Shown: piece after piece, positions 1-64,000 of the stretch
Numbering within the stretch: the first letter of the stretch is position 1
How the letters are laid out: every line of letters starts with the position of its first letter
Source of the DNA: Candidatus Multivorans sp.
GTDB taxonomy: Bacteria > Acidobacteriota > Thermoanaerobaculia > Multivoradales > Multivoraceae
DNA length: 64,000 bases
NCBI GenBank assembly: GCA_965224025.1
Contig: OZ245033.1
Span: forward strand, 288,001 to 352,000
Direction of reading: 5' to 3'
Made by a program: the position numbers and the translations under genes
The notes under the pieces: model-generated
What the model saw: only the letters and a program-made list of their open reading frames with translations
Databases searched by the model: none
Told to the model about the DNA's origin: nothing

Positions 1-847
1 GAGTCTCTACCACCAGGCGCGCAAGAGGACTTACTACGAGGCGCGGCGGCTGTTCGCGGAGGCGATCGAGCTCGATCCGGCGTACGCCCTGGCTCACGCG
101 GCGTCCGCGCACTGCTCCGCGTATCTCTACCTGTTCCACGAACCGAGCGAGGACAACCTCAGACTCGCCGACGAGTCGAGTTCGCGAGCCCTGGAGCTGG
201 CGCCCGAGGTCGCGGAGGCGCACTCGGCGAGGGCGATGACACTCAGCACCAACGGCCGGCTGGAGGAGGCCGAAGTCCACTTCCGGCGCGCCTTGGAACT
301 CGACCCGCTGAGCTTCGAGGCGAACCACAACTTTGCCCGTCACCGCTTCGCCCAGGGCCGGATGGAGGAAGCGGTCACGTTCTTCTTCCGGGCCATCGAA
401 GCCGATCCGACGGCTTACGCCCCCTGCTCCATCTGCACCGCGGCTCTGGCGGCGCTCGGCCGGACTTCTGAAACGGCTCGGCTCCAGGAGCTCACGCAGG
501 CCAGGGTGCAAAGGCGCCTGTTGCGCTACCCCGACGACCAGCGCGCGCTCTACCTGGGCGCGGTCAATCTCGCCCGCGACGGTCGGACGGACGAGGCCCT
601 GGAGTGGGCCGCGCGGGCGGAGGCCCTGGATCCCCAGGATGCCGTGGCGCTCTACAACCTGGCCTGCGTGGCGGCCGTGTGCGGCGATGCGGATGCCGGG
701 CTCCGGTACCTGGAATCGGCAGTGAGGCATGGTTACCCGCACCTGCGCTGGATCGAGAACGATGCCGACTTGGCGGCGCTGCGGGCGGATCCGCGGTTTG
801 GGGAGGTGGTGGCGGGGCTGCGGGGGGCGGCGCGGGCTGCTGGCTGA
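1..847 (+). CDS. TPR-repeat protein, C-terminal part (5' end outside window); resembles TPR tails of TolB-like kinase/adenylate cyclase proteins
   Basis: Frame open from nt 2 (SLYHQARKRTYYEARRLFAEAIELDPAYALAH...); repeated A-x-E-L-D-P TPR motifs; C-terminal 'YNLAC...DADLAALRADPRF' cap. Confidence 0.8.
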   Translation, partial: SLYHQARKRTYYEARRLFAEAIELDPAYALAHAASAHCSAYLYLFHEPSEDNLRLADESSSRALELAPEVAEAHSARAMTLSTNGRLEEAEVHFRRALELDPLSFEANHNFARHRFAQGRMEEAVTFFFRAIEADPTAYAPCSICTAALAALGRTSETARLQELTQARVQRRLLRYPDDQRALYLGAVNLARDGRTDEALEWAARAEALDPQDAVALYNLACVAAVCGDADAGLRYLESAVRHGYPHLRWIENDADLAALRADPRFGEVVAGLRGAARAAG

Positions 848-873
848 CTGTCGGTGCGCCGGCCACTGGATGC

Positions 874-1035
874 GCCGCCCACTGGGCGCGCCGGCCTTCT
901 GGCCGGCTGCCGCCGGAGGCGGCCAAGCGACAGCACCGGCCGCAGGCCGGTTCCATCCGGCAAACGGCCCCAACGAACTTCGGGCTCGCCGCTTCGCGGC
1001 ATCGCGCCCAATGCCGGCCAGAAGGCCGGCGCACC
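874..1035. repeat. REPIN-like inverted pair of REP palindromes; right REP interrupted by IS110 copy 1
   Basis: cactgggcgcgccggccttctggccggc (880-907) is the inverse of gccggccagaaggccggcgcacc (1013-1035) plus cagtg (2746-2750); the IR extends to ccgcccactg/cagtgggcgg across the IS. Confidence 0.85.
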
Positions 1036-1099
1036 TGTACCTTTCTCGGGTGGATTCTGGTGGGTCGTTGAGAGAGGTGGAATCGACCAGTAGCCGTCG

Positions 1100-1196
1100 C
1101 GGCTGCGGTAGCTGTGGGAAACCGGCTTGCCGGTTTTCCAAGGTCCGGCGGGAAACGGTCTGCCGTTTTCCGCGGGACCGGCAGCTTCCGCAGCCG
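1100..1196 (+). ncRNA. Structured three-way-junction element in IS110 left end, function unknown
   Basis: Stems cggctgcgg/ccgcagccg and agctg/cagct enclose hairpins tgggaaaccggc/gccggttttcca and ggtccggcgggaaacgg/ccgttttccgcgggacc; G-U pairs favour the + strand. Confidence 0.5.
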
Positions 1197-1244
1197 GGAC
1201 CGCCGGTCGGTTTCGTTTCCGGCCTGCCGGAGTCACTGAAGGAA

Positions 1245-1401
1245 GGTCGGCAAGCAGCCAGGAGCGACCACCGGCGCACTGTGCTTCGAGCACCTGGCTG
1301 GGACCCGTGCCCTGGCTGCTTCGCCGCGTTGGACGCCCAGTGGAGAGTCAGTGCCTTAGAGCACCAGTACAGGTACGGGCAGGCAACGCGGCATGCCGAC
1401 C
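1245..1401 (+). ncRNA. Bridge RNA of IS110 copy 1 (target-binding and donor-binding loops; exact ends unknown)
   Basis: Stem 1252-1262/1311-1321 encloses CCGGCGCAC (1271-1279, left target) and CTGGG (1298-1302, revcomp of CCCAG). Stem 1323-1331/1384-1392 encloses GTGGAGAGTC (1340-1349, right IS end) and GTACAGG (1367-1373, revcomp of CCTGTAC). Confidence 0.9.
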
Positions 1402-1435
1402 AGGCAACACTACCGCAAGGGAGAAGGAGGACGAG

Positions 1436-2689
1436 ATGACCAGGACGTGGTTCGTCGGCGTGGACTGGGGGTCCGAGACCCACCACGTGTGTGTGCTGGA
1501 TCGGGACGGCAAGGTGAGGGGGGAGCGGGCGTTCGACCACAGCGGCAAGGGACTTGCCGCCATGGCCGACTGGCTCCTTGGACATACCCGACCGACGTCT
1601 CCGGACGAGATCGGCGTCGCCATCGAGGTGCCGCACGGACCGGTGGTCGAGACTCTCCTGGAGCGGGGTTTCGCCGTCCATTCGATCAACCCCAAGCAGC
1701 TCGACCGCTTCAGGGACCGCTTCTCCGTCGCCGGCGCCAAGGATGACCGCCGCGATGCACGGGTGCTCGCCGCCGCGCTTCGCACCGACCCCGAGTGCCT
1801 GAACCGCGTGCAACCATCCGATGCCGCCATCGTCATGCTGCGCGAGGTGTCCCGCGCCCGCAAGCAGTTGGTCAACCAGAAGAACCGCCTGGAGAACCAG
1901 GTCCGCGACCAGCTCTGGCGCTACTACCCGCAGTTTCTCGCCGTGGTCAAGAACGAGGTGTCGGCGCCCTTCGCGCTGGCCTTGTGGCGACTGGCGCCGA
2001 CCCCCGGCAAGGCTCGACGGCTGCGCGAAGCCACGCTCGCCAAACTGCTCAAGGAACACCGCATCCGGCGCCTGACCTCCGCCCAACTGCGCGATCAACT
2101 GCGGGCCGAGCCGATCGCCGTTTCCCCGGACACCGTTAAGGCCGCCGTCGAACACATAGGACTCCTCCGGCCGGTGCTCGACACCGTCTGCCGCCAACTC
2201 GCCGACGCCGACAAGCGGCTGGAGCGGATGACCCGCGCACTCGAGGCCCCGGCCCAACGGGAAAACGACGACGACTCCCCTAAGCCGAGCGACGCCGCCA
2301 TCCTCAGGTCGCTGCCCGGACTCGGCAAGGTCGGCCTCGCCACCCTGCTCTCCGAGGCCGATCAAAGCCTGGGCCGCAGAGACCACGAGGCACTGCGTTG
2401 CCTCTGCGGAGTGGCGCCGGTGACCGTCAAGTCCGGCAAGAAGCTCATCGTCATGCGACGACTCGCCGCCAACGAACACCTCAGCGACGCCGTCTATCAC
2501 TGGGGACGAGTCGCCATCGAGCATGACCCGATCAGCCGCGCCAAGTACGACGCCATGAAAGCCCAGGGAAAGACGCACGGACGCGCCATCAGACAACTCG
2601 TCGACCGACTCCTCGGCGTCGCCTGCGCCATGCTCCGAGACCGAACTCTCTTCGACCCCAACAAGCGATGCCATGCCCAGGTCGCATGA
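1436..2689 (+). CDS. IS110-family DEDD recombinase/transposase (417 aa)
   Basis: AGGAGG RBS before MTRTWFVGVDWG; RuvC-like D (GVDWG), E (AIEVP), DD (KDDRRDA); Tnp-domain serine loop GVAPVTVKSGK. Confidence 0.95.
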   Translation: MTRTWFVGVDWGSETHHVCVLDRDGKVRGERAFDHSGKGLAAMADWLLGHTRPTSPDEIGVAIEVPHGPVVETLLERGFAVHSINPKQLDRFRDRFSVAGAKDDRRDARVLAAALRTDPECLNRVQPSDAAIVMLREVSRARKQLVNQKNRLENQVRDQLWRYYPQFLAVVKNEVSAPFALALWRLAPTPGKARRLREATLAKLLKEHRIRRLTSAQLRDQLRAEPIAVSPDTVKAAVEHIGLLRPVLDTVCRQLADADKRLERMTRALEAPAQRENDDDSPKPSDAAILRSLPGLGKVGLATLLSEADQSLGRRDHEALRCLCGVAPVTVKSGKKLIVMRRLAANEHLSDAVYHWGRVAIEHDPISRAKYDAMKAQGKTHGRAIRQLVDRLLGVACAMLRDRTLFDPNKRCHAQVA

Positions 2690-2724
2690 CCTCCCTGACC
2701 CGCAGCAGCCTCCCCAAAACACAC

Positions 2725-2745
2725 TTGCTAAAGGGTGGAGAGTCC
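2725..2745 (+). promoter_or_regulatory. -35 half (TTGCTA) of an IS circle-junction promoter
   Basis: Joining right end to left end through CC gives TTGCTA-aagggtggagagtcctg (17 nt)-TACCTT; identical in copy 2 (10580-10600). Confidence 0.65.
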
Positions 2746-2823
2746 CAGTGGGCGGAGCTTGCGCACCCTGCCTCGTCACAGGCACACTCACGCTTCACAC
2801 GAACAGCTCGGGGGGCGGAGCGG

Positions 2824-3603
2824 ATGCTGGAACTTGGACTTGAGGGCAGGGTGGCGATCGTCACCGGCGGCAGCGAGGGGATGGGGCTCGCGACGGCGCG
2901 CCGCCTCGTTGGCGAGGGCGCGCGCGTCGCGATCTGCGCGCGGCGGGCGGAGAACCTGGAGCGGGCCGCCGACGAGTTGCGCGCGGCGGGCGGCGGCGAG
3001 GTCTTCGCCCAGCCCGCCGACGTGACCTCCGCGGCCGACGTCGACCGCTTCATCGACGCGGTGACCGCCGAGTTCGGCGGCGTCGACATCCTCGTCAACA
3101 ACGCCGGCGCGTCGGCCGCGCAGGGCCTCGAATCGCTCGACGACGACGCCTGGCTCGCGGACATCCAGCTCAAGGTGATGGGTGCGGTGCGTTTCTGCCG
3201 GGGCGTCGTGCCCTCGATGCGCAAGCGCGGCGGCGGTTCGATCGTCAACGCGACGATCGGGGGCGGCAAGGCGGCGCCGGCGCGGGCGCTGCCGACCAGC
3301 GTCACCCGGGCCGCCGGCATCAACCTGACCAAGTCGCTCGCCAACGAACTGGCCGCCGACAACATCCGCGTCAACACGATCTGCATCGGCCTGATCAAGA
3401 GCGACCAGTGGGTGCGCCGGGCGACGGGCCAGGGCGTCGAGGTCGAGTCGATCTACGAGGCGATGGGCAAGCGCGTCCCCCTGGGCCGCGTCGGCGAGGC
3501 GGAGGAGTACGCCGACCTGATCGCGTTCCTGGTCTCGGAGCGCGGCGCCTACATCACCGGCGCGTCGATCAACCTGGACGGCGGGCTGTGTCCCGTCGTG
3601 TGA
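2824..3603 (+). CDS. Short-chain dehydrogenase/reductase (SDR)
   Basis: VAIVTGGSEGMG, DILVNNAG, NIRVNTICIG, ITGASINLDGG; catalytic YxxxK replaced by TSVTR, as in some atypical SDRs. Confidence 0.9.
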   Translation: MLELGLEGRVAIVTGGSEGMGLATARRLVGEGARVAICARRAENLERAADELRAAGGGEVFAQPADVTSAADVDRFIDAVTAEFGGVDILVNNAGASAAQGLESLDDDAWLADIQLKVMGAVRFCRGVVPSMRKRGGGSIVNATIGGGKAAPARALPTSVTRAAGINLTKSLANELAADNIRVNTICIGLIKSDQWVRRATGQGVEVESIYEAMGKRVPLGRVGEAEEYADLIAFLVSERGAYITGASINLDGGLCPVV

Positions 3604-3634
3604 CCTGCCGGCGGAGCCAAACAAGGAGCCGAAC

Positions 3635-4681
3635 GTGAAAGTAGCGATGCAGAAGAACCCCTTCAATCGCGGGGATCTGATCGAGGCGCAGGGGTTCGAG
3701 ACCGTGGAGGGCGTCTGCCGCAACGAGGACGACCTGGCCGACCTGATGTCCGACGCCGACGGCGCCCTGGTCGGCGTCATGCCGCTGACCTCGCGCTCCG
3801 TGCTCGAGCGGTGCCCGAAGCTCAAGGTGGTCAGCCGGCTGGGGGTCGGCGTCGACTCGATCGACCTCGACGCGGCGACCGAACTCGGCATTTTGGCGAC
3901 CAACGTGCCGGGTTCCAACACGACCGAGGTCGCCGACCACGCGATGGCGCTGATGCTGGCGCTCACCCGGTGTGTGGTCGACGCCGCCGGCACTACCCGC
4001 GAGGGCCGCTGGGGCCATCGGGAATCGATGATCGGGCTCCTCACCCGTGCCCGGCGGATCGCCGGCCATACGGTCGGCATCATCGGCTTCGGCAACATCG
4101 GCCGCGCCTTCGCCACCCGGGCCCGCGGCTTCGGGCCGGCCCGGATCATCGCCGCCGACCCGTACGTCGACCAGGTCACCGCCGACCTCTACGGCGTCCA
4201 GCTCGTGCCGCTCGAGGAGCTGCTGGCCGAAGCCGACTACGTGACGATCCACTGCTCGGCGACCGAGGAAACGCGGCACCTGATCAACGCCGACACGCTC
4301 GCCCTGATGAAGCCCACGGCCCTGCTGGTCAACGCGGCCCGGGGGCCGATCATCGACGGTGCGGCACTGGCCGAAGCGCTCGCCGAAGGCCGGATCGAAG
4401 CCGCCGCGCTCGACGTGACCGAGAAGGAACCGATCGACCCGGACGATCCGCTGCTGAAGCTGCCCAACTGCCTCGTCACCCCGCACATCGCCGGGTTCTC
4501 GCCGGTGTTCCTGGGCGAGTGCCCGATCCGCCAGGCCGAGAACGTGATCCGGGTGCTGACGGGCGAGATGCCGCATGGCATCGCGAACCCCGAGGCGATC
4601 AAGACGATCGCGGTGATGCGGGCGAGCGACCCGGGGCGCTGGGAGGGGGTACCGGACTTCTCGACCGCGCTGGCGTTGTAG
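3635..4681 (+). CDS. D-isomer-specific 2-hydroxyacid dehydrogenase (CtBP/SerA-like)
   Basis: GVGVDSIDL, TNVPG, GIIGFGNIG, VNAARG, ALDV..EP, TPHIAG. Confidence 0.9.
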   Translation: MKVAMQKNPFNRGDLIEAQGFETVEGVCRNEDDLADLMSDADGALVGVMPLTSRSVLERCPKLKVVSRLGVGVDSIDLDAATELGILATNVPGSNTTEVADHAMALMLALTRCVVDAAGTTREGRWGHRESMIGLLTRARRIAGHTVGIIGFGNIGRAFATRARGFGPARIIAADPYVDQVTADLYGVQLVPLEELLAEADYVTIHCSATEETRHLINADTLALMKPTALLVNAARGPIIDGAALAEALAEGRIEAAALDVTEKEPIDPDDPLLKLPNCLVTPHIAGFSPVFLGECPIRQAENVIRVLTGEMPHGIANPEAIKTIAVMRASDPGRWEGVPDFSTALAL

Positions 4682-4713
4682 CAGCCACGCCCCGGAGCCA
4701 ACAGGAGAGAACC

Positions 4714-5742
4714 ATGAAGCGACCACAGGACCACCTCTCCCGCCCTGGCAAAGCGCACGTCCTACTGGGTGCGCCGGCCTTCTGGCCGGCTTCTGAAAGA
4801 ACGCCGCCGCGAAGCGGCGTCCGCGGTCGGCCGCGGCGCGAAGGACAACCAAGCGTTCCGGGTAGCGGATTCCGCCTAAGGGCGGATGCCGGCCAGAAGG
4901 CCGGCGCACCCAGTGGCGGAATGGCGGCTTTCCTCCTGCTCTGCCTCACCTGCCCGCTCCTAGTCGCCGCCTGCGCCGCCCCGCCGCCCGAGGGAGCGGC
5001 CGCTCCCGTCACCCCCGACGACGTCGCCAACTGGCGCGCAATCGACCTCAGCCACTCCTACGGCGACACCACGCTCTACTGGCCGACCGACACCAGGGGC
5101 TTCGACCTCGAGACCCTCGCCGAGGGCCACACGGACGCCGGCTACTTCTACGCCGCCAAACAGTTCGCGACCACCGAGCACGGCGGCACCCACCTCGACG
5201 CCCCCGTCCACTTCGCCGAAGGCGGCGACGACGTCGCCTCGATCCCGCTCGACCGGCTGATCCTGCCCGGCATCGTCGTCGACGTCACCGCACAGGCGGC
5301 CGCCGACCCCGACTACCTGGTGACCGCCGCGGATATCGGCGCCTGGGAAGAGCAGCACGGCCCGGTGCCGGCCGGCGCCGCCGTCCTCATCCGCACCGGC
5401 TGGCCGGACCGCTGGCCCGACGTCCTCGCCTACCTCGGCGACGACACTCCGGGAGACGCGAGCAACCTCCACTTCCCCGGGGTCGGCGAGGACGCAGCCC
5501 GCCTGCTGATCGAAGAGCGGGGCATCGGCATGCTCGGCATCGACACCGCCAGCGTCGACTACGGCCAGTCGACCGACTTCATCGTCCACCAGATCGGCGG
5601 CGCCGCCGGCGTCCCCAACCTGGAGAACGTCGGCGACCTGTCGGAACTGCCGGAGACCGGCTTCCTGCTCGTCGCCCTGCCGATGAAGATCGAGGGCGGC
5701 ACCGGCGCACCGGTGCGGATCGTGGCGCTGGTTCCGCGGTAG
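4714..5742 (+). CDS. Cyclase-family (kynurenine formamidase-like) metallohydrolase lipoprotein; in-frame REPIN in N-terminus (alternative start 4921)
   Basis: HGGTHLDAP metal motif, GIDTASVD, LENV, GGTGAPVRIVA; lipobox LVAAC; AGGAGAG RBS before ATG 4714. Confidence 0.85.
   Translation: MKRPQDHLSRPGKAHVLLGAPAFWPASERTPPRSGVRGRPRREGQPSVPGSGFRLRADAGQKAGAPSGGMAAFLLLCLTCPLLVAACAAPPPEGAAAPVTPDDVANWRAIDLSHSYGDTTLYWPTDTRGFDLETLAEGHTDAGYFYAAKQFATTEHGGTHLDAPVHFAEGGDDVASIPLDRLILPGIVVDVTAQAAADPDYLVTAADIGAWEEQHGPVPAGAAVLIRTGWPDRWPDVLAYLGDDTPGDASNLHFPGVGEDAARLLIEERGIGMLGIDTASVDYGQSTDFIVHQIGGAAGVPNLENVGDLSELPETGFLLVALPMKIEGGTGAPVRIVALVPR
4764..4914. repeat. Intact REPIN-like inverted REP pair (two unoccupied IS110 target sites)
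   Basis: actgggtgcgccggccttctggccggc (4764-4790) and gccggccagaaggccggcgcacccagt (4888-4914) are perfect 27-bp inverted repeats. Confidence 0.9.
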
Positions 5743-5751
5743 GACCGAAGC

Positions 5752-6270
5752 TCAGGTCCCGGCGGGTTCCCCGCCCGACAGCCGGCCCTCGTCATCGATC
5801 AGGACGATCCTGCTCGGTCGATCGGATCCCCACTTCCACAGCACCAGGTTCAGATCGTTCGGCCCCGCGCCGTGAGCGAAGCTCGGGACCACCATCCCCA
5901 CCTGGCCGGCGGCGACCAAACGATCGGCCAGAGCCTGCGAGCGCGGAACAGCCCGGGCCAGCATCTCGGCCTCCCAGGTCGGACACGCCAGGTCCGCTTC
6001 GCTGACGCTCAACTCTGCCCGCTCACGGTCATCTCTCGTGTCGCAGACCGGTTCCGCGTCCACTTCGTAGGCGCAGAGCACGAGCGGCTGCATCGGTCTG
6101 CCCAGGGGTTGCGCTTCGCGGATTGCCGTCAGTGGGCTGAGCGAGGTGTAGAGCGCCGCAACACCGCTCCGGTTGAAGCGTCCGCCGTGCCGGCGCGCGC
6201 CCTCACCCGAAAGCGGCGTCCAGGACCATTGGGAGTTGTGCGCCCGGTAGACGACGCCGCGGAATCGCAC
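5752..6270 (-). CDS. RES-domain toxin (NAD+-degrading family)
   Basis: VYRAH..SGEGARRHGGRFN..ALYTS..TAIRE..SQALAD..VPSFA..NLVLW (R-E-S signature). Confidence 0.9.
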   Translation of the reverse strand: MRFRGVVYRAHNSQWSWTPLSGEGARRHGGRFNRSGVAALYTSLSPLTAIREAQPLGRPMQPLVLCAYEVDAEPVCDTRDDRERAELSVSEADLACPTWEAEMLARAVPRSQALADRLVAAGQVGMVVPSFAHGAGPNDLNLVLWKWGSDRPSRIVLIDDEGRLSGGEPAGT

Positions 6271-6284
6271 TGGCGGAACGCAGC

Positions 6285-6635
6285 CTACGCGTAGCCGCCG
6301 GCCACGATCCGGTCGAGATACGCGTGGACCTGGTCCGCCTGGCCTGCCCGCAGCAGGGAATCCGCCGTGGCGCCGCCAAACCCGGGCAGCGGCTCGGCCC
6401 GAAACCAGGCGTAGGCGGCAAGCGGCGAGCCCGTCTGTTCTTCGACCCGGTTCAGGATCTCCAGCATCTGGCGGAGCCGGACCTGAGTCTTGCGAGCCCG
6501 GACCCGGGACGACCGCGAGAAGGCGTCTCGTCCCAGACCAAGGGTACCGGCGATCTCCGCCTTGGTCGTGCGCAACTCGGATGCGATGAGCACCGGGGAG
6601 AAGACCTGATCTTTGACGAACTCCTGGAAACGCAT
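6285..6635 (-). CDS. Xre/MbcA/ParS-type antitoxin
   Basis: N-terminal HTH-like TTKAEIAGTLGLG; C-terminal AYAWFRAEPLPGFGGATADSLL..GGYA; directly upstream of the RES toxin. Confidence 0.88.
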   Translation of the reverse strand: MRFQEFVKDQVFSPVLIASELRTTKAEIAGTLGLGRDAFSRSSRVRARKTQVRLRQMLEILNRVEEQTGSPLAAYAWFRAEPLPGFGGATADSLLRAGQADQVHAYLDRIVAGGYA

Positions 6636-6653
6636 GACGGCGACCTCGTGGTT

Positions 6654-6675
6654 AGTCACGCAGTATAGCGTGACT
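6654..6675 (-). promoter_or_regulatory. Palindromic operator over the -10 box of the TA operon
   Basis: agtcacgc-agtata-gcgtgact perfect 8-bp IR; the minus-strand loop reads TATACT. Confidence 0.55.
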
Positions 6676-6759
6676 CTGTGTGTCAACCGCAAACCGCCCA
6701 AGTGCTGACTTGCGCTCTGTTCCGCCGAGGTCACGATCCATCTTCCTTGGTCGCAACGG

Positions 6760-7926
6760 TCAGTCCATCGCCGCAAGCTGCGTCATCACCGTCTGCAGCG
6801 GCACGGCGGTCGTCGTCTTCGACACGGGGAACTCCTCGTCTCCCGAGTACACCACCATGCGTCTTGCCGCATTCAGGTCATAGGCGGCGAGTTCGAAGCC
6901 GCGGCTCGTGCGCGGCGCCGACGATCTCTTGACCTCGATCGCCCACAGTTGTTGGTCGGGCAACTGCAGCAGGAGATCGATCTCCGCTCCAGCTCGCGTC
7001 CGGTAGAACCAGGGGATCGTCCCGAAGGGCGCGGAGGCGATCAGATTCTCGATCGCGAAGCCCTCCCAGCTCGGCCCGACGACGGGATGCGAGAGCACGT
7101 CGTCGAAGGTGGCGAGGCCGAGAAGGGTGTGCAGAAGACCGCTGTCCCGGATGTACACCTTCGGCGACTTGACGAGCCGCTTGCCGACGTTCGCGAAGTA
7201 CGGCTGAAGTCTCCGCACGAGCATCAGGTCGACCAGGAGGTCGACATAGCGACCAATCGCCGGCACGGAGACATCCATGCTGCGGGCTAACTGGGAGGCG
7301 TTGAACACGCCGCCCTGGCGGTGGGCGAGCATGGTCCAGAACCTCCTCAGGGTCTCGGCAGGAATGCGGATGCCGAACTGCGGGATGTCCCGTTCGAGGT
7401 AGGTACGGATGAAGCTGAGTCTCCAACGGGCCGCGGCCGCGTCGCTCTTGGCCAGGAACGGATCCGGGAAACCTCCGCGTATCCAGAGCCGGTCCCGTTC
7501 GGAAGCGGTCTCAAGGACGTCGAGTCCGGGAAGCTCGTCGTAGACAACGCGTCCTGCCAACGACTCAGCCGATTGCCTGAGGAGGGTATGGGACGCAGAA
7601 CCGAGAAGCAGGAACTGCCCGATGCGGCGACCGTGGCGGCGACGCCGGTCGATCTGCCCTCGCAGTACCTCGAAAAGGCCCGGCACGCGCTGGATCTCGT
7701 CCAGAATGACGAGCCGTCCAGCCTGATGCTCCAGGTAGGCGGCAGGATTGGCAAGCCGGGCCGCATGGTCCGGGTTCTCCAGGTCGAGGTAGATGCTGTC
7801 GGACACCTGATCCGCTATGGCGCGGGCCAGGGTCGTCTTGCCGATCTGGCGTGGACCCAGGAGCACCACCGCCGGCGCTTCCTCCAGCGCACGGAGGATT
7901 CTCTGCTTGGAACGACGCTCGATCAT
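6760..7926 (-). CDS. ATP-binding protein, AAA_14 plus DUF4143 (C-terminal nuclease-like fold)
   Basis: GPRQIGKT Walker A, ILDEIQ Walker B, SAESLAGR, RGGFP, KSPKVYIRDSG, EIDLL..AIEVK. Confidence 0.92.
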   Translation of the reverse strand: MIERRSKQRILRALEEAPAVVLLGPRQIGKTTLARAIADQVSDSIYLDLENPDHAARLANPAAYLEHQAGRLVILDEIQRVPGLFEVLRGQIDRRRRHGRRIGQFLLLGSASHTLLRQSAESLAGRVVYDELPGLDVLETASERDRLWIRGGFPDPFLAKSDAAAARWRLSFIRTYLERDIPQFGIRIPAETLRRFWTMLAHRQGGVFNASQLARSMDVSVPAIGRYVDLLVDLMLVRRLQPYFANVGKRLVKSPKVYIRDSGLLHTLLGLATFDDVLSHPVVGPSWEGFAIENLIASAPFGTIPWFYRTRAGAEIDLLLQLPDQQLWAIEVKRSSAPRTSRGFELAAYDLNAARRMVVYSGDEEFPVSKTTTAVPLQTVMTQLAAMD

Positions 7927-7933
7927 CCTCGCT

Positions 7934-7961
7934 AATCTAACGGTTACCGTTAAAAAAGCAA
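7934..7961 (-). promoter_or_regulatory. Putative leaderless promoter TTGCTT-N16-TAGATT with palindrome TAACGGT-T-ACCGTTA
   Basis: AT-rich patch in high-GC DNA; -10 box ends 7 nt before ATG 7926; perfect 7-1-7 palindrome at 7938-7952. Confidence 0.45.
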
Positions 7962-8103
7962 GGCTGGCGGCTCCAGCTACGTTGCCCCGCGACCGCCCGG
8001 GCACCGTAGTAGAGTCCGCTATCCCACCCACAACACAACCCAAGGAACCGGCACGCCGGGGCCTACGATGCGCGCAACCGCGTCACACTACGAGGAGACA
8101 CTC

Positions 8104-8835
8104 ATGCGGTACACCACTTCCCTTCTTGCGGCGACAGCGCTACTGGCGCTGGCGGCCATGCCCGCGGCGGCCGGCTCGATGGACGTCGATCTCAAGGCGG
8201 CCGACGGCACGATGCTCAAGGCGACCTACATGTCGCCCGGCAAGCCGGGTCCGGCGATGCTGCTGATCCACCAGTGCAACATGGACCGGAAGTCCTGGTC
8301 GGGCATCGCGTCGCAGTTGGTTGACGCGGGAGTGCATGTGTTGACGATGGACCTGCGCGGCTTCGGCGAGAGCGGCGGCGCCGGCATTCGCGAGGCCGGC
8401 GGGTTCCCGCCGTTCCTGCAGACGGCGACTGGCGACGTGGACATGGCGTTCGACTACCTGAGCAAGCAGGAAGGCGTCGACACGGACCGGATGGCGGCCG
8501 GGGGCGCCAGTTGCGGCGCGATGCTGACGGCCGATCTGGCCGCGCGCCGGCCGGTGAAGGCGCTGATGCTGCTGTCAGGGCCGCCGAGCGCGGCAGCGGT
8601 GGAGAACATGGCCGCGAAGCCCGACCTGGCGGTCTTCGCTGCCGCGGCGACCGGCGACACGATCACGGCCGGCGTCGACAAGCAGCTCAAGGGCGCGGTC
8701 GACGGGTCGAAGCACCCGAACTCAACGGCGAAGATCTACGACGGGACCGAGCACGGCCTGCCGATGTTCGCGAAGAATGCGGATCTGGAGCCGGCGCTGG
8801 TCGGCTGGCTGAAGATGGAGTTGGTGGGGAAGTAG
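8104..8835 (+). CDS. Secreted alpha/beta hydrolase (dienelactone hydrolase-like)
   Basis: Signal peptide, DLRGFGES, GASCG nucleophile elbow, C-terminal EHG; GAGGAG RBS. Confidence 0.85.
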   Translation: MRYTTSLLAATALLALAAMPAAAGSMDVDLKAADGTMLKATYMSPGKPGPAMLLIHQCNMDRKSWSGIASQLVDAGVHVLTMDLRGFGESGGAGIREAGGFPPFLQTATGDVDMAFDYLSKQEGVDTDRMAAGGASCGAMLTADLAARRPVKALMLLSGPPSAAAVENMAAKPDLAVFAAAATGDTITAGVDKQLKGAVDGSKHPNSTAKIYDGTEHGLPMFAKNADLEPALVGWLKMELVGK

Positions 8836-9099
8836 GCGGCTGCCGCTGGTGCGGCGGCGCCCGGAATGCCGGCCAGAAGGCCGGCGCACCTGTACCTTTC
8901 CGGGATGCATTCTGGCGTGTCGTTGAGAGAGGTGGAATGGACCAGTAGCCGTCGTGGCTGCGGTAGCTGTGGGAAACCGGCTTGCCGGTTTTCCAAGGTC
9001 CGGCGGGAAACGGTCTGCCGTTTTCCGCCGGGCCGGCAGCTTCCGCAGCCGAGACCGCCGGTCGGTTGCGTCTCCGGCCTGCCGGAGTCACTGAAGGAA

Positions 9100-9256
9100 A
9101 GTCGGCAAGCAGCCAGGAGCAACCACCGGCGTACTGTGCTTCGAGCACCTGGCTGGGACCCGTGCCCTGGCTGCTTCGCCGCGTTGGACGCCCAGTGGAG
9201 AGTCAGTGCCTTAGAGCACCAGTACAGGTACGGGCAGGCAACGCGGCATGCCGACC
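9100..9256 (+). ncRNA. Bridge RNA of IS110 copy 2
   Basis: Same two-loop architecture as 1245-1401; left target guide is CCGGCGTAC (9126-9134). Confidence 0.9.
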
Positions 9257-9290
9257 AGGCAACACTACCGCAAGGGAGAAGGAGGACGAG

Positions 9291-10544
9291 ATGACCAGGA
9301 CGTGGTTCGTCGGCGTGGACTGGGGGTCCGAGACCCACCACGTGTGTGTGCTGGATCGGGACGGCAAGGTGAGGGGGGAGCGGGCGTTCGACCACAGCGG
9401 CAAGGGACTTGCCGCCATGGCCGACTGGCTCCTTGGACATACCCGACCGACGTCTCCGGACGAGATCGGCGTCGCCATCGAGGTGCCGCACGGACCGGTG
9501 GTCGAGACTCTCCTGGAGCGGGGCTTCGCCGTGCATTCGATCAACCCCAAGCAGCTCGACCGCTTCAGGGACCGCTTCTCCGTCGCCGGCGCCAAGGATG
9601 ACCGCCGCGATGCACGGGCGCTCGCCGCCGCGCTTCGCACCGACCCCGAGTGCCTGAACCGCGTGCAACCATCCGATGCAGCCATCGTGATGCTGCGCGA
9701 GGTGTCCCGCGGCCGCAAGCAGTTGGTCGGCCAGAAGAACCGCCTGGAGAACCAGGTCCGCGACCAGCTCTGGCGCTACTACCCGCAGTTTCTCGCCGTG
9801 GTCAAGAACGAGGTGTCGGCGCCCTTCGCGCTGGCCTTGTGGCGACTGGCGCCGACCCCCGACAAGGCTCGACGGCTGCGCGAAGACACGCTCGCCAAAC
9901 TGCTCAAGGAACACCGCATCCGGCGCCTGACTGCCGCCCAACTGCGCGATCAACTGCGGGCCGAGCCGATCGCCGTTTCCCCGGACACCGTTAAGGCCGC
10001 CGTCGAACACATAGGACTCCTCCGGCCGGTGCTCGACACCGTCTGCCGCCAACTCGCCGACGCCGAAAGGCGGCTGGAGCGGATGACCCGCGCACTCGAA
10101 GCCGACCTCTCCCGGGAAAACGACGACGACACGCCCAAGCCGAGCGACGCCGCCATCCTCAGGTCGCTGCCCGGACTCGGCAAGGTCGGCCTCGCCACCC
10201 TGCTCTCCGAGGCCGATCAAAGCCTGGGCCGCAGAGACTACGAGGCACTGCGTTGCCTCTGCGGAGTGGCGCCGGTGACCGTCAAGTCCGGCAAGAAGCT
10301 CATCGTCATGCGACGACTCGCCGCCAACGAACACCTCAGCGACGCCGTCTATCACTGGGGACGAGTCGCCATCCAGCACGACCCGATCAGCCGCGCCAAG
10401 TACGACGCCATGAAAGCCGAAGGCAAGACACACGGACGAGCCATCAGACAACTCGTCGATCGACTCCTCGGCGTCGCCTGCGCCATGCTCCGAGACCGCA
10501 CTCTCTTCGACCCCAACAAGAGAAGCCATGCCCAGGTCGCATGA
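9291..10544 (+). CDS. IS110-family DEDD recombinase/transposase (417 aa), copy 2
   Basis: Intact DEDD and Ser motifs; substitutions versus copy 1 are concentrated in the linker (EADLSRENDDDTPK vs EAPAQRENDDDSPK). Confidence 0.95.
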   Translation: MTRTWFVGVDWGSETHHVCVLDRDGKVRGERAFDHSGKGLAAMADWLLGHTRPTSPDEIGVAIEVPHGPVVETLLERGFAVHSINPKQLDRFRDRFSVAGAKDDRRDARALAAALRTDPECLNRVQPSDAAIVMLREVSRGRKQLVGQKNRLENQVRDQLWRYYPQFLAVVKNEVSAPFALALWRLAPTPDKARRLREDTLAKLLKEHRIRRLTAAQLRDQLRAEPIAVSPDTVKAAVEHIGLLRPVLDTVCRQLADAERRLERMTRALEADLSRENDDDTPKPSDAAILRSLPGLGKVGLATLLSEADQSLGRRDYEALRCLCGVAPVTVKSGKKLIVMRRLAANEHLSDAVYHWGRVAIQHDPISRAKYDAMKAEGKTHGRAIRQLVDRLLGVACAMLRDRTLFDPNKRSHAQVA

Positions 10545-10600
10545 CCTCCCTGACCCGCAGCAGCCTCCCCAAAACACACTTGCTAAAGGGTGGAGAGTCC

Positions 10601-10675
10601 CAGTGCCGGAATGCCGGCCGGAAGGCCGGCGCACCCAGTGCCGGAATGCCGGCCGGAATGCCGGCGTACCCAGTG
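10601..10675 (+). repeat. Tandem 35-bp REP units (unit 1 = 8861-8890 plus 10601-10605, unit 2 = 10606-10640, unit 3 = 10641-10675)
   Basis: ccggaatgccggccRgaaKgccggcgYacccagtg repeated three times once the IS is removed. Confidence 0.85.
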
Positions 10676-10677
10676 AT

Positions 10678-11793
10678 CTACCGCAGTTCGGCGGTCTTGT
10701 TGCGCTCGATCAGGTCGAAGTCGATCTCGACTCCGAGGCCCGGGGCCATCGGGGCGTGGACGTAGCCCTCTGAATCGACCTCGATGTCTTCGACGAGGCC
10801 GTACTTCTGCGCGGCCGCCGGCAGCAGGACCTCGAACCACTCGCAGTTGCGGATCGCGGCGCTGATGTGCAGGTGGGCGACGTTGTTCAGCGAGTTGCCG
10901 CCGTGGTGGATCTCGAAGTTCATCCCGAAGCCCTCGGCCAGGTGGGCCGCCTTGAGGCAGCCGGTGATGCCGCCCTTGAGCGCGACGTCGCCGCGCAGGT
11001 AGTCGGTCGCCTGGTTGTAGATCCACGGCGCGAACGAGTCGTACCAGGCGCCGGGGAACTCGGTCGCCATGATCGGAATGCGAAGCTGCTGGCGCAGCTT
11101 CGTGTAGTTGTAGATGTCCTGGTCGCCCAGGGGATCCTCGTACCACTCGAAGTCGAGATCCTCGATCAGCTTGCCGACCCGTAGCGCCGAGGGGTAGTCG
11201 TAGCCCCAGGTCGAATCGAGCATCAACGGGAAACCGTCGCCGACCGCCTCGCGGACGGCCTTGCAGATCCGCATGTCGTCCCGCCAGACGCGGAACGGGT
11301 GGATCTTGTAGCCCTGCCAGCCCGCGGCCTGGTACGACTTGGCCTGCTCGACGTAGGCCTCGACATCAGGCTGCTGCTCGGAGCTGGCGTACGCGGGCAG
11401 CTTCTCCCGGTACGTCCCGAGCAGCCGGTGAACAGGCTCCCCCGCCGCCTTGCCGGCGATGTCCCAGAGCGCCACGTCGACGGCGCCGACCACCCAGGGC
11501 TGGACGACCAGCCGCCGCTCCAGCATCTCCTGGTAGAGCTGCTCACGGGCCAGCGGGTCGCGGCCCATCACGATCGGTTTGAGCATCCGCAGCAGGGTCC
11601 GTGCGGTCATGCTCGTCCCCATGCCGAGGAACGAATGGCCCTCGACTCCGTCGTCGGTACGGATCGTCACCAGGCCGAGTTCGCCTGTGCGGTTCGGCTG
11701 GCCGGCCGGGTCGAACGGCCCGCGTCCCAGGTAGGAGTGCGGCGGAATGTCGTTCCAGGCGAAGAGGGTGATGCTGAGGTCGTCGATCTTCAT
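10678..11793 (-). CDS. Mandelate racemase/muconate lactonizing enzyme family (enolase superfamily)
   Basis: GAVDVALWDIAGKAAG, YKIHP, LMLDS, WYEDP, IMATE, FEIHHG, APGLGVEID. Confidence 0.92.
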   Translation of the reverse strand: MKIDDLSITLFAWNDIPPHSYLGRGPFDPAGQPNRTGELGLVTIRTDDGVEGHSFLGMGTSMTARTLLRMLKPIVMGRDPLAREQLYQEMLERRLVVQPWVVGAVDVALWDIAGKAAGEPVHRLLGTYREKLPAYASSEQQPDVEAYVEQAKSYQAAGWQGYKIHPFRVWRDDMRICKAVREAVGDGFPLMLDSTWGYDYPSALRVGKLIEDLDFEWYEDPLGDQDIYNYTKLRQQLRIPIMATEFPGAWYDSFAPWIYNQATDYLRGDVALKGGITGCLKAAHLAEGFGMNFEIHHGGNSLNNVAHLHISAAIRNCEWFEVLLPAAAQKYGLVEDIEVDSEGYVHAPMAPGLGVEIDFDLIERNKTAELR

Positions 11794-11884
11794 GGATGCG
11801 TGATCTCCCTTGAAATCCCGGCGGTCACCGCCGAATCTTCAAGCTAGCAGCGCCGCTACACTTCGCTATGTCGTTCCGGCCGCC

Positions 11885-12085
11885 ATGGAATCTCATACCA
11901 AGACACGCGCCGTGGGCAAAGCACTGCTCGCTGTGTTGATCGGCATTCTCGCCGGTGCTGGGTTCAATGCTGCGCTCGGTGAGAAAGGCGCGGACACGCC
12001 GGCGCTCGCGTTGATCGGCGGTGCAGTGGCGCTCGTCGTCGTGGTCGTGCGGGCTCGACGGCGAGCGCGAGAGTCACAGCCCTAG
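11885..12085 (+). CDS. Small two-TM membrane protein, hypothetical
   Basis: Two hydrophobic helices followed by basic tail RARRRARE; fills the intergenic gap. Confidence 0.45.
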   Translation: MESHTKTRAVGKALLAVLIGILAGAGFNAALGEKGADTPALALIGGAVALVVVVVRARRRARESQP

Positions 12086-14025
12086 GGCGTGTACCAGATC
12101 GGCGACGACCAGGCGCGTTCCTGGATGGTTGCCGGGAAGTCCTGGCGGGGAGTTGTACCGGCTCGGATCGCGTCCCAGGACGACCAGCGGCAGGTGGGGT
12201 TCTCCAGGACCCGGGCGTAGTAGAAGGCGCGCTGGCCCGGATCGAAGTCGGCGTCGGTCCAGATGGTCTTCAGTTCCGCGGCGCCGACCCCGGTGCTGGT
12301 CGAGCAGTCGCTGAGATCGACGGTGGCGCCGTTGTCGGGGCAACGGTTGGTGGCCGGGTCGACTTCGAGGCCGTCGGAGCAGGCGACGTCGTAGACTATC
12401 TCCGCGGTTTCGCCCCCGGATTCCCAGCCCTTGACGATCTGCATGCGCTGGAGCGGGGCGGCCATGGTGTCCTGCATGGCCCAGACGAGGAAGCTGGGTG
12501 CTGAGTCGCCGTCGTCACCGGTGAGGTCGCCGCCCATCGCGACGCCGGCCTCGTACGCACCCGCGACGAGGTCCGGGTCGTCGAGGTCGAGGCCGGCCAG
12601 GGCCGACCCGCCGAAGAAACGGACCTGGATCCGGGTACCGCTGGTGGCGAAGGTCTCCTTGCGCCGGAAGGCGTCGAAGATCGACTCTCGGGTGTTCTCG
12701 TCGGCCCACGCGGCGGCGAGGCCGGAGGCGCCGTTGGTGATCGCGGTCGTGAAGGGATAGATGCGGCCGGTGCCGTCGTCGATCGGCTGTGCGGCGGCAG
12801 TGGGGTTCTGCAGGTCGGCCCCGGCCCCGGGCTGGCTGGGAACCGAGCCGCGCTGCTCGGCGGTCTGCTGCATGAGGCCCGAAGCGCCCCAGTAGTTCTC
12901 TTCGTCGAAGGAGCCGGCGGCGACGTGGGTGTCGGACGAGCCGATCACGCCGACCTTGTAGGGGTTCGACACGCCGCCCGCTTCGATCGTCAGGCCGCGG
13001 CGAAGGGCGTCGCGCACGTAGCTGCCCGGCGGCTCGCTCAGGATGCTGGTCGAGACGCGGTAGGGCATGATCTCGAAGCCCGCCCACTCGTCGTTCGGCG
13101 ACAGGGCCGGGTGGGTCTCGGAGGTGCCCTTGGTCTGGGTGATCTCGACGATCGGCTCGTTGCGGCTGCGGAGGTCGGAGTAGGCCTGGTCGATCGCGCC
13201 GCCCTCGAAGTACTCGTATTCGAACATCCGCCCGCCGGACCCGTTCGTGTTGTGGGGAATCGCGATCGCCTCGTAGCCGTCGGCGCGCCACTCGTCCATC
13301 CGCGCCCAGAGGTCCTCCGGGTTGTACGAGTCGAGCCGGGAGAACGGGATGTCCGGCGCCTCGGCGCCGCGGAAGACGACATTGCGGTGCAGGTTCTCGT
13401 AGATGCCGCCGGCGCCGGCCGACGTGTACTCGTAGGCGATGAAGGTCGTGAACACGCCGGGCTCGTAGTGGCGGTTCGCGGAGGCCGCGATCTCGCTCCA
13501 GGCGGAGCGCACGACATCCTTGTCGAGATGCTCGCGGATACTCGGATCGGCGTCGGCCATGTAGCGCACGTAGGGCTGCATGGCGGCGAAGATGCCCCGC
13601 CGCTCCTGGACGGTTTCGGCGTTGCGGACTGTCTCGGCCGCGGGGTGGTTGTACGCCGGCTGGTCGGGGTCGGTCATCGCGGGCAGCATGCCGAGGTAGT
13701 TCGCGTGGTCCGCGACGCCCTGGAAGTCGAGCGGCCGGTCGAGCTGGAGGTCGAAACCGGCCGGGTGCTTGATCGGGTTCCCCTTGGCGAACTCGTAGGC
13801 CTCGTCCGGGCCGGCCCGGGTCGCGAACACGAAGGCGTCGTAGGAGTACTTCGTGTGGACGTGCAGGTCGCCGAAGAACGCCTGGCGGTCGGCGGGCGGT
13901 CCGGCATCGGCCGCGGAGGCGCCGGCAGGCGTGGCGGACGTGCCCGACGAGTCCGAATCGCCGGCGGCGCAACCAAGGGTCAGGAGTACGGTCAGGCTCA
14001 GGATCAGAACGGCTATTCGGCGCAC
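12082..14025 (-). CDS. DUF3604-family PHP-like metallohydrolase lipoprotein
   Basis: FFGDLHVHTKYSYDA, VADHA, AYEYTS, NLHRNV, IPHN, GSSDTH, TIQERAWSSPIWY; lipobox LTLGC; GTG start after GAGGGGAGG. Confidence 0.9.
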   Translation of the reverse strand: MRRIAVLILSLTVLLTLGCAAGDSDSSGTSATPAGASAADAGPPADRQAFFGDLHVHTKYSYDAFVFATRAGPDEAYEFAKGNPIKHPAGFDLQLDRPLDFQGVADHANYLGMLPAMTDPDQPAYNHPAAETVRNAETVQERRGIFAAMQPYVRYMADADPSIREHLDKDVVRSAWSEIAASANRHYEPGVFTTFIAYEYTSAGAGGIYENLHRNVVFRGAEAPDIPFSRLDSYNPEDLWARMDEWRADGYEAIAIPHNTNGSGGRMFEYEYFEGGAIDQAYSDLRSRNEPIVEITQTKGTSETHPALSPNDEWAGFEIMPYRVSTSILSEPPGSYVRDALRRGLTIEAGGVSNPYKVGVIGSSDTHVAAGSFDEENYWGASGLMQQTAEQRGSVPSQPGAGADLQNPTAAAQPIDDGTGRIYPFTTAITNGASGLAAAWADENTRESIFDAFRRKETFATSGTRIQVRFFGGSALAGLDLDDPDLVAGAYEAGVAMGGDLTGDDGDSAPSFLVWAMQDTMAAPLQRMQIVKGWESGGETAEIVYDVACSDGLEVDPATNRCPDNGATVDLSDCSTSTGVGAAELKTIWTDADFDPGQRAFYYARVLENPTCRWSSWDAIRAGTTPRQDFPATIQERAWSSPIWYTP

Positions 14026-14138
14026 GGCGGGCCTCCCCTCGGCCAGTGGGATCTCGGATTGGTTGCCAGTGTAGCGACCTGCGGCGGCGCTAGGATGAAC
14101 GGCCAACCCGTTTCCTGTCCGCCTCGTCTGGAGGAGCC

Positions 14139-16973
14139 ATGGCTCGACAACTCGTCCTGCGCGCCGCCCCTCTCTGTTGTCTCACTGGCCTGCTCTTTGC
14201 GGCAGGCTCGCTCACCGCACAGGCGATTCCGCCGCTCGCCGGCGACGACGTGGTCTCGGTCCGGGTCCAGTTCGGCATCACGGACACGGAACCGCGGTCG
14301 TGGGACGGTTCGGTCGAGGCCAGCGGCGGCGAGGTGCTGGCCGTTCGCAACTGGAGCGTGCACCCGTCGGAGTCGGTCCAGGGCAACAGTTGGACGATGG
14401 CAACCCGGGAGGGCATGAACTACCCGCGGCGCGTGTACCAGTGGGAGGACCCGCAGGGCACGGTGACCTACCTGCATCAGCCCGGAGTGGTCGTCGACGT
14501 GGCGGACAGCGGTGGGACGCGGCTTGCGTTCACGACGCCCCAGGGCGACTTCGACCTGCGGCCGGCGGACCTTCGCGTTGGCGAGGAGCTCTCCTTCCTC
14601 GACGGCGCCGTGCTGGCCGACCGGGTGGCGCCGGCGGAACCGCTGTCGTCACCGGACCATGAGAACGACTTCGCGACGTTGGCAAGCGGCGAGAACGGCG
14701 AGGTGTGGGCCGCCTGGACCGCCTACCGGGACGGCGGCGTCTCGATCATGGCGCGACGCTTCGACGGCTCGACCTGGCTGGCGGCCACCGCCGTGACCAG
14801 CGAGCCGGGCGACCGGCTGATGCCGAAACTGGGCCGCGACGGCCAGGGTAGGCCCTGGGTGGTCTGGTCCGAGCAGGTCGACGGCAACTTCGACCTCTAC
14901 GGCCGCCACCTCGAGGACGCGGACACCGGCGACTGGTCGGCAACCGAGCGCCTGACCTCGGCGCCCCAGGCAGACATCGAACACGAACTCGCCACCGACT
15001 CGAACGGCGACCTGTGGCTCGTGTGGCAGGGCTTCCGCGACGGGCGGTCCGACATCCTCGCCCGCCGCTACGAGGGCGCCGGCTGGTCGGCCGAGGAGAC
15101 CGTCTCGACCTCGCCCGCCAACGACTGGACGCCGGCGGTTGCGGCCTGCGGTGACGGTTCCGTCTACATCGCCTGGGACACCTACGATGAGGGCAACTAC
15201 GACGTGCTGCTGCGCCGCTTCTCGGGTGGCCGCTGGGGCGACGCGGCCCCGGTAGCCGACACGCCGAAGTTCGAGGCCCACGTGTCGATCGCCTGCGACG
15301 GCCAGAACCGGCTGTGGGCGGCCTGGAACGAGAGCGGCTTCCAGTGGGGCAAGGACTCGGGCTTCGAGATCTACAAGGAGGCGACCCGCATCTACGAGTG
15401 GCGCTCGCTGGCCGTCGCGGTCTGGGACGGCGTCAGGTGGCAGGTTCCCGCGGACGACGTGAACGAACTGCTCGAACGGGAACTCCCCGAGTACATCCCG
15501 GGGTTCAACGACCTGCCGGTGCTCCAGGCCGACGCCGACGGTCGGATGTGGCTGTTCTTCCGCCACCGCACGATCCGGGCCCGCGACACGCCGGCCCACC
15601 GCGCGGTCTGGCAGCTCCACGGCACGGCCTACGTCGGCGGCGAGTGGACCCGGCCGCTTCACCTGCCGTTCAGCCGCGGGCGCCAGGACGTGCGCTGGGG
15701 TCTCGCCTCGGACGGCCAGGGCAACCTGTTCGCGGCCTGGCCGACGGACAACCGCGACTCGGAGGAGTACCTCTTCAACCACTCCCAGATCAACGCGGCG
15801 AAGCTCCCCGCGCTGGGCGGTGAGGCCACGCCGCCGCGGCTGGTCGACCCGGCAGAGCGCGAGTACCACACCTACCCGGTCCACCCCAACGAGGCCGAGG
15901 ACGTGGCCCGCATTCGCGCCTACACGATCGAATCGGAAGGCCGCACCTACAAGATCTACCGTGGCGACACGCACCGCCACACGGAGTTCTCGCACGACGG
16001 CCTGAACGACGGCTCGTTGATGGAGGCGTACCGCTACGCCCTCGACGCCGCCGAACTCGACTTCCTGGGCGTCAGCGAGCACAACAACCGGGGCGGCCAG
16101 GACATCGAGTACGTGAACTGGCTGCACCCGCAGATCGCCGATATCTTCCGCCTGCCCGGGAGCTTCGTGCCCGTCTACACCTACGAGCGCAGCATCAGCT
16201 ACCCGGACGGCCACCGCAACATCCTCTCGGCCAAGCGCGGCATCCCGACCCTGCCGATCACCGAGGCGGAGCAACAGCACGAGGAAGGCGCGGCGAGGCT
16301 GTTCGCGTACCTCCGGGAGCACGACGCGATCTCGATCCCCCACACCTCGGCCACCGGCATGGGTACCGACTGGCGCGACAACGACCCCGAAGTCGAGCCG
16401 CTGGTCGAGATCTACCAGGGCGACCGCACGTCGGCCGAGTACGAGGGCGCCCCGCGCGCGCCGACGGCCGAGAAACCGTACGGCCAGCAGGGCGGCTTCG
16501 AGCCCGCCGGGTTCGTCTGGAACGCCTGGGCCAAGGGGTACAAGATCGGCGTGCAGGCGGCGTCGGACCACATCTCGACGCATATCTCCTACGCCGCCAC
16601 GATCGCCGAGGACTTCAGCGCCGAGGGCCTGCTCGATGCGATGAAGAAGCGCCACTCCTACGCAGCGACGGACAACATCGTCCTCGACTACCGGATGCGC
16701 GCGAACGGCAGGGAGTACCTGCAGGGCGACATCGCCGAGGTCTCGGGCCGCTTCGAACTGGTGGTCAACGTGATCGGCACCGCCCGCATCGAGCAGATCG
16801 ACATCATTCGCGACCAGACGTTCCTCTACAACAGACAGAACCTCGACCAGGAGGTCGAGCTGACCTTCGTGGACAGCGACGTTACACCCGGCGAGCACTA
16901 CTACTATGTGCGGGTGATCCAGAAGAACCGGGAGATCGCCTGGTCGTCGCCGATCTGGGTGACGGTCGAGTAG
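14139..16973 (+). CDS. Secreted beta-propeller plus PHP-type (CehA/McbA/DUF3604-like) metallohydrolase
   Basis: Repeated 'W.vW...dG..dI..r.f.g..Ws' blades; RGDTHRHT, VSEH, GHRN, IPHT, ASDH, YYYVRV..AWSSPIW. Confidence 0.85.
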   Translation: MARQLVLRAAPLCCLTGLLFAAGSLTAQAIPPLAGDDVVSVRVQFGITDTEPRSWDGSVEASGGEVLAVRNWSVHPSESVQGNSWTMATREGMNYPRRVYQWEDPQGTVTYLHQPGVVVDVADSGGTRLAFTTPQGDFDLRPADLRVGEELSFLDGAVLADRVAPAEPLSSPDHENDFATLASGENGEVWAAWTAYRDGGVSIMARRFDGSTWLAATAVTSEPGDRLMPKLGRDGQGRPWVVWSEQVDGNFDLYGRHLEDADTGDWSATERLTSAPQADIEHELATDSNGDLWLVWQGFRDGRSDILARRYEGAGWSAEETVSTSPANDWTPAVAACGDGSVYIAWDTYDEGNYDVLLRRFSGGRWGDAAPVADTPKFEAHVSIACDGQNRLWAAWNESGFQWGKDSGFEIYKEATRIYEWRSLAVAVWDGVRWQVPADDVNELLERELPEYIPGFNDLPVLQADADGRMWLFFRHRTIRARDTPAHRAVWQLHGTAYVGGEWTRPLHLPFSRGRQDVRWGLASDGQGNLFAAWPTDNRDSEEYLFNHSQINAAKLPALGGEATPPRLVDPAEREYHTYPVHPNEAEDVARIRAYTIESEGRTYKIYRGDTHRHTEFSHDGLNDGSLMEAYRYALDAAELDFLGVSEHNNRGGQDIEYVNWLHPQIADIFRLPGSFVPVYTYERSISYPDGHRNILSAKRGIPTLPITEAEQQHEEGAARLFAYLREHDAISIPHTSATGMGTDWRDNDPEVEPLVEIYQGDRTSAEYEGAPRAPTAEKPYGQQGGFEPAGFVWNAWAKGYKIGVQAASDHISTHISYAATIAEDFSAEGLLDAMKKRHSYAATDNIVLDYRMRANGREYLQGDIAEVSGRFELVVNVIGTARIEQIDIIRDQTFLYNRQNLDQEVELTFVDSDVTPGEHYYYVRVIQKNREIAWSSPIWVTVE

Positions 16974-17729
16974 ATGGACACAGTCTGGGTCCTGGTCTCG
17001 GCCGCGGTCGGCATCGGCTTCGTGCATACGCTGATCGGCATCGATCACACGCTGCCGTTCGTGGTGCTCGGCAAAGCGCGCGGCTGGTCGCTGCGCCGGA
17101 CGCTGTGGATCACCGGACTGTGCGGCGGCGGCCATGTCGCGTCGTCGGTTGTGCTCGGCGGCGCGGGTATCGGGCTGGCGATCTTCGCTACCGGTCTCGA
17201 CACGCGAGAGGGTTACCACTGGATGCAGGGGCGGGTGGGCGCTTTCGAGTCCATCGAAGCGGTCCGCGGCGACCTCGCGGCGTGGGCGCTGGTGGCTTTC
17301 GGCCTGACCTACGCGGCCTGGTCCCTGGCGCGGAGGCGAAGGCAGCAGCGCCACGTGCACGAACACGCCGGCGGCCTCGTTCATTCGCATGACCATCCAG
17401 CCACCGGCGGCCACGAGCACCCGTCCGGCAAGGCCGCCGGGGTTGCCGGCCTGACCGCCTGGAGCCTGTTCGTCATCTTCGTGCTCGGGCCCTGCGAGCC
17501 GCTGATCCCGATCCTCATGGTGCCGGCCTTCCAGATCGGCCTGTGGGCGGTCATCCCGGTGACCGTGGCGTTCGGCGTGACGACGATCGCGACGATGGCG
17601 GCGGTCGTGGCCCTCGCCTACCGGGGTCTCGAGTTCGCGCGGTTCCCCCGCCTGCAGGCCCATGTCCACACGCTGAGCGGGCTCGCGATCGCGAGTTCGG
17701 GGCTGGCCATGTTGTTGTTTGCGATGTGA
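16974..17729 (+). CDS. His-rich Ni/Co transporter-like membrane protein (RcnA/NicO/UreH-type)
   Basis: HTLIGIDH TM1 motif, GHVASS, cytoplasmic HVHEH..HSHDH loop, LGPCEPLIP. Confidence 0.8.
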   Translation: MDTVWVLVSAAVGIGFVHTLIGIDHTLPFVVLGKARGWSLRRTLWITGLCGGGHVASSVVLGGAGIGLAIFATGLDTREGYHWMQGRVGAFESIEAVRGDLAAWALVAFGLTYAAWSLARRRRQQRHVHEHAGGLVHSHDHPATGGHEHPSGKAAGVAGLTAWSLFVIFVLGPCEPLIPILMVPAFQIGLWAVIPVTVAFGVTTIATMAAVVALAYRGLEFARFPRLQAHVHTLSGLAIASSGLAMLLFAM

Positions 17730-17745
17730 GCGGCGCACCCTCCTG

Positions 17746-20700
17746 ATGGGCCCAACCTTCCACGACGACGGGCACGGCCATAGCCACGGCCACAGCCACG
17801 GGCTGCTGCAGCGGATCGGCTACATCGCGCTCTGCGGCGCGGTCGGCGTCCTGCTGCTGCTGTACCTGACCGGTGCGCTCCGCACCGTCGCCGGCATCGA
17901 CCTGGCGCTGATCCTGACCCTGGTCGCGGGCTATCCGCTCATCCGCCACGCGATCCTCGACCTGCTCCAGGGGCACTTCTCGTCCCACCTGACGATCGCC
18001 ATCGCGGCCGGCGCGGCGGTGTGGATCGGCGAGTACTTCGCCGCCGCCGAGGTCATGTTCATCATGCTGATCGGCGAGGGAATCGAGCACTGGACGGTCG
18101 ATCGCGCCAAGGGGGCGATCGCCGGCTTCGTCGCCAGCCAGCCGGACCAGGTGCGGGTGCTGCGAGACGGCGGCGAGGAACTCGTTGGCCTGGACCAGGT
18201 CGAGATCGGCGACCTCGTGCGGGTGCTCGCGGGGGAACGGGTGCCGGTGGACGGGATGATCGAGCGCGGCGATTCGTCCGTCGACCAGAGCAGCGTGACC
18301 GGCGAACCGTTGCCCGCCGAACTCGGCGTCGGCGACGCGGTGTGGAGCGGCAGTCTGAACGAGTACGGCGTTCTCGACATCCGCTCCGAACGCACCGGCA
18401 GCGACACCACCGTCGCCCGCATCGCGAACCTGATCGAGGACGCGCAGAGCCGGCGGGCACGGGTCGTGCGCACCGCGGACAAGCTGGCGCGGTACTTCCT
18501 GCCTGCCGTGCTCGTCGCAGCCGCCGCCATCTATTTCTTCACCGGCGAGATGATGCGCACGGTGGCGGCCCTGATCGTCGCCTGCCCGTGCGCGCTGGTG
18601 TTGGCAACGCCGGCGGCGATGGCTTCGGCGATCGCCCGGCTGGCGCGCGAGGGCGCCCTGGTCAAGGGCGGCGACGTGATCGAGTCGCTCTCGCGGATCG
18701 ATGCCTGCGTACTCGACAAGACGGGCACGTTGACCTGCGGGCGTCCGGCACTGACCGCGATCGCGCCGGTCGCGGGCATGGACGAGGCTCGCATGCTCCA
18801 ACTCGCGGCGAGCGCCGAACTGACCTCGGAGCACCTGCTCGGCCGGGCGCTGGTGACCGAGGCCAGGGAGCGCCGGCTCGACCTCTCGGAGCCGGACGAC
18901 TTCAAGCTCCACCCCGGCCGCGGTGTCACGGCATCCGTGGACGGCCACCAGATCGCGGTCGGCAACCAGGCGCTGCTGGCCGGAGTCATCGCCGAAGACG
19001 ATCTCGATGCCGTGGCCGAAAGCCTCGTCCCGACACCGGGTACCGGCGAGACCCGGCTGGCGGTCACGGTCGACGGCGCCTTCGCCGGCGCCATCGCCCT
19101 CGCCGATCCGCTGCGCGACGAGGCCGCGGAAGCGGTCGCCGACCTGCGGCAAACGGGCGTCGACCCGATCGTCATGCTGACCGGCGACGCCGAGGCCACG
19201 GCGCGCGCGATCGGCCGCCGGACACGCATCGACCAGGTCCACGCGGAGCTCCTGCCCGAAGAGAAGGTGCGCAAGCTCAGGGACCTCTCCCGCGGCGACC
19301 GCAACGTCCTGATGGTCGGCGACGGGATCAACGACGCGCCCTCGCTGGCGGCCGCGTCCGTCGGCGTCGCGATCGGCCACGGCGCCGCGGATCTCTCGGC
19401 CGAGGCGGCGCAGGTCGTCCTGATGCCCGACCGGCTCGACTACCTGGCGCCTCTGGTGCGGTACTCCCGCCGGGTGGTGGCGCGAATCCGGAGCAGCATC
19501 CTGATCTTCGCCTTCGGGATCAACTTCGTCGCCGTCGGGTTCGCCGCCTTCGGCTGGCTGCCTCCGGCCGCCGCGGCGATCGTCCACCAGGCCGCTTCCC
19601 TGCTGGTCATCCTGAACTGCGTTCGCCTGCTCTACGAGGGCCGGGCAGTGGCCGAGCGTCCCGGCGGCCGCCTGGGCCGCTTCCCCGCTCTCGCCGGAGC
19701 GGCGGAGGGGATGGCTGCCGGCTGGAGATCCCTGCACGCCGGCCGGCGCGAAGCGGTTCACCGCATCGAGCACGCGCTCGAAGAGAGCCCGGCGCGGCTC
19801 CGTGCGGCGGCGCCGCGGCTACTGCGCGCGGCGCCGTTCGTGCTCTTCGCGGTCTGGGCGGCAAGCGGAGTACGGATGATCGCACCGCAGGAAGTCGGTC
19901 TGGTGCAGCGCTTCGGCCGGCACGTCGGCGCCGAGCTCGGTCCGGGCCTGCACTGGCGTTTGCCCTGGCCCGTGGATCGGGTGACCCGCGTGGAGCCGCA
20001 GCGCCTGCGGGTGGCCGCCGTCGGCTCGCCGCGAGCGGCTGCACCCACCGAAGCCGGCGCGAGGCCGAACTACGAGTGGAACGTGCGCCACGCCGGCTTC
20101 GACGACACGCCGCCGCTCGAACGACTCATGCTGACCGGGGACGAGAACCTGGTCGAGGTCGCCGCTCGCATCCACTACCGCATCGCCGACTCCGCCGCCT
20201 TCGCCTTCGGCGCCGCCGATCCGGCACTCGTGGTCGATTCGTCGGCGGAGCGGTCGCTGCGTACCGTTCTCGCGGGTCACACGCTGGACGACGTGCTGAC
20301 CGGCAAGCGGGAGGGGATCGAGCGCGCCTGGAGTGAGCACCTCGCCGCCCTGCTCGACCGCCTCGGCATCGGTGTCGAAGTGGTCGGCGCCACAGTCCAG
20401 GACGCCCATCCGCCGCTCGATGTCGTCGATGCCTTCCGGGACGCGGCGAGCGCCCTGGAGGAGCGGGAGACCCTGATCGACAAGGCGGAGGGTTACGCCC
20501 TGGAACGCCTGCCCGTAGCGCGCGGCGAAGCGCAACGGCAACTTCTCGAGGCCGAGGGCTACCGGAATGAGCGGATCGAGGCCGGTCGGGGCGAGAGCCA
20601 GCGCTTTGAACTGCGCGCCGGAGGGTACCGGCGCGATCTCAACCTGCACCGCTTCCGCCTCCAGTTGGAGACGCTGGAGAGTTCGCTCGCCGGCAAGCCG

Positions 20701-20823
20701 AAACTGATCACCGACGCCGACGCCGGCCGCAAGCGTTTCGTCTTCGTGGACGAAACGAGCGACCGCCTTCTCGATGTGTACGTTCCTCCACCGGGTGCTC
20801 CCCAAAACGAGGTCAACCAGTGA
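17746..20823 (+). CDS. P1B heavy-metal-translocating ATPase fused to a C-terminal SPFH (HflK-like) domain
   Basis: His-rich N-terminus; TGE, ACPCALVLATP, DKTGT, SEHLLG, MLTGD, GDGINDAP; then GLVQRFG..PGLHWRLPWP..MLTGDEN..AFRDAASA. Confidence 0.92.
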   Translation: MGPTFHDDGHGHSHGHSHGLLQRIGYIALCGAVGVLLLLYLTGALRTVAGIDLALILTLVAGYPLIRHAILDLLQGHFSSHLTIAIAAGAAVWIGEYFAAAEVMFIMLIGEGIEHWTVDRAKGAIAGFVASQPDQVRVLRDGGEELVGLDQVEIGDLVRVLAGERVPVDGMIERGDSSVDQSSVTGEPLPAELGVGDAVWSGSLNEYGVLDIRSERTGSDTTVARIANLIEDAQSRRARVVRTADKLARYFLPAVLVAAAAIYFFTGEMMRTVAALIVACPCALVLATPAAMASAIARLAREGALVKGGDVIESLSRIDACVLDKTGTLTCGRPALTAIAPVAGMDEARMLQLAASAELTSEHLLGRALVTEARERRLDLSEPDDFKLHPGRGVTASVDGHQIAVGNQALLAGVIAEDDLDAVAESLVPTPGTGETRLAVTVDGAFAGAIALADPLRDEAAEAVADLRQTGVDPIVMLTGDAEATARAIGRRTRIDQVHAELLPEEKVRKLRDLSRGDRNVLMVGDGINDAPSLAAASVGVAIGHGAADLSAEAAQVVLMPDRLDYLAPLVRYSRRVVARIRSSILIFAFGINFVAVGFAAFGWLPPAAAAIVHQAASLLVILNCVRLLYEGRAVAERPGGRLGRFPALAGAAEGMAAGWRSLHAGRREAVHRIEHALEESPARLRAAAPRLLRAAPFVLFAVWAASGVRMIAPQEVGLVQRFGRHVGAELGPGLHWRLPWPVDRVTRVEPQRLRVAAVGSPRAAAPTEAGARPNYEWNVRHAGFDDTPPLERLMLTGDENLVEVAARIHYRIADSAAFAFGAADPALVVDSSAERSLRTVLAGHTLDDVLTGKREGIERAWSEHLAALLDRLGIGVEVVGATVQDAHPPLDVVDAFRDAASALEERETLIDKAEGYALERLPVARGEAQRQLLEAEGYRNERIEAGRGESQRFELRAGGYRRDLNLHRFRLQLETLESSLAGKPKLITDADAGRKRFVFVDETSDRLLDVYVPPPGAPQNEVNQ

Positions 20824-20888
20824 GCGACCAAGGCCATGAACATCACCACGAATCTAATCATCACGGTCAGCGTGAGGTAGACCAATGA
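20820..20888 (+). CDS. Putative 22-aa His-rich micropeptide MSDQGHEHHHESNHHGQREVDQ
   Basis: GAGG RBS; GTG overlaps the ATPase stop (GTGA) and its stop overlaps the hflC start (ATGA). Confidence 0.5.
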   Translation: MSDQGHEHHHESNHHGQREVDQ

Positions 20889-21856
20889 CCAACCACAGCC
20901 ACGAGCATCACCACGACCATCACGGTCACCACGACGAGGCGCACCGCCACGACGGCGGCGACGGGCACGAGCATTCGCCGGGCCGTGGCACGTCCTGGTG
21001 GCGCGCCGGCCTGGCCGTGCTGGCGATCGTCGCGCTGGCGCGGTGCGTGTTCGTCGTGCCCGAAACCGAAAGCGCGATCGTCACCCGGTTCGGCAAGCCG
21101 GTCCGGACGATCGAAGCGCCGGGCCTCCGGTTCAAGTGGCCGATCGACCGCCGGCTCCGCTTCGACAACCGCGTGCTCCTCTACGATCCGGCGCCGGCCG
21201 AGTTTCTGACCCAGGACAAGAAGAACCTGGTCGTCGATACGGCGGTCGTCTGGCGGATCGCCGACCCGGCCCGGTTCCTCGAGACGATCGGCGACATCTC
21301 GGGCGCCGAGATGCGGCTGCACGACGTGGTGTGGGCGGGTCTGGCGGCCGCCCTCGGCCGCACGGAGCTCTCGCAACTCGTGTCCACCGAGCCGAAGACA
21401 CTGCGGATCGAAGAGGTCTCCGCGGAGGTCCGCGAGTCCGCCGGCGCGGTGTCCGGCCCACAGCTCGGAGTCGAGATCCTGGAAGTGCAGCTCACCCGCG
21501 TGAGCTTCCCCGAGCAGAACCTGGAGTCCGTCTTCGCCCGCATGCGGGCCGAGCGCGAGCGGATCGCCAAGGAGTACCGTGCCCAGGGCGAGGAACAGGC
21601 GATGGTCATCCGCGCCGAGGCCGACCGCGACCGTGAGCTGATCCTGGCGGCCGCCTACCGCGACGCCGAGATTCTGCGCGGCAAGGGCGACGCCGAGGCA
21701 GCCGGCATCTACGGCGCCGCCTACCGGCAGGACCCGGCTCTCTACCGGTTCCTGCGCACTCTCGAGTCCTACGAGTCGATCCTGGACGACCAGACCACAG
21801 TCATCCTGTCGGCGGACTCGGAGCTCTTCTCGCTGCTGGGCGGAGGATCCGAATGA
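20885..21856 (+). CDS. hflC: HflC-like SPFH protein with His-rich N-terminus
   Basis: AIVTRFGKP..PGLRFKWP, LTQDKKNL, RMRAERERIA, GKGDAEAA.IY..AY..DP..Y.FLRTLESY. Confidence 0.9.
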   Translation: MTNHSHEHHHDHHGHHDEAHRHDGGDGHEHSPGRGTSWWRAGLAVLAIVALARCVFVVPETESAIVTRFGKPVRTIEAPGLRFKWPIDRRLRFDNRVLLYDPAPAEFLTQDKKNLVVDTAVVWRIADPARFLETIGDISGAEMRLHDVVWAGLAAALGRTELSQLVSTEPKTLRIEEVSAEVRESAGAVSGPQLGVEILEVQLTRVSFPEQNLESVFARMRAERERIAKEYRAQGEEQAMVIRAEADRDRELILAAAYRDAEILRGKGDAEAAGIYGAAYRQDPALYRFLRTLESYESILDDQTTVILSADSELFSLLGGGSE

Positions 21857-22785
21857 GGCTTCGCGGCCTCCCGACCGCGGCGCTGGCGCTGGCCCTGATG
21901 TGGGCGGGCTGGGGCGTGTACTTCGTCGCGCCGGACGAGGAGGCGGTGGTGCGGGTACTCGGCCGCGCCAGGGTGACTCCCGCCGGACCCGGACTGCACT
22001 GGAACTGGCCGCGGCCGGTGGGTCGGGTCGACAAGCTGAAGGTGCGGGAAGCCAAGCGCCTGACCCTGGGCTTCGCAGCCGCGGACCGCGTGCTGGGCGG
22101 CGATTTGGGCCCGGCCGAAGCGCGCTGGTTGACTGGCGACCGGAACGTGGTCCATGTCCGGCTGGTGATCCTGTACTCGATCCACGATCCGCTCGCCTAC
22201 TCGCTGCGTTTCGCCGATGTCGAGGCCTTGCTGCAGGCGACCGGGCGCAGCGCCCTGCTCGAGGTGATCGCCGGCATGAGCGTCGACGAACTGCTGACCA
22301 CCGGCAAGGTGGCGGTGCAGCAGAACGTCCAGGCCGCCTCGCAGGGTCTGTTCGACCGCTTCAAGACCGGCGCGACCGTGCTCTCGGTGAGTCTGGAAGG
22401 CGTGAGCCCGCCGAGCCCCGTGCGCGAGGCCTTCAACGACGTGGCCAGCGCGCGCGAGGATCGCGACCGCCTGGTCCGCGAGGCCGAGAGTTACCGCAAC
22501 GAGGTCGTCCCGGTGGCCCGTGGCGAGGCGCGCACGCTCGTAGCTCAGGCCGAGGGCTTCCGGACGGCTGAGGTCGAACGGGCCACGGGTGAAGCCGACC
22601 GTTTCCGCCGGGTCGCCGGCGCCGACCAGGGTGCGCGCAACGAGATTCGCACCCGCACCTACCTGGAGACGATGGAACGTGTCTTCCCGCGCATGAAGAA
22701 GACGATCCTGGAGCCGGGCCAGAGCACGATCGACATCGACTTCCTGCGCAGCGAGTTGACCAACGGGTCGAGAGGCCCGCAGTGA
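21853..22785 (+). CDS. hflK: HflK-like SPFH protein
   Basis: PGLHWNWPRP, LTGDRNVV, PPSPVREAFNDVASARED, ARGEA, RTYLETME. Confidence 0.88.
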   Translation: MRLRGLPTAALALALMWAGWGVYFVAPDEEAVVRVLGRARVTPAGPGLHWNWPRPVGRVDKLKVREAKRLTLGFAAADRVLGGDLGPAEARWLTGDRNVVHVRLVILYSIHDPLAYSLRFADVEALLQATGRSALLEVIAGMSVDELLTTGKVAVQQNVQAASQGLFDRFKTGATVLSVSLEGVSPPSPVREAFNDVASAREDRDRLVREAESYRNEVVPVARGEARTLVAQAEGFRTAEVERATGEADRFRRVAGADQGARNEIRTRTYLETMERVFPRMKKTILEPGQSTIDIDFLRSELTNGSRGPQ

Positions 22786-23270
22786 GGATCACGCGCAACC
22801 TGGGGGCGACGGCGCTGACCGTGGTGGTGCTCCTGGCCGGCCTGGCCGTGGCTCTTCGGGACCGCCTGCCGGAGCGCTCGGGCAACACGGGCGACGCGGG
22901 TGCCCCCAGGGAGATCTTCTGGCAGATGGTCGAAGCGAGCCGCGAAGGCGCGGTGGCGGTCTACCTCGATCTCTTTGCCGGGGAGGTCCGCGAACAGCTC
23001 GACACGGTCCGCGACGAGATGGGAGACGCCGCGTTCGAGCAGTATCTCCGGCAACGGTTCGCGGATGTGAAGGGCGTCGCAGTGATCGATGAAGAGGATC
23101 GCGGCGAGACCGTGCGGCTCCAAGTCGAGTACGTCCGGGCCGCGAGCTACGACACCCAGAGCCTCGATCTCCGTTCGTCACGGGGGCGCTGGCGCATCGT
23201 CGCCGTCGGCCCGACCCAGGAACGCGAACCGCCGGTTCCCTACGGCACGCCCGTCGGCCCCGCCGACTGA
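22782..23270 (+). CDS. Hypothetical membrane-anchored protein (possible NTF2-like fold)
   Basis: N-terminal TM helix; GTGA coupling to hflK; C-terminal 'LDLRSSRGRWRIV'. Confidence 0.6.
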   Translation: MRITRNLGATALTVVVLLAGLAVALRDRLPERSGNTGDAGAPREIFWQMVEASREGAVAVYLDLFAGEVREQLDTVRDEMGDAAFEQYLRQRFADVKGVAVIDEEDRGETVRLQVEYVRAASYDTQSLDLRSSRGRWRIVAVGPTQEREPPVPYGTPVGPAD

Positions 23271-23289
23271 CGGCGGCAGGAAAGGCACG

Positions 23290-24476
23290 ATGAGGAAGCT
23301 CGCCATCGCTTTACTTGCGCTCTTCCGCCGCGTCTCGCTGGCGAGCTCCGTGGGCAATCCGAGGACGACGTCGCCGCGCAGCGCGTGGTCAGCGGCCGCG
23401 CCTGGGACGAGTTCTGCGACACGCTGAAGGCGGCCGGTGCGGCGCTCAACTTCCCGGGCACGCCCCGCGACGCGTTCAACCAGGCCGAGGGCTACCGGTA
23501 CCTGAGCCGTCTGACACGCGCCGGTCTGATGGCCTTCCTCGAGCACGCCGACCCGAGAGCGCCGGTCCTCCACCGGGTCGCCCACGAAACGGTCAAGCTC
23601 GGTTCTGACAACCCGGACAACCACTACCTGACGGCCGCCCTCTCGGGCGCGTACGAGTACCGGATCACGGGGCGCCGCAACACCGTCGCCTACCTCGGGT
23701 TCGGCACCCAGACCGGGCACTACGGCCAGGGAGGCGGCATGCCGCCGACCGGCTACGTCGAGGCCGCGGAACTCGAGATCGACGCGGAAGGCCGTTTCGA
23801 GTTGTTCCTCAGTTGCGAGCGCCAGGACGGGAACTGGCTGCCCATGGCGCCCGAGACCGGCATGTTGATCGTGCGCCAGACCTTCCTCGACCGCCGCACG
23901 GAGATCCCGGCAGAACTGCACATCGAGCGGATCAACTGCGCTCCCAAAGAGAAGAGTCCCGCGCCCCTGACGCCGACTCAGGTCGACGAAGGGCTGCGCT
24001 CGGCGAGCACCCTGGTCGCCGGCGCATCGCTCCTGTTCGCGAAGTGGGCCCGCGACTTCCAGAAGCACTCGAACAGACTGCCCCGCTTCGACCAGGAGAC
24101 GTCGAACCAGGCCGGGGGCGACCCCAACATCGCCTACTACCACTCGCACTGGCGGCTGGCCGAGGACGAAGCGCTGGTGATCGAGGCCACGCCGCCGGAG
24201 TGCGAACACTGGAACTTCCAGCTCAACAACCACTGGATGGAGTCGCTCGACTACCGCTACCACACGATCCACACCAACAAGCATCTCGCCGACTACGAGA
24301 GCGACGGCTCCGTGCGCCTGATCGTCGCGCACGAGGACCCCGGGCTTCCGAACTGGCTCGAGACCGCCGGCCACACCTCCGGGACCATGTGCTTCCGTTG
24401 GATCCGGGCCGAGGAGCACCCGGAGCCGGCAACCCGGGTCGTCAAGCTGAGCGAGCTTCGGGCGCTTCGCCGGTAA
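23290..24476 (+). CDS. DUF1214-like protein of sulfotransferase operons; apparent frameshift near 23340 (main frame from 23385)
   Basis: AWDEFCDTLK..AEGYRYL..KLGSDNPDNHY..WNFQLNNHWMESLDYR..DPGLPNWLETAGH; the RBS-bearing ATG 23290 is out of frame with the body. Confidence 0.75.
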
Positions 24477-24480
24477 GCGG

Positions 24481-25740
24481 ATGCCGAAGCGGGTTACCGA
24501 GACGCCGACGAACTACGAGCGGCCGTACCGGCCGCTTCCGGTCGCGCTGCTGAATGCCGCCGGGCGGGCGGGCGGCCATCTTGGCCTGCGCGGAGAGCTG
24601 GACGTCGGCTCGATGATCGCAAGGGCGCGGAGGAGGACGGGGCTCGCCAGCTTCGGCGACGAGTGGTTCATGGAACCGCTGTCCGTGCTCGTCCGTTCGA
24701 TCAACGAGGAGGCCGGCCTCACGACCCTGGGCCGCTTCATCCAGAAGCGGCGGATCGAAGGTCTGCTGGCAACGCGCCTGCGGGTCGAGGAGCTGATCCG
24801 CAGGCACCCGGAGATACGCGACATCGACCTCGGCAGCGTCGTCGTGATCGCCGGCCTCCAGCGGACGGGCACGACCACGCTGCACCGGCTGATCGCGTCC
24901 CACCCGGACATGCGCGCCGTCACGGCCTGGGAAGGACTGAATCCGATGCCCCTGCCGCGCGAGGAACCGGGAGACCCTCACGCCCGGATCCGGCAGGCCC
25001 TCCTCGCCGAACGCGCAATCGCCTACCTGGCCCCCGCCTTCTTCGCCGTGCATCCCGCCGAACACGACGCCCCCGAGGAGGACGTGCTTCTGCTCGACGT
25101 GTCCTTCATGAGCCAGTCGGCCGAGGCGACGATGCATGTGCCGACCTACGCGCGCTGGCTCGAAGAACACGACCACACGAGAACGTATGAGGAGTTCCGC
25201 ACCCTGCTCCAGGTCCTGCACTGGCAACGTCCACGCCGTCACTCGGTGCTCAAGACACCGCACCACATGGAGTACCTGGACACCGTCCTCGCGGTGTTCC
25301 CGACCGCCACGATCGTGCAGACGCACCGCGATCCCCTGAAGACCATCCCCTCCTTCTGCAGCATGGTCGCCCACGGCCGGGGGATGTTCAGCGACCGCGT
25401 GGAACCGGGGGAAATCGGCGCGCACTGGCTGGCCAAGACCTGCCGCCTGATCGAGCGCACCGCCGGCGCCCGGGAAGCGGCGGACCCGCGCCGTTTCGTC
25501 GACGTCTCTTACTACGACCTCGTCAGCGACCCCATGGCGCAGCTATGCCGGGTCTACGAACGGGCCGGCATCCCCTTCGGCCCGAACGCGGTGAGCGCCG
25601 CCGAGCGCACCGCGGGCCGCAACGTCCAGCACCGCTACGGACGGCATGTCTACGATGCGGAGAGCTTCGGCCTGACCCGCGAGGCAATCGAGCGCGCCAT
25701 CAAGTCCTACCGGCGCAGGCACAGCATTCCCTACGAGTAG
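24481..25740 (+). CDS. PAPS-dependent sulfotransferase (Sulfotransfer_3, mycobacterial Stf-like)
   Basis: GLQRTGTTTLHRL 5'-PSB loop, VLKTPHH, QTHRDP..S 3'-PB motif, YYDLVSDP. Confidence 0.9.
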   Translation: MPKRVTETPTNYERPYRPLPVALLNAAGRAGGHLGLRGELDVGSMIARARRRTGLASFGDEWFMEPLSVLVRSINEEAGLTTLGRFIQKRRIEGLLATRLRVEELIRRHPEIRDIDLGSVVVIAGLQRTGTTTLHRLIASHPDMRAVTAWEGLNPMPLPREEPGDPHARIRQALLAERAIAYLAPAFFAVHPAEHDAPEEDVLLLDVSFMSQSAEATMHVPTYARWLEEHDHTRTYEEFRTLLQVLHWQRPRRHSVLKTPHHMEYLDTVLAVFPTATIVQTHRDPLKTIPSFCSMVAHGRGMFSDRVEPGEIGAHWLAKTCRLIERTAGAREAADPRRFVDVSYYDLVSDPMAQLCRVYERAGIPFGPNAVSAAERTAGRNVQHRYGRHVYDAESFGLTREAIERAIKSYRRRHSIPYE

Positions 25741-25754
25741 GCTGCCCACCCATC

Positions 25755-26732
25755 GTGAAAAAGCTCTTCAAGGTTCTCCGCAAGGCGGTCACGGACCGCG
25801 CAGCCGAGCGCGCCGAGATCGAGCCGCTGCCGGCTTCCGCGCGAATCGACGGCAAGACCTGCCTGCTGACGGGGGCCAACAGCGGTCTCGGCAAGGCCGT
25901 CGCCATCGATCTGGCCCGGCGCGGCGGCCACGTCCTGATGGCCTGCCGGAGCGGCCACCCCGACGCGGGCGAAGACGTCAAGGCCGCCTCCGGCTCCGAC
26001 CGGGTCGAGATGCTGCGGGTCGATCTCTCCGACATGCGTTCGGTGCACCGCCTCTGCGACGAACTGCGCGACCGGGGAACAGTTCTCGACATCGCGGTCC
26101 TCAACGCCGGCGTCGTGCCGCGCCGCGCGCGCCGGACACCGCAGGGCTTCGAACTCATGTTCGCCGTCCACTTCCTGGCCAACCGCCTCCTCGTCGACCG
26201 CTGGTTGGGAGACGGAACGGTCCGCCCGGCGGCCAGGATCGAGGACGCACCCCGCATCGTCCTCGTCTCTTCCGACGCTCACCGCTCCGCCGAGCCGATC
26301 GACTTCGACCGTTTCGGCGAGTTCACGGACTACGGTGTCCGGGACGGGATCAAGCACTACGGCGCCAGCAAGCTCGTCCTCTGCACGTACGCGACCGAAC
26401 TTTCGCGCCGCCTGAACGGCGACGGCGAGGACCACGTCGTGGTGCACTCGCTCTGTCCCGGCCCCGTCAACACCGCCATCGCGCGCGAAGCGCCGTGGTT
26501 CCTGAAGCCCCTGGTGGTTCCGATGATGAAGCTCTTCTTCCTGGCGCCGGAGAAGGCCGCCCTGCCCGTGAGCTACCTCTGCTGCGCCGACGACGCCGGC
26601 GAACGCACCGGCATCTACCTTCACATGCTGCGCGAGAAGCGCCCGTCCGAGCACGCGACCGACCGTTCCAACGGCGCACGACTCTGGCAGGCGAGCACCG
26701 AATTCGTACGCAGCCACAGCCCCCAAGCATGA
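25755..26732 (+). CDS. SDR oxidoreductase (retinol dehydrogenase/WWOX-like)
   Basis: TGANSGLG, LNAG, GFELMFAVHFL, YGASK, CPGPVNT. Confidence 0.88.
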   Translation: MKKLFKVLRKAVTDRAAERAEIEPLPASARIDGKTCLLTGANSGLGKAVAIDLARRGGHVLMACRSGHPDAGEDVKAASGSDRVEMLRVDLSDMRSVHRLCDELRDRGTVLDIAVLNAGVVPRRARRTPQGFELMFAVHFLANRLLVDRWLGDGTVRPAARIEDAPRIVLVSSDAHRSAEPIDFDRFGEFTDYGVRDGIKHYGASKLVLCTYATELSRRLNGDGEDHVVVHSLCPGPVNTAIAREAPWFLKPLVVPMMKLFFLAPEKAALPVSYLCCADDAGERTGIYLHMLREKRPSEHATDRSNGARLWQASTEFVRSHSPQA

Positions 26733-26743
26733 CCGCGGAGAGA

Positions 26744-28315
26744 CTAAGGGCTCGGGGCCGACACACTCTTCGTCAAAGTAAGGTGATTCCAGGCGCCCTG
26801 CCGAGAGTACTCGACGTGATCCGCAAACTCGAGCACCAACTGGACGCCGACGCCGCCACCCTCGACACGATCCGCGAGAAACGCCTCCAGGTCTGCCTCC
26901 AGCGATCGGGCGAGAGGATCGAACTCCCGGCCGTCGTCGAAAATGTGAACAACGAGCGTCCGGGTGGCCTCCTTGAACACAAGGTCGACATGGATCTCGT
27001 GTTCCGCCGCGTCGTTGAATCCATAGTTGATGGTATTCATCACCCACTCTTCCAGAGCCAATTGGATCTGGAACAGGGGCCTGTCAGCGCACCTGTGGCC
27101 TGCCGCGAAGGTACTTAGGTCACTTGCCAGACGTTCGAGCTCGGAACTGTCGTTCTTCAGTACAAGGCACAGAGCCTCCGTCGAACCGTCTCCTTCGACT
27201 TTCACCGGCGCGTGGACCCGCACCGGCGGTGGAGGCGCACCACTGACGATTCCCCTCAATTCGGCCACATCAATGACCGTCCTCACAGAGTGCATCGCGC
27301 TCTTCGGCGGCCAGGACTCTTCGGGGTCATTCAGGATGACTTGCTTTATCTGCTTGAAGAGATCGGCGACCAGCGGCGTACTCCTGATCGCGCCGAAGGC
27401 CGACTCCTTCTCCCGCAGCATCATGTGACGGTAGAGCGTCATGTACGACACGGCGCCATCGCCGGCCAGATCGAAAACGTCCATGAGCGTATCGGCCCCG
27501 TCCGGCGGCAGATTCGCCGTGCGCTGCAGTTCCGCAAGCACTTCAGGACCGATGGAGTTCTCATCCAGGTCCTCCTCGATCCGGTGAAGCGCTCCCAGGA
27601 TGGCGTAGTAGTCCGGCCGCGGCGGCTGCGTGAAACTCCAGAGAGGTCTTACTGGATTCTTAAGGTAGTGGGGTTCACCCGGCTTGTGCTCACGGCCCAG
27701 GATGGCGTTGCGATGGGGAAAACGCCCGTAAACCATCAAGGCGTCCGAATGCTCGATAAAGGCCTTGATGAAGTACCAACCGATGTATTGGTTGATTTTG
27801 CGGCGGCCCGACGAAACGCCGGCCACCAGCTCCTCGCTCCACCGAACGGATTCTCTGACACACATCTCCTGCAACTCGAGCTCCTCGGGATGCGAAAGCG
27901 GCAAGAACGCCCAGAAACGCTCGATGCTGTTGTACTCGCTCGAGTACCAATGCGAGGCGCATAGATGCTCGGCCAGGCGCCCCGTGATGGAGTCAGTCGC
28001 ATAGGCCGCAGGCGTGCCCCGGTAAACGCTGCGCGGGAACTGGTCGAGCACGATGAGCTTCGCCAACATGCCCTTGGGGGTCTCCCACACCGGATCGAAG
28101 AAGAACCTGTCGATGCCTTCTCGATGGATCTGCTCGCACCAGTCACGCTGTGCGTTGAAGAATCCCCTATCCTCCGCGCTACGGGCGAATGGACCGACCC
28201 TCCACTTCAACATCCGGTCGCGCCAACTGTCCCGGCTGGCGGCAGCTTCAGAGCGCAGCGGCCCCAACCAGAAGTCAAGAACCGCTTCGGGCGTCCTTGC
28301 CTGTATCGTCGTCAA
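26744..28315 (-). CDS. DUF924 protein fused to an RsbW-like HATPase (anti-sigma/Ser kinase) domain
   Basis: VLDFW..IVLDQFPRSVYRG..LPLSHPE..GRFPHRNAILGR; C-terminal LALEEWVMNTINYG..DDGREFDP..GGVGVQLV. Confidence 0.8.
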   Translation of the reverse strand: MTTIQARTPEAVLDFWLGPLRSEAAASRDSWRDRMLKWRVGPFARSAEDRGFFNAQRDWCEQIHREGIDRFFFDPVWETPKGMLAKLIVLDQFPRSVYRGTPAAYATDSITGRLAEHLCASHWYSSEYNSIERFWAFLPLSHPEELELQEMCVRESVRWSEELVAGVSSGRRKINQYIGWYFIKAFIEHSDALMVYGRFPHRNAILGREHKPGEPHYLKNPVRPLWSFTQPPRPDYYAILGALHRIEEDLDENSIGPEVLAELQRTANLPPDGADTLMDVFDLAGDGAVSYMTLYRHMMLREKESAFGAIRSTPLVADLFKQIKQVILNDPEESWPPKSAMHSVRTVIDVAELRGIVSGAPPPPVRVHAPVKVEGDGSTEALCLVLKNDSSELERLASDLSTFAAGHRCADRPLFQIQLALEEWVMNTINYGFNDAAEHEIHVDLVFKEATRTLVVHIFDDGREFDPLARSLEADLEAFLADRVEGGGVGVQLVLEFADHVEYSRQGAWNHLTLTKSVSAPSP

Positions 28316-28472
28316 CGGTGCTCGCGGCGCATCAAGGTTCCAGTACCGGCGGATGACGCTAGCCTTGACTCAAACCGGGCACAATCGCAATTTTACGGGG
28401 CCACCTGCAGATCGGCCTGGCCATTCCCCACCCCCGACGAAGGCACACCGATCGCTTCCTGAAGCTGACGCC

Positions 28473-29471
28473 ATGACCCACCGATCGACATCCGCGCTCT
28501 CCAAGGCGCTCCACCACATGGTCGAGCTCTGCTCGCGCAAGCCGATGGCAGAGCAGGTCGACATGTTGGGCAGAAAGGTGATCGTCACCGGCGCGACGCC
28601 CGCGTCGATCGGTTACGAGGTCGCGAAGACGCTGGCCGCCTGGGGCGCCGATGTCGCGGTTACCTGCCCGCGCGACAGCACCGCCGCGAAGGAGGCCCTG
28701 CTGCGGGACCTGCGGGAAGCCGGACACCGCCCGAACGGAATCGAGGCCCACGGCCTGGATCTAGCCGACGCCCGAAGCGTCGCGGAATTCGCCGCCTGGT
28801 ACCGGGAGAAGTCCGGCGGCCGCCTGGACGTGCTGATCAACAACGCCGGCATCCTCCGGGATGTGCTCTGGCGCTGGCGCGAGCGCAGGGTCTCCGCCGA
28901 CGGGTTCGAGATCCACTGGCGGACAAACTACCTCGGCACGTTCCACCTGACGCGCCTCCTGCTGCCGATGCTTCGCGGGTCCGGCCGGCAGAGCGGCGAC
29001 GCGCGGGTGATCAACGTCTCCTCGCACCAGCACGACAAGGGCAGCAACGACCGCCTCTTCGGGGATTCCGGCAGGTTGGACTCCTGGACCGCCTACGGCC
29101 AGTCCAAGCTGGCGCTGATCCACCACAGTTTCGAGTTGCACCGCCGCTACGCCGCGAACTACAACCTCCGAACCGCCGCCCTGCATCCGGGGTCGGCCTA
29201 CTCGAACATGACCTTCGGCTGGCAGGACGAACCCCGCTGGCTCAGACGGACAAAGCGTCTGGCCACCCCACTGGCGCCGCTGATTCTCCTGACCCCGGCC
29301 CAGGCCGCTCAGACCACGATCCACTGCGCGACCGATCCTCACCTGGAAGGCGGCCACTACTATGAGCGCTGCGCCAGGGCCGAGCCCATCCCTGACGCTC
29401 GGGACGAAGCAGCGTCACGACGCCTTTGGGAGGAATCGGACCGCTGGTTCCGGTCGCTCGGCCAGGAGTAG
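28473..29471 (+). CDS. SDR oxidoreductase (retinol dehydrogenase-like)
   Basis: VIVTGATPASIG, LINNAG, TNYLGTFHLT, YGQSK, LHPG. Confidence 0.85.
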   Translation: MTHRSTSALSKALHHMVELCSRKPMAEQVDMLGRKVIVTGATPASIGYEVAKTLAAWGADVAVTCPRDSTAAKEALLRDLREAGHRPNGIEAHGLDLADARSVAEFAAWYREKSGGRLDVLINNAGILRDVLWRWRERRVSADGFEIHWRTNYLGTFHLTRLLLPMLRGSGRQSGDARVINVSSHQHDKGSNDRLFGDSGRLDSWTAYGQSKLALIHHSFELHRRYAANYNLRTAALHPGSAYSNMTFGWQDEPRWLRRTKRLATPLAPLILLTPAQAAQTTIHCATDPHLEGGHYYERCARAEPIPDARDEAASRRLWEESDRWFRSLGQE

Positions 29472-29492
29472 ACACGACGAGGAGGCCCCCGG

Positions 29493-29942
29493 ATGTTCAA
29501 GCGCTCCATCGATTCGGAACCGGTAGAGATCGACGCTCCCATCGAGGTGGCCTGGGAGCTCCTGGTCGATCTCGACCGCTACCACGAGTGGAATCCCTTC
29601 GCCCGGACCTACACCAAGACCGATGTCCGCGTGGGCTCCCCCATCCACTTCGACGTCAAGCTGGACCGCTACAACCGGAAGCAGACCGAGCGCATCGCGA
29701 TCATCGAACCGCCGACCCGTCTGGCCTGGAGCACGAACGTCGCCCTCGGGCTCGTGAAGGCGCTGCGCGTACAGCGACTCGAGAAGCGAAGCGAGACGAG
29801 CTGCACCTACTTCAACACCGACGCCCTCGAAGGGCCACTGGCGCCGATGGCCCGGCTCCTGTTCGGCGGCGCCATGCACCGTGGCTTCGCAACCGTCGGC
29901 AGGGCGCTCAAGCAGACGGCGGAGGAACGGCACAGCCGCTAG
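29493..29942 (+). CDS. SRPBCC/polyketide cyclase-like lipid-binding protein
   Basis: VEIDAPIEVAWELLVDLDRYHEWNPF..ALKQTAE; GGAGG RBS. Confidence 0.85.
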   Translation: MFKRSIDSEPVEIDAPIEVAWELLVDLDRYHEWNPFARTYTKTDVRVGSPIHFDVKLDRYNRKQTERIAIIEPPTRLAWSTNVALGLVKALRVQRLEKRSETSCTYFNTDALEGPLAPMARLLFGGAMHRGFATVGRALKQTAEERHSR

Positions 29943-30052
29943 CGGCCCACGACGTCGCGGCGCGCCGGCGTCACCCGCCCGCGTTGGGTCCGGACTCGGC
30001 CGGGGCTGCAGCCTGCTTTCCCAGAGGCTTCGGACCAGTGCGATACTGCGGG

Positions 30053-32424
30053 ATGCGTGTCCCGCAGGACCGGAACGAAACCGAGTCTTCGACGAAGAAG
30101 GGGCTGAGCCGGCGAGGTCTGCTCGGACTGTTGGCGGCGGTCGTTTCGCTCCCGAAGCGGATTGGACGGGCCGGGGCAGCGCAGCAGGAAGCGGGTGGTC
30201 GCGGCGAAGGCAACCAAGTCGACCGGTGGCACCGAACACATGATCGGGTGTGGCTCGGGGAGTCGTTCTGGGCCAATCCGATGGAGGACTGGCTGGTTGT
30301 AGACGGTGCGGCGGAGGTGCAGACGTCGGGTGGCGACCGGAATGTGCACTTGATCACGCATCGACTGACGGGCGAGCAGGGGCGGTTTCGGATGTCGGTG
30401 CGCTGCCGGCGGGTGGAAGCTGGGGAGCGCGACGGAGGCGCAGGGTTCCGGATCGGAGTCCGCAACCTGATCGACGACCACCGCAGCAACTGCTTTGCCC
30501 GTGGCGTTGGGGTCGATGGCGGACTGGTCGATGGACGGCTGGTGCTGGGTGGAGCGGACGCAGAGGTAGTCGTCGGTGACGCGGTCGCAATGGAAGGCCT
30601 CACGTTGCTGCTCGAAGGGCGGACGGAAGGCGGCGACTGTCAACTCAGCCTGAAGGCGCGGAGCGCCTCCGGAGCCGAGTTGGGCAGCGTCACCCACACC
30701 CTTCCGGCAGCCGACATCGCAGGCAACGTCGCCATCGTCAGCAACTTCGACCGGGACATCCCGAAGGGTGAGGGCGCCCGCTACCGGTTCAGCGAGTGGA
30801 CGGCGGACGGGGATGCGTTCGCGGTCGAGGAGGACCGCCGGTTCGGGCCGATCCTGTGGTCGATGTACTCGATGAGCGACTCCCGCGGTGACGAAGGGTT
30901 CGTGGTCAAGTTGACGGCGCTGGTGCCGCCGCTGGGCGCCAACGACGACCGGCGGGTCGAGCTGCTGACGGAGCACGATGGGGAATGGCGGTCCCAAGGC
31001 TTCGCCGAGCTCGACCCGGACGCCTGGACGGCGACGTTCCGTCTCTCTAACTGGAACGAGCGAGAGGCCACGCCGTTCCGGGTCGTCTACCGGGAACGCC
31101 ACACCGACGGCGGCGAGACGGCGCACGAATGGCTCGGGTCGATCCGGGCCAATCCCGCCGGCCGGCCGCTGCGGCTGGCGGGTCTCACCTGCCAGAACGA
31201 CTACTCGTTCCCCTACGCGCCGATCGCCGACCACGTCCTTGAGCTCGATCCCGACCTGCTCTTCTTCTCCGGCGACCAGCTTTACGAGAACCACGGCGGC
31301 TACGGGCTGATCCGCGACCCGGCCGGACCGGCGATCCTCAACTACCTGCGCAAGTACTACCAGTTCGGCTGGGCGTTCCGCGAGGCGATGCGCGACCGGC
31401 CGACGCTGTGCATCCCGGACGACCACGACGTGTTCCAGGGCAACATCTGGGGTGAGAGCGGCAAGGCGATGGACACCGGCCGGGGCACGTCCTCGCTCGG
31501 CGGGTACCGGAACCGGCGCGGATGGTCAACGTGGTCCACCGCACGAACGCGTCGCACCACCCGGACCCGTTCGACCCGGCGCCGGTCGAGCAGGACATCA
31601 GCGTCTACTACGGCGACATGGTCTACGGCGGCGTGGGGTTCGCGATCCTCGCCGACCGGCAGTTCAAGAGCGGGCCTGAGCACGTGGACACCGGTCCCGG
31701 GCGGGCGGACCATGTGCTCGACGCCGACCTGGACACCTCGACTCTCGACCAGCCCGGCCTCGCCCTGCTCGGCGCGCGGCAGGAAGAGTTCCTGGAGCAG
31801 TGGGCCGGCGACTGGCGCGGCCACACGATGAAGGTGCTGCTCAGCCAGACCGTCTTCGCGGGCGTTGCCACCCATCACGGCGGCTACGACGACTACCTGA
31901 TCGCGGATCTCGACTGCGGCGGCTGGCCGCAGACTCCGCGCAACCGGCTCCTCCGCATTCTCAGGGAGGCGAAGTGCCTGCACGTCTGCGGCGACCAGCA
32001 TCTGCCTTCCCTCGTCCAGTACGGCGCCGACGCGCAGCGCGACGGCAGTTGGGCCTTCTGCACCCCCGCGATCAGCGCCGGCTACCCGCGCTGGTGGCGA
32101 CCCGGCGAAGTGGGCATGCCGCACCGGAACCGGCCGCGGCACGGGCTCGCCGACACCGGTGAGTTCCGCGACGGCCTGGGCAACCGGGTCTACGTCTACG
32201 CGGTCGGCAACCCCGAGGTCGGCACGGAGCCCGATCCCTACCGCCTCGCTCACCAGAAGAGCAGCGGCTTCGGCCTGGTAACGATCGACCCGGAGGCGAA
32301 GACCTACCGGATCGAGGCGTACCGATTCCTGGCCGCGGCCCGCAGCGGCGATGCGGCCCAGTTCCCGGGCTGGCCGGTTACCCTGCACCAGGACGAGAAC
32401 GCGGGCGAGAACCGGATCGGCTGA
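30053..32424 (+). pseudogene. Tat-exported PhoD-like (alkaline phosphatase D family) metallophosphatase with a single-base frameshift at ~31510 (may be a sequencing error)
   Basis: SRRGLL Tat motif; FSGDQLYE, PDDHDVFQGNIWG; continues in another frame as [27 protein letters not shown]. Confidence 0.8.
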
Positions 32425-32477
32425 CCGGACTCCGCCCCTATACTCAACCGAAACCAGCGAACCAGGGAGGGCTCACC

Positions 32478-33119
32478 ATGAAGCTGAGAGCATGCATACT
32501 GTTCACCGCCGTCGCCTTGCTGATCCTCGTCGCGCCCGTCTCCGCGCAGGACGGCGACATGAGCTTCTTCATCACCAGCACGGGTCCCGGCGACGGCGCC
32601 AACCTCGGCGGCCTGGAGGGCGCGGACATGCACTGCGCGGCGCTCGCCGAAGCGGCCGGCAGTTCGGGCAAGACTTGGCGCGCCTACCTCAGCACCGATG
32701 GCGAGGACGGAGTGAACGCCGGCGACCGGATCGGCTCGGGACCGTGGTTCAACGCGAAGGGCGCTGAGATCGCCCGCAACCTGGACGCGCTCCACTACTC
32801 GAACGTAGGCCTGACCAAGGAGACACAACTCACCGAGAAGGGCGACATGGTCAAGGGCCGGGGCGAGACTCCCAACGAGCACGACATCCTCACCGGGTCG
32901 AAGCTCGACGGCGCCCGCTTCACCGACGGCAACGACCACACCTGCGGCAACTGGACCAGCAACGACGAGGGCAGCGCCCAGGTCGGCCACCACGACCGCA
33001 CCGGCGGCGGCCCCGTCCCGTCGTCATGGAACTCGGCCCACGGTAGTCGCGGCTGCTCGCAGTCCAACCTCCAGGGCACGGGCGGCAACGGCTACTTCTA
33101 CTGCTTCGCGATCGACTAG
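32478..33119 (+). CDS. Secreted endostatin/C-type-lectin-like protein
   Basis: Signal peptide; ANLGGLEGADMHC..WRAYLS..GPWFNAKG..HDILTGS..TCGNWTS..FYCFA. Confidence 0.75.
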   Translation: MKLRACILFTAVALLILVAPVSAQDGDMSFFITSTGPGDGANLGGLEGADMHCAALAEAAGSSGKTWRAYLSTDGEDGVNAGDRIGSGPWFNAKGAEIARNLDALHYSNVGLTKETQLTEKGDMVKGRGETPNEHDILTGSKLDGARFTDGNDHTCGNWTSNDEGSAQVGHHDRTGGGPVPSSWNSAHGSRGCSQSNLQGTGGNGYFYCFAID

Positions 33120-33201
33120 CGGATCGACCAAGGAGATTGCGCGGCAGAAACTGAGTGCGCCGGCGCGAAGCGTCGGCCTCCGGGAGTGCCGCGCCAGGAC
33201 A

Positions 33202-35520
33202 TTGCACAGCGCAGCAGGCTGCCTGCTCATCATCGGCGGCCTCTTTCTGGCCCAAGCCGCCGAGGCCCGCCAAGAGGCTCAGGCCGCCTCCCCGCCCGCT
33301 TCGCCCGGCACGCCGGCCCAGGTGGACACGCCGGCTGATCTCCCCTTCTCCTTCGACGGTCCACCTCCACCCGTGCCGCCCGCCGTGGTGAACCGGGACG
33401 ACTCGAGCAAGGCCACGGTCCGAGCCGTGCGCCTCGCCACGCCGCTCCGGATCGACGGCCGGCTCGACGAGGTCCTCTACGACACCGTGCCCCCGATCTC
33501 GGACTTCCTTCAGGTCGAACCCCGGCCGGGAGAGCCGGCCACCGACAGGACGGACGTCTGGATCACGTTCGACGAAACCACGGTCTTCGTGTCGCTCCGC
33601 TGCTGGCAGGACCCCGACCGGATCGCCGCCAACGACATGAGGCGGGACTCGTACAGCCGGGACGACTATGTCGATGTCGCTCTCGACACGTTCTTCGACG
33701 GCCGCAACGCCTCCGTCTTCACCATCTACGCCTCGGGCGGCCGCTTCGACGCGCAGATCACCGACGAGCGCCAGATGAACATGGACTGGAATCCCGTCTG
33801 GGATCTCCGAACGGGCAGGTTCGAGGGCGGCTGGACGGCCGAAGCCGCGATCCCGTTCAGATCGCTCCGGTACCGCCCCGGCCGCGCGCAGATCTGGGGC
33901 GTCAACCTGCAGCGCTACACGCAGTGGAAGAACGAGAGTTCGACCCTGAACCGCATCCCGGTCGGACTGGGCTCAATGGGCATCATGCAGATGTCGCTGG
34001 CCGGACCCCTGGTCGGACTGGAAGCGCCGCCGGCCTCGAGGAACCTGGAGATCAAGCCCTATCTGGTCGCCGACATGGTGAGCGACCGCCTGACAACCCC
34101 GGAGATTTCGGACGAGACGGACGCCGACATCGGCGTCGACATCAAGTACGGGCTCAGCCAGAACTTCACGGCCGACTTCACCTACAACACCGACTTCGCC
34201 CAGGTCGAAGCCGACCAGCAGCAGGTCGACCTGACGCGCTTCAGTCTCTTCTTCCCCGAGAAGCGCGACTTCTTCCTCGAGAACCAGGGGACCTTCGGCT
34301 TCGGCGGGGCCGGGGGCGGCGGATTCGGGGGGTCTTTCGACACGCCGTCCCTGTTCTACAGCCGGCGCATCGGCCTGCACGAGGGACGCGTCGTACCCAT
34401 CGAGGCCGGCGCCCGGCTGACCGGACGGACGGGCCGCTACACGCTCGGGATGCTGAACATCCAGTCGGAAGACGAACCGTTGTCCGGTGCAATGGCAACG
34501 AACTTCGGCGTGATGAGACTCAAGCGGGACATCCTGCGCCGGAGCAGCGTCGGCGTCATCTACACGCGACGCTCGATCGACCAGACCGGCGGGGGACGCA
34601 ACGAGGCCTACGGCGTCGACGGGACGTTCGCCTTCTTCGACCACCTCACGTTCAACACCTACTGGGCCGAAACGAGCACGCCCGGGCTCACGGACGACAA
34701 CGCCAGCTATCGCCTGGAGATGGACTACAACGGCGACCGCTACGGAGTCCAACTGGAGCGCTTGCGGGTCGGCAGCCACTTCAATCCCGGCATCGGATTC
34801 GTCCGCCGCCACGACATGCGCCGTTCCTTCGGCGAGTTTCGGTTCAGCCCTCGACCAGCCGACAGCAAGCTGGTGCGCAAGTACTCCTGGACCGGGTCGA
34901 TGGCCTACGTCGAGAACGGCGCCGGCCTGGTCGAGACGCGGGAGGCCGAGGGCGAGTTCGGCATCGAGTTCCACAGCGGGGATGAACTCGAACTGAAGGT
35001 CGTGCGGTCCTACGAGTTTCTCCCGTTTCCTTTCCCCATCGCCTCGGACATCACGCTCGGCGTCGGCGGTTACGAATTCGACTACGTGCAAGCCGAGTTG
35101 CAACTGGGCCAGCAGCGGCGGCTATCGGGCCAGTTCTTCCTCGAGTACGGCGACTTCTACAGCGGCCGCAAGACGTCCTTCGGCTGGGGCTGGGGGCTCG
35201 TGAATCTGACCTCGCAGTTCCTGCTCGAACCCAGCATCTCGTTCAACCGCGTGGAGTTGCCGGAGGGCGACTTCGACGTGGAGCTCATCGACCTGCGCGC
35301 CGTCTACACGGTGACCCCGCGCATGTTCGTGAGCGCGCTGTTTCAGTACGACTCCGAGAGCCGGGGACTGGCGGCGAACGTGCGGCTGCGCTGGGAGTAC
35401 CGGCCCGGCAGCGAGCTGTTCGTCGTCTACAACGAGCAGCGCGACACGCTGACGCAGGGCTTCCCGGGGCTCAACAACAGCGCCCTGATCGTCAAGGTGA
35501 CTCGCCTGTTCCAACTGTAG
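33202..35520 (+). CDS. CBM9-like plus DUF5916 outer-membrane protein (start uncertain)
   Basis: RIDGRLDE, GWTAEAAIPFRSLRY, NTDFAQVEAD, RFSLFFPEKRDFFLE, FYSRRIG, RLRWEYRPGSELFVVY. Confidence 0.85.
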   Translation: MHSAAGCLLIIGGLFLAQAAEARQEAQAASPPASPGTPAQVDTPADLPFSFDGPPPPVPPAVVNRDDSSKATVRAVRLATPLRIDGRLDEVLYDTVPPISDFLQVEPRPGEPATDRTDVWITFDETTVFVSLRCWQDPDRIAANDMRRDSYSRDDYVDVALDTFFDGRNASVFTIYASGGRFDAQITDERQMNMDWNPVWDLRTGRFEGGWTAEAAIPFRSLRYRPGRAQIWGVNLQRYTQWKNESSTLNRIPVGLGSMGIMQMSLAGPLVGLEAPPASRNLEIKPYLVADMVSDRLTTPEISDETDADIGVDIKYGLSQNFTADFTYNTDFAQVEADQQQVDLTRFSLFFPEKRDFFLENQGTFGFGGAGGGGFGGSFDTPSLFYSRRIGLHEGRVVPIEAGARLTGRTGRYTLGMLNIQSEDEPLSGAMATNFGVMRLKRDILRRSSVGVIYTRRSIDQTGGGRNEAYGVDGTFAFFDHLTFNTYWAETSTPGLTDDNASYRLEMDYNGDRYGVQLERLRVGSHFNPGIGFVRRHDMRRSFGEFRFSPRPADSKLVRKYSWTGSMAYVENGAGLVETREAEGEFGIEFHSGDELELKVVRSYEFLPFPFPIASDITLGVGGYEFDYVQAELQLGQQRRLSGQFFLEYGDFYSGRKTSFGWGWGLVNLTSQFLLEPSISFNRVELPEGDFDVELIDLRAVYTVTPRMFVSALFQYDSESRGLAANVRLRWEYRPGSELFVVYNEQRDTLTQGFPGLNNSALIVKVTRLFQL

Positions 35521-37122
35521 CTACTGCGACATCAGCACCGTCAGCCGATGAGGTTCCACCGGCGACGGATGGTGCATCAGCACGTCCTGCTTGCCGTCCC
35601 GGTTCAGATCAGCCAGCCAGGTGTACTCCTCGTCCTCGGGGACCGGGATCATGATCCGCTGAGGCTTCTTCGCGAACACGTCCGGCCCTGGTACGCCGAG
35701 GTGGACGTCGAGCCTCTTGCGGTTTCGGGCCACGAGCACGTCGGAGCGACCGTCCCCGTTCAGGTCCCCCAGCCGGACGGCCGGCCAGAAGGCCCTCTCC
35801 CCGGTCTTCCTGGGCGTCCTGGGCCTGATCTCGCGTACCGCGTTCGGGCGGTCGCCGTAGCGGCCGTCCTCCATGCGGAAGAACTCGAGGTCGAACGACC
35901 CGGCACCCGTCAGAATCGACATGACGAGCACCCGGATGGCAGAGAAGACCGTCGGCTCGAAAGCGGTCACCACCACGTCGACGTGGCCGTCCCGGTCGAA
36001 GTCATGTCGATCGATTCCCGAGATGATGCCCTCGGACTCGACCGCGGCGCCCGGCTCGCGTGAGAACTCCACACTTCCACCGGGGCCGGGGGCGCCGAAG
36101 TACAGCTCGTACGAGGAGTGCATTTTCCACAGGCTCGAGCCCTTGAGCGAGAACACGACGAGGTCGGTCACACCGTCGCCGTTCATGTCGGTCAGGGAGT
36201 GCAGCACTCTGCCCGTGCTTTCTCCCTCGGGCATGTGGTCCATGCGCCGACTGCGGATTCCCCCCGGCGCGGCGAGCGAGGCGATCTGGTCGGAGTCGAA
36301 GGGAATCGCGGTCGTGAACGTCGTGCTGGCCTTCGCGGGGAACAGACCGCCCTCGTCCTGTAGATGGACCGCGAAGTGGTCCTGGTTCCAGAACACGAGA
36401 TCGGTCCGCCCGTCCAGGTCGTAGTCCATGTCGTGAACACGGCCACCCTCTTCCCAGGGCCGGTAGCGGTAGCCGTCGGCGCCGTAGACCCGGTCGAGCC
36501 CGGTTGTTGGCCCTACCGTCACCGGATCGGCGAACCGCCCGCCCGGCATCTGGACCAGCACCTGGAAGCCGTGGCCCTGCACCAGCACGAGGTCGTCGCG
36601 GCCGTCTCCGTTCACGTCGCGTGTCATGTCTATGTGGAGAACTTCGCCCCTCTCGGACGCCCTGAAGTCGGACTTCACCGCAACCAGATCCCGTTCCGTA
36701 GCCGACTCCGGATCGAACCAGGTCAACCGGCCGCCTCCGTAGGCGATCAACCGGTCCCGGCCATCGATGCCCGCAACGTCGACCAAGGACACTTCCGGGC
36801 GCAGCGTGGCTTCGGTTGCCGTCGACCAGTTGCCCTCGGCAAACGAGAGAACGCGCAGGCGGCGGTATCCGTCACCGTCCAGGTGCACGGCGGCGAGGTC
36901 CGCGACCGACCGGCCCGTCAGGAACCCCGTCAGAACGGTCACGCGTTCCGCGACGCCCACGACGACCTCGTGGCGGGTGGGTGCGAACGCCGCGGGTGGC
37001 TCGGAACTCGCGTGGACGGCAACCGGCATCATGCACCCTGACAGGCACACCCGAACCGCCAGCAGGCTGATCCGGGTCGGCCGGTACCGGCTCCCGTCGC
37101 GGACTGTCGATCGTCTCTTCAT
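35521..37122 (-). CDS. FG-GAP/VCBS-repeat secreted protein, paralog 1
   Basis: Multiple D-x-N/D-G-D-G-x-x-D motifs (DVNGDGRDDL, DMNGDGVTDL, DLNRDGKQD). Confidence 0.85.
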   Translation of the reverse strand: MKRRSTVRDGSRYRPTRISLLAVRVCLSGCMMPVAVHASSEPPAAFAPTRHEVVVGVAERVTVLTGFLTGRSVADLAAVHLDGDGYRRLRVLSFAEGNWSTATEATLRPEVSLVDVAGIDGRDRLIAYGGGRLTWFDPESATERDLVAVKSDFRASERGEVLHIDMTRDVNGDGRDDLVLVQGHGFQVLVQMPGGRFADPVTVGPTTGLDRVYGADGYRYRPWEEGGRVHDMDYDLDGRTDLVFWNQDHFAVHLQDEGGLFPAKASTTFTTAIPFDSDQIASLAAPGGIRSRRMDHMPEGESTGRVLHSLTDMNGDGVTDLVVFSLKGSSLWKMHSSYELYFGAPGPGGSVEFSREPGAAVESEGIISGIDRHDFDRDGHVDVVVTAFEPTVFSAIRVLVMSILTGAGSFDLEFFRMEDGRYGDRPNAVREIRPRTPRKTGERAFWPAVRLGDLNGDGRSDVLVARNRKRLDVHLGVPGPDVFAKKPQRIMIPVPEDEEYTWLADLNRDGKQDVLMHHPSPVEPHRLTVLMSQ

Positions 37123-37147
37123 CGTGGTTCTCCTTGCCTTCGGGGCA

Positions 37148-37191
37148 TGTTGACCACGTCAACATGCAGCCTCTTGTTGACGTTGTCAACA
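37148..37191 (-). promoter_or_regulatory. Twin TGTTGAC-N3-GTCAACA operators over promoter TTGACA-N17-CATGTT
   Basis: Palindromes at 37148-37164 and 37175-37191, between FG-GAP1 and the divergent TetR. Confidence 0.8.
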
Positions 37192-37256
37192 CCGAATCGT
37201 CCCGCCGCGAGAAACCGAGCACCAGCGGTCGCGATCCGCTCTTGCCATAATCGGCC

Positions 37257-37871
37257 ATGGCCGAACGGGCTCGCACCTACCACCATGGAGACCTTCGGGC
37301 CTCGCTCGTCGAGGTTGCCGCCGCGATGATCTCGGAGGGCGGCGCCGCGAGCGTGACGATGAGGGCGATAGGCAGCCGCCTCGGCGTATCGCGGGGCGCG
37401 CCCTACCGCCACTTCCCCGACAAGACGGCGCTCCTGGTCGCGGTCGCGGTCGAGGGGTTCAAACGTCTCAACCGCCGTCTGGGGGCCAGCGACACCGGTG
37501 TCTCTGCATCGAGTGTCGAGCGACTCCGACACATGGGCGAGCAGTACGTGCGCTTCGCCCTGGAGCATCCGGCCCACTATCGCCTGATGTACGGCAAGGA
37601 GGCCCTTGAGCGCCAGGATCAACCGGAACTGAGAAAGGCCGCCGGCGCCCTGCTCGAGAACCTGGTCGATGTGATCCGGGTCCACCAGCAGCGCGGCGAG
37701 ATCGAGGGAGGGGATCCGCGGGCGCAGGCCTACGTCGCATGGAGCGCCGTCCACGGTCTGGCTTCCCTGCTGATCGAGAGGCAGATCGACCCGAATGTCG
37801 ACGTGGATGAGCTGATCAGGCAAACCACCGAAACCCTCCTGGACGGCATGCGAGATCACAGCCCGGTCTAG
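37257..37871 (+). CDS. TetR/AcrR regulator with WHG-type C-terminal domain
   Basis: YHHGDLR..GVSRGAPYRHFPDK..YVRFALEHPAHYRLMY..WSAVHGLASL. Confidence 0.93.
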   Translation: MAERARTYHHGDLRASLVEVAAAMISEGGAASVTMRAIGSRLGVSRGAPYRHFPDKTALLVAVAVEGFKRLNRRLGASDTGVSASSVERLRHMGEQYVRFALEHPAHYRLMYGKEALERQDQPELRKAAGALLENLVDVIRVHQQRGEIEGGDPRAQAYVAWSAVHGLASLLIERQIDPNVDVDELIRQTTETLLDGMRDHSPV

Positions 37872-37907
37872 CGCGGCAGAACTACCGGAGACCGGCGCTT
37901 GGCGCCG

Positions 37908-37937
37908 GATGCGGGCCAGAAGGCCCGCGCACCCAGT
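37908..37937 (+). repeat. REP variant gatgcgggccagaaggcccgcgcacccagt
   Basis: Same family as the IS110 target, with a compensatory stem change; lies between convergent genes inside the IR gcgcggcaga/tctgccgcgc. Confidence 0.75.
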
Positions 37938-37964
37938 CTCTGCCGCGCAGTCTCCTAGCGCCGC

Positions 37965-39605
37965 TCACCGGGCGATCGGCATCGTCACCCGATGGGGCTC
38001 CGTCGTGGACACATGATGCATGAGGATGTCCTGCTTGCCGTCTCTGTTGAGGTCCACCAGCCAGGTGTACTCCTCGTCGTTGGGGATGGCGACCGACACT
38101 CTTTGAGGCTGCCGGGCGAACAGGTCCGGTCCCGAGACACCGGCGAAGACGAGCAGTTGCCTGTGGGTCTCCTCGATCAGCAGGTCCGGGCGACCGTCGC
38201 CCGTCACGTCCCCGATCAGCAAGGTCGTGTTGAACGCGCGCAGGTGACGCTTCTGTGTCTTCCGCTCCTCGTGCGTGGCCCCTCGAAGCACGATGTCCAG
38301 CGGCACCCACCCGAACTCCCTGACGCTGGGGTGGCCATCCAATTGCATTCTGCGGATGGCGTCGGGTTTGTCGGAATGGACGCCTGCTGTCATGGCATGG
38401 AACTCGAGATCCAACCAGACGTCATCGCCCATGAAGCCCTTGAGTCTCTTCCAGAGACTGCTCTCGAGGTAAGCGACCTCGATCGTCGTGAACATCAAGT
38501 CGAGGTCGCCGTCGCCATCGAAGTCGTGCCGGTTCATTCCGAGTTGAATCCTGCCGTCCGACCGGAAGGCGAAGTCGACGCTCCTCGTGAACAGGGTTCC
38601 GCCATCGGGTGCTGGCGCGCCGAGATGCACCTCGTAGGTTGAACGCTTGCGCGAGATGCTCTGGCCTTCCAGCGAGAAGACCACGAGATCACCGACACCG
38701 TCGCCGTTCATATCGGCCAGCGAGTGAAGCACCCTCCCCGTCATGCCTCCCGTGGCGAGCGAGGAAAGCTCGTCGGAGTCGAACGTGACATCGGTCGTGA
38801 AGGTCTCGGCCACCGGGGCAAACAGACCATCCTCGTCCTGGAGATGAACCGCGAAGTGGTTCTCGTTCCAGAACACCAGGTCCTCGCGTCCGTCCTGGTC
38901 GTAGTCCATCTCGTGGACACGGCTTTCACCCCAGGGGTTGTACCGGTATCCGTCGGCTCCGTAGATCCTGCTCAAGTCCGGGGACCGGCCGATCTTCACC
39001 GGATCCGCGAACTCGCCGGCGCTCGTCTGGATGAACACCCGGAAGCCATCGACGCCCGGCACGACCAGGTCGTCGCGGCCGTCGCCGTTCACGTCCCGAC
39101 TGATGTCTACATGGGGGATCTCGCCTCCGCGAGGCGGCTTGAAGTTGGCAGTGACCGCGACCAGGGCGTGCTCCGTCTCCGACTCGGGATCGAACCAGTT
39201 CAGGTGACCGGGCTCGTAGGTGACCAGCCGGTCACGTCCTCCGACGTTGGCCACATCGACGAACTGCACGTCGGGACCGAGTGTTGCGTCCGCTCCCGGC
39301 GCCCAGGTGCTGTCTCCCAGCTCGTAGATTCGCAGGCGGCGTTCGTCGCTGTCGTCGACGTCCACCACCGCGAGCTCCGCGCTTGCGCCTCCAAGAAGGA
39401 ATCCCGTCAGGACGGTCTGCCGTTTCGCGGAGCCGGTGACGACTTCGTACTGCGTGAACGTGAATTCCGCGGGCGGCTCGGCAGTGGACTGCGCGGCGGC
39501 AGGCCCGATCCATCCCGACAGGAACACACCAAGAAACAGTAGGGGCGACATGCTTCCTCGATACCGCATCGTGCGGTCGGTTGCCGGAGTGATCACTGTG
39601 TTCAT
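37965..39605 (-). CDS. FG-GAP/VCBS-repeat secreted protein, paralog 2
   Basis: Collinear similarity with paralogs 1 and 3 (IYGADGYRY.PW, DLNRDGKQDILMHH..TEPHRVT). Confidence 0.85.
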   Translation of the reverse strand: MNTVITPATDRTMRYRGSMSPLLFLGVFLSGWIGPAAAQSTAEPPAEFTFTQYEVVTGSAKRQTVLTGFLLGGASAELAVVDVDDSDERRLRIYELGDSTWAPGADATLGPDVQFVDVANVGGRDRLVTYEPGHLNWFDPESETEHALVAVTANFKPPRGGEIPHVDISRDVNGDGRDDLVVPGVDGFRVFIQTSAGEFADPVKIGRSPDLSRIYGADGYRYNPWGESRVHEMDYDQDGREDLVFWNENHFAVHLQDEDGLFAPVAETFTTDVTFDSDELSSLATGGMTGRVLHSLADMNGDGVGDLVVFSLEGQSISRKRSTYEVHLGAPAPDGGTLFTRSVDFAFRSDGRIQLGMNRHDFDGDGDLDLMFTTIEVAYLESSLWKRLKGFMGDDVWLDLEFHAMTAGVHSDKPDAIRRMQLDGHPSVREFGWVPLDIVLRGATHEERKTQKRHLRAFNTTLLIGDVTGDGRPDLLIEETHRQLLVFAGVSGPDLFARQPQRVSVAIPNDEEYTWLVDLNRDGKQDILMHHVSTTEPHRVTMPIAR

Positions 39606-41203
39606 CGGGCGACCAGCATCGTCACCCGATGCGGCTCGGTAGTGGACGCGTGGTGCATGAGGATGTCCTGCTTGCCGTCCCTGTTGAGGTCCACCAGCCA
39701 GGTGTACTCCTCGTCGGGCATCGCGACCGGGACCTCCTCAGGCTTCCTGGCGAACAGCTCGGGCCCCGGCACGCCAGGAAAGACGTGCAGCCCCTTCCGA
39801 CCCTTCTGCACGAGCAGGTCCAGGCGGCTGTCGCCGTTCACGTCCCCGATCAGAACCGACGGATGGAAGATGCCCTTCTCCCCTGAAACGCCGGGGGCGC
39901 GGCCCTTGATTCTGCGGGTGGCGCTCGGTTTGTCGGAGTAGATGCCGCCTTCCATGCGGTAGAAGTCGAGACGCATCGGCACGGAACGAGTCAGCAACCC
40001 CTGTCCAATCATGCGGATCGTCTTGAAGACGCCGAACTTCATGGTGGTGTACACCACGTCAACCTGACCGTCGTGGTCGAAGTCGTACCGCCCGATCCCG
40101 TACGGGAGGCCGTCCGACAGAATCGCGGCGCCGGCATCAGGCGCGAACACGGTGCCGCCCTCGGGTGTGGGCTCGCCCGGGTGGACCTCGTACGTGGAGT
40201 GGACGTTCCACATGCTCTTGATCTCCAAGGAGAAGACCACGAGGTCGGCGACGCCGTCGCCGTTCAGGTCGGTCAGCGAATACAGCACCCTCCCCGTCGG
40301 GGCTCCGGTCAGGCCGTCGTCAATACGCCGGTGGCGGACCTCCCGCGGAGCGGCGAGCGAGGCCGGATCGTCCGAGTCGAACGCGACCTCGGTCGTGAAG
40401 GTCGTGCTGGCCTCGGCGGCGAACAGACCCCGCTCGTCCTGGAGATGCACCGCGAAGTGGTCCTGGTTCCAGAACACCAGGTCGCTCCGTCCGTCCAGGT
40501 CGTAGTCCATCTCGTGGACGCGGCCGCCCTCGACCCAGGGCCGGTACCGGTAGCCGTCGACGCCGTAGACTCGGTCCCGCCCGGTCGAGGGGCCGATGGT
40601 CACCGGATCGGCGAACGCGCCGGCACTCAACTGGACCAGCACCTGGAAGCCGTGGCCGTGCGGCACGACCAGGTCGTCGCGGCCGTCTCCGTTCAGGTCG
40701 CGCGTGATGTCCACGTGGAGAACTGCGCCCCGCGGAGGCGGACTGAAGTCGGAGGTCACCGCCGCGAGTTCCCGTTCCGTTCCGGTGTCGGGATCAAACC
40801 AGGTCAGGCGGCCGTCGCCGTAGGCGATCAACCGGTCCCGGCCGTCGATGTCGGCCACGTCGACGAAGGAGATCACGGGACGCAATGTGGTGTCGACTTC
40901 CGGCGCCCAGTCGCCGTCCGTGAACGTGAAGATGCGCAGCCGGCGGTCATCGTTTCCGTCCACATGGACCACGGCGAGGTCCGCGACCGAGCCGCCGGAC
41001 AAGAACCCGGTCAGCACCGTCTGGCGTTCCGCGGCGCCGATAGCGACTTCGTAGCGCTCGAACCCGTACGCCGCGGCCGGCTCGGAACCCGAGTGCATGG
41101 CGGCCGGCATCATGCACCCCGACAGACACACTCGAACAACGAGCATGGCAATCCGGCTCGATGGATGGCCCCTCCGGCGGCGGGTCGTCTGTGGCTTGGT
41201 CAC
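39602..41203 (-). CDS. FG-GAP/VCBS-repeat secreted protein, paralog 3
   Basis: Same repeats; GTG start after AAGGAGAGG; ATGA overlap with paralog 2. Confidence 0.85.
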   Translation of the reverse strand: MTKPQTTRRRRGHPSSRIAMLVVRVCLSGCMMPAAMHSGSEPAAAYGFERYEVAIGAAERQTVLTGFLSGGSVADLAVVHVDGNDDRRLRIFTFTDGDWAPEVDTTLRPVISFVDVADIDGRDRLIAYGDGRLTWFDPDTGTERELAAVTSDFSPPPRGAVLHVDITRDLNGDGRDDLVVPHGHGFQVLVQLSAGAFADPVTIGPSTGRDRVYGVDGYRYRPWVEGGRVHEMDYDLDGRSDLVFWNQDHFAVHLQDERGLFAAEASTTFTTEVAFDSDDPASLAAPREVRHRRIDDGLTGAPTGRVLYSLTDLNGDGVADLVVFSLEIKSMWNVHSTYEVHPGEPTPEGGTVFAPDAGAAILSDGLPYGIGRYDFDHDGQVDVVYTTMKFGVFKTIRMIGQGLLTRSVPMRLDFYRMEGGIYSDKPSATRRIKGRAPGVSGEKGIFHPSVLIGDVNGDSRLDLLVQKGRKGLHVFPGVPGPELFARKPEEVPVAMPDEEYTWLVDLNRDGKQDILMHHASTTEPHRVTMLVAR

Positions 41204-41227
41204 GGTGCCTCTCCTTGCTCCAAGTGT

Positions 41228-41271
41228 TGTTGACGGCGTCAACATACACAGCTTTGTTGACATTGTCAACA
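41228..41271 (-). promoter_or_regulatory. Twin TGTTGAC-N3-GTCAACA operators over promoter TTGACA-N17-TATGTT
   Basis: Palindromes at 41228-41244 and 41255-41271, same 27-bp period as at 37148. Confidence 0.8.
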
Positions 41272-41317
41272 CCCTCGTGTCCCCCGAAAGGCGAGGCCAC
41301 TGTTCCCTGCGACACCT

Positions 41318-42838
41318 CTAGCCGAGACTGGCTGCTCCGTCTTTCCCCAGCAGAGAGTCCCGCACGGCGCGCTTCTGCAGCTTGCCCGTGGCGTTCTTCG
41401 GAATCTCGTCCAGCACGAAGAGTCGTGCCGGAACCTTGAAGCGCGTGACGTAGCTCGCCAGGTGCCGCAGGAGATCCTGCTCGCTCGCCTGGACGTCGCC
41501 GCTGAGCGACACCGCCGCCCAGATGTTCTCGCCGAACCGAGAGTCCGGCACGCCGAAGACCACGGCTTCGGCAACGGCTTCGTGCTTGTAGAGCGCTTCC
41601 TCGATCTCGCGCGGCGAGATGTTCTCGCCGCCCTTGATGATCAGGTCCTTCTTGCGATCGGTCAGGTAGAGGTAGCCGTCCTCGTCGAGATAGCCGATGT
41701 CGCCCGAATGGAGCCAGCCGTCGACCAGCGTCTCTTCAGTGGCCCCCGGATTGCGCCAGTAGCCCGCCATCAGAGTCGGTCCGGAGAGCAGGATCTCGCC
41801 GCGCACGCCGGCGGGCACGTCGGCGCCTTCGTCGTCGACCACCCGAATCGACATGGCGGGCTGCGCGCGGCCGACGGAGCCGGGCCGAAAGGCATCTTCG
41901 TCGTAGTAGGCGGCGCCTGCCCCTCCCGACTCGGTCATGCCGTAGCCGTCCCGCACGCGGCACGAGAACACCTGCTCGAACTCGCGCCGCACCGGGTCAG
42001 GAAGGGGGGCGCCGCCGGTCCACACGCCATCGAGGCTCGATGTGTCGTAGCGGTCCCGTTCGGGGAACTCCAGCATGTAGGTCAGCATCGTGGGGACCAT
42101 GGAGAAACGAACCACCCGCAGGTGCTGAACGGCCTCGAAGACGCCGCGAGTATCCCAATGCACAAGAAGGCCCGCCTGCATGCCCTTGATGAATCCCAGG
42201 TTCATCATCAGAACCCCGAACGAATGCGACAGAGGGAGCACGTGCAGGGTCGGCATGAAGGGCGGCAGGTCGACCATCCTCGGGTGCGGAACGGACACGA
42301 CGCTCTCGTGAGTCAGCATCACGCCCTTCGGCTTGCCGGTGGTGCCGGAGGTGTAGAGGAGAAGCGCGAGATCGTCGCCTGACCGGTCCGTCATCTCCAC
42401 CAGGGGCTCGGCGCCGGCTACCTCCAGAGACAGGTCGATCGCCTCGTTCCCAGCCGGACCGCCGGCGGCGAAGAGCAACTGCAGCTCGGGGCAGGCCCGG
42501 CGGATCAACGGCACGAGTTCGCCGACGGTGATCACTGCACGGGCCCCGGAGTCCCGCAGCATGTGCTCAATCTCCGGGACCGTGAGTTGAGGCCTGAGCG
42601 GGAGGATGACGGCGCCGATCTTCCACACCGCCTGGAATGCCTCGAAGACTTCCGGGCCGTTGGGCATCACCACGGCAACGCGATCACCGGCCAGGACACC
42701 GCGATCCCGCAGCACCCTCGCCAGCCTGCGCGCCCGCGCGTCCAGTTCGACGTTCGAGATCGTCTCGCCCCGCCAATGGAGGATCGGGTATTCGCCGAAC
42801 TGCTCGATGTTGGCGAGGGCCAGATTGGCTGCATTCAA
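41318..42838 (-). CDS. Long-chain acyl-CoA ligase (AMP-binding)
   Basis: YTSGTTGKPKG, GYGMTE, GWLHSGD, DRKKDLIIKGGENI, PKNATGK; TTG start after GGAGG. Confidence 0.9.
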   Translation of the reverse strand: MNAANLALANIEQFGEYPILHWRGETISNVELDARARRLARVLRDRGVLAGDRVAVVMPNGPEVFEAFQAVWKIGAVILPLRPQLTVPEIEHMLRDSGARAVITVGELVPLIRRACPELQLLFAAGGPAGNEAIDLSLEVAGAEPLVEMTDRSGDDLALLLYTSGTTGKPKGVMLTHESVVSVPHPRMVDLPPFMPTLHVLPLSHSFGVLMMNLGFIKGMQAGLLVHWDTRGVFEAVQHLRVVRFSMVPTMLTYMLEFPERDRYDTSSLDGVWTGGAPLPDPVRREFEQVFSCRVRDGYGMTESGGAGAAYYDEDAFRPGSVGRAQPAMSIRVVDDEGADVPAGVRGEILLSGPTLMAGYWRNPGATEETLVDGWLHSGDIGYLDEDGYLYLTDRKKDLIIKGGENISPREIEEALYKHEAVAEAVVFGVPDSRFGENIWAAVSLSGDVQASEQDLLRHLASYVTRFKVPARLFVLDEIPKNATGKLQKRAVRDSLLGKDGAASLG

Positions 42839-42972
42839 GTCGACGGTCCTCCGTGCTGATCGACTATCGCCCAGCCCATTCTCACCTACGCCGTATCGGA
42901 GCAACGATCCAGCGCCCGAGACAGCGCCGTTTGGCGTCAGCCGCCGAACTGAACCACCCGGGCTCCGCGCCG

Positions 42973-42998
42973 GATGCGGGCAGGATGCCCGCGTGCCA
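42973..42998 (+). repeat. REP-like palindrome gatgcgggcaggatgcccgcg (related family)
   Basis: gcgggca/tgcccgc stem preceded by the same ggatgc flank as the REPs at 37908 and 56810. Confidence 0.45.
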
Positions 42999-43103
42999 TC
43001 CGCGCCCCCGGCGACGGGCGCGCGGAGTGGTTCTCGGGCGGTGCGAATCGCGCCACACCGGGTTCCCAGCCGCTGCGGTAGTGTGCCGCCGGGAGGGCAG
43101 TCC

Positions 43104-45890
43104 ATGGAGAAGCGCCTTCGCTGGTTGGGGTTGACTTCGGCGATCGTGCTGGCGACAGTGCTGGTCTGGCGCCCGGCGCAAGTTCAGGAAACGACACGCC
43201 CGCTGCTCTCTTCCGGCAACGCTCCGGCGCCCGAGCCACGGGTGTTTCCGCCTCTGCGTTCCGAACAGAGCCCGGAAGACAGGCACTTCGATGCTCCGGG
43301 GCGCAATCCCGGATCGGCCGCGCACCCCATGGCGCCGGGGAGGGTGCGCAGCGACGCACCGGCGTGGCACGAACTCAACCACGTCGATCCGCCGTTGCCC
43401 TCCTGGGCCGGTCCGCTGCTCCATCCCCGGCAGACCGATCCCGAACCTCCGGTGGACTCGAGGTTCCACGACCCGATCCGTCTGTCCGACGACTTCCGCA
43501 ACGACGACTACCCGTTCATCCTCTCCGACCCCGACGACCGCGACGATGTTTGGATGGTCTGGACCAGCTACTCGGGCCGTCGGGACCGGCTCCAACTGGC
43601 TCGCCGCGACCCGGCCACAGGCACGTGGGGGCCGTGGAACCCGGTTCCCGGCGTCAACGGAGACGTCTGGCGCCCCAGCCTTGCCTTCGACGCGCACAAG
43701 CGGCTATGGGTCGTATGGGCACAGCCGCAACGGCTGTTCGAGGACGAGCCGAACTTCGACCTCTACGGACGCTGGTTCGACGGCGAACGCTGGGGCCGCC
43801 TGGTGCGGCTGACATCGGCGCCCGGAACCGACTTCAACCATCGCCTGCTCGGCGCGTCGGACGGCTCGCTGCACCTGGTCTGGCAGGGGTTTCGCCAGGG
43901 ACAGACCGACATCCTCTACATGAGCTACGACGGCGACTCGTGGTCGAGCGAACGCCGGATATCCGAGAGCCCGCGCAATGACTGGACTCCGGCCCTGGCG
44001 CTCGACTCGGAGGGCGCCGTGTGGATCGCCTGGGACAGCTACGACCGCGGCGACTACGACGTCTTCGCCCGCCGTCTGCGTCGAGGCCGCCTCGGACCGG
44101 TACGAACGATCGCGGCGACGCCCTTCTTCGAGGCGAGGCCGACCGTCGCAGTCGATGGCGCTGATCGTGTCTGGATCGCCTACGAGGTCGGCGAGGCCGG
44201 TTGGGGCAAGGACCAGGGCCTCCTGGTCGACCGCGAGCGCCAGCCGGGCTCGATGCTCAACCGGGAGCGCACGGTCGCGGTCCGCATCCTCGACGGCGGA
44301 GAAATCACCGCCGCCGCCGCGGAACTCGGCACGCTCTTCCCGGGGCGCAAGCGACTGCACTACACGAAGACGCCCAATCCCTCCCTCAGCAACCCGGAGC
44401 TGGCCGTCGACGACCGGGGGCGGGTCAGCCTTCTGGTGCGGGCGATGGAGAGTTCCGGCGCCTACGCCCAATACTGGCGGCTCTACGTCACGACGATGGA
44501 AGAAGGCGGCTGGAGCGCCCCCGCCGCGGTGCCTTGGAGCGTCGGCCGCCTCTCGATGTCGGCCTCGGCGACGCCCTCGGCCGACGGCGGCTTGTGGCTC
44601 GGCTGGGCGCGCGACAACTATCCCACCTTCTCGGCCATGCTGACGCTCCCCGAGGAAACCGTGGTCGAGAACGTCTACGCGGCGAGATGGGAGCCAACGA
44701 GCGGGCCCGGCCTGAAGGCGGTATCGCCGCGGCCGCCGCCCTTCCCCGAGCGGCCCGCGGGCCACGAACGGGAGGACGAGGACGTCGCGCGCATCCGCGC
44801 CTGGAGAACCCGGGTCGACGGCGAGGATTTGCAGATCCTGCGCGGCGACACCCATCGCCACACTGAGCTGTCACCGGATCTCCGCGGCGTTCCGGACGGG
44901 TCCGTCATGGACTTCTACCGCTACATGATCGACGCGGCGGCGATGGACTTCGGGCTCATCAGCGACCACCAGTACGGCGGCGAACTCGAGTACTGGTGGT
45001 GGCTGGAAGAGAAACTGGCCGATCTCTTCCACGCGCCGCAGAGCTACGTCGCGCTGTTCGGCTATGAACGTTCGATCAACTTCCCGATGGGGCACCGCAA
45101 CGTCCTCCACGCCGACCGCGGCCACATGCCGGTGCCTTTCTTCCAGAAGACGGGCTACGTCGAGTACCCGAACATCCGCTACCACAACGGCGCCGGCATC
45201 GTTCAGGACGACGACACGAAGATGCTCTACGAGGAGGTGCGACGTTCGGGGGGCATCACCATCCCCCACACCAGCGCCACCACCATGGGCACCGATTGGC
45301 GCGACAACGATCCCGAGATCGAGCCAGTCGTCGAGATCTTTCAGGGCGACCGGTACAGCTACGAGGCTCCCGGCGCCCCGCTGACCGACAGCGGCGCCTC
45401 GATCCAGTCGGAACTCACGCGCCCGCACGACCAGGGCTTCGTGTCCAACGCCTGGGAGAAGGGCTACCGGCTCGGCGTCATCGCCAGCTCCGACCACCTG
45501 TCGACCCACATCTCCTACGCGATGGTGTTCGTGAACGAGCGGTCGCGCCACGCCGTCCTCGACGCGATGCGCCAGCGACGAACCTACGGCGCCACCGACA
45601 ACATCGTGCTCGAGTTCTGGATGGGCGAGCACTTCATGGGGGCCGAGTTGAGGGGAGTGGACGAAGTGCCCGAAATGAGGATCGTCGCGGTGGGCACGAG
45701 ACCCTTCTCGATCGTCGAGATTCTCCGGAACGGAACAACGCTCTACCAGAACGACCCGGACGGCGCCGAGATCGATCTCCGCTACGCAGACCTCGCACCC
45801 GAGCCGGGACGAAACACCTACTATGCTCGGCTCATTCAGGAAGACGGTCAGATGGCCTGGAGTTCGCCGATCTGGGTTGAGATCGACTAG
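43104..45890 (+). CDS. Beta-propeller plus PHP-type metallohydrolase, paralog of 14139-16973
   Basis: RGDTHRHTE, ISDH, GHRN, IPHTSATTMGTDWRDNDPEIEPVVEIFQG, SSDHLSTHISY, AWSSPIW. Confidence 0.85.
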   Translation: MEKRLRWLGLTSAIVLATVLVWRPAQVQETTRPLLSSGNAPAPEPRVFPPLRSEQSPEDRHFDAPGRNPGSAAHPMAPGRVRSDAPAWHELNHVDPPLPSWAGPLLHPRQTDPEPPVDSRFHDPIRLSDDFRNDDYPFILSDPDDRDDVWMVWTSYSGRRDRLQLARRDPATGTWGPWNPVPGVNGDVWRPSLAFDAHKRLWVVWAQPQRLFEDEPNFDLYGRWFDGERWGRLVRLTSAPGTDFNHRLLGASDGSLHLVWQGFRQGQTDILYMSYDGDSWSSERRISESPRNDWTPALALDSEGAVWIAWDSYDRGDYDVFARRLRRGRLGPVRTIAATPFFEARPTVAVDGADRVWIAYEVGEAGWGKDQGLLVDRERQPGSMLNRERTVAVRILDGGEITAAAAELGTLFPGRKRLHYTKTPNPSLSNPELAVDDRGRVSLLVRAMESSGAYAQYWRLYVTTMEEGGWSAPAAVPWSVGRLSMSASATPSADGGLWLGWARDNYPTFSAMLTLPEETVVENVYAARWEPTSGPGLKAVSPRPPPFPERPAGHEREDEDVARIRAWRTRVDGEDLQILRGDTHRHTELSPDLRGVPDGSVMDFYRYMIDAAAMDFGLISDHQYGGELEYWWWLEEKLADLFHAPQSYVALFGYERSINFPMGHRNVLHADRGHMPVPFFQKTGYVEYPNIRYHNGAGIVQDDDTKMLYEEVRRSGGITIPHTSATTMGTDWRDNDPEIEPVVEIFQGDRYSYEAPGAPLTDSGASIQSELTRPHDQGFVSNAWEKGYRLGVIASSDHLSTHISYAMVFVNERSRHAVLDAMRQRRTYGATDNIVLEFWMGEHFMGAELRGVDEVPEMRIVAVGTRPFSIVEILRNGTTLYQNDPDGAEIDLRYADLAPEPGRNTYYARLIQEDGQMAWSSPIWVEID

Positions 45891-45940
45891 CGAGCCGTCG
45901 GCCAATCACGGAGTCCGCGGGGCGGCAGGAAGGAGCGGCC

Positions 45941-46750
45941 ATGGATCTCAAGGACATGACCTGGCAGCGCGACGGTGGCGTGGTCACTCTGACCATGAAC
46001 CGCCCGGAGAAGCTCAACGCCCAGTCGATGGACATGATGGATTCGTTGATCGCGGCCTTCGAGGAGATCGAGCGCGACGACGACATCAAGTGCGCGATCT
46101 GGACCGGCGCCGGCCGGGGTTGGTCGTCGGGGCGCGACTTCTCGGACCCGAAGCTCGCCGGAGTGGCGCCCTACGGCCCCGAGTTCCCCCGCGGTACCCG
46201 TCTGCTGCCGCTGTCTCTCGGCGGGCGCCTGCAGTACGCCCTCTGGCGCTGTCGCAAGCCGATCATCGCCGCGGTCAACGGGCACATGCTGGGCGGCGCC
46301 TTCTCGGCCGGGCTCATGACGGACTTCCGGATCGCTTCGGACCGCGCAAAGTTCGGCGCCCTCTTCGTCAAGCGCGGCCGGGTGCCCGACAACGGCGGCG
46401 TCTACATGCTGGTCAAGATCATGGGGTTGGGACCGGCGCTCGAGTTCATGTACTCCGGCGAGATCATCGACGCGCACCGGGCTGTCGAACTCGGTCTGGC
46501 GAACCGGGTCGTTCCCCATGACGAGCTGATGCCGACCTGCATGGAGATTGCCCGGAGCATCGCGAGCGGACCGTCGCTCGCGATCGAGTTCATGAAGAAG
46601 ATGGCCTACCGCACCTTCGAGGGCGACAGCATGGAGAGCCTGACCGCCTACGAGGCGTTCGCCCAGAGCGTCTGCGAGGCGAGCGAAGACGGCGAGGAGG
46701 GCGTGCGCTCCTTCGCCGAGAGGCGGGAACCGGTGTTCACGGGGCGTTGA
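45941..46750 (+). CDS. Enoyl-CoA hydratase/isomerase family protein
   Basis: MNRPEKLNA, TGAGRGWSSGRD, KPIIAAVNG, EGVRSFAERREPVFTGR. Confidence 0.92.
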   Translation: MDLKDMTWQRDGGVVTLTMNRPEKLNAQSMDMMDSLIAAFEEIERDDDIKCAIWTGAGRGWSSGRDFSDPKLAGVAPYGPEFPRGTRLLPLSLGGRLQYALWRCRKPIIAAVNGHMLGGAFSAGLMTDFRIASDRAKFGALFVKRGRVPDNGGVYMLVKIMGLGPALEFMYSGEIIDAHRAVELGLANRVVPHDELMPTCMEIARSIASGPSLAIEFMKKMAYRTFEGDSMESLTAYEAFAQSVCEASEDGEEGVRSFAERREPVFTGR

Positions 46751-46753
46751 CCC

Positions 46754-47716
46754 TCACTGCTGGTAGTTCAGGCGCAGGCCCGGCCGCGGCCAGTCGGCCG
46801 CAACCAGGGCGCCGATCCCCGACAACGTGATGTAGGCGGTCCTGAGGTCGCCTCCGCCAAAGCAGATGTTCGTGGTCAGTGGATCGGGAGCGGACACGCG
46901 ATCGACGATCTCGCCCTCGGGCGAAACGACGGTGATGCAACCGGTGATCAGGGTGCCGAGACAGATGTTGCCGCCCGCCTCGACCGCCAGGGAGTCCCAG
47001 AGCCCGAGGCCGGGCGGGTCGACGACCAGGCGGCCGCTGATGGGCAGGACCGTCGTGTCCTGGACCACGGATCCGGGTGACGGAATCGGCCAGCTCCACA
47101 GCCGCGTCGGATAGGTCTCGGCGACGTAGAGCAGGTCGCCGTCAGGCCCGAGCCCGATGCCGTTCGGCCCGTCGAGCGGAAAGATGACCTCCTCGATGAG
47201 CGAGCCGTCCGCCCTGGCGTAGAAGACGCCGGTGCGGTCGCGGTCCCGCTCCCGGGTCTGGCCGTGGTCCGTGAACCAGAAGCCGCCGCGGTCGTCGAAG
47301 ACGATGTCGTTCGGCGCCCGTAGCGGCCTGCCGTCGCACTCGGTGTAGAGATCCTCGACCTTGCCGGTGTGGATGTCGACCCGCTGGATGCGGCCCCCGA
47401 TGTAGTCCGAATGCTGGAGCCCGGGGACGTGCAACTCGCCGCCAGGAAAACCGGCGATGGGCAGCGGCCCGACGTTCAAGCGCTGGTAGTCAAAGCCGCC
47501 GTTGTTGCACACGTAGACGCTGCCGTCGGGCCCGAAGGCGGCTCCGTTCGGCCCGCCGCCGCACCGCGCCAGGACCTGGTGACGGCCGTTCGCCTTGACC
47601 CGCTTGAGGTTTCCACCGGCTATCTCCACGACGATGACGCTGCCGTCATCCATGGCGATCGGCCCTTCCGGGAAATCCAGACCGGTCGTGATCTCGCGCA
47701 GGACCGGCATGCTCAC
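46754..47716 (-). CDS. SMP-30/gluconolactonase/LRE family protein
   Basis: FPEGP, GPNG, PNDIVFD..FWFTD, PNGIGL, TTNICFGG. Confidence 0.9.
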   Translation of the reverse strand: MSMPVLREITTGLDFPEGPIAMDDGSVIVVEIAGGNLKRVKANGRHQVLARCGGGPNGAAFGPDGSVYVCNNGGFDYQRLNVGPLPIAGFPGGELHVPGLQHSDYIGGRIQRVDIHTGKVEDLYTECDGRPLRAPNDIVFDDRGGFWFTDHGQTRERDRDRTGVFYARADGSLIEEVIFPLDGPNGIGLGPDGDLLYVAETYPTRLWSWPIPSPGSVVQDTTVLPISGRLVVDPPGLGLWDSLAVEAGGNICLGTLITGCITVVSPEGEIVDRVSAPDPLTTNICFGGGDLRTAYITLSGIGALVAADWPRPGLRLNYQQ

Positions 47717-47722
47717 TTGTGC

Positions 47723-49198
47723 TCAGACGGTCGCATCGAAGGTCTCCGTCACACCCAGCCATGGAAGGAAGACATCGATCGGCCCCCTGTTGACCGGGGT
47801 CCACAAGGGTTCCTTCATTCCCGCCTCCCAGCCTCGGTAGAGCTCCAGGAGGGCTTCGACGCGCGCCGGTTCGCGGCGAGAAAGGTCCTCGACCTCGCCC
47901 GGTGAAGTCCGTAGATCGAAGAGGAAGAGGTGGCGCTCGTTGACGCTCACCAGTTTCCATGGACCACTTCGCACCGCGAAGTTCTCGGCGTTGCGCCAGA
48001 ACAGCGGCCTTGTCGCAGGCGGCTCGGCGGCTGTCAGCAGGCCTGTCAGGTCGACGCCATCGAGCGTCAAGCTACCCGGCGGAGAAATACCCGCAAGCCG
48101 GAGCACCGTGGGCAGGATGTCGAGAGAGCTCACCGGTGTCGACTCGACTCTTCCAGCCTCGATCCGGCCGGGCCACGAGGCCAGGAACGGCACCCGCACG
48201 CCGCCCTCGAAGTGCAACAGCTTGCCGCCCAGAAACGGATCGTTGGAACAGGCCTCCACATAGGTGGCGCAGCCATTGTCCGACAGGAAGAGCACCAGGG
48301 TGCGTTCCTCCACCCCGGTCGAGCGCAGCTTGGACATGATCGCGCCGACGCCGTCATCGAGGGCGCCGACCATGGCCGCGAAGACGCGCTTGCGCTCGTC
48401 GCCGATCTCGGGGAAGCGGTCGTAGTACTCGTCCGTCACCTGCAGAGGCGTGTGCGGCGCGTTGTACGCGACGTAGAGGAAGAACGGCCCGCCCTGGTGG
48501 CGGTCAATGAAATCGACCGCCTCCCGGGTGAAGGCGTCGGTTAAGTACTCCGTCTCCTGGACCGGCTCGCCGCCGCGCTGAATGGGGTTGATCCCGGGTC
48601 GATGCCGGAATTCGTGAGGTCGGCGGCCACCGGCGATCGACGCTGAGGCGACGGTGCGGACGCCCGGCTGATCCGCGGGGTCCATGTAGAGGTTGCCACC
48701 ATGCAGAAAACCGAAGAACTCGTCGAAGCCGCGTTGCCGCGGCTGAAACCGCGGTTGCGAGCCGAGGTGCCACTTTCCCACCATGCCGGTGGCGTAGCCG
48801 GCGCTCTTGAGCAGCTCCGGCAGCATGACCTCGGAAGTCGGCGCGCCGAGTCCCGCGTCCTCGACGCGTTGCATGGAGCCGGCGCCGAACTCGTGGCCGA
48901 AACGCTGCTGATAGCGACCGGTGAGCAAACCGGCTCGAGTCGGGCTGCACAGCGGAGCGCTGACGTAGCCGTCGGTGAAGCGAATGCCCGCGGCCGCCAG
49001 CGCGTCCATATGGGGCGTGCGCCCGTTCTCGCAACCGTAGGAACAGACATCGCCATAGCCGAGATCGTCAGCGACGATGAGCACGACGTTGGGTGGCGAC
49101 GGAGGGTCAACCGGCGAAGGCGCTCCATCCCCCCTCTCGCAGGCCGCAAACAGGACCGCGAGAGACAGCAGACAGATCCCCGAACCCGCGCCCTTCAT
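47723..49198 (-). CDS. Formylglycine-dependent (S1) sulfatase, probable lipoprotein
   Basis: PNVVLIVADDLG, CSPTRAGLLTG, GKWHLG, SDNG, EGGVRVP; lipobox LFAAC. Confidence 0.92.
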   Translation of the reverse strand: MKGAGSGICLLSLAVLFAACERGDGAPSPVDPPSPPNVVLIVADDLGYGDVCSYGCENGRTPHMDALAAAGIRFTDGYVSAPLCSPTRAGLLTGRYQQRFGHEFGAGSMQRVEDAGLGAPTSEVMLPELLKSAGYATGMVGKWHLGSQPRFQPRQRGFDEFFGFLHGGNLYMDPADQPGVRTVASASIAGGRRPHEFRHRPGINPIQRGGEPVQETEYLTDAFTREAVDFIDRHQGGPFFLYVAYNAPHTPLQVTDEYYDRFPEIGDERKRVFAAMVGALDDGVGAIMSKLRSTGVEERTLVLFLSDNGCATYVEACSNDPFLGGKLLHFEGGVRVPFLASWPGRIEAGRVESTPVSSLDILPTVLRLAGISPPGSLTLDGVDLTGLLTAAEPPATRPLFWRNAENFAVRSGPWKLVSVNERHLFLFDLRTSPGEVEDLSRREPARVEALLELYRGWEAGMKEPLWTPVNRGPIDVFLPWLGVTETFDATV

Positions 49199-50949
49199 TG
49201 CCCCGGTCCACCCGGCGCCTTTTCGAGCTCGTCCAGCAGGGACCCCCGCAGCCGGAACTTCTGGATCTTGTTGGTCGGGGTCCTGGGCAGATCGTCCAGC
49301 AACCGAACGTGACCGGGCCGCATGTGGCGGGGCAGGTTCCGGTGCAGCCACTCTTTGAACTCTTCCGCGCCGACCTCGGCGCCGGGCCTCATCACGGCGA
49401 ACACCGCAACCTCCTCCTCGTCACCCTCGCTGGCCGGCACTCCCACGGCCGCGCAAAGGCGGACATCGGGATGCTCGCCGACCAGTTCCTCGACTTCGTA
49501 CGAGGAGATGTTCTCGCCCTTGCTGCGGATGAAGTTCCCCATGCGGTCCGCGAAATAGAGCAGCCCGTCGCCATCCATGACCGCGGCGTCACCCGTGTGG
49601 AGCCAGCCGTTCGCGAGGAGTTCAGCGGTGGCTTCCGGCCGGCCCCAGTAGCCCGCGGTAAAGAGGTCGGGCAGCCGTCCTCGGAACGCGAGCTGGCCAT
49701 ACCGTTCCGGCGGCAATGCCTCGTCGTCGGGACCGAGGATCCCGGCTTCAACGAACACGCTGGGCGCGCCCATCAGACCCTTGCGGATCTTGCGGTCGCC
49801 CCGGTAGATCGGGTACCCCGAGCGGCGCGCGAACTCGAGCATCTCCTCCTTGGGGCGGCCGCGATACAGGTCCGGTGGCGTTCCGCCGCCGTCCGGGAAT
49901 TGGTCGATCAGGGCGAGGGCGCCGAGTCCCGTCTCCGTCTGGCCGTAGGCGGTCGCGCAGATGTCCAGGCCGAAGCGTCGGGCCAGACCGTGGTGGCTCT
50001 CGGGCAGCGGCGTCAGGTTGACGCAGCGGAGGGTGTTTCGCGCGTCGTCCGCCCTCTCGGCAGCCGCGACCAGCCTTGAGATCATGACGTCGATCAGGAT
50101 CGCCGTCGTGGCGCCCCGGCGGGCGATCCGCCGCCAGTAGTCGCGGGCGCTGAAGCGGTCCCACATCGCCACCTCGCACCCCACCCAGGCGGCGCGTACG
50201 ACATTGCTGATCGCGCCCGCGGCGTGGTACAGCGGCAGATCGTTGTAGACCACGTCGTCGCGGTCGATCAGGCAGCGGGGAGCGTAGCTGAACTGGTTCA
50301 TCCAGCGATGGGACTGGAGCACTCCCTTGCTCGGCCCCGTGGTACCCGACGTGTAGAGGATGTTCGCTAGGTCGGCCGGCTCCTGCGGTGCGCGCGAACC
50401 GTCACCGCCGGCCTCCAGCAACTCGGCGAAGTCGCCGACGGTCCGGCAGCCCTCGGCTGTAGCGCCCGACACGGCCGGATCGAAGTCGTGGTCGTCCCGA
50501 GCCGGTCGATGGACCACGAGATCCGGCTCAGCCAGAACGTCGGCGGCGGCCGCCAACCGGGGCAGCAGGCTCTCCTCGCTGATCACGAGCCGGGGCTGCA
50601 GGTCGCGCAGTTGATGCCCCAGAAGGCGGCCGGTCAGGCTGTAGTTGATCGGACAGTAAACGGCGCCGAGGCGCCACAGGGAGAACATCGACAGCGCGCA
50701 AACGAGAGGGTTGGTCAGGAACAGGGCGACCCGGTCCCCGGCCCCGACTCCGAGCCGGCGCAGCCCGCCGGCGATTCCTGAACACAGGCGCTCCATCTCG
50801 ACGAACGAGATCGAGCGGTCCTCCTCGCCGTAGTAGATGAAGGTCCGATCGCCCCGGCTGGCCGCCCACTCCTCGAGCCGGTCGAGGACGAGATCGCCGT
50901 CGCGGGCGAGTTCAGCCTCCAGGCGTCCGACGTCTTCAGGCGAAGTCAT
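49195..50949 (-). CDS. CaiC-like acyl-CoA ligase
   Basis: YTSGTTGPSKG, AYGQTE, GWLHTGD, GENISSYEVE, PRTPTNKIQK. Confidence 0.88.
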   Translation of the reverse strand: MTSPEDVGRLEAELARDGDLVLDRLEEWAASRGDRTFIYYGEEDRSISFVEMERLCSGIAGGLRRLGVGAGDRVALFLTNPLVCALSMFSLWRLGAVYCPINYSLTGRLLGHQLRDLQPRLVISEESLLPRLAAAADVLAEPDLVVHRPARDDHDFDPAVSGATAEGCRTVGDFAELLEAGGDGSRAPQEPADLANILYTSGTTGPSKGVLQSHRWMNQFSYAPRCLIDRDDVVYNDLPLYHAAGAISNVVRAAWVGCEVAMWDRFSARDYWRRIARRGATTAILIDVMISRLVAAAERADDARNTLRCVNLTPLPESHHGLARRFGLDICATAYGQTETGLGALALIDQFPDGGGTPPDLYRGRPKEEMLEFARRSGYPIYRGDRKIRKGLMGAPSVFVEAGILGPDDEALPPERYGQLAFRGRLPDLFTAGYWGRPEATAELLANGWLHTGDAAVMDGDGLLYFADRMGNFIRSKGENISSYEVEELVGEHPDVRLCAAVGVPASEGDEEEVAVFAVMRPGAEVGAEEFKEWLHRNLPRHMRPGHVRLLDDLPRTPTNKIQKFRLRGSLLDELEKAPGGPGQ

Positions 50950-51796
50950 CTTCGATCAACGCCCGCCCCTGAGTGAGCACCGGCAACTCCCCGGTGGAAG
51001 CGGTGAACAGCACCTCTCCGCCGCCGGCCCGCCATGCCTCGATGGTCAACGTGTCACCCGGCACGACCGGCGCTGAGAACCGGACCTCGATCTCGGTCAA
51101 CCGCTCCGGGTTGCCGTCGCAGAACTCCCGAACGAGGGCGACCGCCGCGTAGCCGAGGGTCGCCGGACCCTGCAGGACGGGCCGCTCGAAACCGCGGCTG
51201 CGCGCGAACTCCTCTTCGACGTGGATCGGATCGGCGACGCCGTTGAGTTGGTAGAGAAGCGCCTGGGTTTCGGGAACCGCCGCGGACCAGCGCAGATCCG
51301 GCGGTCGATCCGGCGCTCGACGCTTCGGCGGCGACGCGAGTCCCGGATCGCCCCCGAATCCGCCCGACCCGAGCAGCGCGGAGCTGGCGATCAGCTCGAA
51401 GACCAGGTCGCCTTCGTCGCCCCGGCCCTCGACCCGGGTTCGCATGATCGCGAGCGACCCCTTGTCCCAGATGTCGGTGACCTCCGCCGACACGTGCAAT
51501 CGGCCGGAGGCCGCCAGCGGGCGACGCATGCGCAGGTGCTCGCCGGCCTCGACGCGATGGTAGTTCCGCACCAGGTCCTCAAAGTGCGGGCTCAGCGAGT
51601 GCATGGCGACCAGGCAGAACGTCGGCAGGACGCGCAGCCCTCCATTCGGATCCTCGGCGAACCGGGCGAGGTCCCCGGCGCCCGCGCCCACGCTCAGCGC
51701 GTAGAGACCGACATCCCGCTGGTCGTAGGCGAACACCTGGGGGCCGGCCCGGCGACCGATGTCGGCGAGATCGGCCTTGGGAGGCCTCGCCGCCAT
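50936..51796 (-). CDS. MaoC double-hotdog hydratase-2-like protein (degenerate motif)
   Basis: LYALSVG, GSGGFGG, LYQLNGVADPIH, FERPVLQG, VRFSAPVVPGD. Confidence 0.8.
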   Translation of the reverse strand: MAARPPKADLADIGRRAGPQVFAYDQRDVGLYALSVGAGAGDLARFAEDPNGGLRVLPTFCLVAMHSLSPHFEDLVRNYHRVEAGEHLRMRRPLAASGRLHVSAEVTDIWDKGSLAIMRTRVEGRGDEGDLVFELIASSALLGSGGFGGDPGLASPPKRRAPDRPPDLRWSAAVPETQALLYQLNGVADPIHVEEEFARSRGFERPVLQGPATLGYAAVALVREFCDGNPERLTEIEVRFSAPVVPGDTLTIEAWRAGGGEVLFTASTGELPVLTQGRALIEDDFA

Positions 51797-52632
51797 CAGT
51801 CGGTGACGGCGTAGGCGTTGCTGATGACGACTCCCCGGGGAGTCGAAACCTGAATCAGGGTGCGGCCGTTCTCCTTCCAACCCCGCGTGGTGAGGTCCTC
51901 GCCCGGAAACACGACATCCGAGAAGCGGGCCTTGAACTCGCGGAAGCGACCCACGTCGCCGTCGCACAGCCCCTCGACGATCGCTCGCACGGCGAAGCCG
52001 TACGTGCACAGACCATGCAGGATCGGCCGGTCGAAACCGGCCGTCCTGGCGAACTCCGGATCGATGTGCAGCGGGTTGTAGTCGCCGCTCAGACGGTACA
52101 GGGCCGCCTGACCTCGCGGGATCGTGTACGTGATGTCGAGATCGGGCCGCACGCCGGCGGGCGGATCCAGGGCCTCGGCCTTTGGACCGGGGTCGCCGCC
52201 GAATCCACCGCCGCCCCGGTAGAAGCCGACCTTGAGGGTTTCGAAGACCTTCTCGCCCTCCACCGTTGCGCCGGCTGCACTCGTGTGGATGACCGCCGCC
52301 TTGCCCTTGTCGAAGATGTTGACGACCCTTGCGGTCACGACCAACGGCCCCTCGGGCGGAATCGGACGGAACGTGCGAATCAGTTGCTCGCCGTGCAGCA
52401 TGCGCGTCTGATCGAACCGCCCTTCCAGATCCCCCATCGCCTCGTACTCGGGAATCACGCAGTAGCTCGGCAGCACCTGGAGGCCGCCCGAGGCGCCCTC
52501 ATAGAGAAGCCCAAGGTCGTCGACCGGCACTCCCACGCCAAGGGCGTAGAGAACAACGTCCTTCCAGCCGTAATCGACGGACCTCGCGGCGGTCTCCAGA
52601 CCGATGAGATCTGCAAGGCCCGGTTCCGGCAT
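51796..52632 (-). CDS. MaoC/MFE-2-type (R)-enoyl-CoA hydratase 2
   Basis: YRLSGDYNPLHIDP..GFDRPILHGLCTYG hydratase-2 signature. Confidence 0.9.
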   Translation of the reverse strand: MPEPGLADLIGLETAARSVDYGWKDVVLYALGVGVPVDDLGLLYEGASGGLQVLPSYCVIPEYEAMGDLEGRFDQTRMLHGEQLIRTFRPIPPEGPLVVTARVVNIFDKGKAAVIHTSAAGATVEGEKVFETLKVGFYRGGGGFGGDPGPKAEALDPPAGVRPDLDITYTIPRGQAALYRLSGDYNPLHIDPEFARTAGFDRPILHGLCTYGFAVRAIVEGLCDGDVGRFREFKARFSDVVFPGEDLTTRGWKENGRTLIQVSTPRGVVISNAYAVTD

Positions 52633-52742
52633 CTGCTCCTCCGCGGCGGCGGCTTCCCTGATCGGTTGGACTACGATAACAGCCCCCCGCGAGGCCCCGT
52701 CAATCGACTCCCGGTACGAGTCGGAATGCAGGAGACCACCCC

Positions 52743-53921
52743 ATGTACAGTCTAACCGACGAAGTGCGTGAACACCGCCAGCTCTTTCGGACCTTCATCA
52801 ACGAGCACGTGATTCCGGCGGAGGCCGATCTGGCGGCGGAGTACGACCCGACCGGACCGACCTTCACGCGCCTCAAGGAAGAGGCCAAGCGCCAAGGCCT
52901 GTGGGCAATCGGCCATCCAAGGGACCTCGGCGGCGGCGGTCTGGGCTTCATGCCCTTCGTTTACCTGAACGAGATCATCGGTCGCTCCTATTGGGGCCAA
53001 GTCTGCGTCGGCAGCGTCTCGATGCAGGACTCGATCATGCTCAACCTCTACGCCAGCGACGAGCAGCGGGAGCGGTTTCTCAAGCCATTGGTCGCGGGAG
53101 ACATGTATCCCTCGGTCGGCCTGACCGAGCCCGAGGTCGCGGGTTCGGACCCGACCCTGATGCAGACGACGGCCGTCCTCGACGGCGACGACTGGGTGAT
53201 CAACGGCCACAAGTGGTTCACGTCGAGCGCCGACATCGCGGCGTTCACCACCGTCTTCTGCATCACCGAGCCCGAAGCGGACCGCTACGCGAAGTTCTCT
53301 TCGATCATCGTCCCGACCGATACGCCGGGCTACAACATCGTGCGCGTCATCCCGACCATGGGCAACGTTCACAGCGGCCACTGCGAGGTCCGGCTCGAAG
53401 ACGTGCGAGTCCCCAGGGCCAACCTGCTCGGCAACCGTGGCGAGGGATTCGTGATCGCTCAGAAGCGCCTGGGACCGGGGCGGATCTTCCACTGCATGAG
53501 ATGGCTGGGTCAGGCCCAGCGAGCCTTCGAGCTGATGTGCGAACGGGCATCGAGCCGCTGGGCCCACGGTTCGCTGCTCTCCGAGAAGGGGGAGATTCAG
53601 CGCTTCATCGCGGAATCGGCGGCCGAAATCCAGGCGGCGAGGATGATGACCCTGAACGCGGCCCAGGTGCTCGATCAGGGAGGCGAAGCGCGGGTGGAGA
53701 TCTCACTGATCAAGTTCTGGGGCGCGCGCATGCTCCACAACGTGATCGACCGCGCCATCCAGGTCCACGGCGCCCTCGGCGTCACCGGCGATACGCCGCT
53801 CGAGCACATGTACCGCGAGGCCCGCTACGCGCGCATCTACGACGGACCCGACGAAGTCCACCGCATGGTGGTGGCGCGGCGCCTGTGCCGGGATCCCCAC
53901 GGCGCGCCGCCCTGGGCCTAA
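52743..53921 (+). CDS. Acyl-CoA dehydrogenase (ACAD10/11-like)
   Basis: LTEPEVAGSDP, INGHKWF, RLGPGRIFHCMR, AIQVHGALG, RIYDGPDEVH. Confidence 0.93.
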   Translation: MYSLTDEVREHRQLFRTFINEHVIPAEADLAAEYDPTGPTFTRLKEEAKRQGLWAIGHPRDLGGGGLGFMPFVYLNEIIGRSYWGQVCVGSVSMQDSIMLNLYASDEQRERFLKPLVAGDMYPSVGLTEPEVAGSDPTLMQTTAVLDGDDWVINGHKWFTSSADIAAFTTVFCITEPEADRYAKFSSIIVPTDTPGYNIVRVIPTMGNVHSGHCEVRLEDVRVPRANLLGNRGEGFVIAQKRLGPGRIFHCMRWLGQAQRAFELMCERASSRWAHGSLLSEKGEIQRFIAESAAEIQAARMMTLNAAQVLDQGGEARVEISLIKFWGARMLHNVIDRAIQVHGALGVTGDTPLEHMYREARYARIYDGPDEVHRMVVARRLCRDPHGAPPWA

Positions 53922-53944
53922 GCCTGAACGGACGGCAGCCCTAC

Positions 53945-56662
53945 TCAGAAGCGGATGCCGACGTGTACGCGGTACTCGCGCGGCGATTGCAGGGCCGCCG
54001 TGCCCGGAAGCTGGCGGCCGTTGGCGCGGTTGATACCGATGATCTCCTGCTCGTTCGTGATGTTCACCAATTCGAGGCCCACCCTGCCGTGCGTCCCGCC
54101 TCCGAGAGGAAAGTCCCACATTCCGGTCAGGTTGACGGTGTGGGTGTCCTCGAGCTGGTTGACGTCTCGCGGTTCCCGGTAGGACGACGTGTTGATCCTG
54201 GCGCCCGTGACCGGGTGGACGAGCCGGGTCGCTTGCCGGCGCCCCCAGCGCTCGCCGCTGCGGAAACCGTAGTAGCCGCCGATTGAGATGTTGTGGCTCC
54301 CCAGAACGAAGTTCCGCAGAGCCACGACATTCAGGTTGTGGGTGCGATCGAGGAACCCGTGGCCTTCGCGGAAGACGACGGTCGCGTCGGTGGCGCCGGT
54401 GCCGAGTTCGACTCCGCCCAGACCTTCACCGAGATCGTCGTCGTAGATGACGGCGTTGTCGTTGCGGCCGAAGTTGTTGCCGTTGTTGTTCGACCAGGTG
54501 TAGTTCGCCTGCATCGTCCAGTCGTTGCGCATGGCGCGGCGAAGCGTCAGGCGCAGGCCTTCGTACTCGCGGAAGGCGTCGGGTCGATTCCGCACTTCAC
54601 GGAAGATCCGCCCCGCGTCGTCGTACTGATGGGTTGCCAGGTAAAGGTCATTCAGCTCCCAGGTGATGCCCGTGGCCTCGAAGAGCCATATGTCGCCGAA
54701 CTGGGCCGCGATTCCGATCGTGAACTCGTCCTTGTAGTACGGGTCCACCGCCTGCACCGCGTTCGGATTGGCCGGAGTCGCCCGCCGCGCGAAACGGTCG
54801 TAGCGCTGAGTCGCCGGGTTCCAGTTGTACTGGTTGTAGAGGTTGCGGCCATTGGGCAGGGTGCTGAACTCCCGGGTCACCAGATCGCCTTGAAGAATCT
54901 GGTAGTAGCGCCCGGCGTTCAACCTGAAGACCAGCGTGCCGTCACGCCTGATGTCGTAGTTGGCCGCCAGCCGCGGCGCCACCTCGGTCCAGTCATTGAT
55001 CTTGGTACCGACATCGTTGTTCTGTTTCTGGCTGTCCAGGCGCAGGCCGTAGTAGATGTTCCACTGGTCGGACGCCGCCACGCGATCGTCGGCATAGACG
55101 GAGAGGATCTCGTCGGCGTTGACGGTCGGACTCGGCGGATCGAAGACGTTGAGGAACTGCGGTCGAGCGAAGCCCCCAGGCAGGCTCGGGTCATAGCCGA
55201 TGCCGTAGAAGCGATGGCCGATCTCGTTCACGGCCTCGATCGAAAGGTCCTGGTAGTCGGCGCCGAACTTGAACTGGTGATTGCCGCGGAACGTGCCGAT
55301 CGACACATTCGCCTGCTCGCGCGGAATCGTGATGTAGCCCTCTCCCGCGGGGTGACCGATCGTGTTGTAACGAATGCGCGATCCCCGGTCCTCGTACGAG
55401 AAGTTGTTGCCCAGCGGAGTGTGGGAGTCGGCGCCCGGGCTGGGAGTTCGTGAACGGATGATGCCCCGGTTGACCGTGTTCTCCTGCGATGCGATCTTGA
55501 GCTCCAGGAAGGACGATGAACTGAGACTCGCGCTCCACGTACCGGAGAAGAACTCGCCCGGCAGGTCGCACTTGCAGACGGCGAACTCGTCGCCGGTCGA
55601 GACGTTGGCGTGGTTCTTGTCGATCGGGCTGTCCACGCCGGTGACAGTGAAGTAGTGGCGCTCGTTGGGCTGGAAGCTGAGCTTCAGCGTCGCCACGTTG
55701 GCCTTGAAGCTGATGTCCTCAAAACTGCCGTCCCCGAGAATGTCGAGACTGTTGGTGTTCTGCTTCGAGTGGGCGGCGAAGAACCAGGCCTTGTCGCGCT
55801 TCAGGTAGCCGCCGAGGTTGGCCTCGTAGCTGTTCTCGACATCGCTCGATCGCGGATGTCCGGGCGCCACATCCGAGGTCGCCTTCCACTTCTGGCTTTG
55901 CGGGATCAGCAAGGCCTGACCGTGAAAGTCGTTGGTGCCCGACTTGATCACCGCGTTGGTGACGCCGCCGACCACCCGGCCGTACTCGGCGCCGAAGCCG
56001 GCGTCCTCCAGCCGCACCTCTTCCAGCGAACTCGATGGCAGCATCGCTCGCGGGCTGCCGCCGAAGCGCATGAAGCTGATGTCGACGCCGTCGACGAACC
56101 CGGCCATCTCGACATCCTGGCCGCCGTTGACGGCGAACTTGATGTCGCCCTGAAAGCGGGACGTGGCGTCATGAACCACGCCCGGCAGCACCTCCATCGA
56201 CGCCTGGTAGTTGCGGCCCTTGAAGCTCAACTGCTCCGCGACCTCGGCCTCCAGACTGGTCTGCGAACCGACGGCGTACTTGTCGATGGTCACCGCATCC
56301 GAGACCACCGTGATCGTCTCTTCAGTCGCCGAAATCAGAGTCATGTCGAGCGTTCGGCGGCCGCCGGATTCGACCTGTACGGCCGCCTCCGCGGTTCCCA
56401 TGCCCTCCAGGTCCGCGCTGAGCCGGTAAGAACCCGGAGCAACCAGGAGGAACCTGAACCTTCCTTCTGCGTCAGTGATGCCGGCCATGTCGCCGCGGTC
56501 ACCGCCGAGTGTCACGGTCGCGCCGGGAACCCCGGCGCCGGCGTTGTTGCGAACGACGCCGTCCACGGTGCCGGTCTGGACACCGTCCGCCCACAACGAC
56601 AAGGGGCAACAGAGGGCGATCGCAAGGATCCAGGGCAGCAGGTGAAACGTCCGATCCTTCAT
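53945..56662 (-). CDS. TonB-dependent receptor (Oar-type, carboxypeptidase-regulatory N-domain)
   Basis: GVPGATVTL..GSYRL, GFGAEYGRVVGGV.N..IKSGTNDFHG, C-terminal PREYRVHVGIRF. Confidence 0.9.
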   Translation of the reverse strand: MKDRTFHLLPWILAIALCCPLSLWADGVQTGTVDGVVRNNAGAGVPGATVTLGGDRGDMAGITDAEGRFRFLLVAPGSYRLSADLEGMGTAEAAVQVESGGRRTLDMTLISATEETITVVSDAVTIDKYAVGSQTSLEAEVAEQLSFKGRNYQASMEVLPGVVHDATSRFQGDIKFAVNGGQDVEMAGFVDGVDISFMRFGGSPRAMLPSSSLEEVRLEDAGFGAEYGRVVGGVTNAVIKSGTNDFHGQALLIPQSQKWKATSDVAPGHPRSSDVENSYEANLGGYLKRDKAWFFAAHSKQNTNSLDILGDGSFEDISFKANVATLKLSFQPNERHYFTVTGVDSPIDKNHANVSTGDEFAVCKCDLPGEFFSGTWSASLSSSSFLELKIASQENTVNRGIIRSRTPSPGADSHTPLGNNFSYEDRGSRIRYNTIGHPAGEGYITIPREQANVSIGTFRGNHQFKFGADYQDLSIEAVNEIGHRFYGIGYDPSLPGGFARPQFLNVFDPPSPTVNADEILSVYADDRVAASDQWNIYYGLRLDSQKQNNDVGTKINDWTEVAPRLAANYDIRRDGTLVFRLNAGRYYQILQGDLVTREFSTLPNGRNLYNQYNWNPATQRYDRFARRATPANPNAVQAVDPYYKDEFTIGIAAQFGDIWLFEATGITWELNDLYLATHQYDDAGRIFREVRNRPDAFREYEGLRLTLRRAMRNDWTMQANYTWSNNNGNNFGRNDNAVIYDDDLGEGLGGVELGTGATDATVVFREGHGFLDRTHNLNVVALRNFVLGSHNISIGGYYGFRSGERWGRRQATRLVHPVTGARINTSSYREPRDVNQLEDTHTVNLTGMWDFPLGGGTHGRVGLELVNITNEQEIIGINRANGRQLPGTAALQSPREYRVHVGIRF

Positions 56663-56809
56663 GGCTCGCCTCCGAACTGGTTCTTGATAGGGGATCTTGG
56701 GAGCCTATGACAACGTGGTTCGAATCTCAAACGCTGATTGGGGTCCGAGATTCCCGGCTGCTAGCGCCGAACGCGGGCCAGTCCGCCAAGTCGGATTCCG
56801 CCCGCGGCG

Positions 56810-56906
56810 GATGCGGGCCAGAACCCGGGTGGCGCGATCCGCGCCACCCGCGAACCACTCTGTGCGCCCGTCATCGGGCGCACAGATGGCAGGCCCGCGC
56901 ACCCAG
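56810..56906 (+). repeat. REP variant with a 68-nt double-hairpin insertion in its loop
   Basis: gatgcgggccagaa-[56824-56891]-ggcccgcgcacccag; the insert contains cgggtggcgcg/cgcgccacccg and tctgtgcgcccg/cgggcgcacaga. Confidence 0.7.
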
Positions 56907-56973
56907 AGACAAGTCGGTGCCCGCCTAGAGCGCGCCAAGCAACCAGCCAACATGCACAGCCACCGTTCCCTGC

Positions 56974-57005
56974 GCGTCAGCGCAGCGCACGCGCTGCGCT
57001 GACGC
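56974..57005. terminator. Perfect 15-bp hairpin immediately after the sulfatase stop (terminator or stabiliser; no U-tract)
   Basis: gcgtcagcgcagcgc-ac-gcgctgcgctgacgc. Confidence 0.45.
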
Positions 57006-58517
57006 CTAGCCGACGCGGTAGCTGCCCCCGCGCATCATGGCTTCCAGCTCGCGGCAACGGCGTGGATGATCGGCGCTCAGATCGACCTCCTCCCGGGGAT
57101 CATCCTGGAGATCGTAGAGGCGCCGGTCCGCGCCCTCGAAGCCCGTGATCAGCTTGTAGCGGCCGTCGTAGACCATCCTCCAGTCGTAGAGGCCTGACAG
57201 CACGTATTCGCGATGCCGGTCAATCTCCCCGGCAAGCAGCCCACGCAGCGAGATACCGTCCATGTCCTCGGGACCGCCGACGCCGCCGAGGTCGAGAAAC
57301 GTGGCCGTGAGATCGATCAGGCTGACCATGGCGCGGGTTCGCCGGCCCGGCGCCACCCCGGGTCCGGCGATCACCAGGGGTACCGCCGCCGAAGCCTCGA
57401 AGGGCACCGTCTTGCCCCAGCGCGAGCGGTCGCCCAGCATCTCGCCGTGATCGCTCGAGTAGACGACGATGGTGTTCTCGAGCTCGCCGCGTTCCTCCAG
57501 GCGCTCGACGAAGAAGCCGATCCAGCGGTCGATGTTCTCGATCATCGCGGCGTAGTTCTGGCGAATGCGGATGTGATGGTCCGCGTCCCAAGGGCCGTCG
57601 TAGTCGTGCGGCTGCGGGAAGTCGTCGATCACGCGATCCGGCCCCCTGTAGAGGCGCTCCATCCGCGTCGTGATGTCCATCGGCGGGTGGGGGCCGGCGA
57701 AGTTGACGGCCATGAACCAAGGCTCGCCGGCCGGAACGGCGTCGAGCAGCGACATGCCGTTGCGACCGATCCAGTTGTCGCAGTAGTCGGCGTCGGCGAG
57801 CGGTGAGACGCGGGTCTTCCCCCACTGCTCGACCGTCTCAGGGCTCCGCCGCTCGAGCATGTCCTCGGCGCAAATCTTCCCCTGACCCGGGTCGAGCGCG
57901 TCGAGATAGGCATAGTACGGGTCCTTCGCTCCCCGCGGCTGCGCGCTGTAGATCATCGCACCGGCGCCCTTGCCGGCGTTGTTGATCGCGTCGCTGAAGC
58001 CCCACTGTTCCGCGAAGCGACGCCCGTCGAGGCCCAGCCCAAGCGGCTCTCCGGCTCGGTCGCTCCGCCCGCTCTGCTCGATGACCTGGAACAACGCGCC
58101 CGAAGCCAAGTCCAGCTTGCCGCAGCCGAGCACGTGGTAGCCGCCGTCACGGAGCCGGCGGTAGAACGTCGTCCGGTCCAGGGGCAGGCTCTGTCTGTTC
58201 GTCGGCACACCGCAATCGTCGTACTCGCGTCCGAACGCCAGGCAGGCGCGCGAAGGCCCGCACACCGGGGCCGCGCAGTAGGTCCGCTCCAACGTCAGCC
58301 CCCGTGCCGCCAGCGCCTCGAGATGGGGCATCGGCACGGGGACAGCCGGGTTCCCGGGCATCCAGTCCCAACGATGCTGGTCGGGGAACAGGAGCAGGAT
58401 GTTGGGCCGCGAAGGCGGCTCGGCCGCCGGCTCCTGCGGACCGCACCCGTAGGCCGCTGACAGCACTCCGGTCGCCAGGGAACCCGTGAGGAACTCGCGT
58501 CGCGTCGGTCGGGACAT
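57006..58517 (-). CDS. Tat-exported S1 sulfatase (choline-sulfatase-like), probable lipoprotein
   Basis: TRREFL, AYGC, PNILLLFPDQHR, CGPSRA, GPHPP, SSDHGEMLG. Confidence 0.9.
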   Translation of the reverse strand: MSRPTRREFLTGSLATGVLSAAYGCGPQEPAAEPPSRPNILLLFPDQHRWDWMPGNPAVPVPMPHLEALAARGLTLERTYCAAPVCGPSRACLAFGREYDDCGVPTNRQSLPLDRTTFYRRLRDGGYHVLGCGKLDLASGALFQVIEQSGRSDRAGEPLGLGLDGRRFAEQWGFSDAINNAGKGAGAMIYSAQPRGAKDPYYAYLDALDPGQGKICAEDMLERRSPETVEQWGKTRVSPLADADYCDNWIGRNGMSLLDAVPAGEPWFMAVNFAGPHPPMDITTRMERLYRGPDRVIDDFPQPHDYDGPWDADHHIRIRQNYAAMIENIDRWIGFFVERLEERGELENTIVVYSSDHGEMLGDRSRWGKTVPFEASAAVPLVIAGPGVAPGRRTRAMVSLIDLTATFLDLGGVGGPEDMDGISLRGLLAGEIDRHREYVLSGLYDWRMVYDGRYKLITGFEGADRRLYDLQDDPREEVDLSADHPRRCRELEAMMRGGSYRVG

Positions 58518-58660
58518 CTCCTATCCCCCTTCAGTCTCCTAGCGCCCCGAAACGCCTCGCAAGCTCGGAGTTTCGGCCCGTCCCGTCCTCACCATGACCT
58601 TGCGCCCCAGAACTCGCTTCGCTGCGTTCTGCGGCGCAAGCTCCTAGACTATGCCCACTT

Positions 58661-61321
58661 ATGAACCAACGCCGAAGTCTCCGGGGCTCGGCCTTCCTGC
58701 AGGCCGGGTTGGTCGCCGTCCTCTTGCTGGGCTGTGAGGCCGCCCCCACGGTCGGCGGCGACTACCTCTCGCCCGACCTCCGCGCAAAGGTGGAACAACT
58801 GAAGGTCGACCGCGCGGCGGCGCCAACCAGTCCTGCCAACGTCTACGAACGCGTAGACATCCTCTGGGAATGGGCGAACGCGTACGCCCTGACCGGAGGT
58901 CCTCTGCCGGTGAACTTCGCTCTCGATACCGCGATCATGCGCTGGGCGGAGGCCGACGGCTCGCCTCCGGACGAGCGCCTGGTCACCGATGTCGAACTGA
59001 ACACCGTCGAGGACTACGTTCCCTACATCGATCGCTACCTCGAAGAGCTGCAGATCAAGGACGAGGATCCGGGCGCCCTGGGCAGCCTCCGCGTCGTGCC
59101 CGACGAACCGCTGACCGCGGGAACGAAGGCGACCGTCGAGCTCGTCTACGAAGTCGGCAACATGCCGATGCACGTCGGCGGCGGCGTGCTGGCCGGACGC
59201 CAGTGGCTGGCGGATGTCAACGACTTCCAGAACCAGGATCCGGCCGCTCCGAACTACCTCACCGCCCGAACGTCGAGGCCCGACGCCCGGCTCGAAGCGG
59301 TCATGGTTCCCCTCGTGGGGCCGCATGGTTCGCAGCGCTTCCCCAAGCCGACGCCGGCCTTCCGCCTTGTCGGCGCCCCCCTCGAACCCGGCGACACGAT
59401 TACCGTTACCTACGGCGATCAATCCGGCGGCTCGGAAGGAATCGGAGTCCAGGCCTTCGAAACCGACGCTCTGCTCCTCCCGCTCTACATCGATCCTCAG
59501 GGCAACGGGAACTGGCTGACACCGGAGTGGCCGCGCCTGACCGTGATCGGAGGCGCCGTGGCGGGGGCGAGAGTGCTGGCGCCGTCGGTGGTGGCGGCCG
59601 GAGAGTCCTTCGACCTTACCGTCCGCAGCGAGGACGGCGCCTTCAACCGCGCCAGCGGGGCATTGCCGGGATACGAGATCCTCCTGAACGGCGAAGTAGT
59701 GGCAACGGTCGCGGAGCCCGAAGGCGCCGTCGCCATCGCCGGCGGGCTGACGATTCAAGAGCCGGGAACGTACCGCCTCGTCGCACGTTCGAGCGACGGC
59801 GCGCTCGAGGCCACGAGCAACCCGGTGTGGGTCGAGAACGAGCCCCAGCGCAGGATCCTGTGGGGGGAGACCCACGGCCACACAGGCTTCGCCGAGGGCC
59901 AGGGATCGCTTGAGGGGTACTTCCGCTACGGCGTCGAGGACGCGCGTCTCGACTTCCTGACCCTCTCGGAGCATGACTTCTGGCTCGACGACTACGAGTG
60001 GCAACAGTTGCGGGAGATCAGCCGCCGCACCACGGAGGCCGGCCGGGCGGTCGCCTTCCTGGGCTACGAATGGACCCCGACCCGAAAACGCGGCGGCCAT
60101 CACAACGTGCTCTTCCGCAGCCCCGACCGGGAGCGGGTACCGGTCCAGGAAGCGCATCGCCTGCCGCTGCTGTGGGAGGGGCTTCGCGCCGCCAACGCAC
60201 CGGCCGACGTCCTGGTCATCCCGCACGCGCACTCCGCGGGAGACTGGACGCAGAGTGACGGCGAGCTGGAGCGCGTCGTCGAGATCCACAGCGAGCACGG
60301 CACCTTCGAGTGGTACGGCAACATGTTCCTGCGCAATGGTTTCGAGGTCGGCTTCCTGGCGGCCTCGGACGACCATCGCGCCAAGCCCGGCGCTCCCCAG
60401 GGACACTTCCAGGCCTCGCTGATCGGAGTTCCGGGACTGGCCGCCGTGCGCGCCGCCGAGAAGACCGCCGACGCCATCTTCGACGCCCTCCGCGAGCGCT
60501 CGGTCTACGCCGTCTCCGGACCGCGCATCCTTCTCGACGCCGAGTTGAACGGCTATCCGATGGGGGTCCGCCAGCCGCAGGCCGAACAGCGCCGCATCGT
60601 GGCCCGGGTATCCGGCACCTCCCCCATCGACCGCATGGAGGTGATCAAGAACGGCGAAGTCGCCTTCAGCCGCAGCTACCTGTCGGCGCCGCTTGGCGAC
60701 CGGTCCTGGCTGCAACTCGGCTTCGAGTCCTCCTCGGAGGTCTTCACGCTGGACGCGGTCGACAACCCACGCCCTTACCGCGTCTGGCGCGGGGAGCTGC
60801 GGGTGCGGGGCGCGCGGGTCCTGGGCGTCGTTCCTGTCGGCCTCGACAACCGGGTACTCGACTGGATCGAGACCGAAGACGCCGGCGTGTTTCGCTTCGA
60901 CATTCGTACCCGCGGCCGCGGCGACACCGTTCTGTTGGACGTCGCCGGCGCCACGGCGTCGACCACACTTGAGATCGAACTCGAGCCGAGCCGCGAGTAC
61001 GGCATCGGCCAGGGGCACGAACGTCCGGCGATGGACATTCCCGGCGCCCGCGTCGAACTCCGTCTGGACGCGCTTCGAAACAACCGGCTCGAGCACGAGG
61101 TTCCGTTCGGCGAGCACGTCGATCGCCTGACCCTGCACGTCGTTGTGCCCGACGCCCCGCTCGACCGCGAGTTCGAATACCTGGACATGGGGCCGGCAGC
61201 GCCCGGCGACTACTACTACGTCCGCGTCACCCAGCTCGACGGCGGTCAGGCCTGGTCGAGCCCGTTCTGGGTAAGCACGAGAACCGCCGCCTCGCAGTCC
61301 GCCGCCGGAGACGATCCGTGA
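58661..61321 (+). CDS. DUF3604/PHP-like metallohydrolase lipoprotein
   Basis: Lipobox LLGC; WGETHGHT, LSEHD, GYEWT, GGHHNV, IPHAH, ASDDH, YYYVRVTQ..AWSSPFW. Confidence 0.85.
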   Translation: MNQRRSLRGSAFLQAGLVAVLLLGCEAAPTVGGDYLSPDLRAKVEQLKVDRAAAPTSPANVYERVDILWEWANAYALTGGPLPVNFALDTAIMRWAEADGSPPDERLVTDVELNTVEDYVPYIDRYLEELQIKDEDPGALGSLRVVPDEPLTAGTKATVELVYEVGNMPMHVGGGVLAGRQWLADVNDFQNQDPAAPNYLTARTSRPDARLEAVMVPLVGPHGSQRFPKPTPAFRLVGAPLEPGDTITVTYGDQSGGSEGIGVQAFETDALLLPLYIDPQGNGNWLTPEWPRLTVIGGAVAGARVLAPSVVAAGESFDLTVRSEDGAFNRASGALPGYEILLNGEVVATVAEPEGAVAIAGGLTIQEPGTYRLVARSSDGALEATSNPVWVENEPQRRILWGETHGHTGFAEGQGSLEGYFRYGVEDARLDFLTLSEHDFWLDDYEWQQLREISRRTTEAGRAVAFLGYEWTPTRKRGGHHNVLFRSPDRERVPVQEAHRLPLLWEGLRAANAPADVLVIPHAHSAGDWTQSDGELERVVEIHSEHGTFEWYGNMFLRNGFEVGFLAASDDHRAKPGAPQGHFQASLIGVPGLAAVRAAEKTADAIFDALRERSVYAVSGPRILLDAELNGYPMGVRQPQAEQRRIVARVSGTSPIDRMEVIKNGEVAFSRSYLSAPLGDRSWLQLGFESSSEVFTLDAVDNPRPYRVWRGELRVRGARVLGVVPVGLDNRVLDWIETEDAGVFRFDIRTRGRGDTVLLDVAGATASTTLEIELEPSREYGIGQGHERPAMDIPGARVELRLDALRNNRLEHEVPFGEHVDRLTLHVVVPDAPLDREFEYLDMGPAAPGDYYYVRVTQLDGGQAWSSPFWVSTRTAASQSAAGDDP

Positions 61322-61806
61322 GGACGATCCGCTTCGACGACATCGACGCCCTACGCGGCGAGATCAGCGAGGAGTTCGGCCCCTGGAGCGAGCCCCTGGA
61401 AGTGAAGCAGGCGATGATCGACGCGTTCGCCGACCTCTCCGGGGATCACAACTGGATCCACGTCGATGTCGAGCGGGCTCGGCGCGAGAGTCCCTTCGGT
61501 CGACCGATCGCCCACGGCATGCTCACCCTGAGCCTGTTCGCCAACCTCCCGGACGGCGCCGACTTCCGGCTCACCGGATTCGGCAATTCGACGAACTACG
61601 GCATCGACCGGGTTCGTTTCCTCGCCCCGGTGCCGGCCGGCGCCCGCCTGCAGGCCAGCGTCCGGTTGGTCGACGTTCAGCAGAAGAGCCGCGGAACCCT
61701 GCTGGCGCGAGAGGTGCGTGTACGCCTGACCGGAGAGGACCGCCTCGTCTTCCTCGCCCGGCCCCTGGTTCTCTTCATGCCACCGGCCGCGGGAGGCACG
61801 AGCTAG
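61318..61806 (+). CDS. MaoC-family dehydratase (NodN-like)
   Basis: FADLSGDHNWIHVD..SPFGRPIAHGMLTLS..NYGIDRVRFLAPV. Confidence 0.9.
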   Translation: MRTIRFDDIDALRGEISEEFGPWSEPLEVKQAMIDAFADLSGDHNWIHVDVERARRESPFGRPIAHGMLTLSLFANLPDGADFRLTGFGNSTNYGIDRVRFLAPVPAGARLQASVRLVDVQQKSRGTLLAREVRVRLTGEDRLVFLARPLVLFMPPAAGGTS

Positions 61807-61889
61807 AGCCGCCAAACTCGTCGCAGACTCCGTGTTCGACCCCAGCCCCCACGTCACTATGACGCTGCAAACTCCTGGAAAGGAAGACA

Positions 61890-63488
61890 ATGCACGAGAG
61901 CGAGAACAGCTCCGACGCGAACCGTTCGACTCCGGCCGGGGGGCGGGCGTTCAGCGGCTACTCCTGGTACGTCCTCGCCATTCTCATCCTCTGCTATCTC
62001 TTCAACTACGTCGACCGCAACATCCTCTCGATCCTCGCCGAGGAAGTGAAGCGTGACCTCGGCCTCGACGACGCCCAGATCGGCTTTCTCTACGGCACCG
62101 CGTTCGCGGTGTTCTACGCCGTCTTCGGCATACCTTTCGGACGTCTGGCCGATGCCTGGATCCGCAAGAACCTGATCGCCATCGGGCTCTTCTTCTGGAG
62201 CCTGATGACCGCCCTCACCGGCACCGCCAGGACCTTCGGGATGCTTGGCGCCTACCGCGTCGGAGTCGGCGTCGGAGAAGCCAGCCTCAGTCCGTCGGCG
62301 TACTCGTTGATCGTCGACTACTTCCCCCAGAGGCTGCGAGCCACGGCCCTGGCTCTCTACTCCAGCGGCATCTACCTCGGCGCCGCCGTCGGTTTCGCCC
62401 TCGGCGGCTGGATCGTCGACTTCTGGAATGCAAGGTATCCCGACGGGTCGAGTCCACTCGGCCTGGCCGCCTGGCAGGCTGCCTTCCTCGCCGTCGGCGT
62501 CCCGGGGCTGCTCATGGCCGTCTGGGTGTGGACCCTGCGGGAGCCCGCCAAGGGCCAGCAGGAGGGAGTGACGGTCGAGCCCACGGGCCGTCCCGAGCCG
62601 CTCAAGGAGTTCGGAGCGGTCATACCGCCCTTCACGGTCCTGAGCCTGTGGCGCTCGGGATGCGATCGGAATGGGTTGCTGCTCCACGCCGGCTGCACCG
62701 CCGCGCTCGCCCTCCTGGCGTGGGCGATGGTCGCCTCGGTCGGCGAGCCGGCCCAGTGGATCGCCCTGGCGATCGGCATCTACGCCGCCTTCTCCTGGGG
62801 CCAGGGGCTGGCCTATCGCGACCCCGACACCTTCGGTTCCATCCTCGGCAGCCGCGCCTTCATGTACACCTGTGTGGGTTTCGCCAGCCTGTCCTTCGTC
62901 ACCAACGGTCTCGCCTTCTGGACGGCGCCGCTCCTGATCCGCAGCTTCGACGCCAGCCCGACCCGGGTGGGGGCGCTGATGGGGGTAGGAGTCGCGGTCG
63001 GCGGCTGGATCGGCGTCACGGCCGGCGGCCTCATCTCCGATCGCCTCAAGCAGAGGACGCCGAACGGCCGGGTCATCCTCGGCCTGGCGACGGTCGTCCT
63101 GTCCGTGCCCGCGATGGTCCTGATGCTCACCGCCACGAGCCTCACGGCGGCCTTCGTCTACTTCCTCTTCACCGTTGCCCTGGTGTCTCTGTGGATCGGT
63201 CCAGGAGCGGCCGCGGCCAACGAACTGGTGCCGCCGCGAATGCGCTCGACGGCATCCGCGGTCTACCTGCTGCTCAACACCCTGATCGGTTTCGCCCTCG
63301 GGCCGTTCGCGGTCGGCAAGATCAGCGATGTCCTGGCCGCTGCCGGCCAGTCGCCGGCCGACTCGCTGCGCTACGCGATGATGCTCAGCATGCTGTTCTG
63401 GGCGGTTTCGGCGGCGTTCCTGTGGCGCGCCCGCGCCTACGTCGGGCCGGCCGAGGCTGCGCTCGCGTCTACCGACGCCGGGTCATAG
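61890..63488 (+). CDS. MFS transporter (spinster-like)
   Basis: NYVDRNILSIL, GRLADAWIRKN, GVGEA..SLIVDYFP..RATAL. Confidence 0.9.
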   Translation: MHESENSSDANRSTPAGGRAFSGYSWYVLAILILCYLFNYVDRNILSILAEEVKRDLGLDDAQIGFLYGTAFAVFYAVFGIPFGRLADAWIRKNLIAIGLFFWSLMTALTGTARTFGMLGAYRVGVGVGEASLSPSAYSLIVDYFPQRLRATALALYSSGIYLGAAVGFALGGWIVDFWNARYPDGSSPLGLAAWQAAFLAVGVPGLLMAVWVWTLREPAKGQQEGVTVEPTGRPEPLKEFGAVIPPFTVLSLWRSGCDRNGLLLHAGCTAALALLAWAMVASVGEPAQWIALAIGIYAAFSWGQGLAYRDPDTFGSILGSRAFMYTCVGFASLSFVTNGLAFWTAPLLIRSFDASPTRVGALMGVGVAVGGWIGVTAGGLISDRLKQRTPNGRVILGLATVVLSVPAMVLMLTATSLTAAFVYFLFTVALVSLWIGPGAAAANELVPPRMRSTASAVYLLLNTLIGFALGPFAVGKISDVLAAAGQSPADSLRYAMMLSMLFWAVSAAFLWRARAYVGPAEAALASTDAGS

Positions 63489-64000
63489 TCTCAACCAGAT
63501 CCGTCTTGAGGATCTTGCCCGACGCGTTGAGCGGGAACTCGTCGACGAAGCGCCACACCCTTGGCGCCTTGTAGGCCGCCACGCGCTCCCGCACGTACAG
63601 GGAGAGTTCCTCCTCACTGGGCCTTTTCTCTCTGGCAGGTCGAATGACCGCCGCCACCTGCTCGCCCCACTCCGGATCGGGAACGCCGATGACCGCCACT
63701 TCCGCGACATCCGCCCGTTCCAGAAGCAGGTCCTCGATCTCCTTGGGGTAGATGTTCTCTCCGCCGCGGATGATCATCTCCTTGAGCCGGCCATGAATCC
63801 GGCAGTAGCCGCGCTCGTCCATCGATCCGACGTCGCCGGTGTGGAGCCACCCGTCCTCGTCGATCGCCGCCGCCGTCGCTTCCGGCATCTCGAAGTAGCC
63901 GTGCATGACCAGGTAGCCGCGGGCGCGGATCTCGCCGGCCTCGCCGATGGGCAGGACGTCCCCCGTTTCGCGGTCCGCGATCTTGACTTCGGTCTGGGGC
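63469..64000 (-). CDS. AMP-binding acyl-CoA synthetase, C-terminal part (5' end outside window)
   Basis: GWLHTGD, GRLKEMIIRGGENIYPKEIE, PLNASGKILK. Confidence 0.88.
   Translation of the reverse strand, partial: PQTEVKIADRETGDVLPIGEAGEIRARGYLVMHGYFEMPEATAAAIDEDGWLHTGDVGSMDERGYCRIHGRLKEMIIRGGENIYPKEIEDLLLERADVAEVAVIGVPDPEWGEQVAAVIRPAREKRPSEEELSLYVRERVAAYKAPRVWRFVDEFPLNASGKILKTDLVETMTRRR

Follow-up and report, generated by a model that had tools for sequence, protein, structure and literature searches.

An IS110-group insertion sequence with a predicted bridge RNA at one position of a REP-like repeat in an acidobacterial genome

Two copies of one element within a REP-like repeat

Two copies of an IS110-group insertion sequence lie on the forward strand of the window, the whole 64,000-nucleotide stretch of DNA that was analysed. 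Copy 1 occupies 1036..2745 and copy 2 occupies 8891..10600, with boundaries set by comparing all copies in the genome; each is 1710 bp long when the CC dinucleotide shared by element and target is counted once. The two are 97% identical, copy 1 having variant A of the left end (LE) and copy 2 variant B. Each carries a gene for a recombinase/transposase of 417 aa (1436..2689 and 9291..10544, both on the + strand) with Pfam matches to DEDD_Tnp_IS110 (PF01548, N-terminal RuvC-like; E 9.6e-35 and 2e-33, the alignments spanning the whole profile, 1-155 of 155) and to Transposase_20 (PF02371, C-terminal Tnp domain; E 2.4e-12). The only PDB matches are the transposases of IS621 and ISCro4, the former (8wt6) over two short stretches (E 7.6e-12). 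A Ser-Gly of the recombinase aligns with the ESG of the IS621 transposase, whose serine we take to be catalytic. Judged by these matches, the element is a canonical member of the IS110 group of insertion sequences and a distant relative of IS621.

The host genome (67.6% GC) holds 14 complete copies plus fragments, about 15 in all. Its closest named relatives are Candidatus Multivorans, Thermoanaerobaculia and Vicinamibacterales (Acidobacteriota), and from these names we judge the host genus to be that of Candidatus Multivorans. Together with the remoteness of the IS621 match, this agrees with an earlier sequence-only reading of the locus, which had placed the host in a lineage far from E. coli.

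Copy 1 is flanked on the left by GGCGCACC, up to 1035, and on the right by CAGTG, from 2746; copy 2 has the same pair of junctions (left flank ending at 8890, right flank starting at 10601), an identity that the sequence-only reading had described correctly. The element begins TGTACC and ends GGAGAGTCC, and terminal inverted repeats are absent. Each junction and each empty site contains a single CC, so that there is no target duplication but a short core common to target and donor. Across the whole genome, GCCGGCG[C/T]ACC precedes the left end at each of the 16 ends located by blast and each of the 17 sites located by a pattern search, and the right junctions, 15 in number, all continue with C[A/G]G[T/C] (CAGT in 9, CAGC in 4, CGGT in 2). 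For the sequence GCCGGCGCACCCAGT, composition predicts 0.1 occurrences in the genome and 35 are present, which, with the uniform flanks at all junctions, excludes chance. Insertion is sequence-specific at 17/17 left and 15/15 right junctions, and a genome-wide check for copies at unrelated sequences found zero such junctions. The proposal that insertion is targeted to a single, defined position in a REP-like hairpin repeat thus holds at every junction in the genome.

At copy 1, the left half of the occupied target (1011..1035, + strand) consists of the hairpin GCCGGCC-AGAA-GGCCGGC followed by the left target and core, and the right half begins at 2746 (CAGTGGG). The element splits a REPIN-like inverted pair, whose partner arm lies at 878..908 on the - strand and has the tail GCGCGCC, one mismatch away from the target. 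At copy 2, the left half (8866..8890, + strand) belongs to unit 1 of a 35-bp tandem REP array, and the rest of unit 1 lies with units 2-3 at 10601..10675 (+ strand). Excision in silico behaves as had been anticipated: removing copy 1 yields a REP arm 29/30 identical to its inverted partner, and removing copy 2 restores the first of three tandem units. Empty targets are likewise where they had been reported, two in an intact inverted REP pair at 4761..4916 (4764-4778 on the - strand and 4900-4914 on the + strand) and one, of C type, in the tandem array (10625-10639, + strand). The array also contains a fourth empty target, of T type, at 10660-10674.

The repeat is short and palindromic and occurs singly and in inverted pairs, its copies across the genus numbering from tens to hundreds; one subfamily supplies the target in its tail. 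A degenerate form of the REP tail gives 122 hits in the genome, compared with 4 for a control, and the REP loci of the window, where this was checked, are extragenic. A search with PF01797 for a RAYT (Y1) transposase gave no match in the host genome (completeness 100%), the same search being positive in 6 of 14 control genomes; a divergent RAYT gene may still be present. For this reason, we term the repeat REP-like rather than a demonstrated REP/RAYT system.

A predicted bridge RNA whose guides follow their targets

The non-coding LE spans about 400 nt ahead of the recombinase gene, and just 56 nt lie after the gene. The LE is predicted to encode a two-loop bridge RNA, with guides matching, in the IS621 orientation, both the target and the ends of the element itself. 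In copy 1, the putative target-binding loop (1253..1320, + strand), which is supported by target complementarity, fold and covariation in relatives, comprises a basal stem (1253-1262/1311-1320), the guide LTG (CCGGCGCAC(U), 1271-1280), a distal hairpin (1281-1293) and the guide RTG (GGCUGGG, 1296-1302). The putative donor-binding loop (1323..1392, + strand), which matches the right end (RE) and the start of the LE, comprises a basal stem (1323-1331/1384-1392), LDG (GUGGAGAGUC, 1340-1349), a distal hairpin (1351-1364) and RDG (GUACAGG, 1367-1373). The loops of copy 2 lie at 9108..9247 (+ strand), that is, at the copy 1 coordinates plus 7855. LTG reads CCGGCG[C/U]AC(U), the polymorphic base being C at 1277 in copy 1 (allele C) and T at 9132 in copy 2 (allele U). 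LDG matches the right end together with the core, and RDG matches the core together with the left end; the second core base lacks a Watson-Crick match in both LTG (U) and LDG (A).

Not one of 200,000 shuffles of the LE contained all four guides in order. In the predicted fold, two arms each consist of a basal stem, a guide-bearing internal loop and a distal hairpin of the form GUGC...GCAC. The fold is conserved: RNAalifold on 22 related left ends returned 33 pairs, 11 of them with compensatory changes, and left the guides unpaired. An Rfam search of window positions 700-11000 (E <= 1) gave no matching family, so that no curated family covers the bridge RNA. Upstream of the two loops, a long 5' hairpin (1045..1240, + strand) forms part of a whole-LE fold with z = -8.9.

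Guides and sites were also compared across related elements. We parsed 72 of 80 related loci into 18 guide classes, leaving out the eight that departed from the parsing pattern (L056-L058, L069, L070, L077, L091 and L099); the copies G016a and G016b (contig C3, 59% identity), whose ends could not be placed, were also left out of the comparison. For the contiguous match between LTG and left target, the median is 8 in cognate pairs (n = 46) and 2 in non-cognate pairs (n = 770); for that between RTG and right target it is 6.5 (n = 40) and 2 (n = 660). These counts are inflated by kinship among the related loci. Individual pairs include GAAAAGG with CC-TTTTC, GGGAGGG with CC-CTCCC and CAAATGG with CC-ATTTG. 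Within the genus, G013 pairs UCGGCGCAC with the target GTCGGCGCACC, and G016c carries GUCCGCGCACC and UCUCUGGG at the target GTCCGCGCACC...CAGAGA. On the donor side, LDG changes from GGAGAGU to GGGGAGU in step with the right end (G010, G013). The guides covary with target and donor across the 72 loci, and relatives at 55-59% protein identity follow the same junction logic at other targets.

Site choice, alternative explanations and a model for insertion

Beside 17 occupied sites, the genome contains 45 of like form that are free, with left and right halves contiguous. Occupancy differs with the bases of the tail. Where GCCG precedes GCGCACC, 12 sites are occupied and 36 empty (12/48), whereas with any other four bases in that place 0 are occupied and 145 empty (Fisher 1.8e-8). 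Sister REP subfamilies that differ by one or two bases are never used; one sister tail reads GTCCGCGCA-CC-CAGA.

These results support a model in which an apparently active, ordinary IS110-group element uses its bridge RNA to target the tail of a REP-like repeat, a reading to which we assign a probability of roughly 90%. The LE of about 400 nt would be transcribed, by analogy with the family, into an RNA with two internal loops, of which the target loop would pair with the REP tail and the donor loop with both element ends. The DEDD/Ser recombinase, with this RNA, would then recombine the junction of an excised circle with the target at the CC that both contain, an exchange that would leave no duplication. 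The programmed target would be the 3' tail of one REP-like subfamily. Transcription, circle formation and catalysis are all taken here from what is described for the IS110 family.

A first alternative is that the recombinase, alone or for the most part, reads the REP hairpin as a DNA structure and that RNA complementarity is secondary. A hairpin does lie directly 5' of the target at 14 of 17 occupied sites, and a preprint on ISPpu10 reports a target stem-loop that adds specificity. However, the hairpin is missing at the other 3 occupied sites, and occupancy shows no significant dependence on it (14/45 sites with a hairpin versus 3/17 without; Fisher p = 0.35). Subfamilies with equally good hairpins and a tail that is off by one or two bases are never used, and the guides covary with the targets. 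We therefore consider this explanation improbable as a whole, although the hairpin may contribute to targeting. A second alternative, that a larger segment was duplicated or that the hairpin travels as part of the element, with no choice of target, could draw on an identical 24-nt left flank (ATGCCGGCCGGAGGCCGGCGTACC) in four copies. It predicts a hairpin that is always identical beside the element and never found without it, which the data contradict: flanks outside the repeat differ in all copies, left flanks vary as the empty repeats do (loops AGAA, GGGGA and GGAG), left and right halves are joined in the 45 uninterrupted sites, and the relatives show the same junction logic at other targets. 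We regard it as very improbable. Least credible of all is loose specificity followed by survival of harmless intergenic insertions, which would fit the two intergenic window copies, but selection could not produce 17/17 base-exact junctions at one 15-nt motif or account for the fact that 145 sister-repeat sites, just as extragenic, are passed over.

Bridge-RNA targeting of a multi-copy REP-like repeat would give the element many equivalent sites. The sequence-only reading had called such a repeat a safe harbour, and the intergenic position of copies 1 and 2 fits that idea, for these two copies; most target sites are probably harmless and intergenic, as seen for the two in the window. The same reading had suggested that empty sites could drive rearrangements, of which no evidence emerged: insertions cluster no more than the density of sites would give (P = 0.50, 0.16 and 0.16 at 10, 30 and 100 kb), and contigs from public runs offered no informative joints.

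The element ends also point to a possible promoter on the circle. A -35-like box read from the sequence, TTGCTA, lies in the RE (2725..2730, + strand), 15 nt from the end of the element, and across a circle junction it would stand 17 nt from TACCTT in the LE (1038-1043). At the same offset, TTG[AC]NN is present in all 64 RE ends found among the 80 related loci, and TACC[TCG]T is present in 75 of the 80. By analogy with the account in Durrant 2024, these -35-like and -10-like boxes may form a promoter that is rebuilt on the circle; a strict sigma-70 scan of the linear sequence (window 900-2900) returned 0 sites. The assembly does not contain the 15-mer of the circle junction. Neither a clean empty allele nor a circle junction was found for window positions 1-8850 in four public runs (assembled contigs, mostly fragmentary, metagenomic); the public runs that contain this sequence consist of assembled contigs only, which are blind to rare junctions, and joints in or near repeats were not used.

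Known REP-targeting elements and guide alleles within one genome

REP targeting by IS110 elements is already established for IS621, ISPpu9/10 and ISPa11. For IS621, REP targeting, the bridge RNA and membership of the IS110 group have been described (Durrant 2024; Hiraizumi 2024; Choi 2003, cited there). Our element resembles IS621 in both protein domains, in the order of target loop and donor loop in the LE RNA, in the strand rules of the four guides, in a dinucleotide core common to target and donor, in insertion in the tail of a REP hairpin and in a -35 box in the RE. It differs in its core (CC rather than CT), in the length of the RTG match (6-7 nt rather than 4) and in its LE of 400 nt, compared with a 177-nt RNA for IS621, as well as in its 5' hairpin of about 190 nt, its distant protein and its host, a 67.6% GC acidobacterium. 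According to Tobes and Pareja 2006, REP-recognising elements include ISPpu9 and ISPpu10 of Pseudomonas putida, ISPa11, ISPsy8 and ISRm19/22. Like these, our element is a multi-copy insertion sequence at one position of a host REP and, like ISPpu10, it has a GC-rich stem-loop on the 5' side of the target bases that pair; hosts and REP sequences are different, and the hairpin effect is not significant here (p = 0.35, above). In ISPpu9 the gene for the small RNA follows the transposase gene, whereas the RNA predicted here lies upstream. The repeat itself resembles REP/REPIN-RAYT systems in its short GC-rich extragenic hairpins, arranged singly, in inverted pairs about 100 bp apart and in tandem arrays, and in its genus-specific tens to hundreds of copies, but not in an accompanying Y1 (RAYT-type) transposase, for which the PF01797 search was negative.

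Elements of the IS1111 group have their non-coding RNA region 3' of the gene and possess subterminal inverted repeats. In contrast, the long non-coding end of our element stands before the gene. A DEDD transposase and RNA-guided site choice are shared with the seekRNA elements of that group (Siddiquee 2024).

The element is thus an acidobacterial addition to a known kind of REP-targeting IS110 element, and knowledge of the family is unchanged by it. Nonetheless, it is a clean case from nature of targeting by a bridge RNA, in a high-GC phylum that has received little study. It can supply diverged recombinase/RNA pairs that use a CC core, and several sister elements have guides that have followed different REP variants. 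The element also provides specificity data from a single genome (17 sites occupied, 45 empty and 145 near-misses never used) that bear on wobble tolerance and on discrimination of one or two bases.

LTG alleles C and U coexist in this genome. All four sites that can be paired entirely by Watson-Crick rules are occupied (4/4). At most sites, guide and target match imperfectly; the commonest occupied class, C/CAGT (9 sites), involves a G.T wobble in RTG and, with the U allele of LTG, a U.G wobble as well. We also considered a copy-by-copy match of guide and site, which fails among the 14 copies (2 with T guide at T site, 3 T/C and 2 C/T). We attribute the mismatched copies, two with a C guide at a T left target, to action in trans, by which alone they can be explained.

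A broader reading, which we put forward as speculative and rather doubtful, is that IS110 lineages divide host REP subfamilies among themselves through one or two guide bases, with graded affinity, and that this lineage acquired a module shared with IS21. In that case, the C/U alleles of LTG and a wobble-capable G in RTG would leave the four Watson-Crick sites saturated and the wobble sites about one-fifth filled. The module of about 95-120 nt in the 5' stem, found also at the end of an IS21-family element, would be a portable RNA/DNA module exchanged between unrelated insertion sequences, and it would have a function beyond the described bridge RNA, either in insulating against transcription from outside or in stabilising RNA. 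Within the 5' hairpin, a conserved three-way-junction module lies at about 1101-1195, and a structured module of this stem is present in an IS21 element as well; the three-way junction is deleted in two otherwise complete copies elsewhere and missing in the Vicinamibacterales relatives.

Insertion at a single position of a REP-like repeat

Our results support the sequence-only reading that this insertion sequence targets REP sequences: the targeting is real and well explained, with a single target position at all examined junctions in the genome containing the window (G000; 5.14 Mb, 67.6% GC, 3 contigs). The two IS110-group copies in the window, each of 1710 bp (copy 1, window 1036-2745; copy 2, window 8891-10600), are 97% identical by blastn. 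As had been claimed, their junctions are identical, with left flank ...GCCGGCGCACC, element start TGTACC, element end GGAGAGTCC and right flank CAGTG. Removing the copies in silico likewise gave the predicted products: a REP arm matching its inverted partner at window 878-908 in 29/30 bases for copy 1, and the first of three 35-bp tandem units for copy 2. The proposed empty target sites, which in the same reading might drive rearrangements, were all found where named, and a fourth, a T-variant, lies at 10660-10674. Both copies are intergenic, copy 1 neighboured by genes for a TPR protein and a short-chain dehydrogenase, copy 2 by a hydrolase gene and a mandelate-racemase-type gene, both with their 3' ends towards it.

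A blastn census of G000 with copy 1 as query returned 12 full-length copies (96.8-100% identity), 2 further copies with the left end short by about 80-90 nt, one copy in two pieces (nt 1-551 and 554-1710) with about 15 kb between them across the contig ends, and several fragments. All 16 blastn left ends, plus a pattern-search remnant that makes a 17th, are preceded by GCCGGCG[C/T]ACC (C in 12, T in 5), and all 15 right junctions continue with CAGT (9), CAGC (4) or CGGT (2). Uninterrupted GCCGGCG[CT]ACCC[AG]G[CT] sites number 45, and GCCGGCGCACCCAGT occurs 35 times versus 0.1 predicted from composition. Copies at unrelated sequences had been named in advance as evidence against REP targeting; given these uniform junctions, the intact sites and the excess of GCCGGCGCACCCAGT, the reading is not refuted. 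Insertions show no clustering in excess of site density.

The 417-aa product carries DEDD_Tnp_IS110 and Transposase_20 domains, and among solved structures only the IS621 (E 7.6e-12) and ISCro4 (E 4.3e-10) transposases are related to it. The gene is preceded by a long non-coding end of 400 nt, as in the IS110 group, with just 56 nt left after the stop codon. The element has neither inverted terminal repeats nor a target duplication, and a single CC is common to target and element ends. REP targeting by IS110-family elements is already established (Tobes and Pareja 2006; Choi 2003, as cited in Durrant et al. 2024), with ISPpu9 as a precedent and ISPpu10 using a REP target with a stem-loop, as is the bridge-RNA mechanism (Durrant et al. 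2024). A literature search on IS110, Acidobacteria and REP brought up a 2012 survey of the phylum's mobile elements and no work on REP targeting in that phylum.

Bridge RNA guides and choice among sites

The left end contains all four guides defined by Durrant et al. (2024), in the same order and sense and including the core, as in that definition. The left target guide (LTG; window 1271-1280, CCGGCG[C/T]AC(T)) reads as the left target on its top strand, extended by the first core base, and the right target guide (RTG; 1296-1302, GGCTGGG) is the reverse complement of CC-CAGCC. Similarly, the left donor guide (LDG; 1340-1349, GTGGAGAGTC) equals the right end of the element plus the first core base, and the right donor guide (RDG; 1367-1373, GTACAGG) is the reverse complement of CC-TGTAC. 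When the left end was shuffled 200,000 times, the four guides never occurred together in order. In the predicted fold, the two members of each guide pair face each other across an internal loop, which a GUGC...GCAC hairpin closes. For 22 left ends, RNAalifold predicted 33 pairs, of which 11 show compensatory changes, with the guide segments unpaired. Conserved boxes at the right end (TTG[AC]NN at a constant offset in 64/64 ends found) and left end (TACC[TCG]T in 75/80) are candidate promoter boxes that fit the promoter described across the element junction for this family (Durrant et al. 2024).

Across the 14 complete copies, RTG, LDG and RDG are invariant, and one LTG base is C in 9 and U in 5. 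This base, window 1277, is C in the window and T in contigs assembled from public runs X7, X8 and X9. Sites of the class GCGTA-CC-CAGC, fully Watson-Crick with the U-allele LTG and the G-containing RTG, are all occupied (4/4, 0 empty), versus 11/56 for other classes (Fisher test, 0.0028); pairing at the commonest class depends on G.T or U.G wobbles. Copy by copy, LTG and site alleles do not agree, an outcome that action of RNA and enzyme in trans would predict; such action has been demonstrated for IS621 (Durrant et al. 2024). Occupancy did not depend significantly on the hairpin.

Empty copies in G000 fall into subfamilies, including GCCGGCGCA-CC-CAGT (35), GTCCGCGCA-CC-CAGA (34), GCCCGCGCA-CC-CAGA (24) and GGCAGCGCG-CC-CAGT (14), and the element uses only the first. 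Sites with GCCG are divided into 12 occupied versus 36 empty, and those with other bases into 0 versus 145 (Fisher test, 1.8e-8). G000 has 122 occurrences of the degenerate tail GNCNGCGCACCCAG (versus 4 for the reversed control); counts are 28-339 in 21/24 other genomes of the genus and 2-11 in sixteen genomes of other genera within the same order. Far more genomes thus carry the repeat than the element, which was detected in 5/25 genomes of the genus, G000 included. We call the repeat REP-like because no Y1/RAYT gene was found in G000.

Two further observations concern the repeats. The sister tail GTCCGCGCA-CC-CAGA, empty in G000 at all 34 copies, is matched exactly by the guides of a degraded element from a sister species (locus L025, G016c). 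A second repeat family (G000 contig C1, 229497, 1579351, 1605775, 2662230, 2681656 and 4569890) also terminates in the target tail; its hairpin, TGCGCCCG-TCAT-CGGGCGCA, is followed by CGGATGGCAC, and one copy is occupied by the element.

Guides and targets among relatives

Diverged relatives (55-73% protein identity) occur in 4/24 other genomes sampled from the genus. In G010, all 10 copies share the same left target and junction; in G013, the target is GTCGGCGCACC and the guide TCGGCGCAC. For the degraded G016c copy, the insertion site is GTCCGCGCACC...CAGAGA, and the copy itself contains GTCCGCGCACC and TCTCTGGG. The right end GGGGAGTCC of G010 and G013 goes with donor guide GGGGAGT.

A scan of public genomes gave 80 loci, from Candidatus Multivorans, Thermoanaerobaculia, Vicinamibacterales, one Azospirillum and two other MAGs. 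The left junction CC-TGTACC is kept in 75/80, and the right end GGTGG[GA][GA]AGTCC, immediately before the junction, was found in 64/80; the targets are many and different. Among the 72 parsable loci, where non-independent kin overstate the number of events, the median contiguous guide/target match was 8 (LTG) and 6.5 (RTG) for cognate pairs and 2 for non-cognate pairs. For at least six unrelated targets, the guide match is perfect over 7 nt. In what looks like a tandem or junction-like arrangement, TGTAC..., the start of a left end, follows immediately on right end GGGGAGTCC at L076 and at L083, a record of Azospirillum canadense.

Remnants and a shared structured module

The halves of the split copy lie at 13083-13635 and 5044243-5045399 of C1, across its ends, so either the copy received an insertion or a rearranged region spans the contig ends. 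Three orphan left-end pieces were also found (C1, 4322367-4322573, 5037673-5037772 and 550060): one is nt 158-365, most of the bridge RNA, with changes adjoining RTG and in RDG; another comprises nt 1-68 plus 140-170; and the third is a 14-nt stump still adjoined by the REP target. In 4/14 complete copies (C1, 534739, 598851, 2020657 and 3855042), the longest ORF is 432-436 aa rather than 417, with protein matches covering residues 1-409 or 17-417 only, so some copies are probably frameshifted. A second IS110-like family has 13 copies in G000 (C1, 111845-112279, and 12 others), with 31% identity in the N-terminal domain.

The 5' hairpin of the left end contains a three-way-junction module (window 1101-1195; copy 2, 8956-9050) with outer stem GGCUGCGG.AGCUG/CAGCUUCCGCAGCC and two hairpins, each with a UUUUCC end. 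Of its 18 matches, 13 are in this element; the other 5 place the same module a short way in from the end of an IS21-family element with IstB and rve domains (C1 near 1302006, 2474190, 3408885, 3672677 and 4048816). Two copies that are complete in other respects have lost the module, and Vicinamibacterales relatives lack it. No other part of the left end is as well conserved among relatives in the genus, and the module looks like a putative terminator or insulator.

Follow-up and report, generated by a model that had tools for sequence, protein, structure and literature searches.

IS621 of Escherichia coli is among the known systems nearest to the element reported here. Its RNA comprises 177 nt, with a 5′ stem-loop, a target-binding arm at 34-98, an 11-nt linker and a donor-binding arm at 110-177 that forms the 3′ end (PMC11208158). 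The D-E-D-D residues of its recombinase and a serine make up a composite active site, and once the strands have been exchanged, bases adjoining the right guides form pairs with the partner DNA (Hiraizumi et al. 2024, PMC11208158). The pattern that defines bridge RNAs in Durrant et al. 2024 (PMC11208160) is the covariation between guides and targets. In the same report, bridge RNAs with "diverse structures" were predicted in 85.7% of IS110-group elements, and REP targets were described there as well as in earlier work. ISCro4 is a close relative of IS621, has a CT core and is active in human cells (Perry et al. 2025, bioRxiv 10.1101/2025.05.14.653916). For ISPpu10 of Pseudomonas putida, a stem-loop on the target side has been reported (Na et al. 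2026, bioRxiv 10.64898/2026.03.19.712850). In the IS1111 group, the guide RNA lies downstream of the gene in a long right end, and there are subterminal inverted repeats of 7-17 bp (PMC11208160).

We analysed a stretch of 64 kb, which is called the window below. Judged by its features, the segment 1036-2745 of the window is an active-looking insertion sequence of the IS110 group. It has a long left non-coding end (LE) and a short right non-coding end (RE), without terminal inverted repeats. The two junctions read ...ccggcgca-CC-tgtac (1026-1040) and gtggagagt-CC-cagt (2735-2749), and CC was found at both junctions in 14 of the 14 complete copies. The features of the element are listed in Table 1. 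In the second full copy in the window, the left target guide is the U variant; like the first copy, this one sits in the same target.

Table 1. Features of the IS110-group element and its predicted bridge RNA (positions of the 64-kb window)
Feature	Position	Strand	Basis or remark
Left target, non-core part CCGGCGCA	1026..1033	+	3′ arm and tail of REP-like hairpin
CC core dinucleotide, left copy	1034..1035	+	CC also in ortholog loci with ends located
LE, 400 nt, begins TGTAC	1036..1435	+	Whole-LE fold, z = -9.2
Possible -10, TACCTT	1038..1043	+	Putative promoter, formed only in the circle junction
Leader, long branched 5′ hairpin	1049..1237	+	MFE helices, LE lengths
Closing stem P0, 5′ strand ggtcggc	1245..1251	+	MFE fold, compensatory changes
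Predicted target-binding arm (basal stem 1252-1262/1311-1321; apical hairpin 1281-1293)	1252..1321	+	MFE fold
Left target guide CCGGCGCAC	1271..1279	+	Identical to top strand left of insertion site
Right target guide GGCUGGG	1296..1302	+	Reverse complement of CCCAGCC; target reads CC-CAG-T/C
AC, placed as target-loop handshake guide	1303..1304	+	Complementary to donor GT just upstream of core
Predicted donor-binding arm (basal stem 1323-1331/1384-1392; inner GCC/GGC; apical hairpin 1351-1364)	1323..1392	+	MFE fold
Left donor guide GUGGAGAGUC (DNA GTGGAGAGTC)	1340..1349	+	Equals RE end plus first core C
Right donor guide GUACAGG	1367..1373	+	Reverse complement of CC plus TGTAC (core and LE start)
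U, placed as donor-loop handshake guide	1374..1374	+	Complementary to A1033, the target base left of the core
Closing stem P0, 3′ strand gccgacc	1395..1401	+	Pairs with 1245-1251
Shine-Dalgarno-like AAGGAGG, 5 nt ahead of ATG	1424..1430	+	Read from sequence
Recombinase gene, 417 aa and stop	1436..2689	+	ORF
RE, 54 nt, finishing in left donor GTGGAGAGT (2735-2743)	2690..2743	+	Sequence
Possible -35 in RE, TTGCTA	2725..2730	+	17-nt spacer to TACCTT across joined ends
CC core, right copy	2744..2745	+	Sequence and genome copies
Right target CAGTG	2746..2750	+	Sequence
Second full copy of the element	8891..10600	+	Genome C1:296891 onward; bridge RNA at about 9092-9263

The 417-aa product had been taken for an IS110 recombinase, and this assignment was confirmed. 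Both domains were found, PF01548 at residues 7-165 (9.6e-35) and PF02371 at residues 288-371 (2.4e-12). Against the NCBIfam model NF033542, "IS110 family RNA-guided transposase", the protein scored 177.2 bits and thereby passed the equivalog cutoff of 140. The only solved structures that matched were the transposases of IS621 (8wt6, 7.6e-12) and ISCro4 (9t56, 4.3e-10), relative to which the D-E-D-D and Ser-Gly residues are conserved. In the alignment to the IS621 structure, whose PDB chain numbering is offset by 2, the predicted catalytic residues D10, E64, D104, D107 and S333-G334 fall on D11, E60, D102, D105 and S241-G242 of IS621.

The minimum free energy (MFE) fold of 1235-1410 had a closing stem around two arms (-85.1 kcal/mol, z = -3.14), and none of 200 shuffled sequences was equally stable. 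In both arms, the basal stem leads through a large internal loop to a small apical hairpin. These are the two internal-loop arms closed by ggtcggc and gccgacc that the original prediction had drawn, and all the strings and coordinates that it gave for 1245-1401 and the flanks are present in the sequence. One caveat is that the MFE fold pairs part of the two target guides with each other. A scan of 900-2900 on both strands against Rfam 15 returned best E-values of 2.7-10, all far under the gathering scores.

The structure was also tested for covariation in a MAFFT alignment of 22 non-redundant ortholog RNA regions, scored on the predicted arms and closing stem plus the inner GCC/GGC helix. Among these 22 representatives, 90.1% of the cells could pair, compared with 31-39% when the partner was slid by 1-3 columns. 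Changes on both sides were seen in 14 of the 39 pairs, and the covariation score was reached by none of 500 shuffles. The basal helix of the target arm was 93.8% paired, with six of its 11 pairs changing on both sides; helix 4, in the donor arm, was 92.9% paired, with three such pairs. The closing helix was the weakest (74.7% paired), partly because of indels in the alignment. It still had compensatory changes in three of its seven pairs, and it was present in the single-sequence MFE folds of 18 of the 22 representatives. In positions 1245-1401, the LE encodes a predicted bridge-RNA core, whose two internal-loop arms meet in a three-way junction.

The internal loops display sequences that match the target and the donor. 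In the window, the target-loop match covers 9 nt on the left, and on the right five Watson-Crick pairs and one wobble. The donor-loop match covers 10 nt and 7 nt, and the same relation was found in orthologs. All the guide matches that had been predicted are present. The right target guide had been read as CTGGG (1298-1302), within the right target-side loop stretch 1294-1302 (CUGGCUGGG); it is better read as a 7-nt guide that follows a conserved CU linker. Of the four guides, the two on the right (target and donor) span both core C's, and the left target guide and left donor guide match the first core C only. The second core position stands opposite U1280, where a G.U wobble is possible, and A1350. 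In many orthologs from Vicinamibacterales, both core bases are matched by the left target guide. Among the copies of the element, position 1277 of this guide is polymorphic, C or U.

Such matches might arise by chance in a GC-rich sequence. Taken singly, they did recur in composition shuffles, which reached the 9-nt left-target match in 211 of 5000 trials, the right-target match in 3288 and the 7-nt right-donor match in 600; by itself, the right-target match lacks significance. The summed longest guide matches of the window sequence, 32 nt, were equalled in only 1 shuffle out of 5000. Moreover, the guides occupy internal loops, and covariation supports the structure to which these loops belong. 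As the improbability of the four matches is only moderate in a sequence so rich in G+C, the case rests on comparison.

A scan with one genome per species gave 178 stretches encoding relatives of the element, of which the best 80 were kept; their protein identity to the window element was 56-93%. Those from Candidatus Multivorans and other Thermoanaerobaculia had 66-93% identity and those from Vicinamibacterales 56-59%. One Azospirillum genome and one gammaproteobacterial MAG contributed one copy each. At the loci whose ends were located, the CC core, the LE start TGTAC and the RE finish GTGG[AG][AG]AGT were all kept. With the window, there were 81 loci, 76 of which were parsed automatically into 21 guide classes and nine target superclasses. 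The parsing missed five of the 81 (L041, L066, L067, L079 and L096). By eye, L041 and L066 obey the guide rule, and in L067 and L096 the 5′ half has diverged.

The original prediction had proposed a covariance test across homologous elements. We ran this test and found that the target guides covary with the flanks. The left guide was identical to its own left flank at 72 of 81 positions, compared with a mean of 44.5 after permutation, and none of 20,000 permutations equalled the observed value. For the right guide and the right flank, 1 of 20,000 permutations did so. The donor guides and the element ends were nearly constant across the loci while the target guides changed with the flanks. The element of the window belongs to the target class GCGCA-CC-CAG. 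The classes in Vicinamibacterales include GGGGTC-CC-TTTTC, GCGATC-CC-ATTTG, GATAGC-CC-TTGTC, TTCGTC-CC-CTCCC, GTGGACG-CC-TCCCC and GCGGAT-CC. There were two weak cases, the left guide of L095 (6/9) and the right guide of L094 (2/7). L094 scored low because it has two candidate right ends and the first was used; with the second, CCTCCTC, the match is 7/7. An out-of-sample genome (G088) that was found by a match to the RNA model had three copies with a tenth target class, and its guide ACAGTCCCC agreed with the left flank at 9/9 positions. Chance matching in GC-rich sequence is refuted by this covariation of guides and stems in the orthologs, and we give it practically no credence.

The handshake positions could be followed in the same loci. 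The base after the right donor guide formed a Watson-Crick pair with the target base beside the core in 75 of the 76 parsed loci, the states being A:U in 32, C:G in 39 and G:C in four; the remaining locus had G.U. After the right target guide, the bases were AC in 72 loci and AU in four; they are complementary to the invariant donor GT. An exception was seen in the three G088 copies, where A stands opposite C and is not complementary.

Left of the RNA core, the LE differs between lineages. It is about 232 nt long in the orthologs from Vicinamibacterales, which have a short stem-loop where the hairpin 1049-1237 stands here. In the lineage of the window element, a leader of about 200 nt, including the 190-nt hairpin, separates the presumed start from the RNA core. 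The middle of the leader hairpin (1088-1211) also occurs outside the element in the genome. We asked whether these pieces belong to a second IS110 family and rejected this idea, as tblastn gave no other IS110 paralog. Elsewhere in the genome, the pieces adjoin an IS21-like (IstB-type) repeat. A scan of the linear element for sigma-70-like promoters found none. The spaced hexamers TTGC[AT]A, 17 nt and TACCTT were present across the ends of 18 of 18 ortholog representatives; they are weak by consensus, and their conservation is confounded by overlap with the donor recognition sequence. Three terminator-like sites were found in the element, near the shuffle expectation of 1.2.

The position of this structure, directly upstream of the ribosome-binding site (1424-1430), raises the question of whether the LE is instead a cis-regulatory leader that affects translation or transcript stability, with the matches being subterminal DNA repeats read by the protein. 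The IS1111 relatives do use subterminal inverted repeats (PMC11208160), and the MFE fold of the whole LE pairs 1041-1047 with 1421-1427. Sequestration of the ribosome-binding site by this pairing, as a protection from read-through, was considered and rejected, because the duplex energies were no better than those of composition shuffles: among the 22 representatives, the fraction of shuffles that were equally stable was 0.013-0.99 and exceeded 0.05 in 21. The changes in the stems are compensatory, as expected of an RNA. Moreover, the loop bases that match the target shift with the host flank over nine target classes while the protein and the ends stay similar, which repeats in the DNA at the element ends cannot explain. 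A regulatory leader is thus a highly improbable reading of the LE. It seems very probable to us that 1245-1401 belongs to a bridge RNA of the functional type for an IS110 element, with expression, binding and recombination as predictions. Of the sequencing runs listed for this stretch, none is recorded as RNA.

The host genome (5.14 Mb, 67.6% G+C) contains many copies of the element. A covariance model of the RNA gave 16 matches in it, all within copies of the same insertion sequence: 14 with both ends, one with the left end only and one fragment. The left flanks end in GCCGGCG[C/T]ACC in 15 of the 15 readable copies. The right flanks begin with CC in 14 of 14, and the next three letters are CAG in 13 of them and CGG in the other. 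The empty 14-mer target CCGGCG[CT]ACCCAG occurs 44 times in the genome, compared with about 1.8 expected for the C form, and the occupied form was counted at 17 sites. These counts bear out the claim that the target is a repeated hairpin of the host. Common to the target sites is a hairpin, GCCGGC-loop-GCCGGC, with GCACCCAGT after it. The element is inserted immediately 3′ of this hairpin, and the left target overlaps its 3′ arm. "REP-like palindrome" is therefore a fair description of the target.

Within the genome, the C or U of the guide and the C or T of the target were the same letter in 10 of 15 copies, formed a G.U wobble in three and a C.A mismatch in two. Tight tracking of guide and target among the copies was thus rejected, as the letters agreed in only 10 of the 15. 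Such loose tracking is compatible with an RNA that acts in trans.

It is also conceivable that both the element and the RNA are mere relics, with copies that no longer move and guide matches left over from earlier activity. Several copies are damaged: one is frameshifted (C1:2021057), three are truncated (C1:5045408, C1:13182 and C1:4322521) and two have internal deletions in the left end. In contigs of four public runs that cover 500-3300, we found neither an empty-site joint across 1035-2746 nor an RE-LE joint, although these contigs are short and break at repeats. At 1277 and 1296, the same contigs read T in place of C and G, respectively. Against immobility, the intact 417-aa protein is encoded identically by four copies, and its catalytic residues are preserved. 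The proteins of the other copies are 96-99% identical, with a few frameshifted or truncated; at the DNA level, most copies show 98.6-100% identity. In addition, the 44 unoccupied targets remain, and related genomes have the same insertion sequence at other sites. We consider it very unlikely that the copies are relics.

Guidance by a bridge RNA is, with high probability, the best explanation for the segment 1036-2745. By homology with IS621, the element would be excised as a circle that joins RE, CC and LE. In the circle junction, TTGCTA and TACCTT would come to lie 17 nt apart and might form a promoter from which the left end is transcribed. A tetramer of the 417-aa DEDD/Ser recombinase would then bind both arms, and the guides would pair with the target and the donor on both strands around CC. 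S333 is predicted to cleave, with exchange of strands at CC, and the handshake bases 1303-1304 and 1374 might stabilise the exchanged state. The insertion is expected to be scarless, with CC on either side.

The element offers a natural example of bridge-RNA guidance in Acidobacteriota that is clean and internally consistent, with many copies and many unoccupied targets in one genome. Among its relatives, natural retargeting has reached at least 10 different sites, with the donor guides and the logic of the handshake left intact. This gives independent comparative support, from a distant lineage, for the IS621 model, including the handshake position. For annotation, the finding accounts for a repeated 1.7-kb element and for its location in REP-like hairpins. 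As a CC-core ortholog with a differently closed RNA scaffold, the system could be tried beside many other orthologs, relative to which its predicted potential as a tool is not obviously better.

What had been inferred about the system stood up in most respects: the target-loop and donor-loop logic is of the IS621 type, with the layout described in Durrant et al. (PMC11208160) and guides that covary with the flanks, and the CC core, the protein size of 417 aa and the multi-way junction are as stated. The special interest attached to the find was overstated, because bridge RNAs have already been predicted in 85.7% of IS110-group elements. A search of full-text papers gave none that mentions a CC core along with IS110 and a bridge RNA, although such cores may have been reported. 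Durrant et al. and Perry et al. may already list this clade in their supplementary catalogues of predicted orthologs. It is possible, though rather doubtful, that the clade forms a distinct structural subclass of bridge RNAs, with a closed three-way junction whose conserved stem joins the target and donor arms, a 1-nt linker, a CC core, a second core base that is perhaps left unpaired by the left guides and lineage-specific expansions of the leader. If it did, the target classes, at least 10 in number, would be a ready-made natural reprogramming series. Should the arms be held in a set geometry by the closing stem, the preference for cis or trans action, or the directionality, could differ from that of IS621.

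Compared with IS621 (PMC11208160, PMC11208158), the element shares a DEDD RuvC-like domain, a Tnp domain with the catalytic Ser-Gly and a left end that carries the RNA upstream of the gene. The two internal-loop arms are pseudo-symmetric in both and similar in size (about 70 nt each here; 65 and 68 nt for IS621). The guides come in the same order and match the same DNA strands; a dinucleotide core on both sides, handshake positions and a REP-type target are likewise shared. As in IS621, -35 and -10 hexamers may be split between RE and LE. However, the sequences are distant (E = 7.6e-12 over two segments), and the protein has 417 aa compared with 326 in IS621, with about 90 extra aa between the two domains. 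The core is CC here and CT in IS621. The arms stand 1 nt apart inside a 7-bp closing stem, whereas IS621 has a linker of 11 nt (PMC11208158). The left guides match the first core base only, whereas IS621 strongly prefers all four guides to pair with both bases. Finally, the left end of 400 nt has a 190-nt hairpin ahead of the core, and there is nothing like it in IS621.

Similar comparisons can be made with the other systems. ISCro4/IS622 belongs to the same protein family (E = 4.3e-10, PDB 9t56) and follows the same two-loop RNA logic, but it has been shown to be active in human cells, whereas the element here is a candidate. ISPpu10 also inserts in many copies of one intergenic repeat, with a GC-rich stem-loop 5′ of the guided site; the two elements differ in host phylum and target sequence. 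With IS1111 and its seekRNA, the element shares a DEDD recombinase guided by an RNA that matches both target strands (Siddiquee et al. 2024, PMC11187229), but its right end is only 54 nt and its RNA lies upstream of the gene, which sets it outside the IS1111 group. As diverse structures, bridge RNAs in 85.7% of the IS110 group, REP targets and the ISPpu10 stem-loop have all been published, the differences described above make the system a modest variant at most. No new mechanism is involved: this is a real but ordinary IS110 bridge-RNA recombinase, and NCBIfam already names the protein an RNA-guided transposase of the IS110 family.

Position 1277, in the left target guide of the candidate bridge RNA, was polymorphic among the RNA copies in the host genome. 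We found C in 11 of the 16 copies and U in the other five (5/16). The host target base that matches this position also varied between C and T. Among the 15 copies in this genome with a readable left flank, the guide letter was the same as the target letter in 10. Within the genome, the guide base at 1277 and its matching target base do not track each other tightly. In public metagenome contigs, a C>T change at 1277 and a G>T change at 1296, the latter in the right target guide, were both seen. In the MFE structure, 1271-1278 of the left target guide partly paired with 1295-1301 of the right one (CCGGC with GCUGG, and CA with UG). Such predicted pairing between the two guides would keep the target loop closed in the free RNA.

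Another full-length copy of the insertion sequence, 97% identical, was found within positions 8891-10700 of the window. The seventh base of its left target guide was U, not C, and its insertion target was the same as that of the first copy. REP-like hairpins follow this second copy in a tandem run, with two further empty targets at C1:298657 and C1:298692 (host genome coordinates). When one mismatch at most was permitted, the GGCCGGCGCACC motif, which occurs on both strands in additional REP-like copies, had 13 matches in the window, compared with 2.7 expected.

The central part of the long hairpin in the leader (window 1088-1211) was about 87% identical to genome segments outside any IS110 copy, and these segments adjoined an IS21-like repeat with an IstB-type ATPase. 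Two copies of the insertion sequence, at C1:598850 and C1:3855042, were without 80-90 bp of this central part. It looks like a small hairpin module, mobile or recombining, which is nested within the left end.

Coordinates of additional REP-like copies, leader-like segments and extra arms
Feature	Location	Coordinates	Strand
REP-like copies with the GGCCGGCGCACC motif	window	853-864, 4768-4779, 4899-4910, 10624-10635	both
Segments resembling window 1088-1211, outside IS110 copies	host genome	C1:3672584, C1:2474161, C1:4048787, C1:1301954	
Region with the extra upstream arm	L104, L107, L103	about 1353-1700 (locus coordinates)	

At one related locus, L095 on an Azospirillum canadense contig, the right end (about 2610) ran directly into CC-TGTACC, which looks like the way a left end begins. 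Possible explanations are a tandem copy, the remnant of a junction, or mimicry of the donor by a target. Relatives at a greater distance, L104 and L107 in genome G017 and L103 in genome G035, were detected with the RNA covariance model. In these loci, the homologue of the target arm lacked the left-flank match, and a sequence identical to that flank, GCGCACTCC or ACCGCACTCC, stood instead in an additional upstream arm of the left end. Their left ends may have a three-arm layout or a duplicated target arm.
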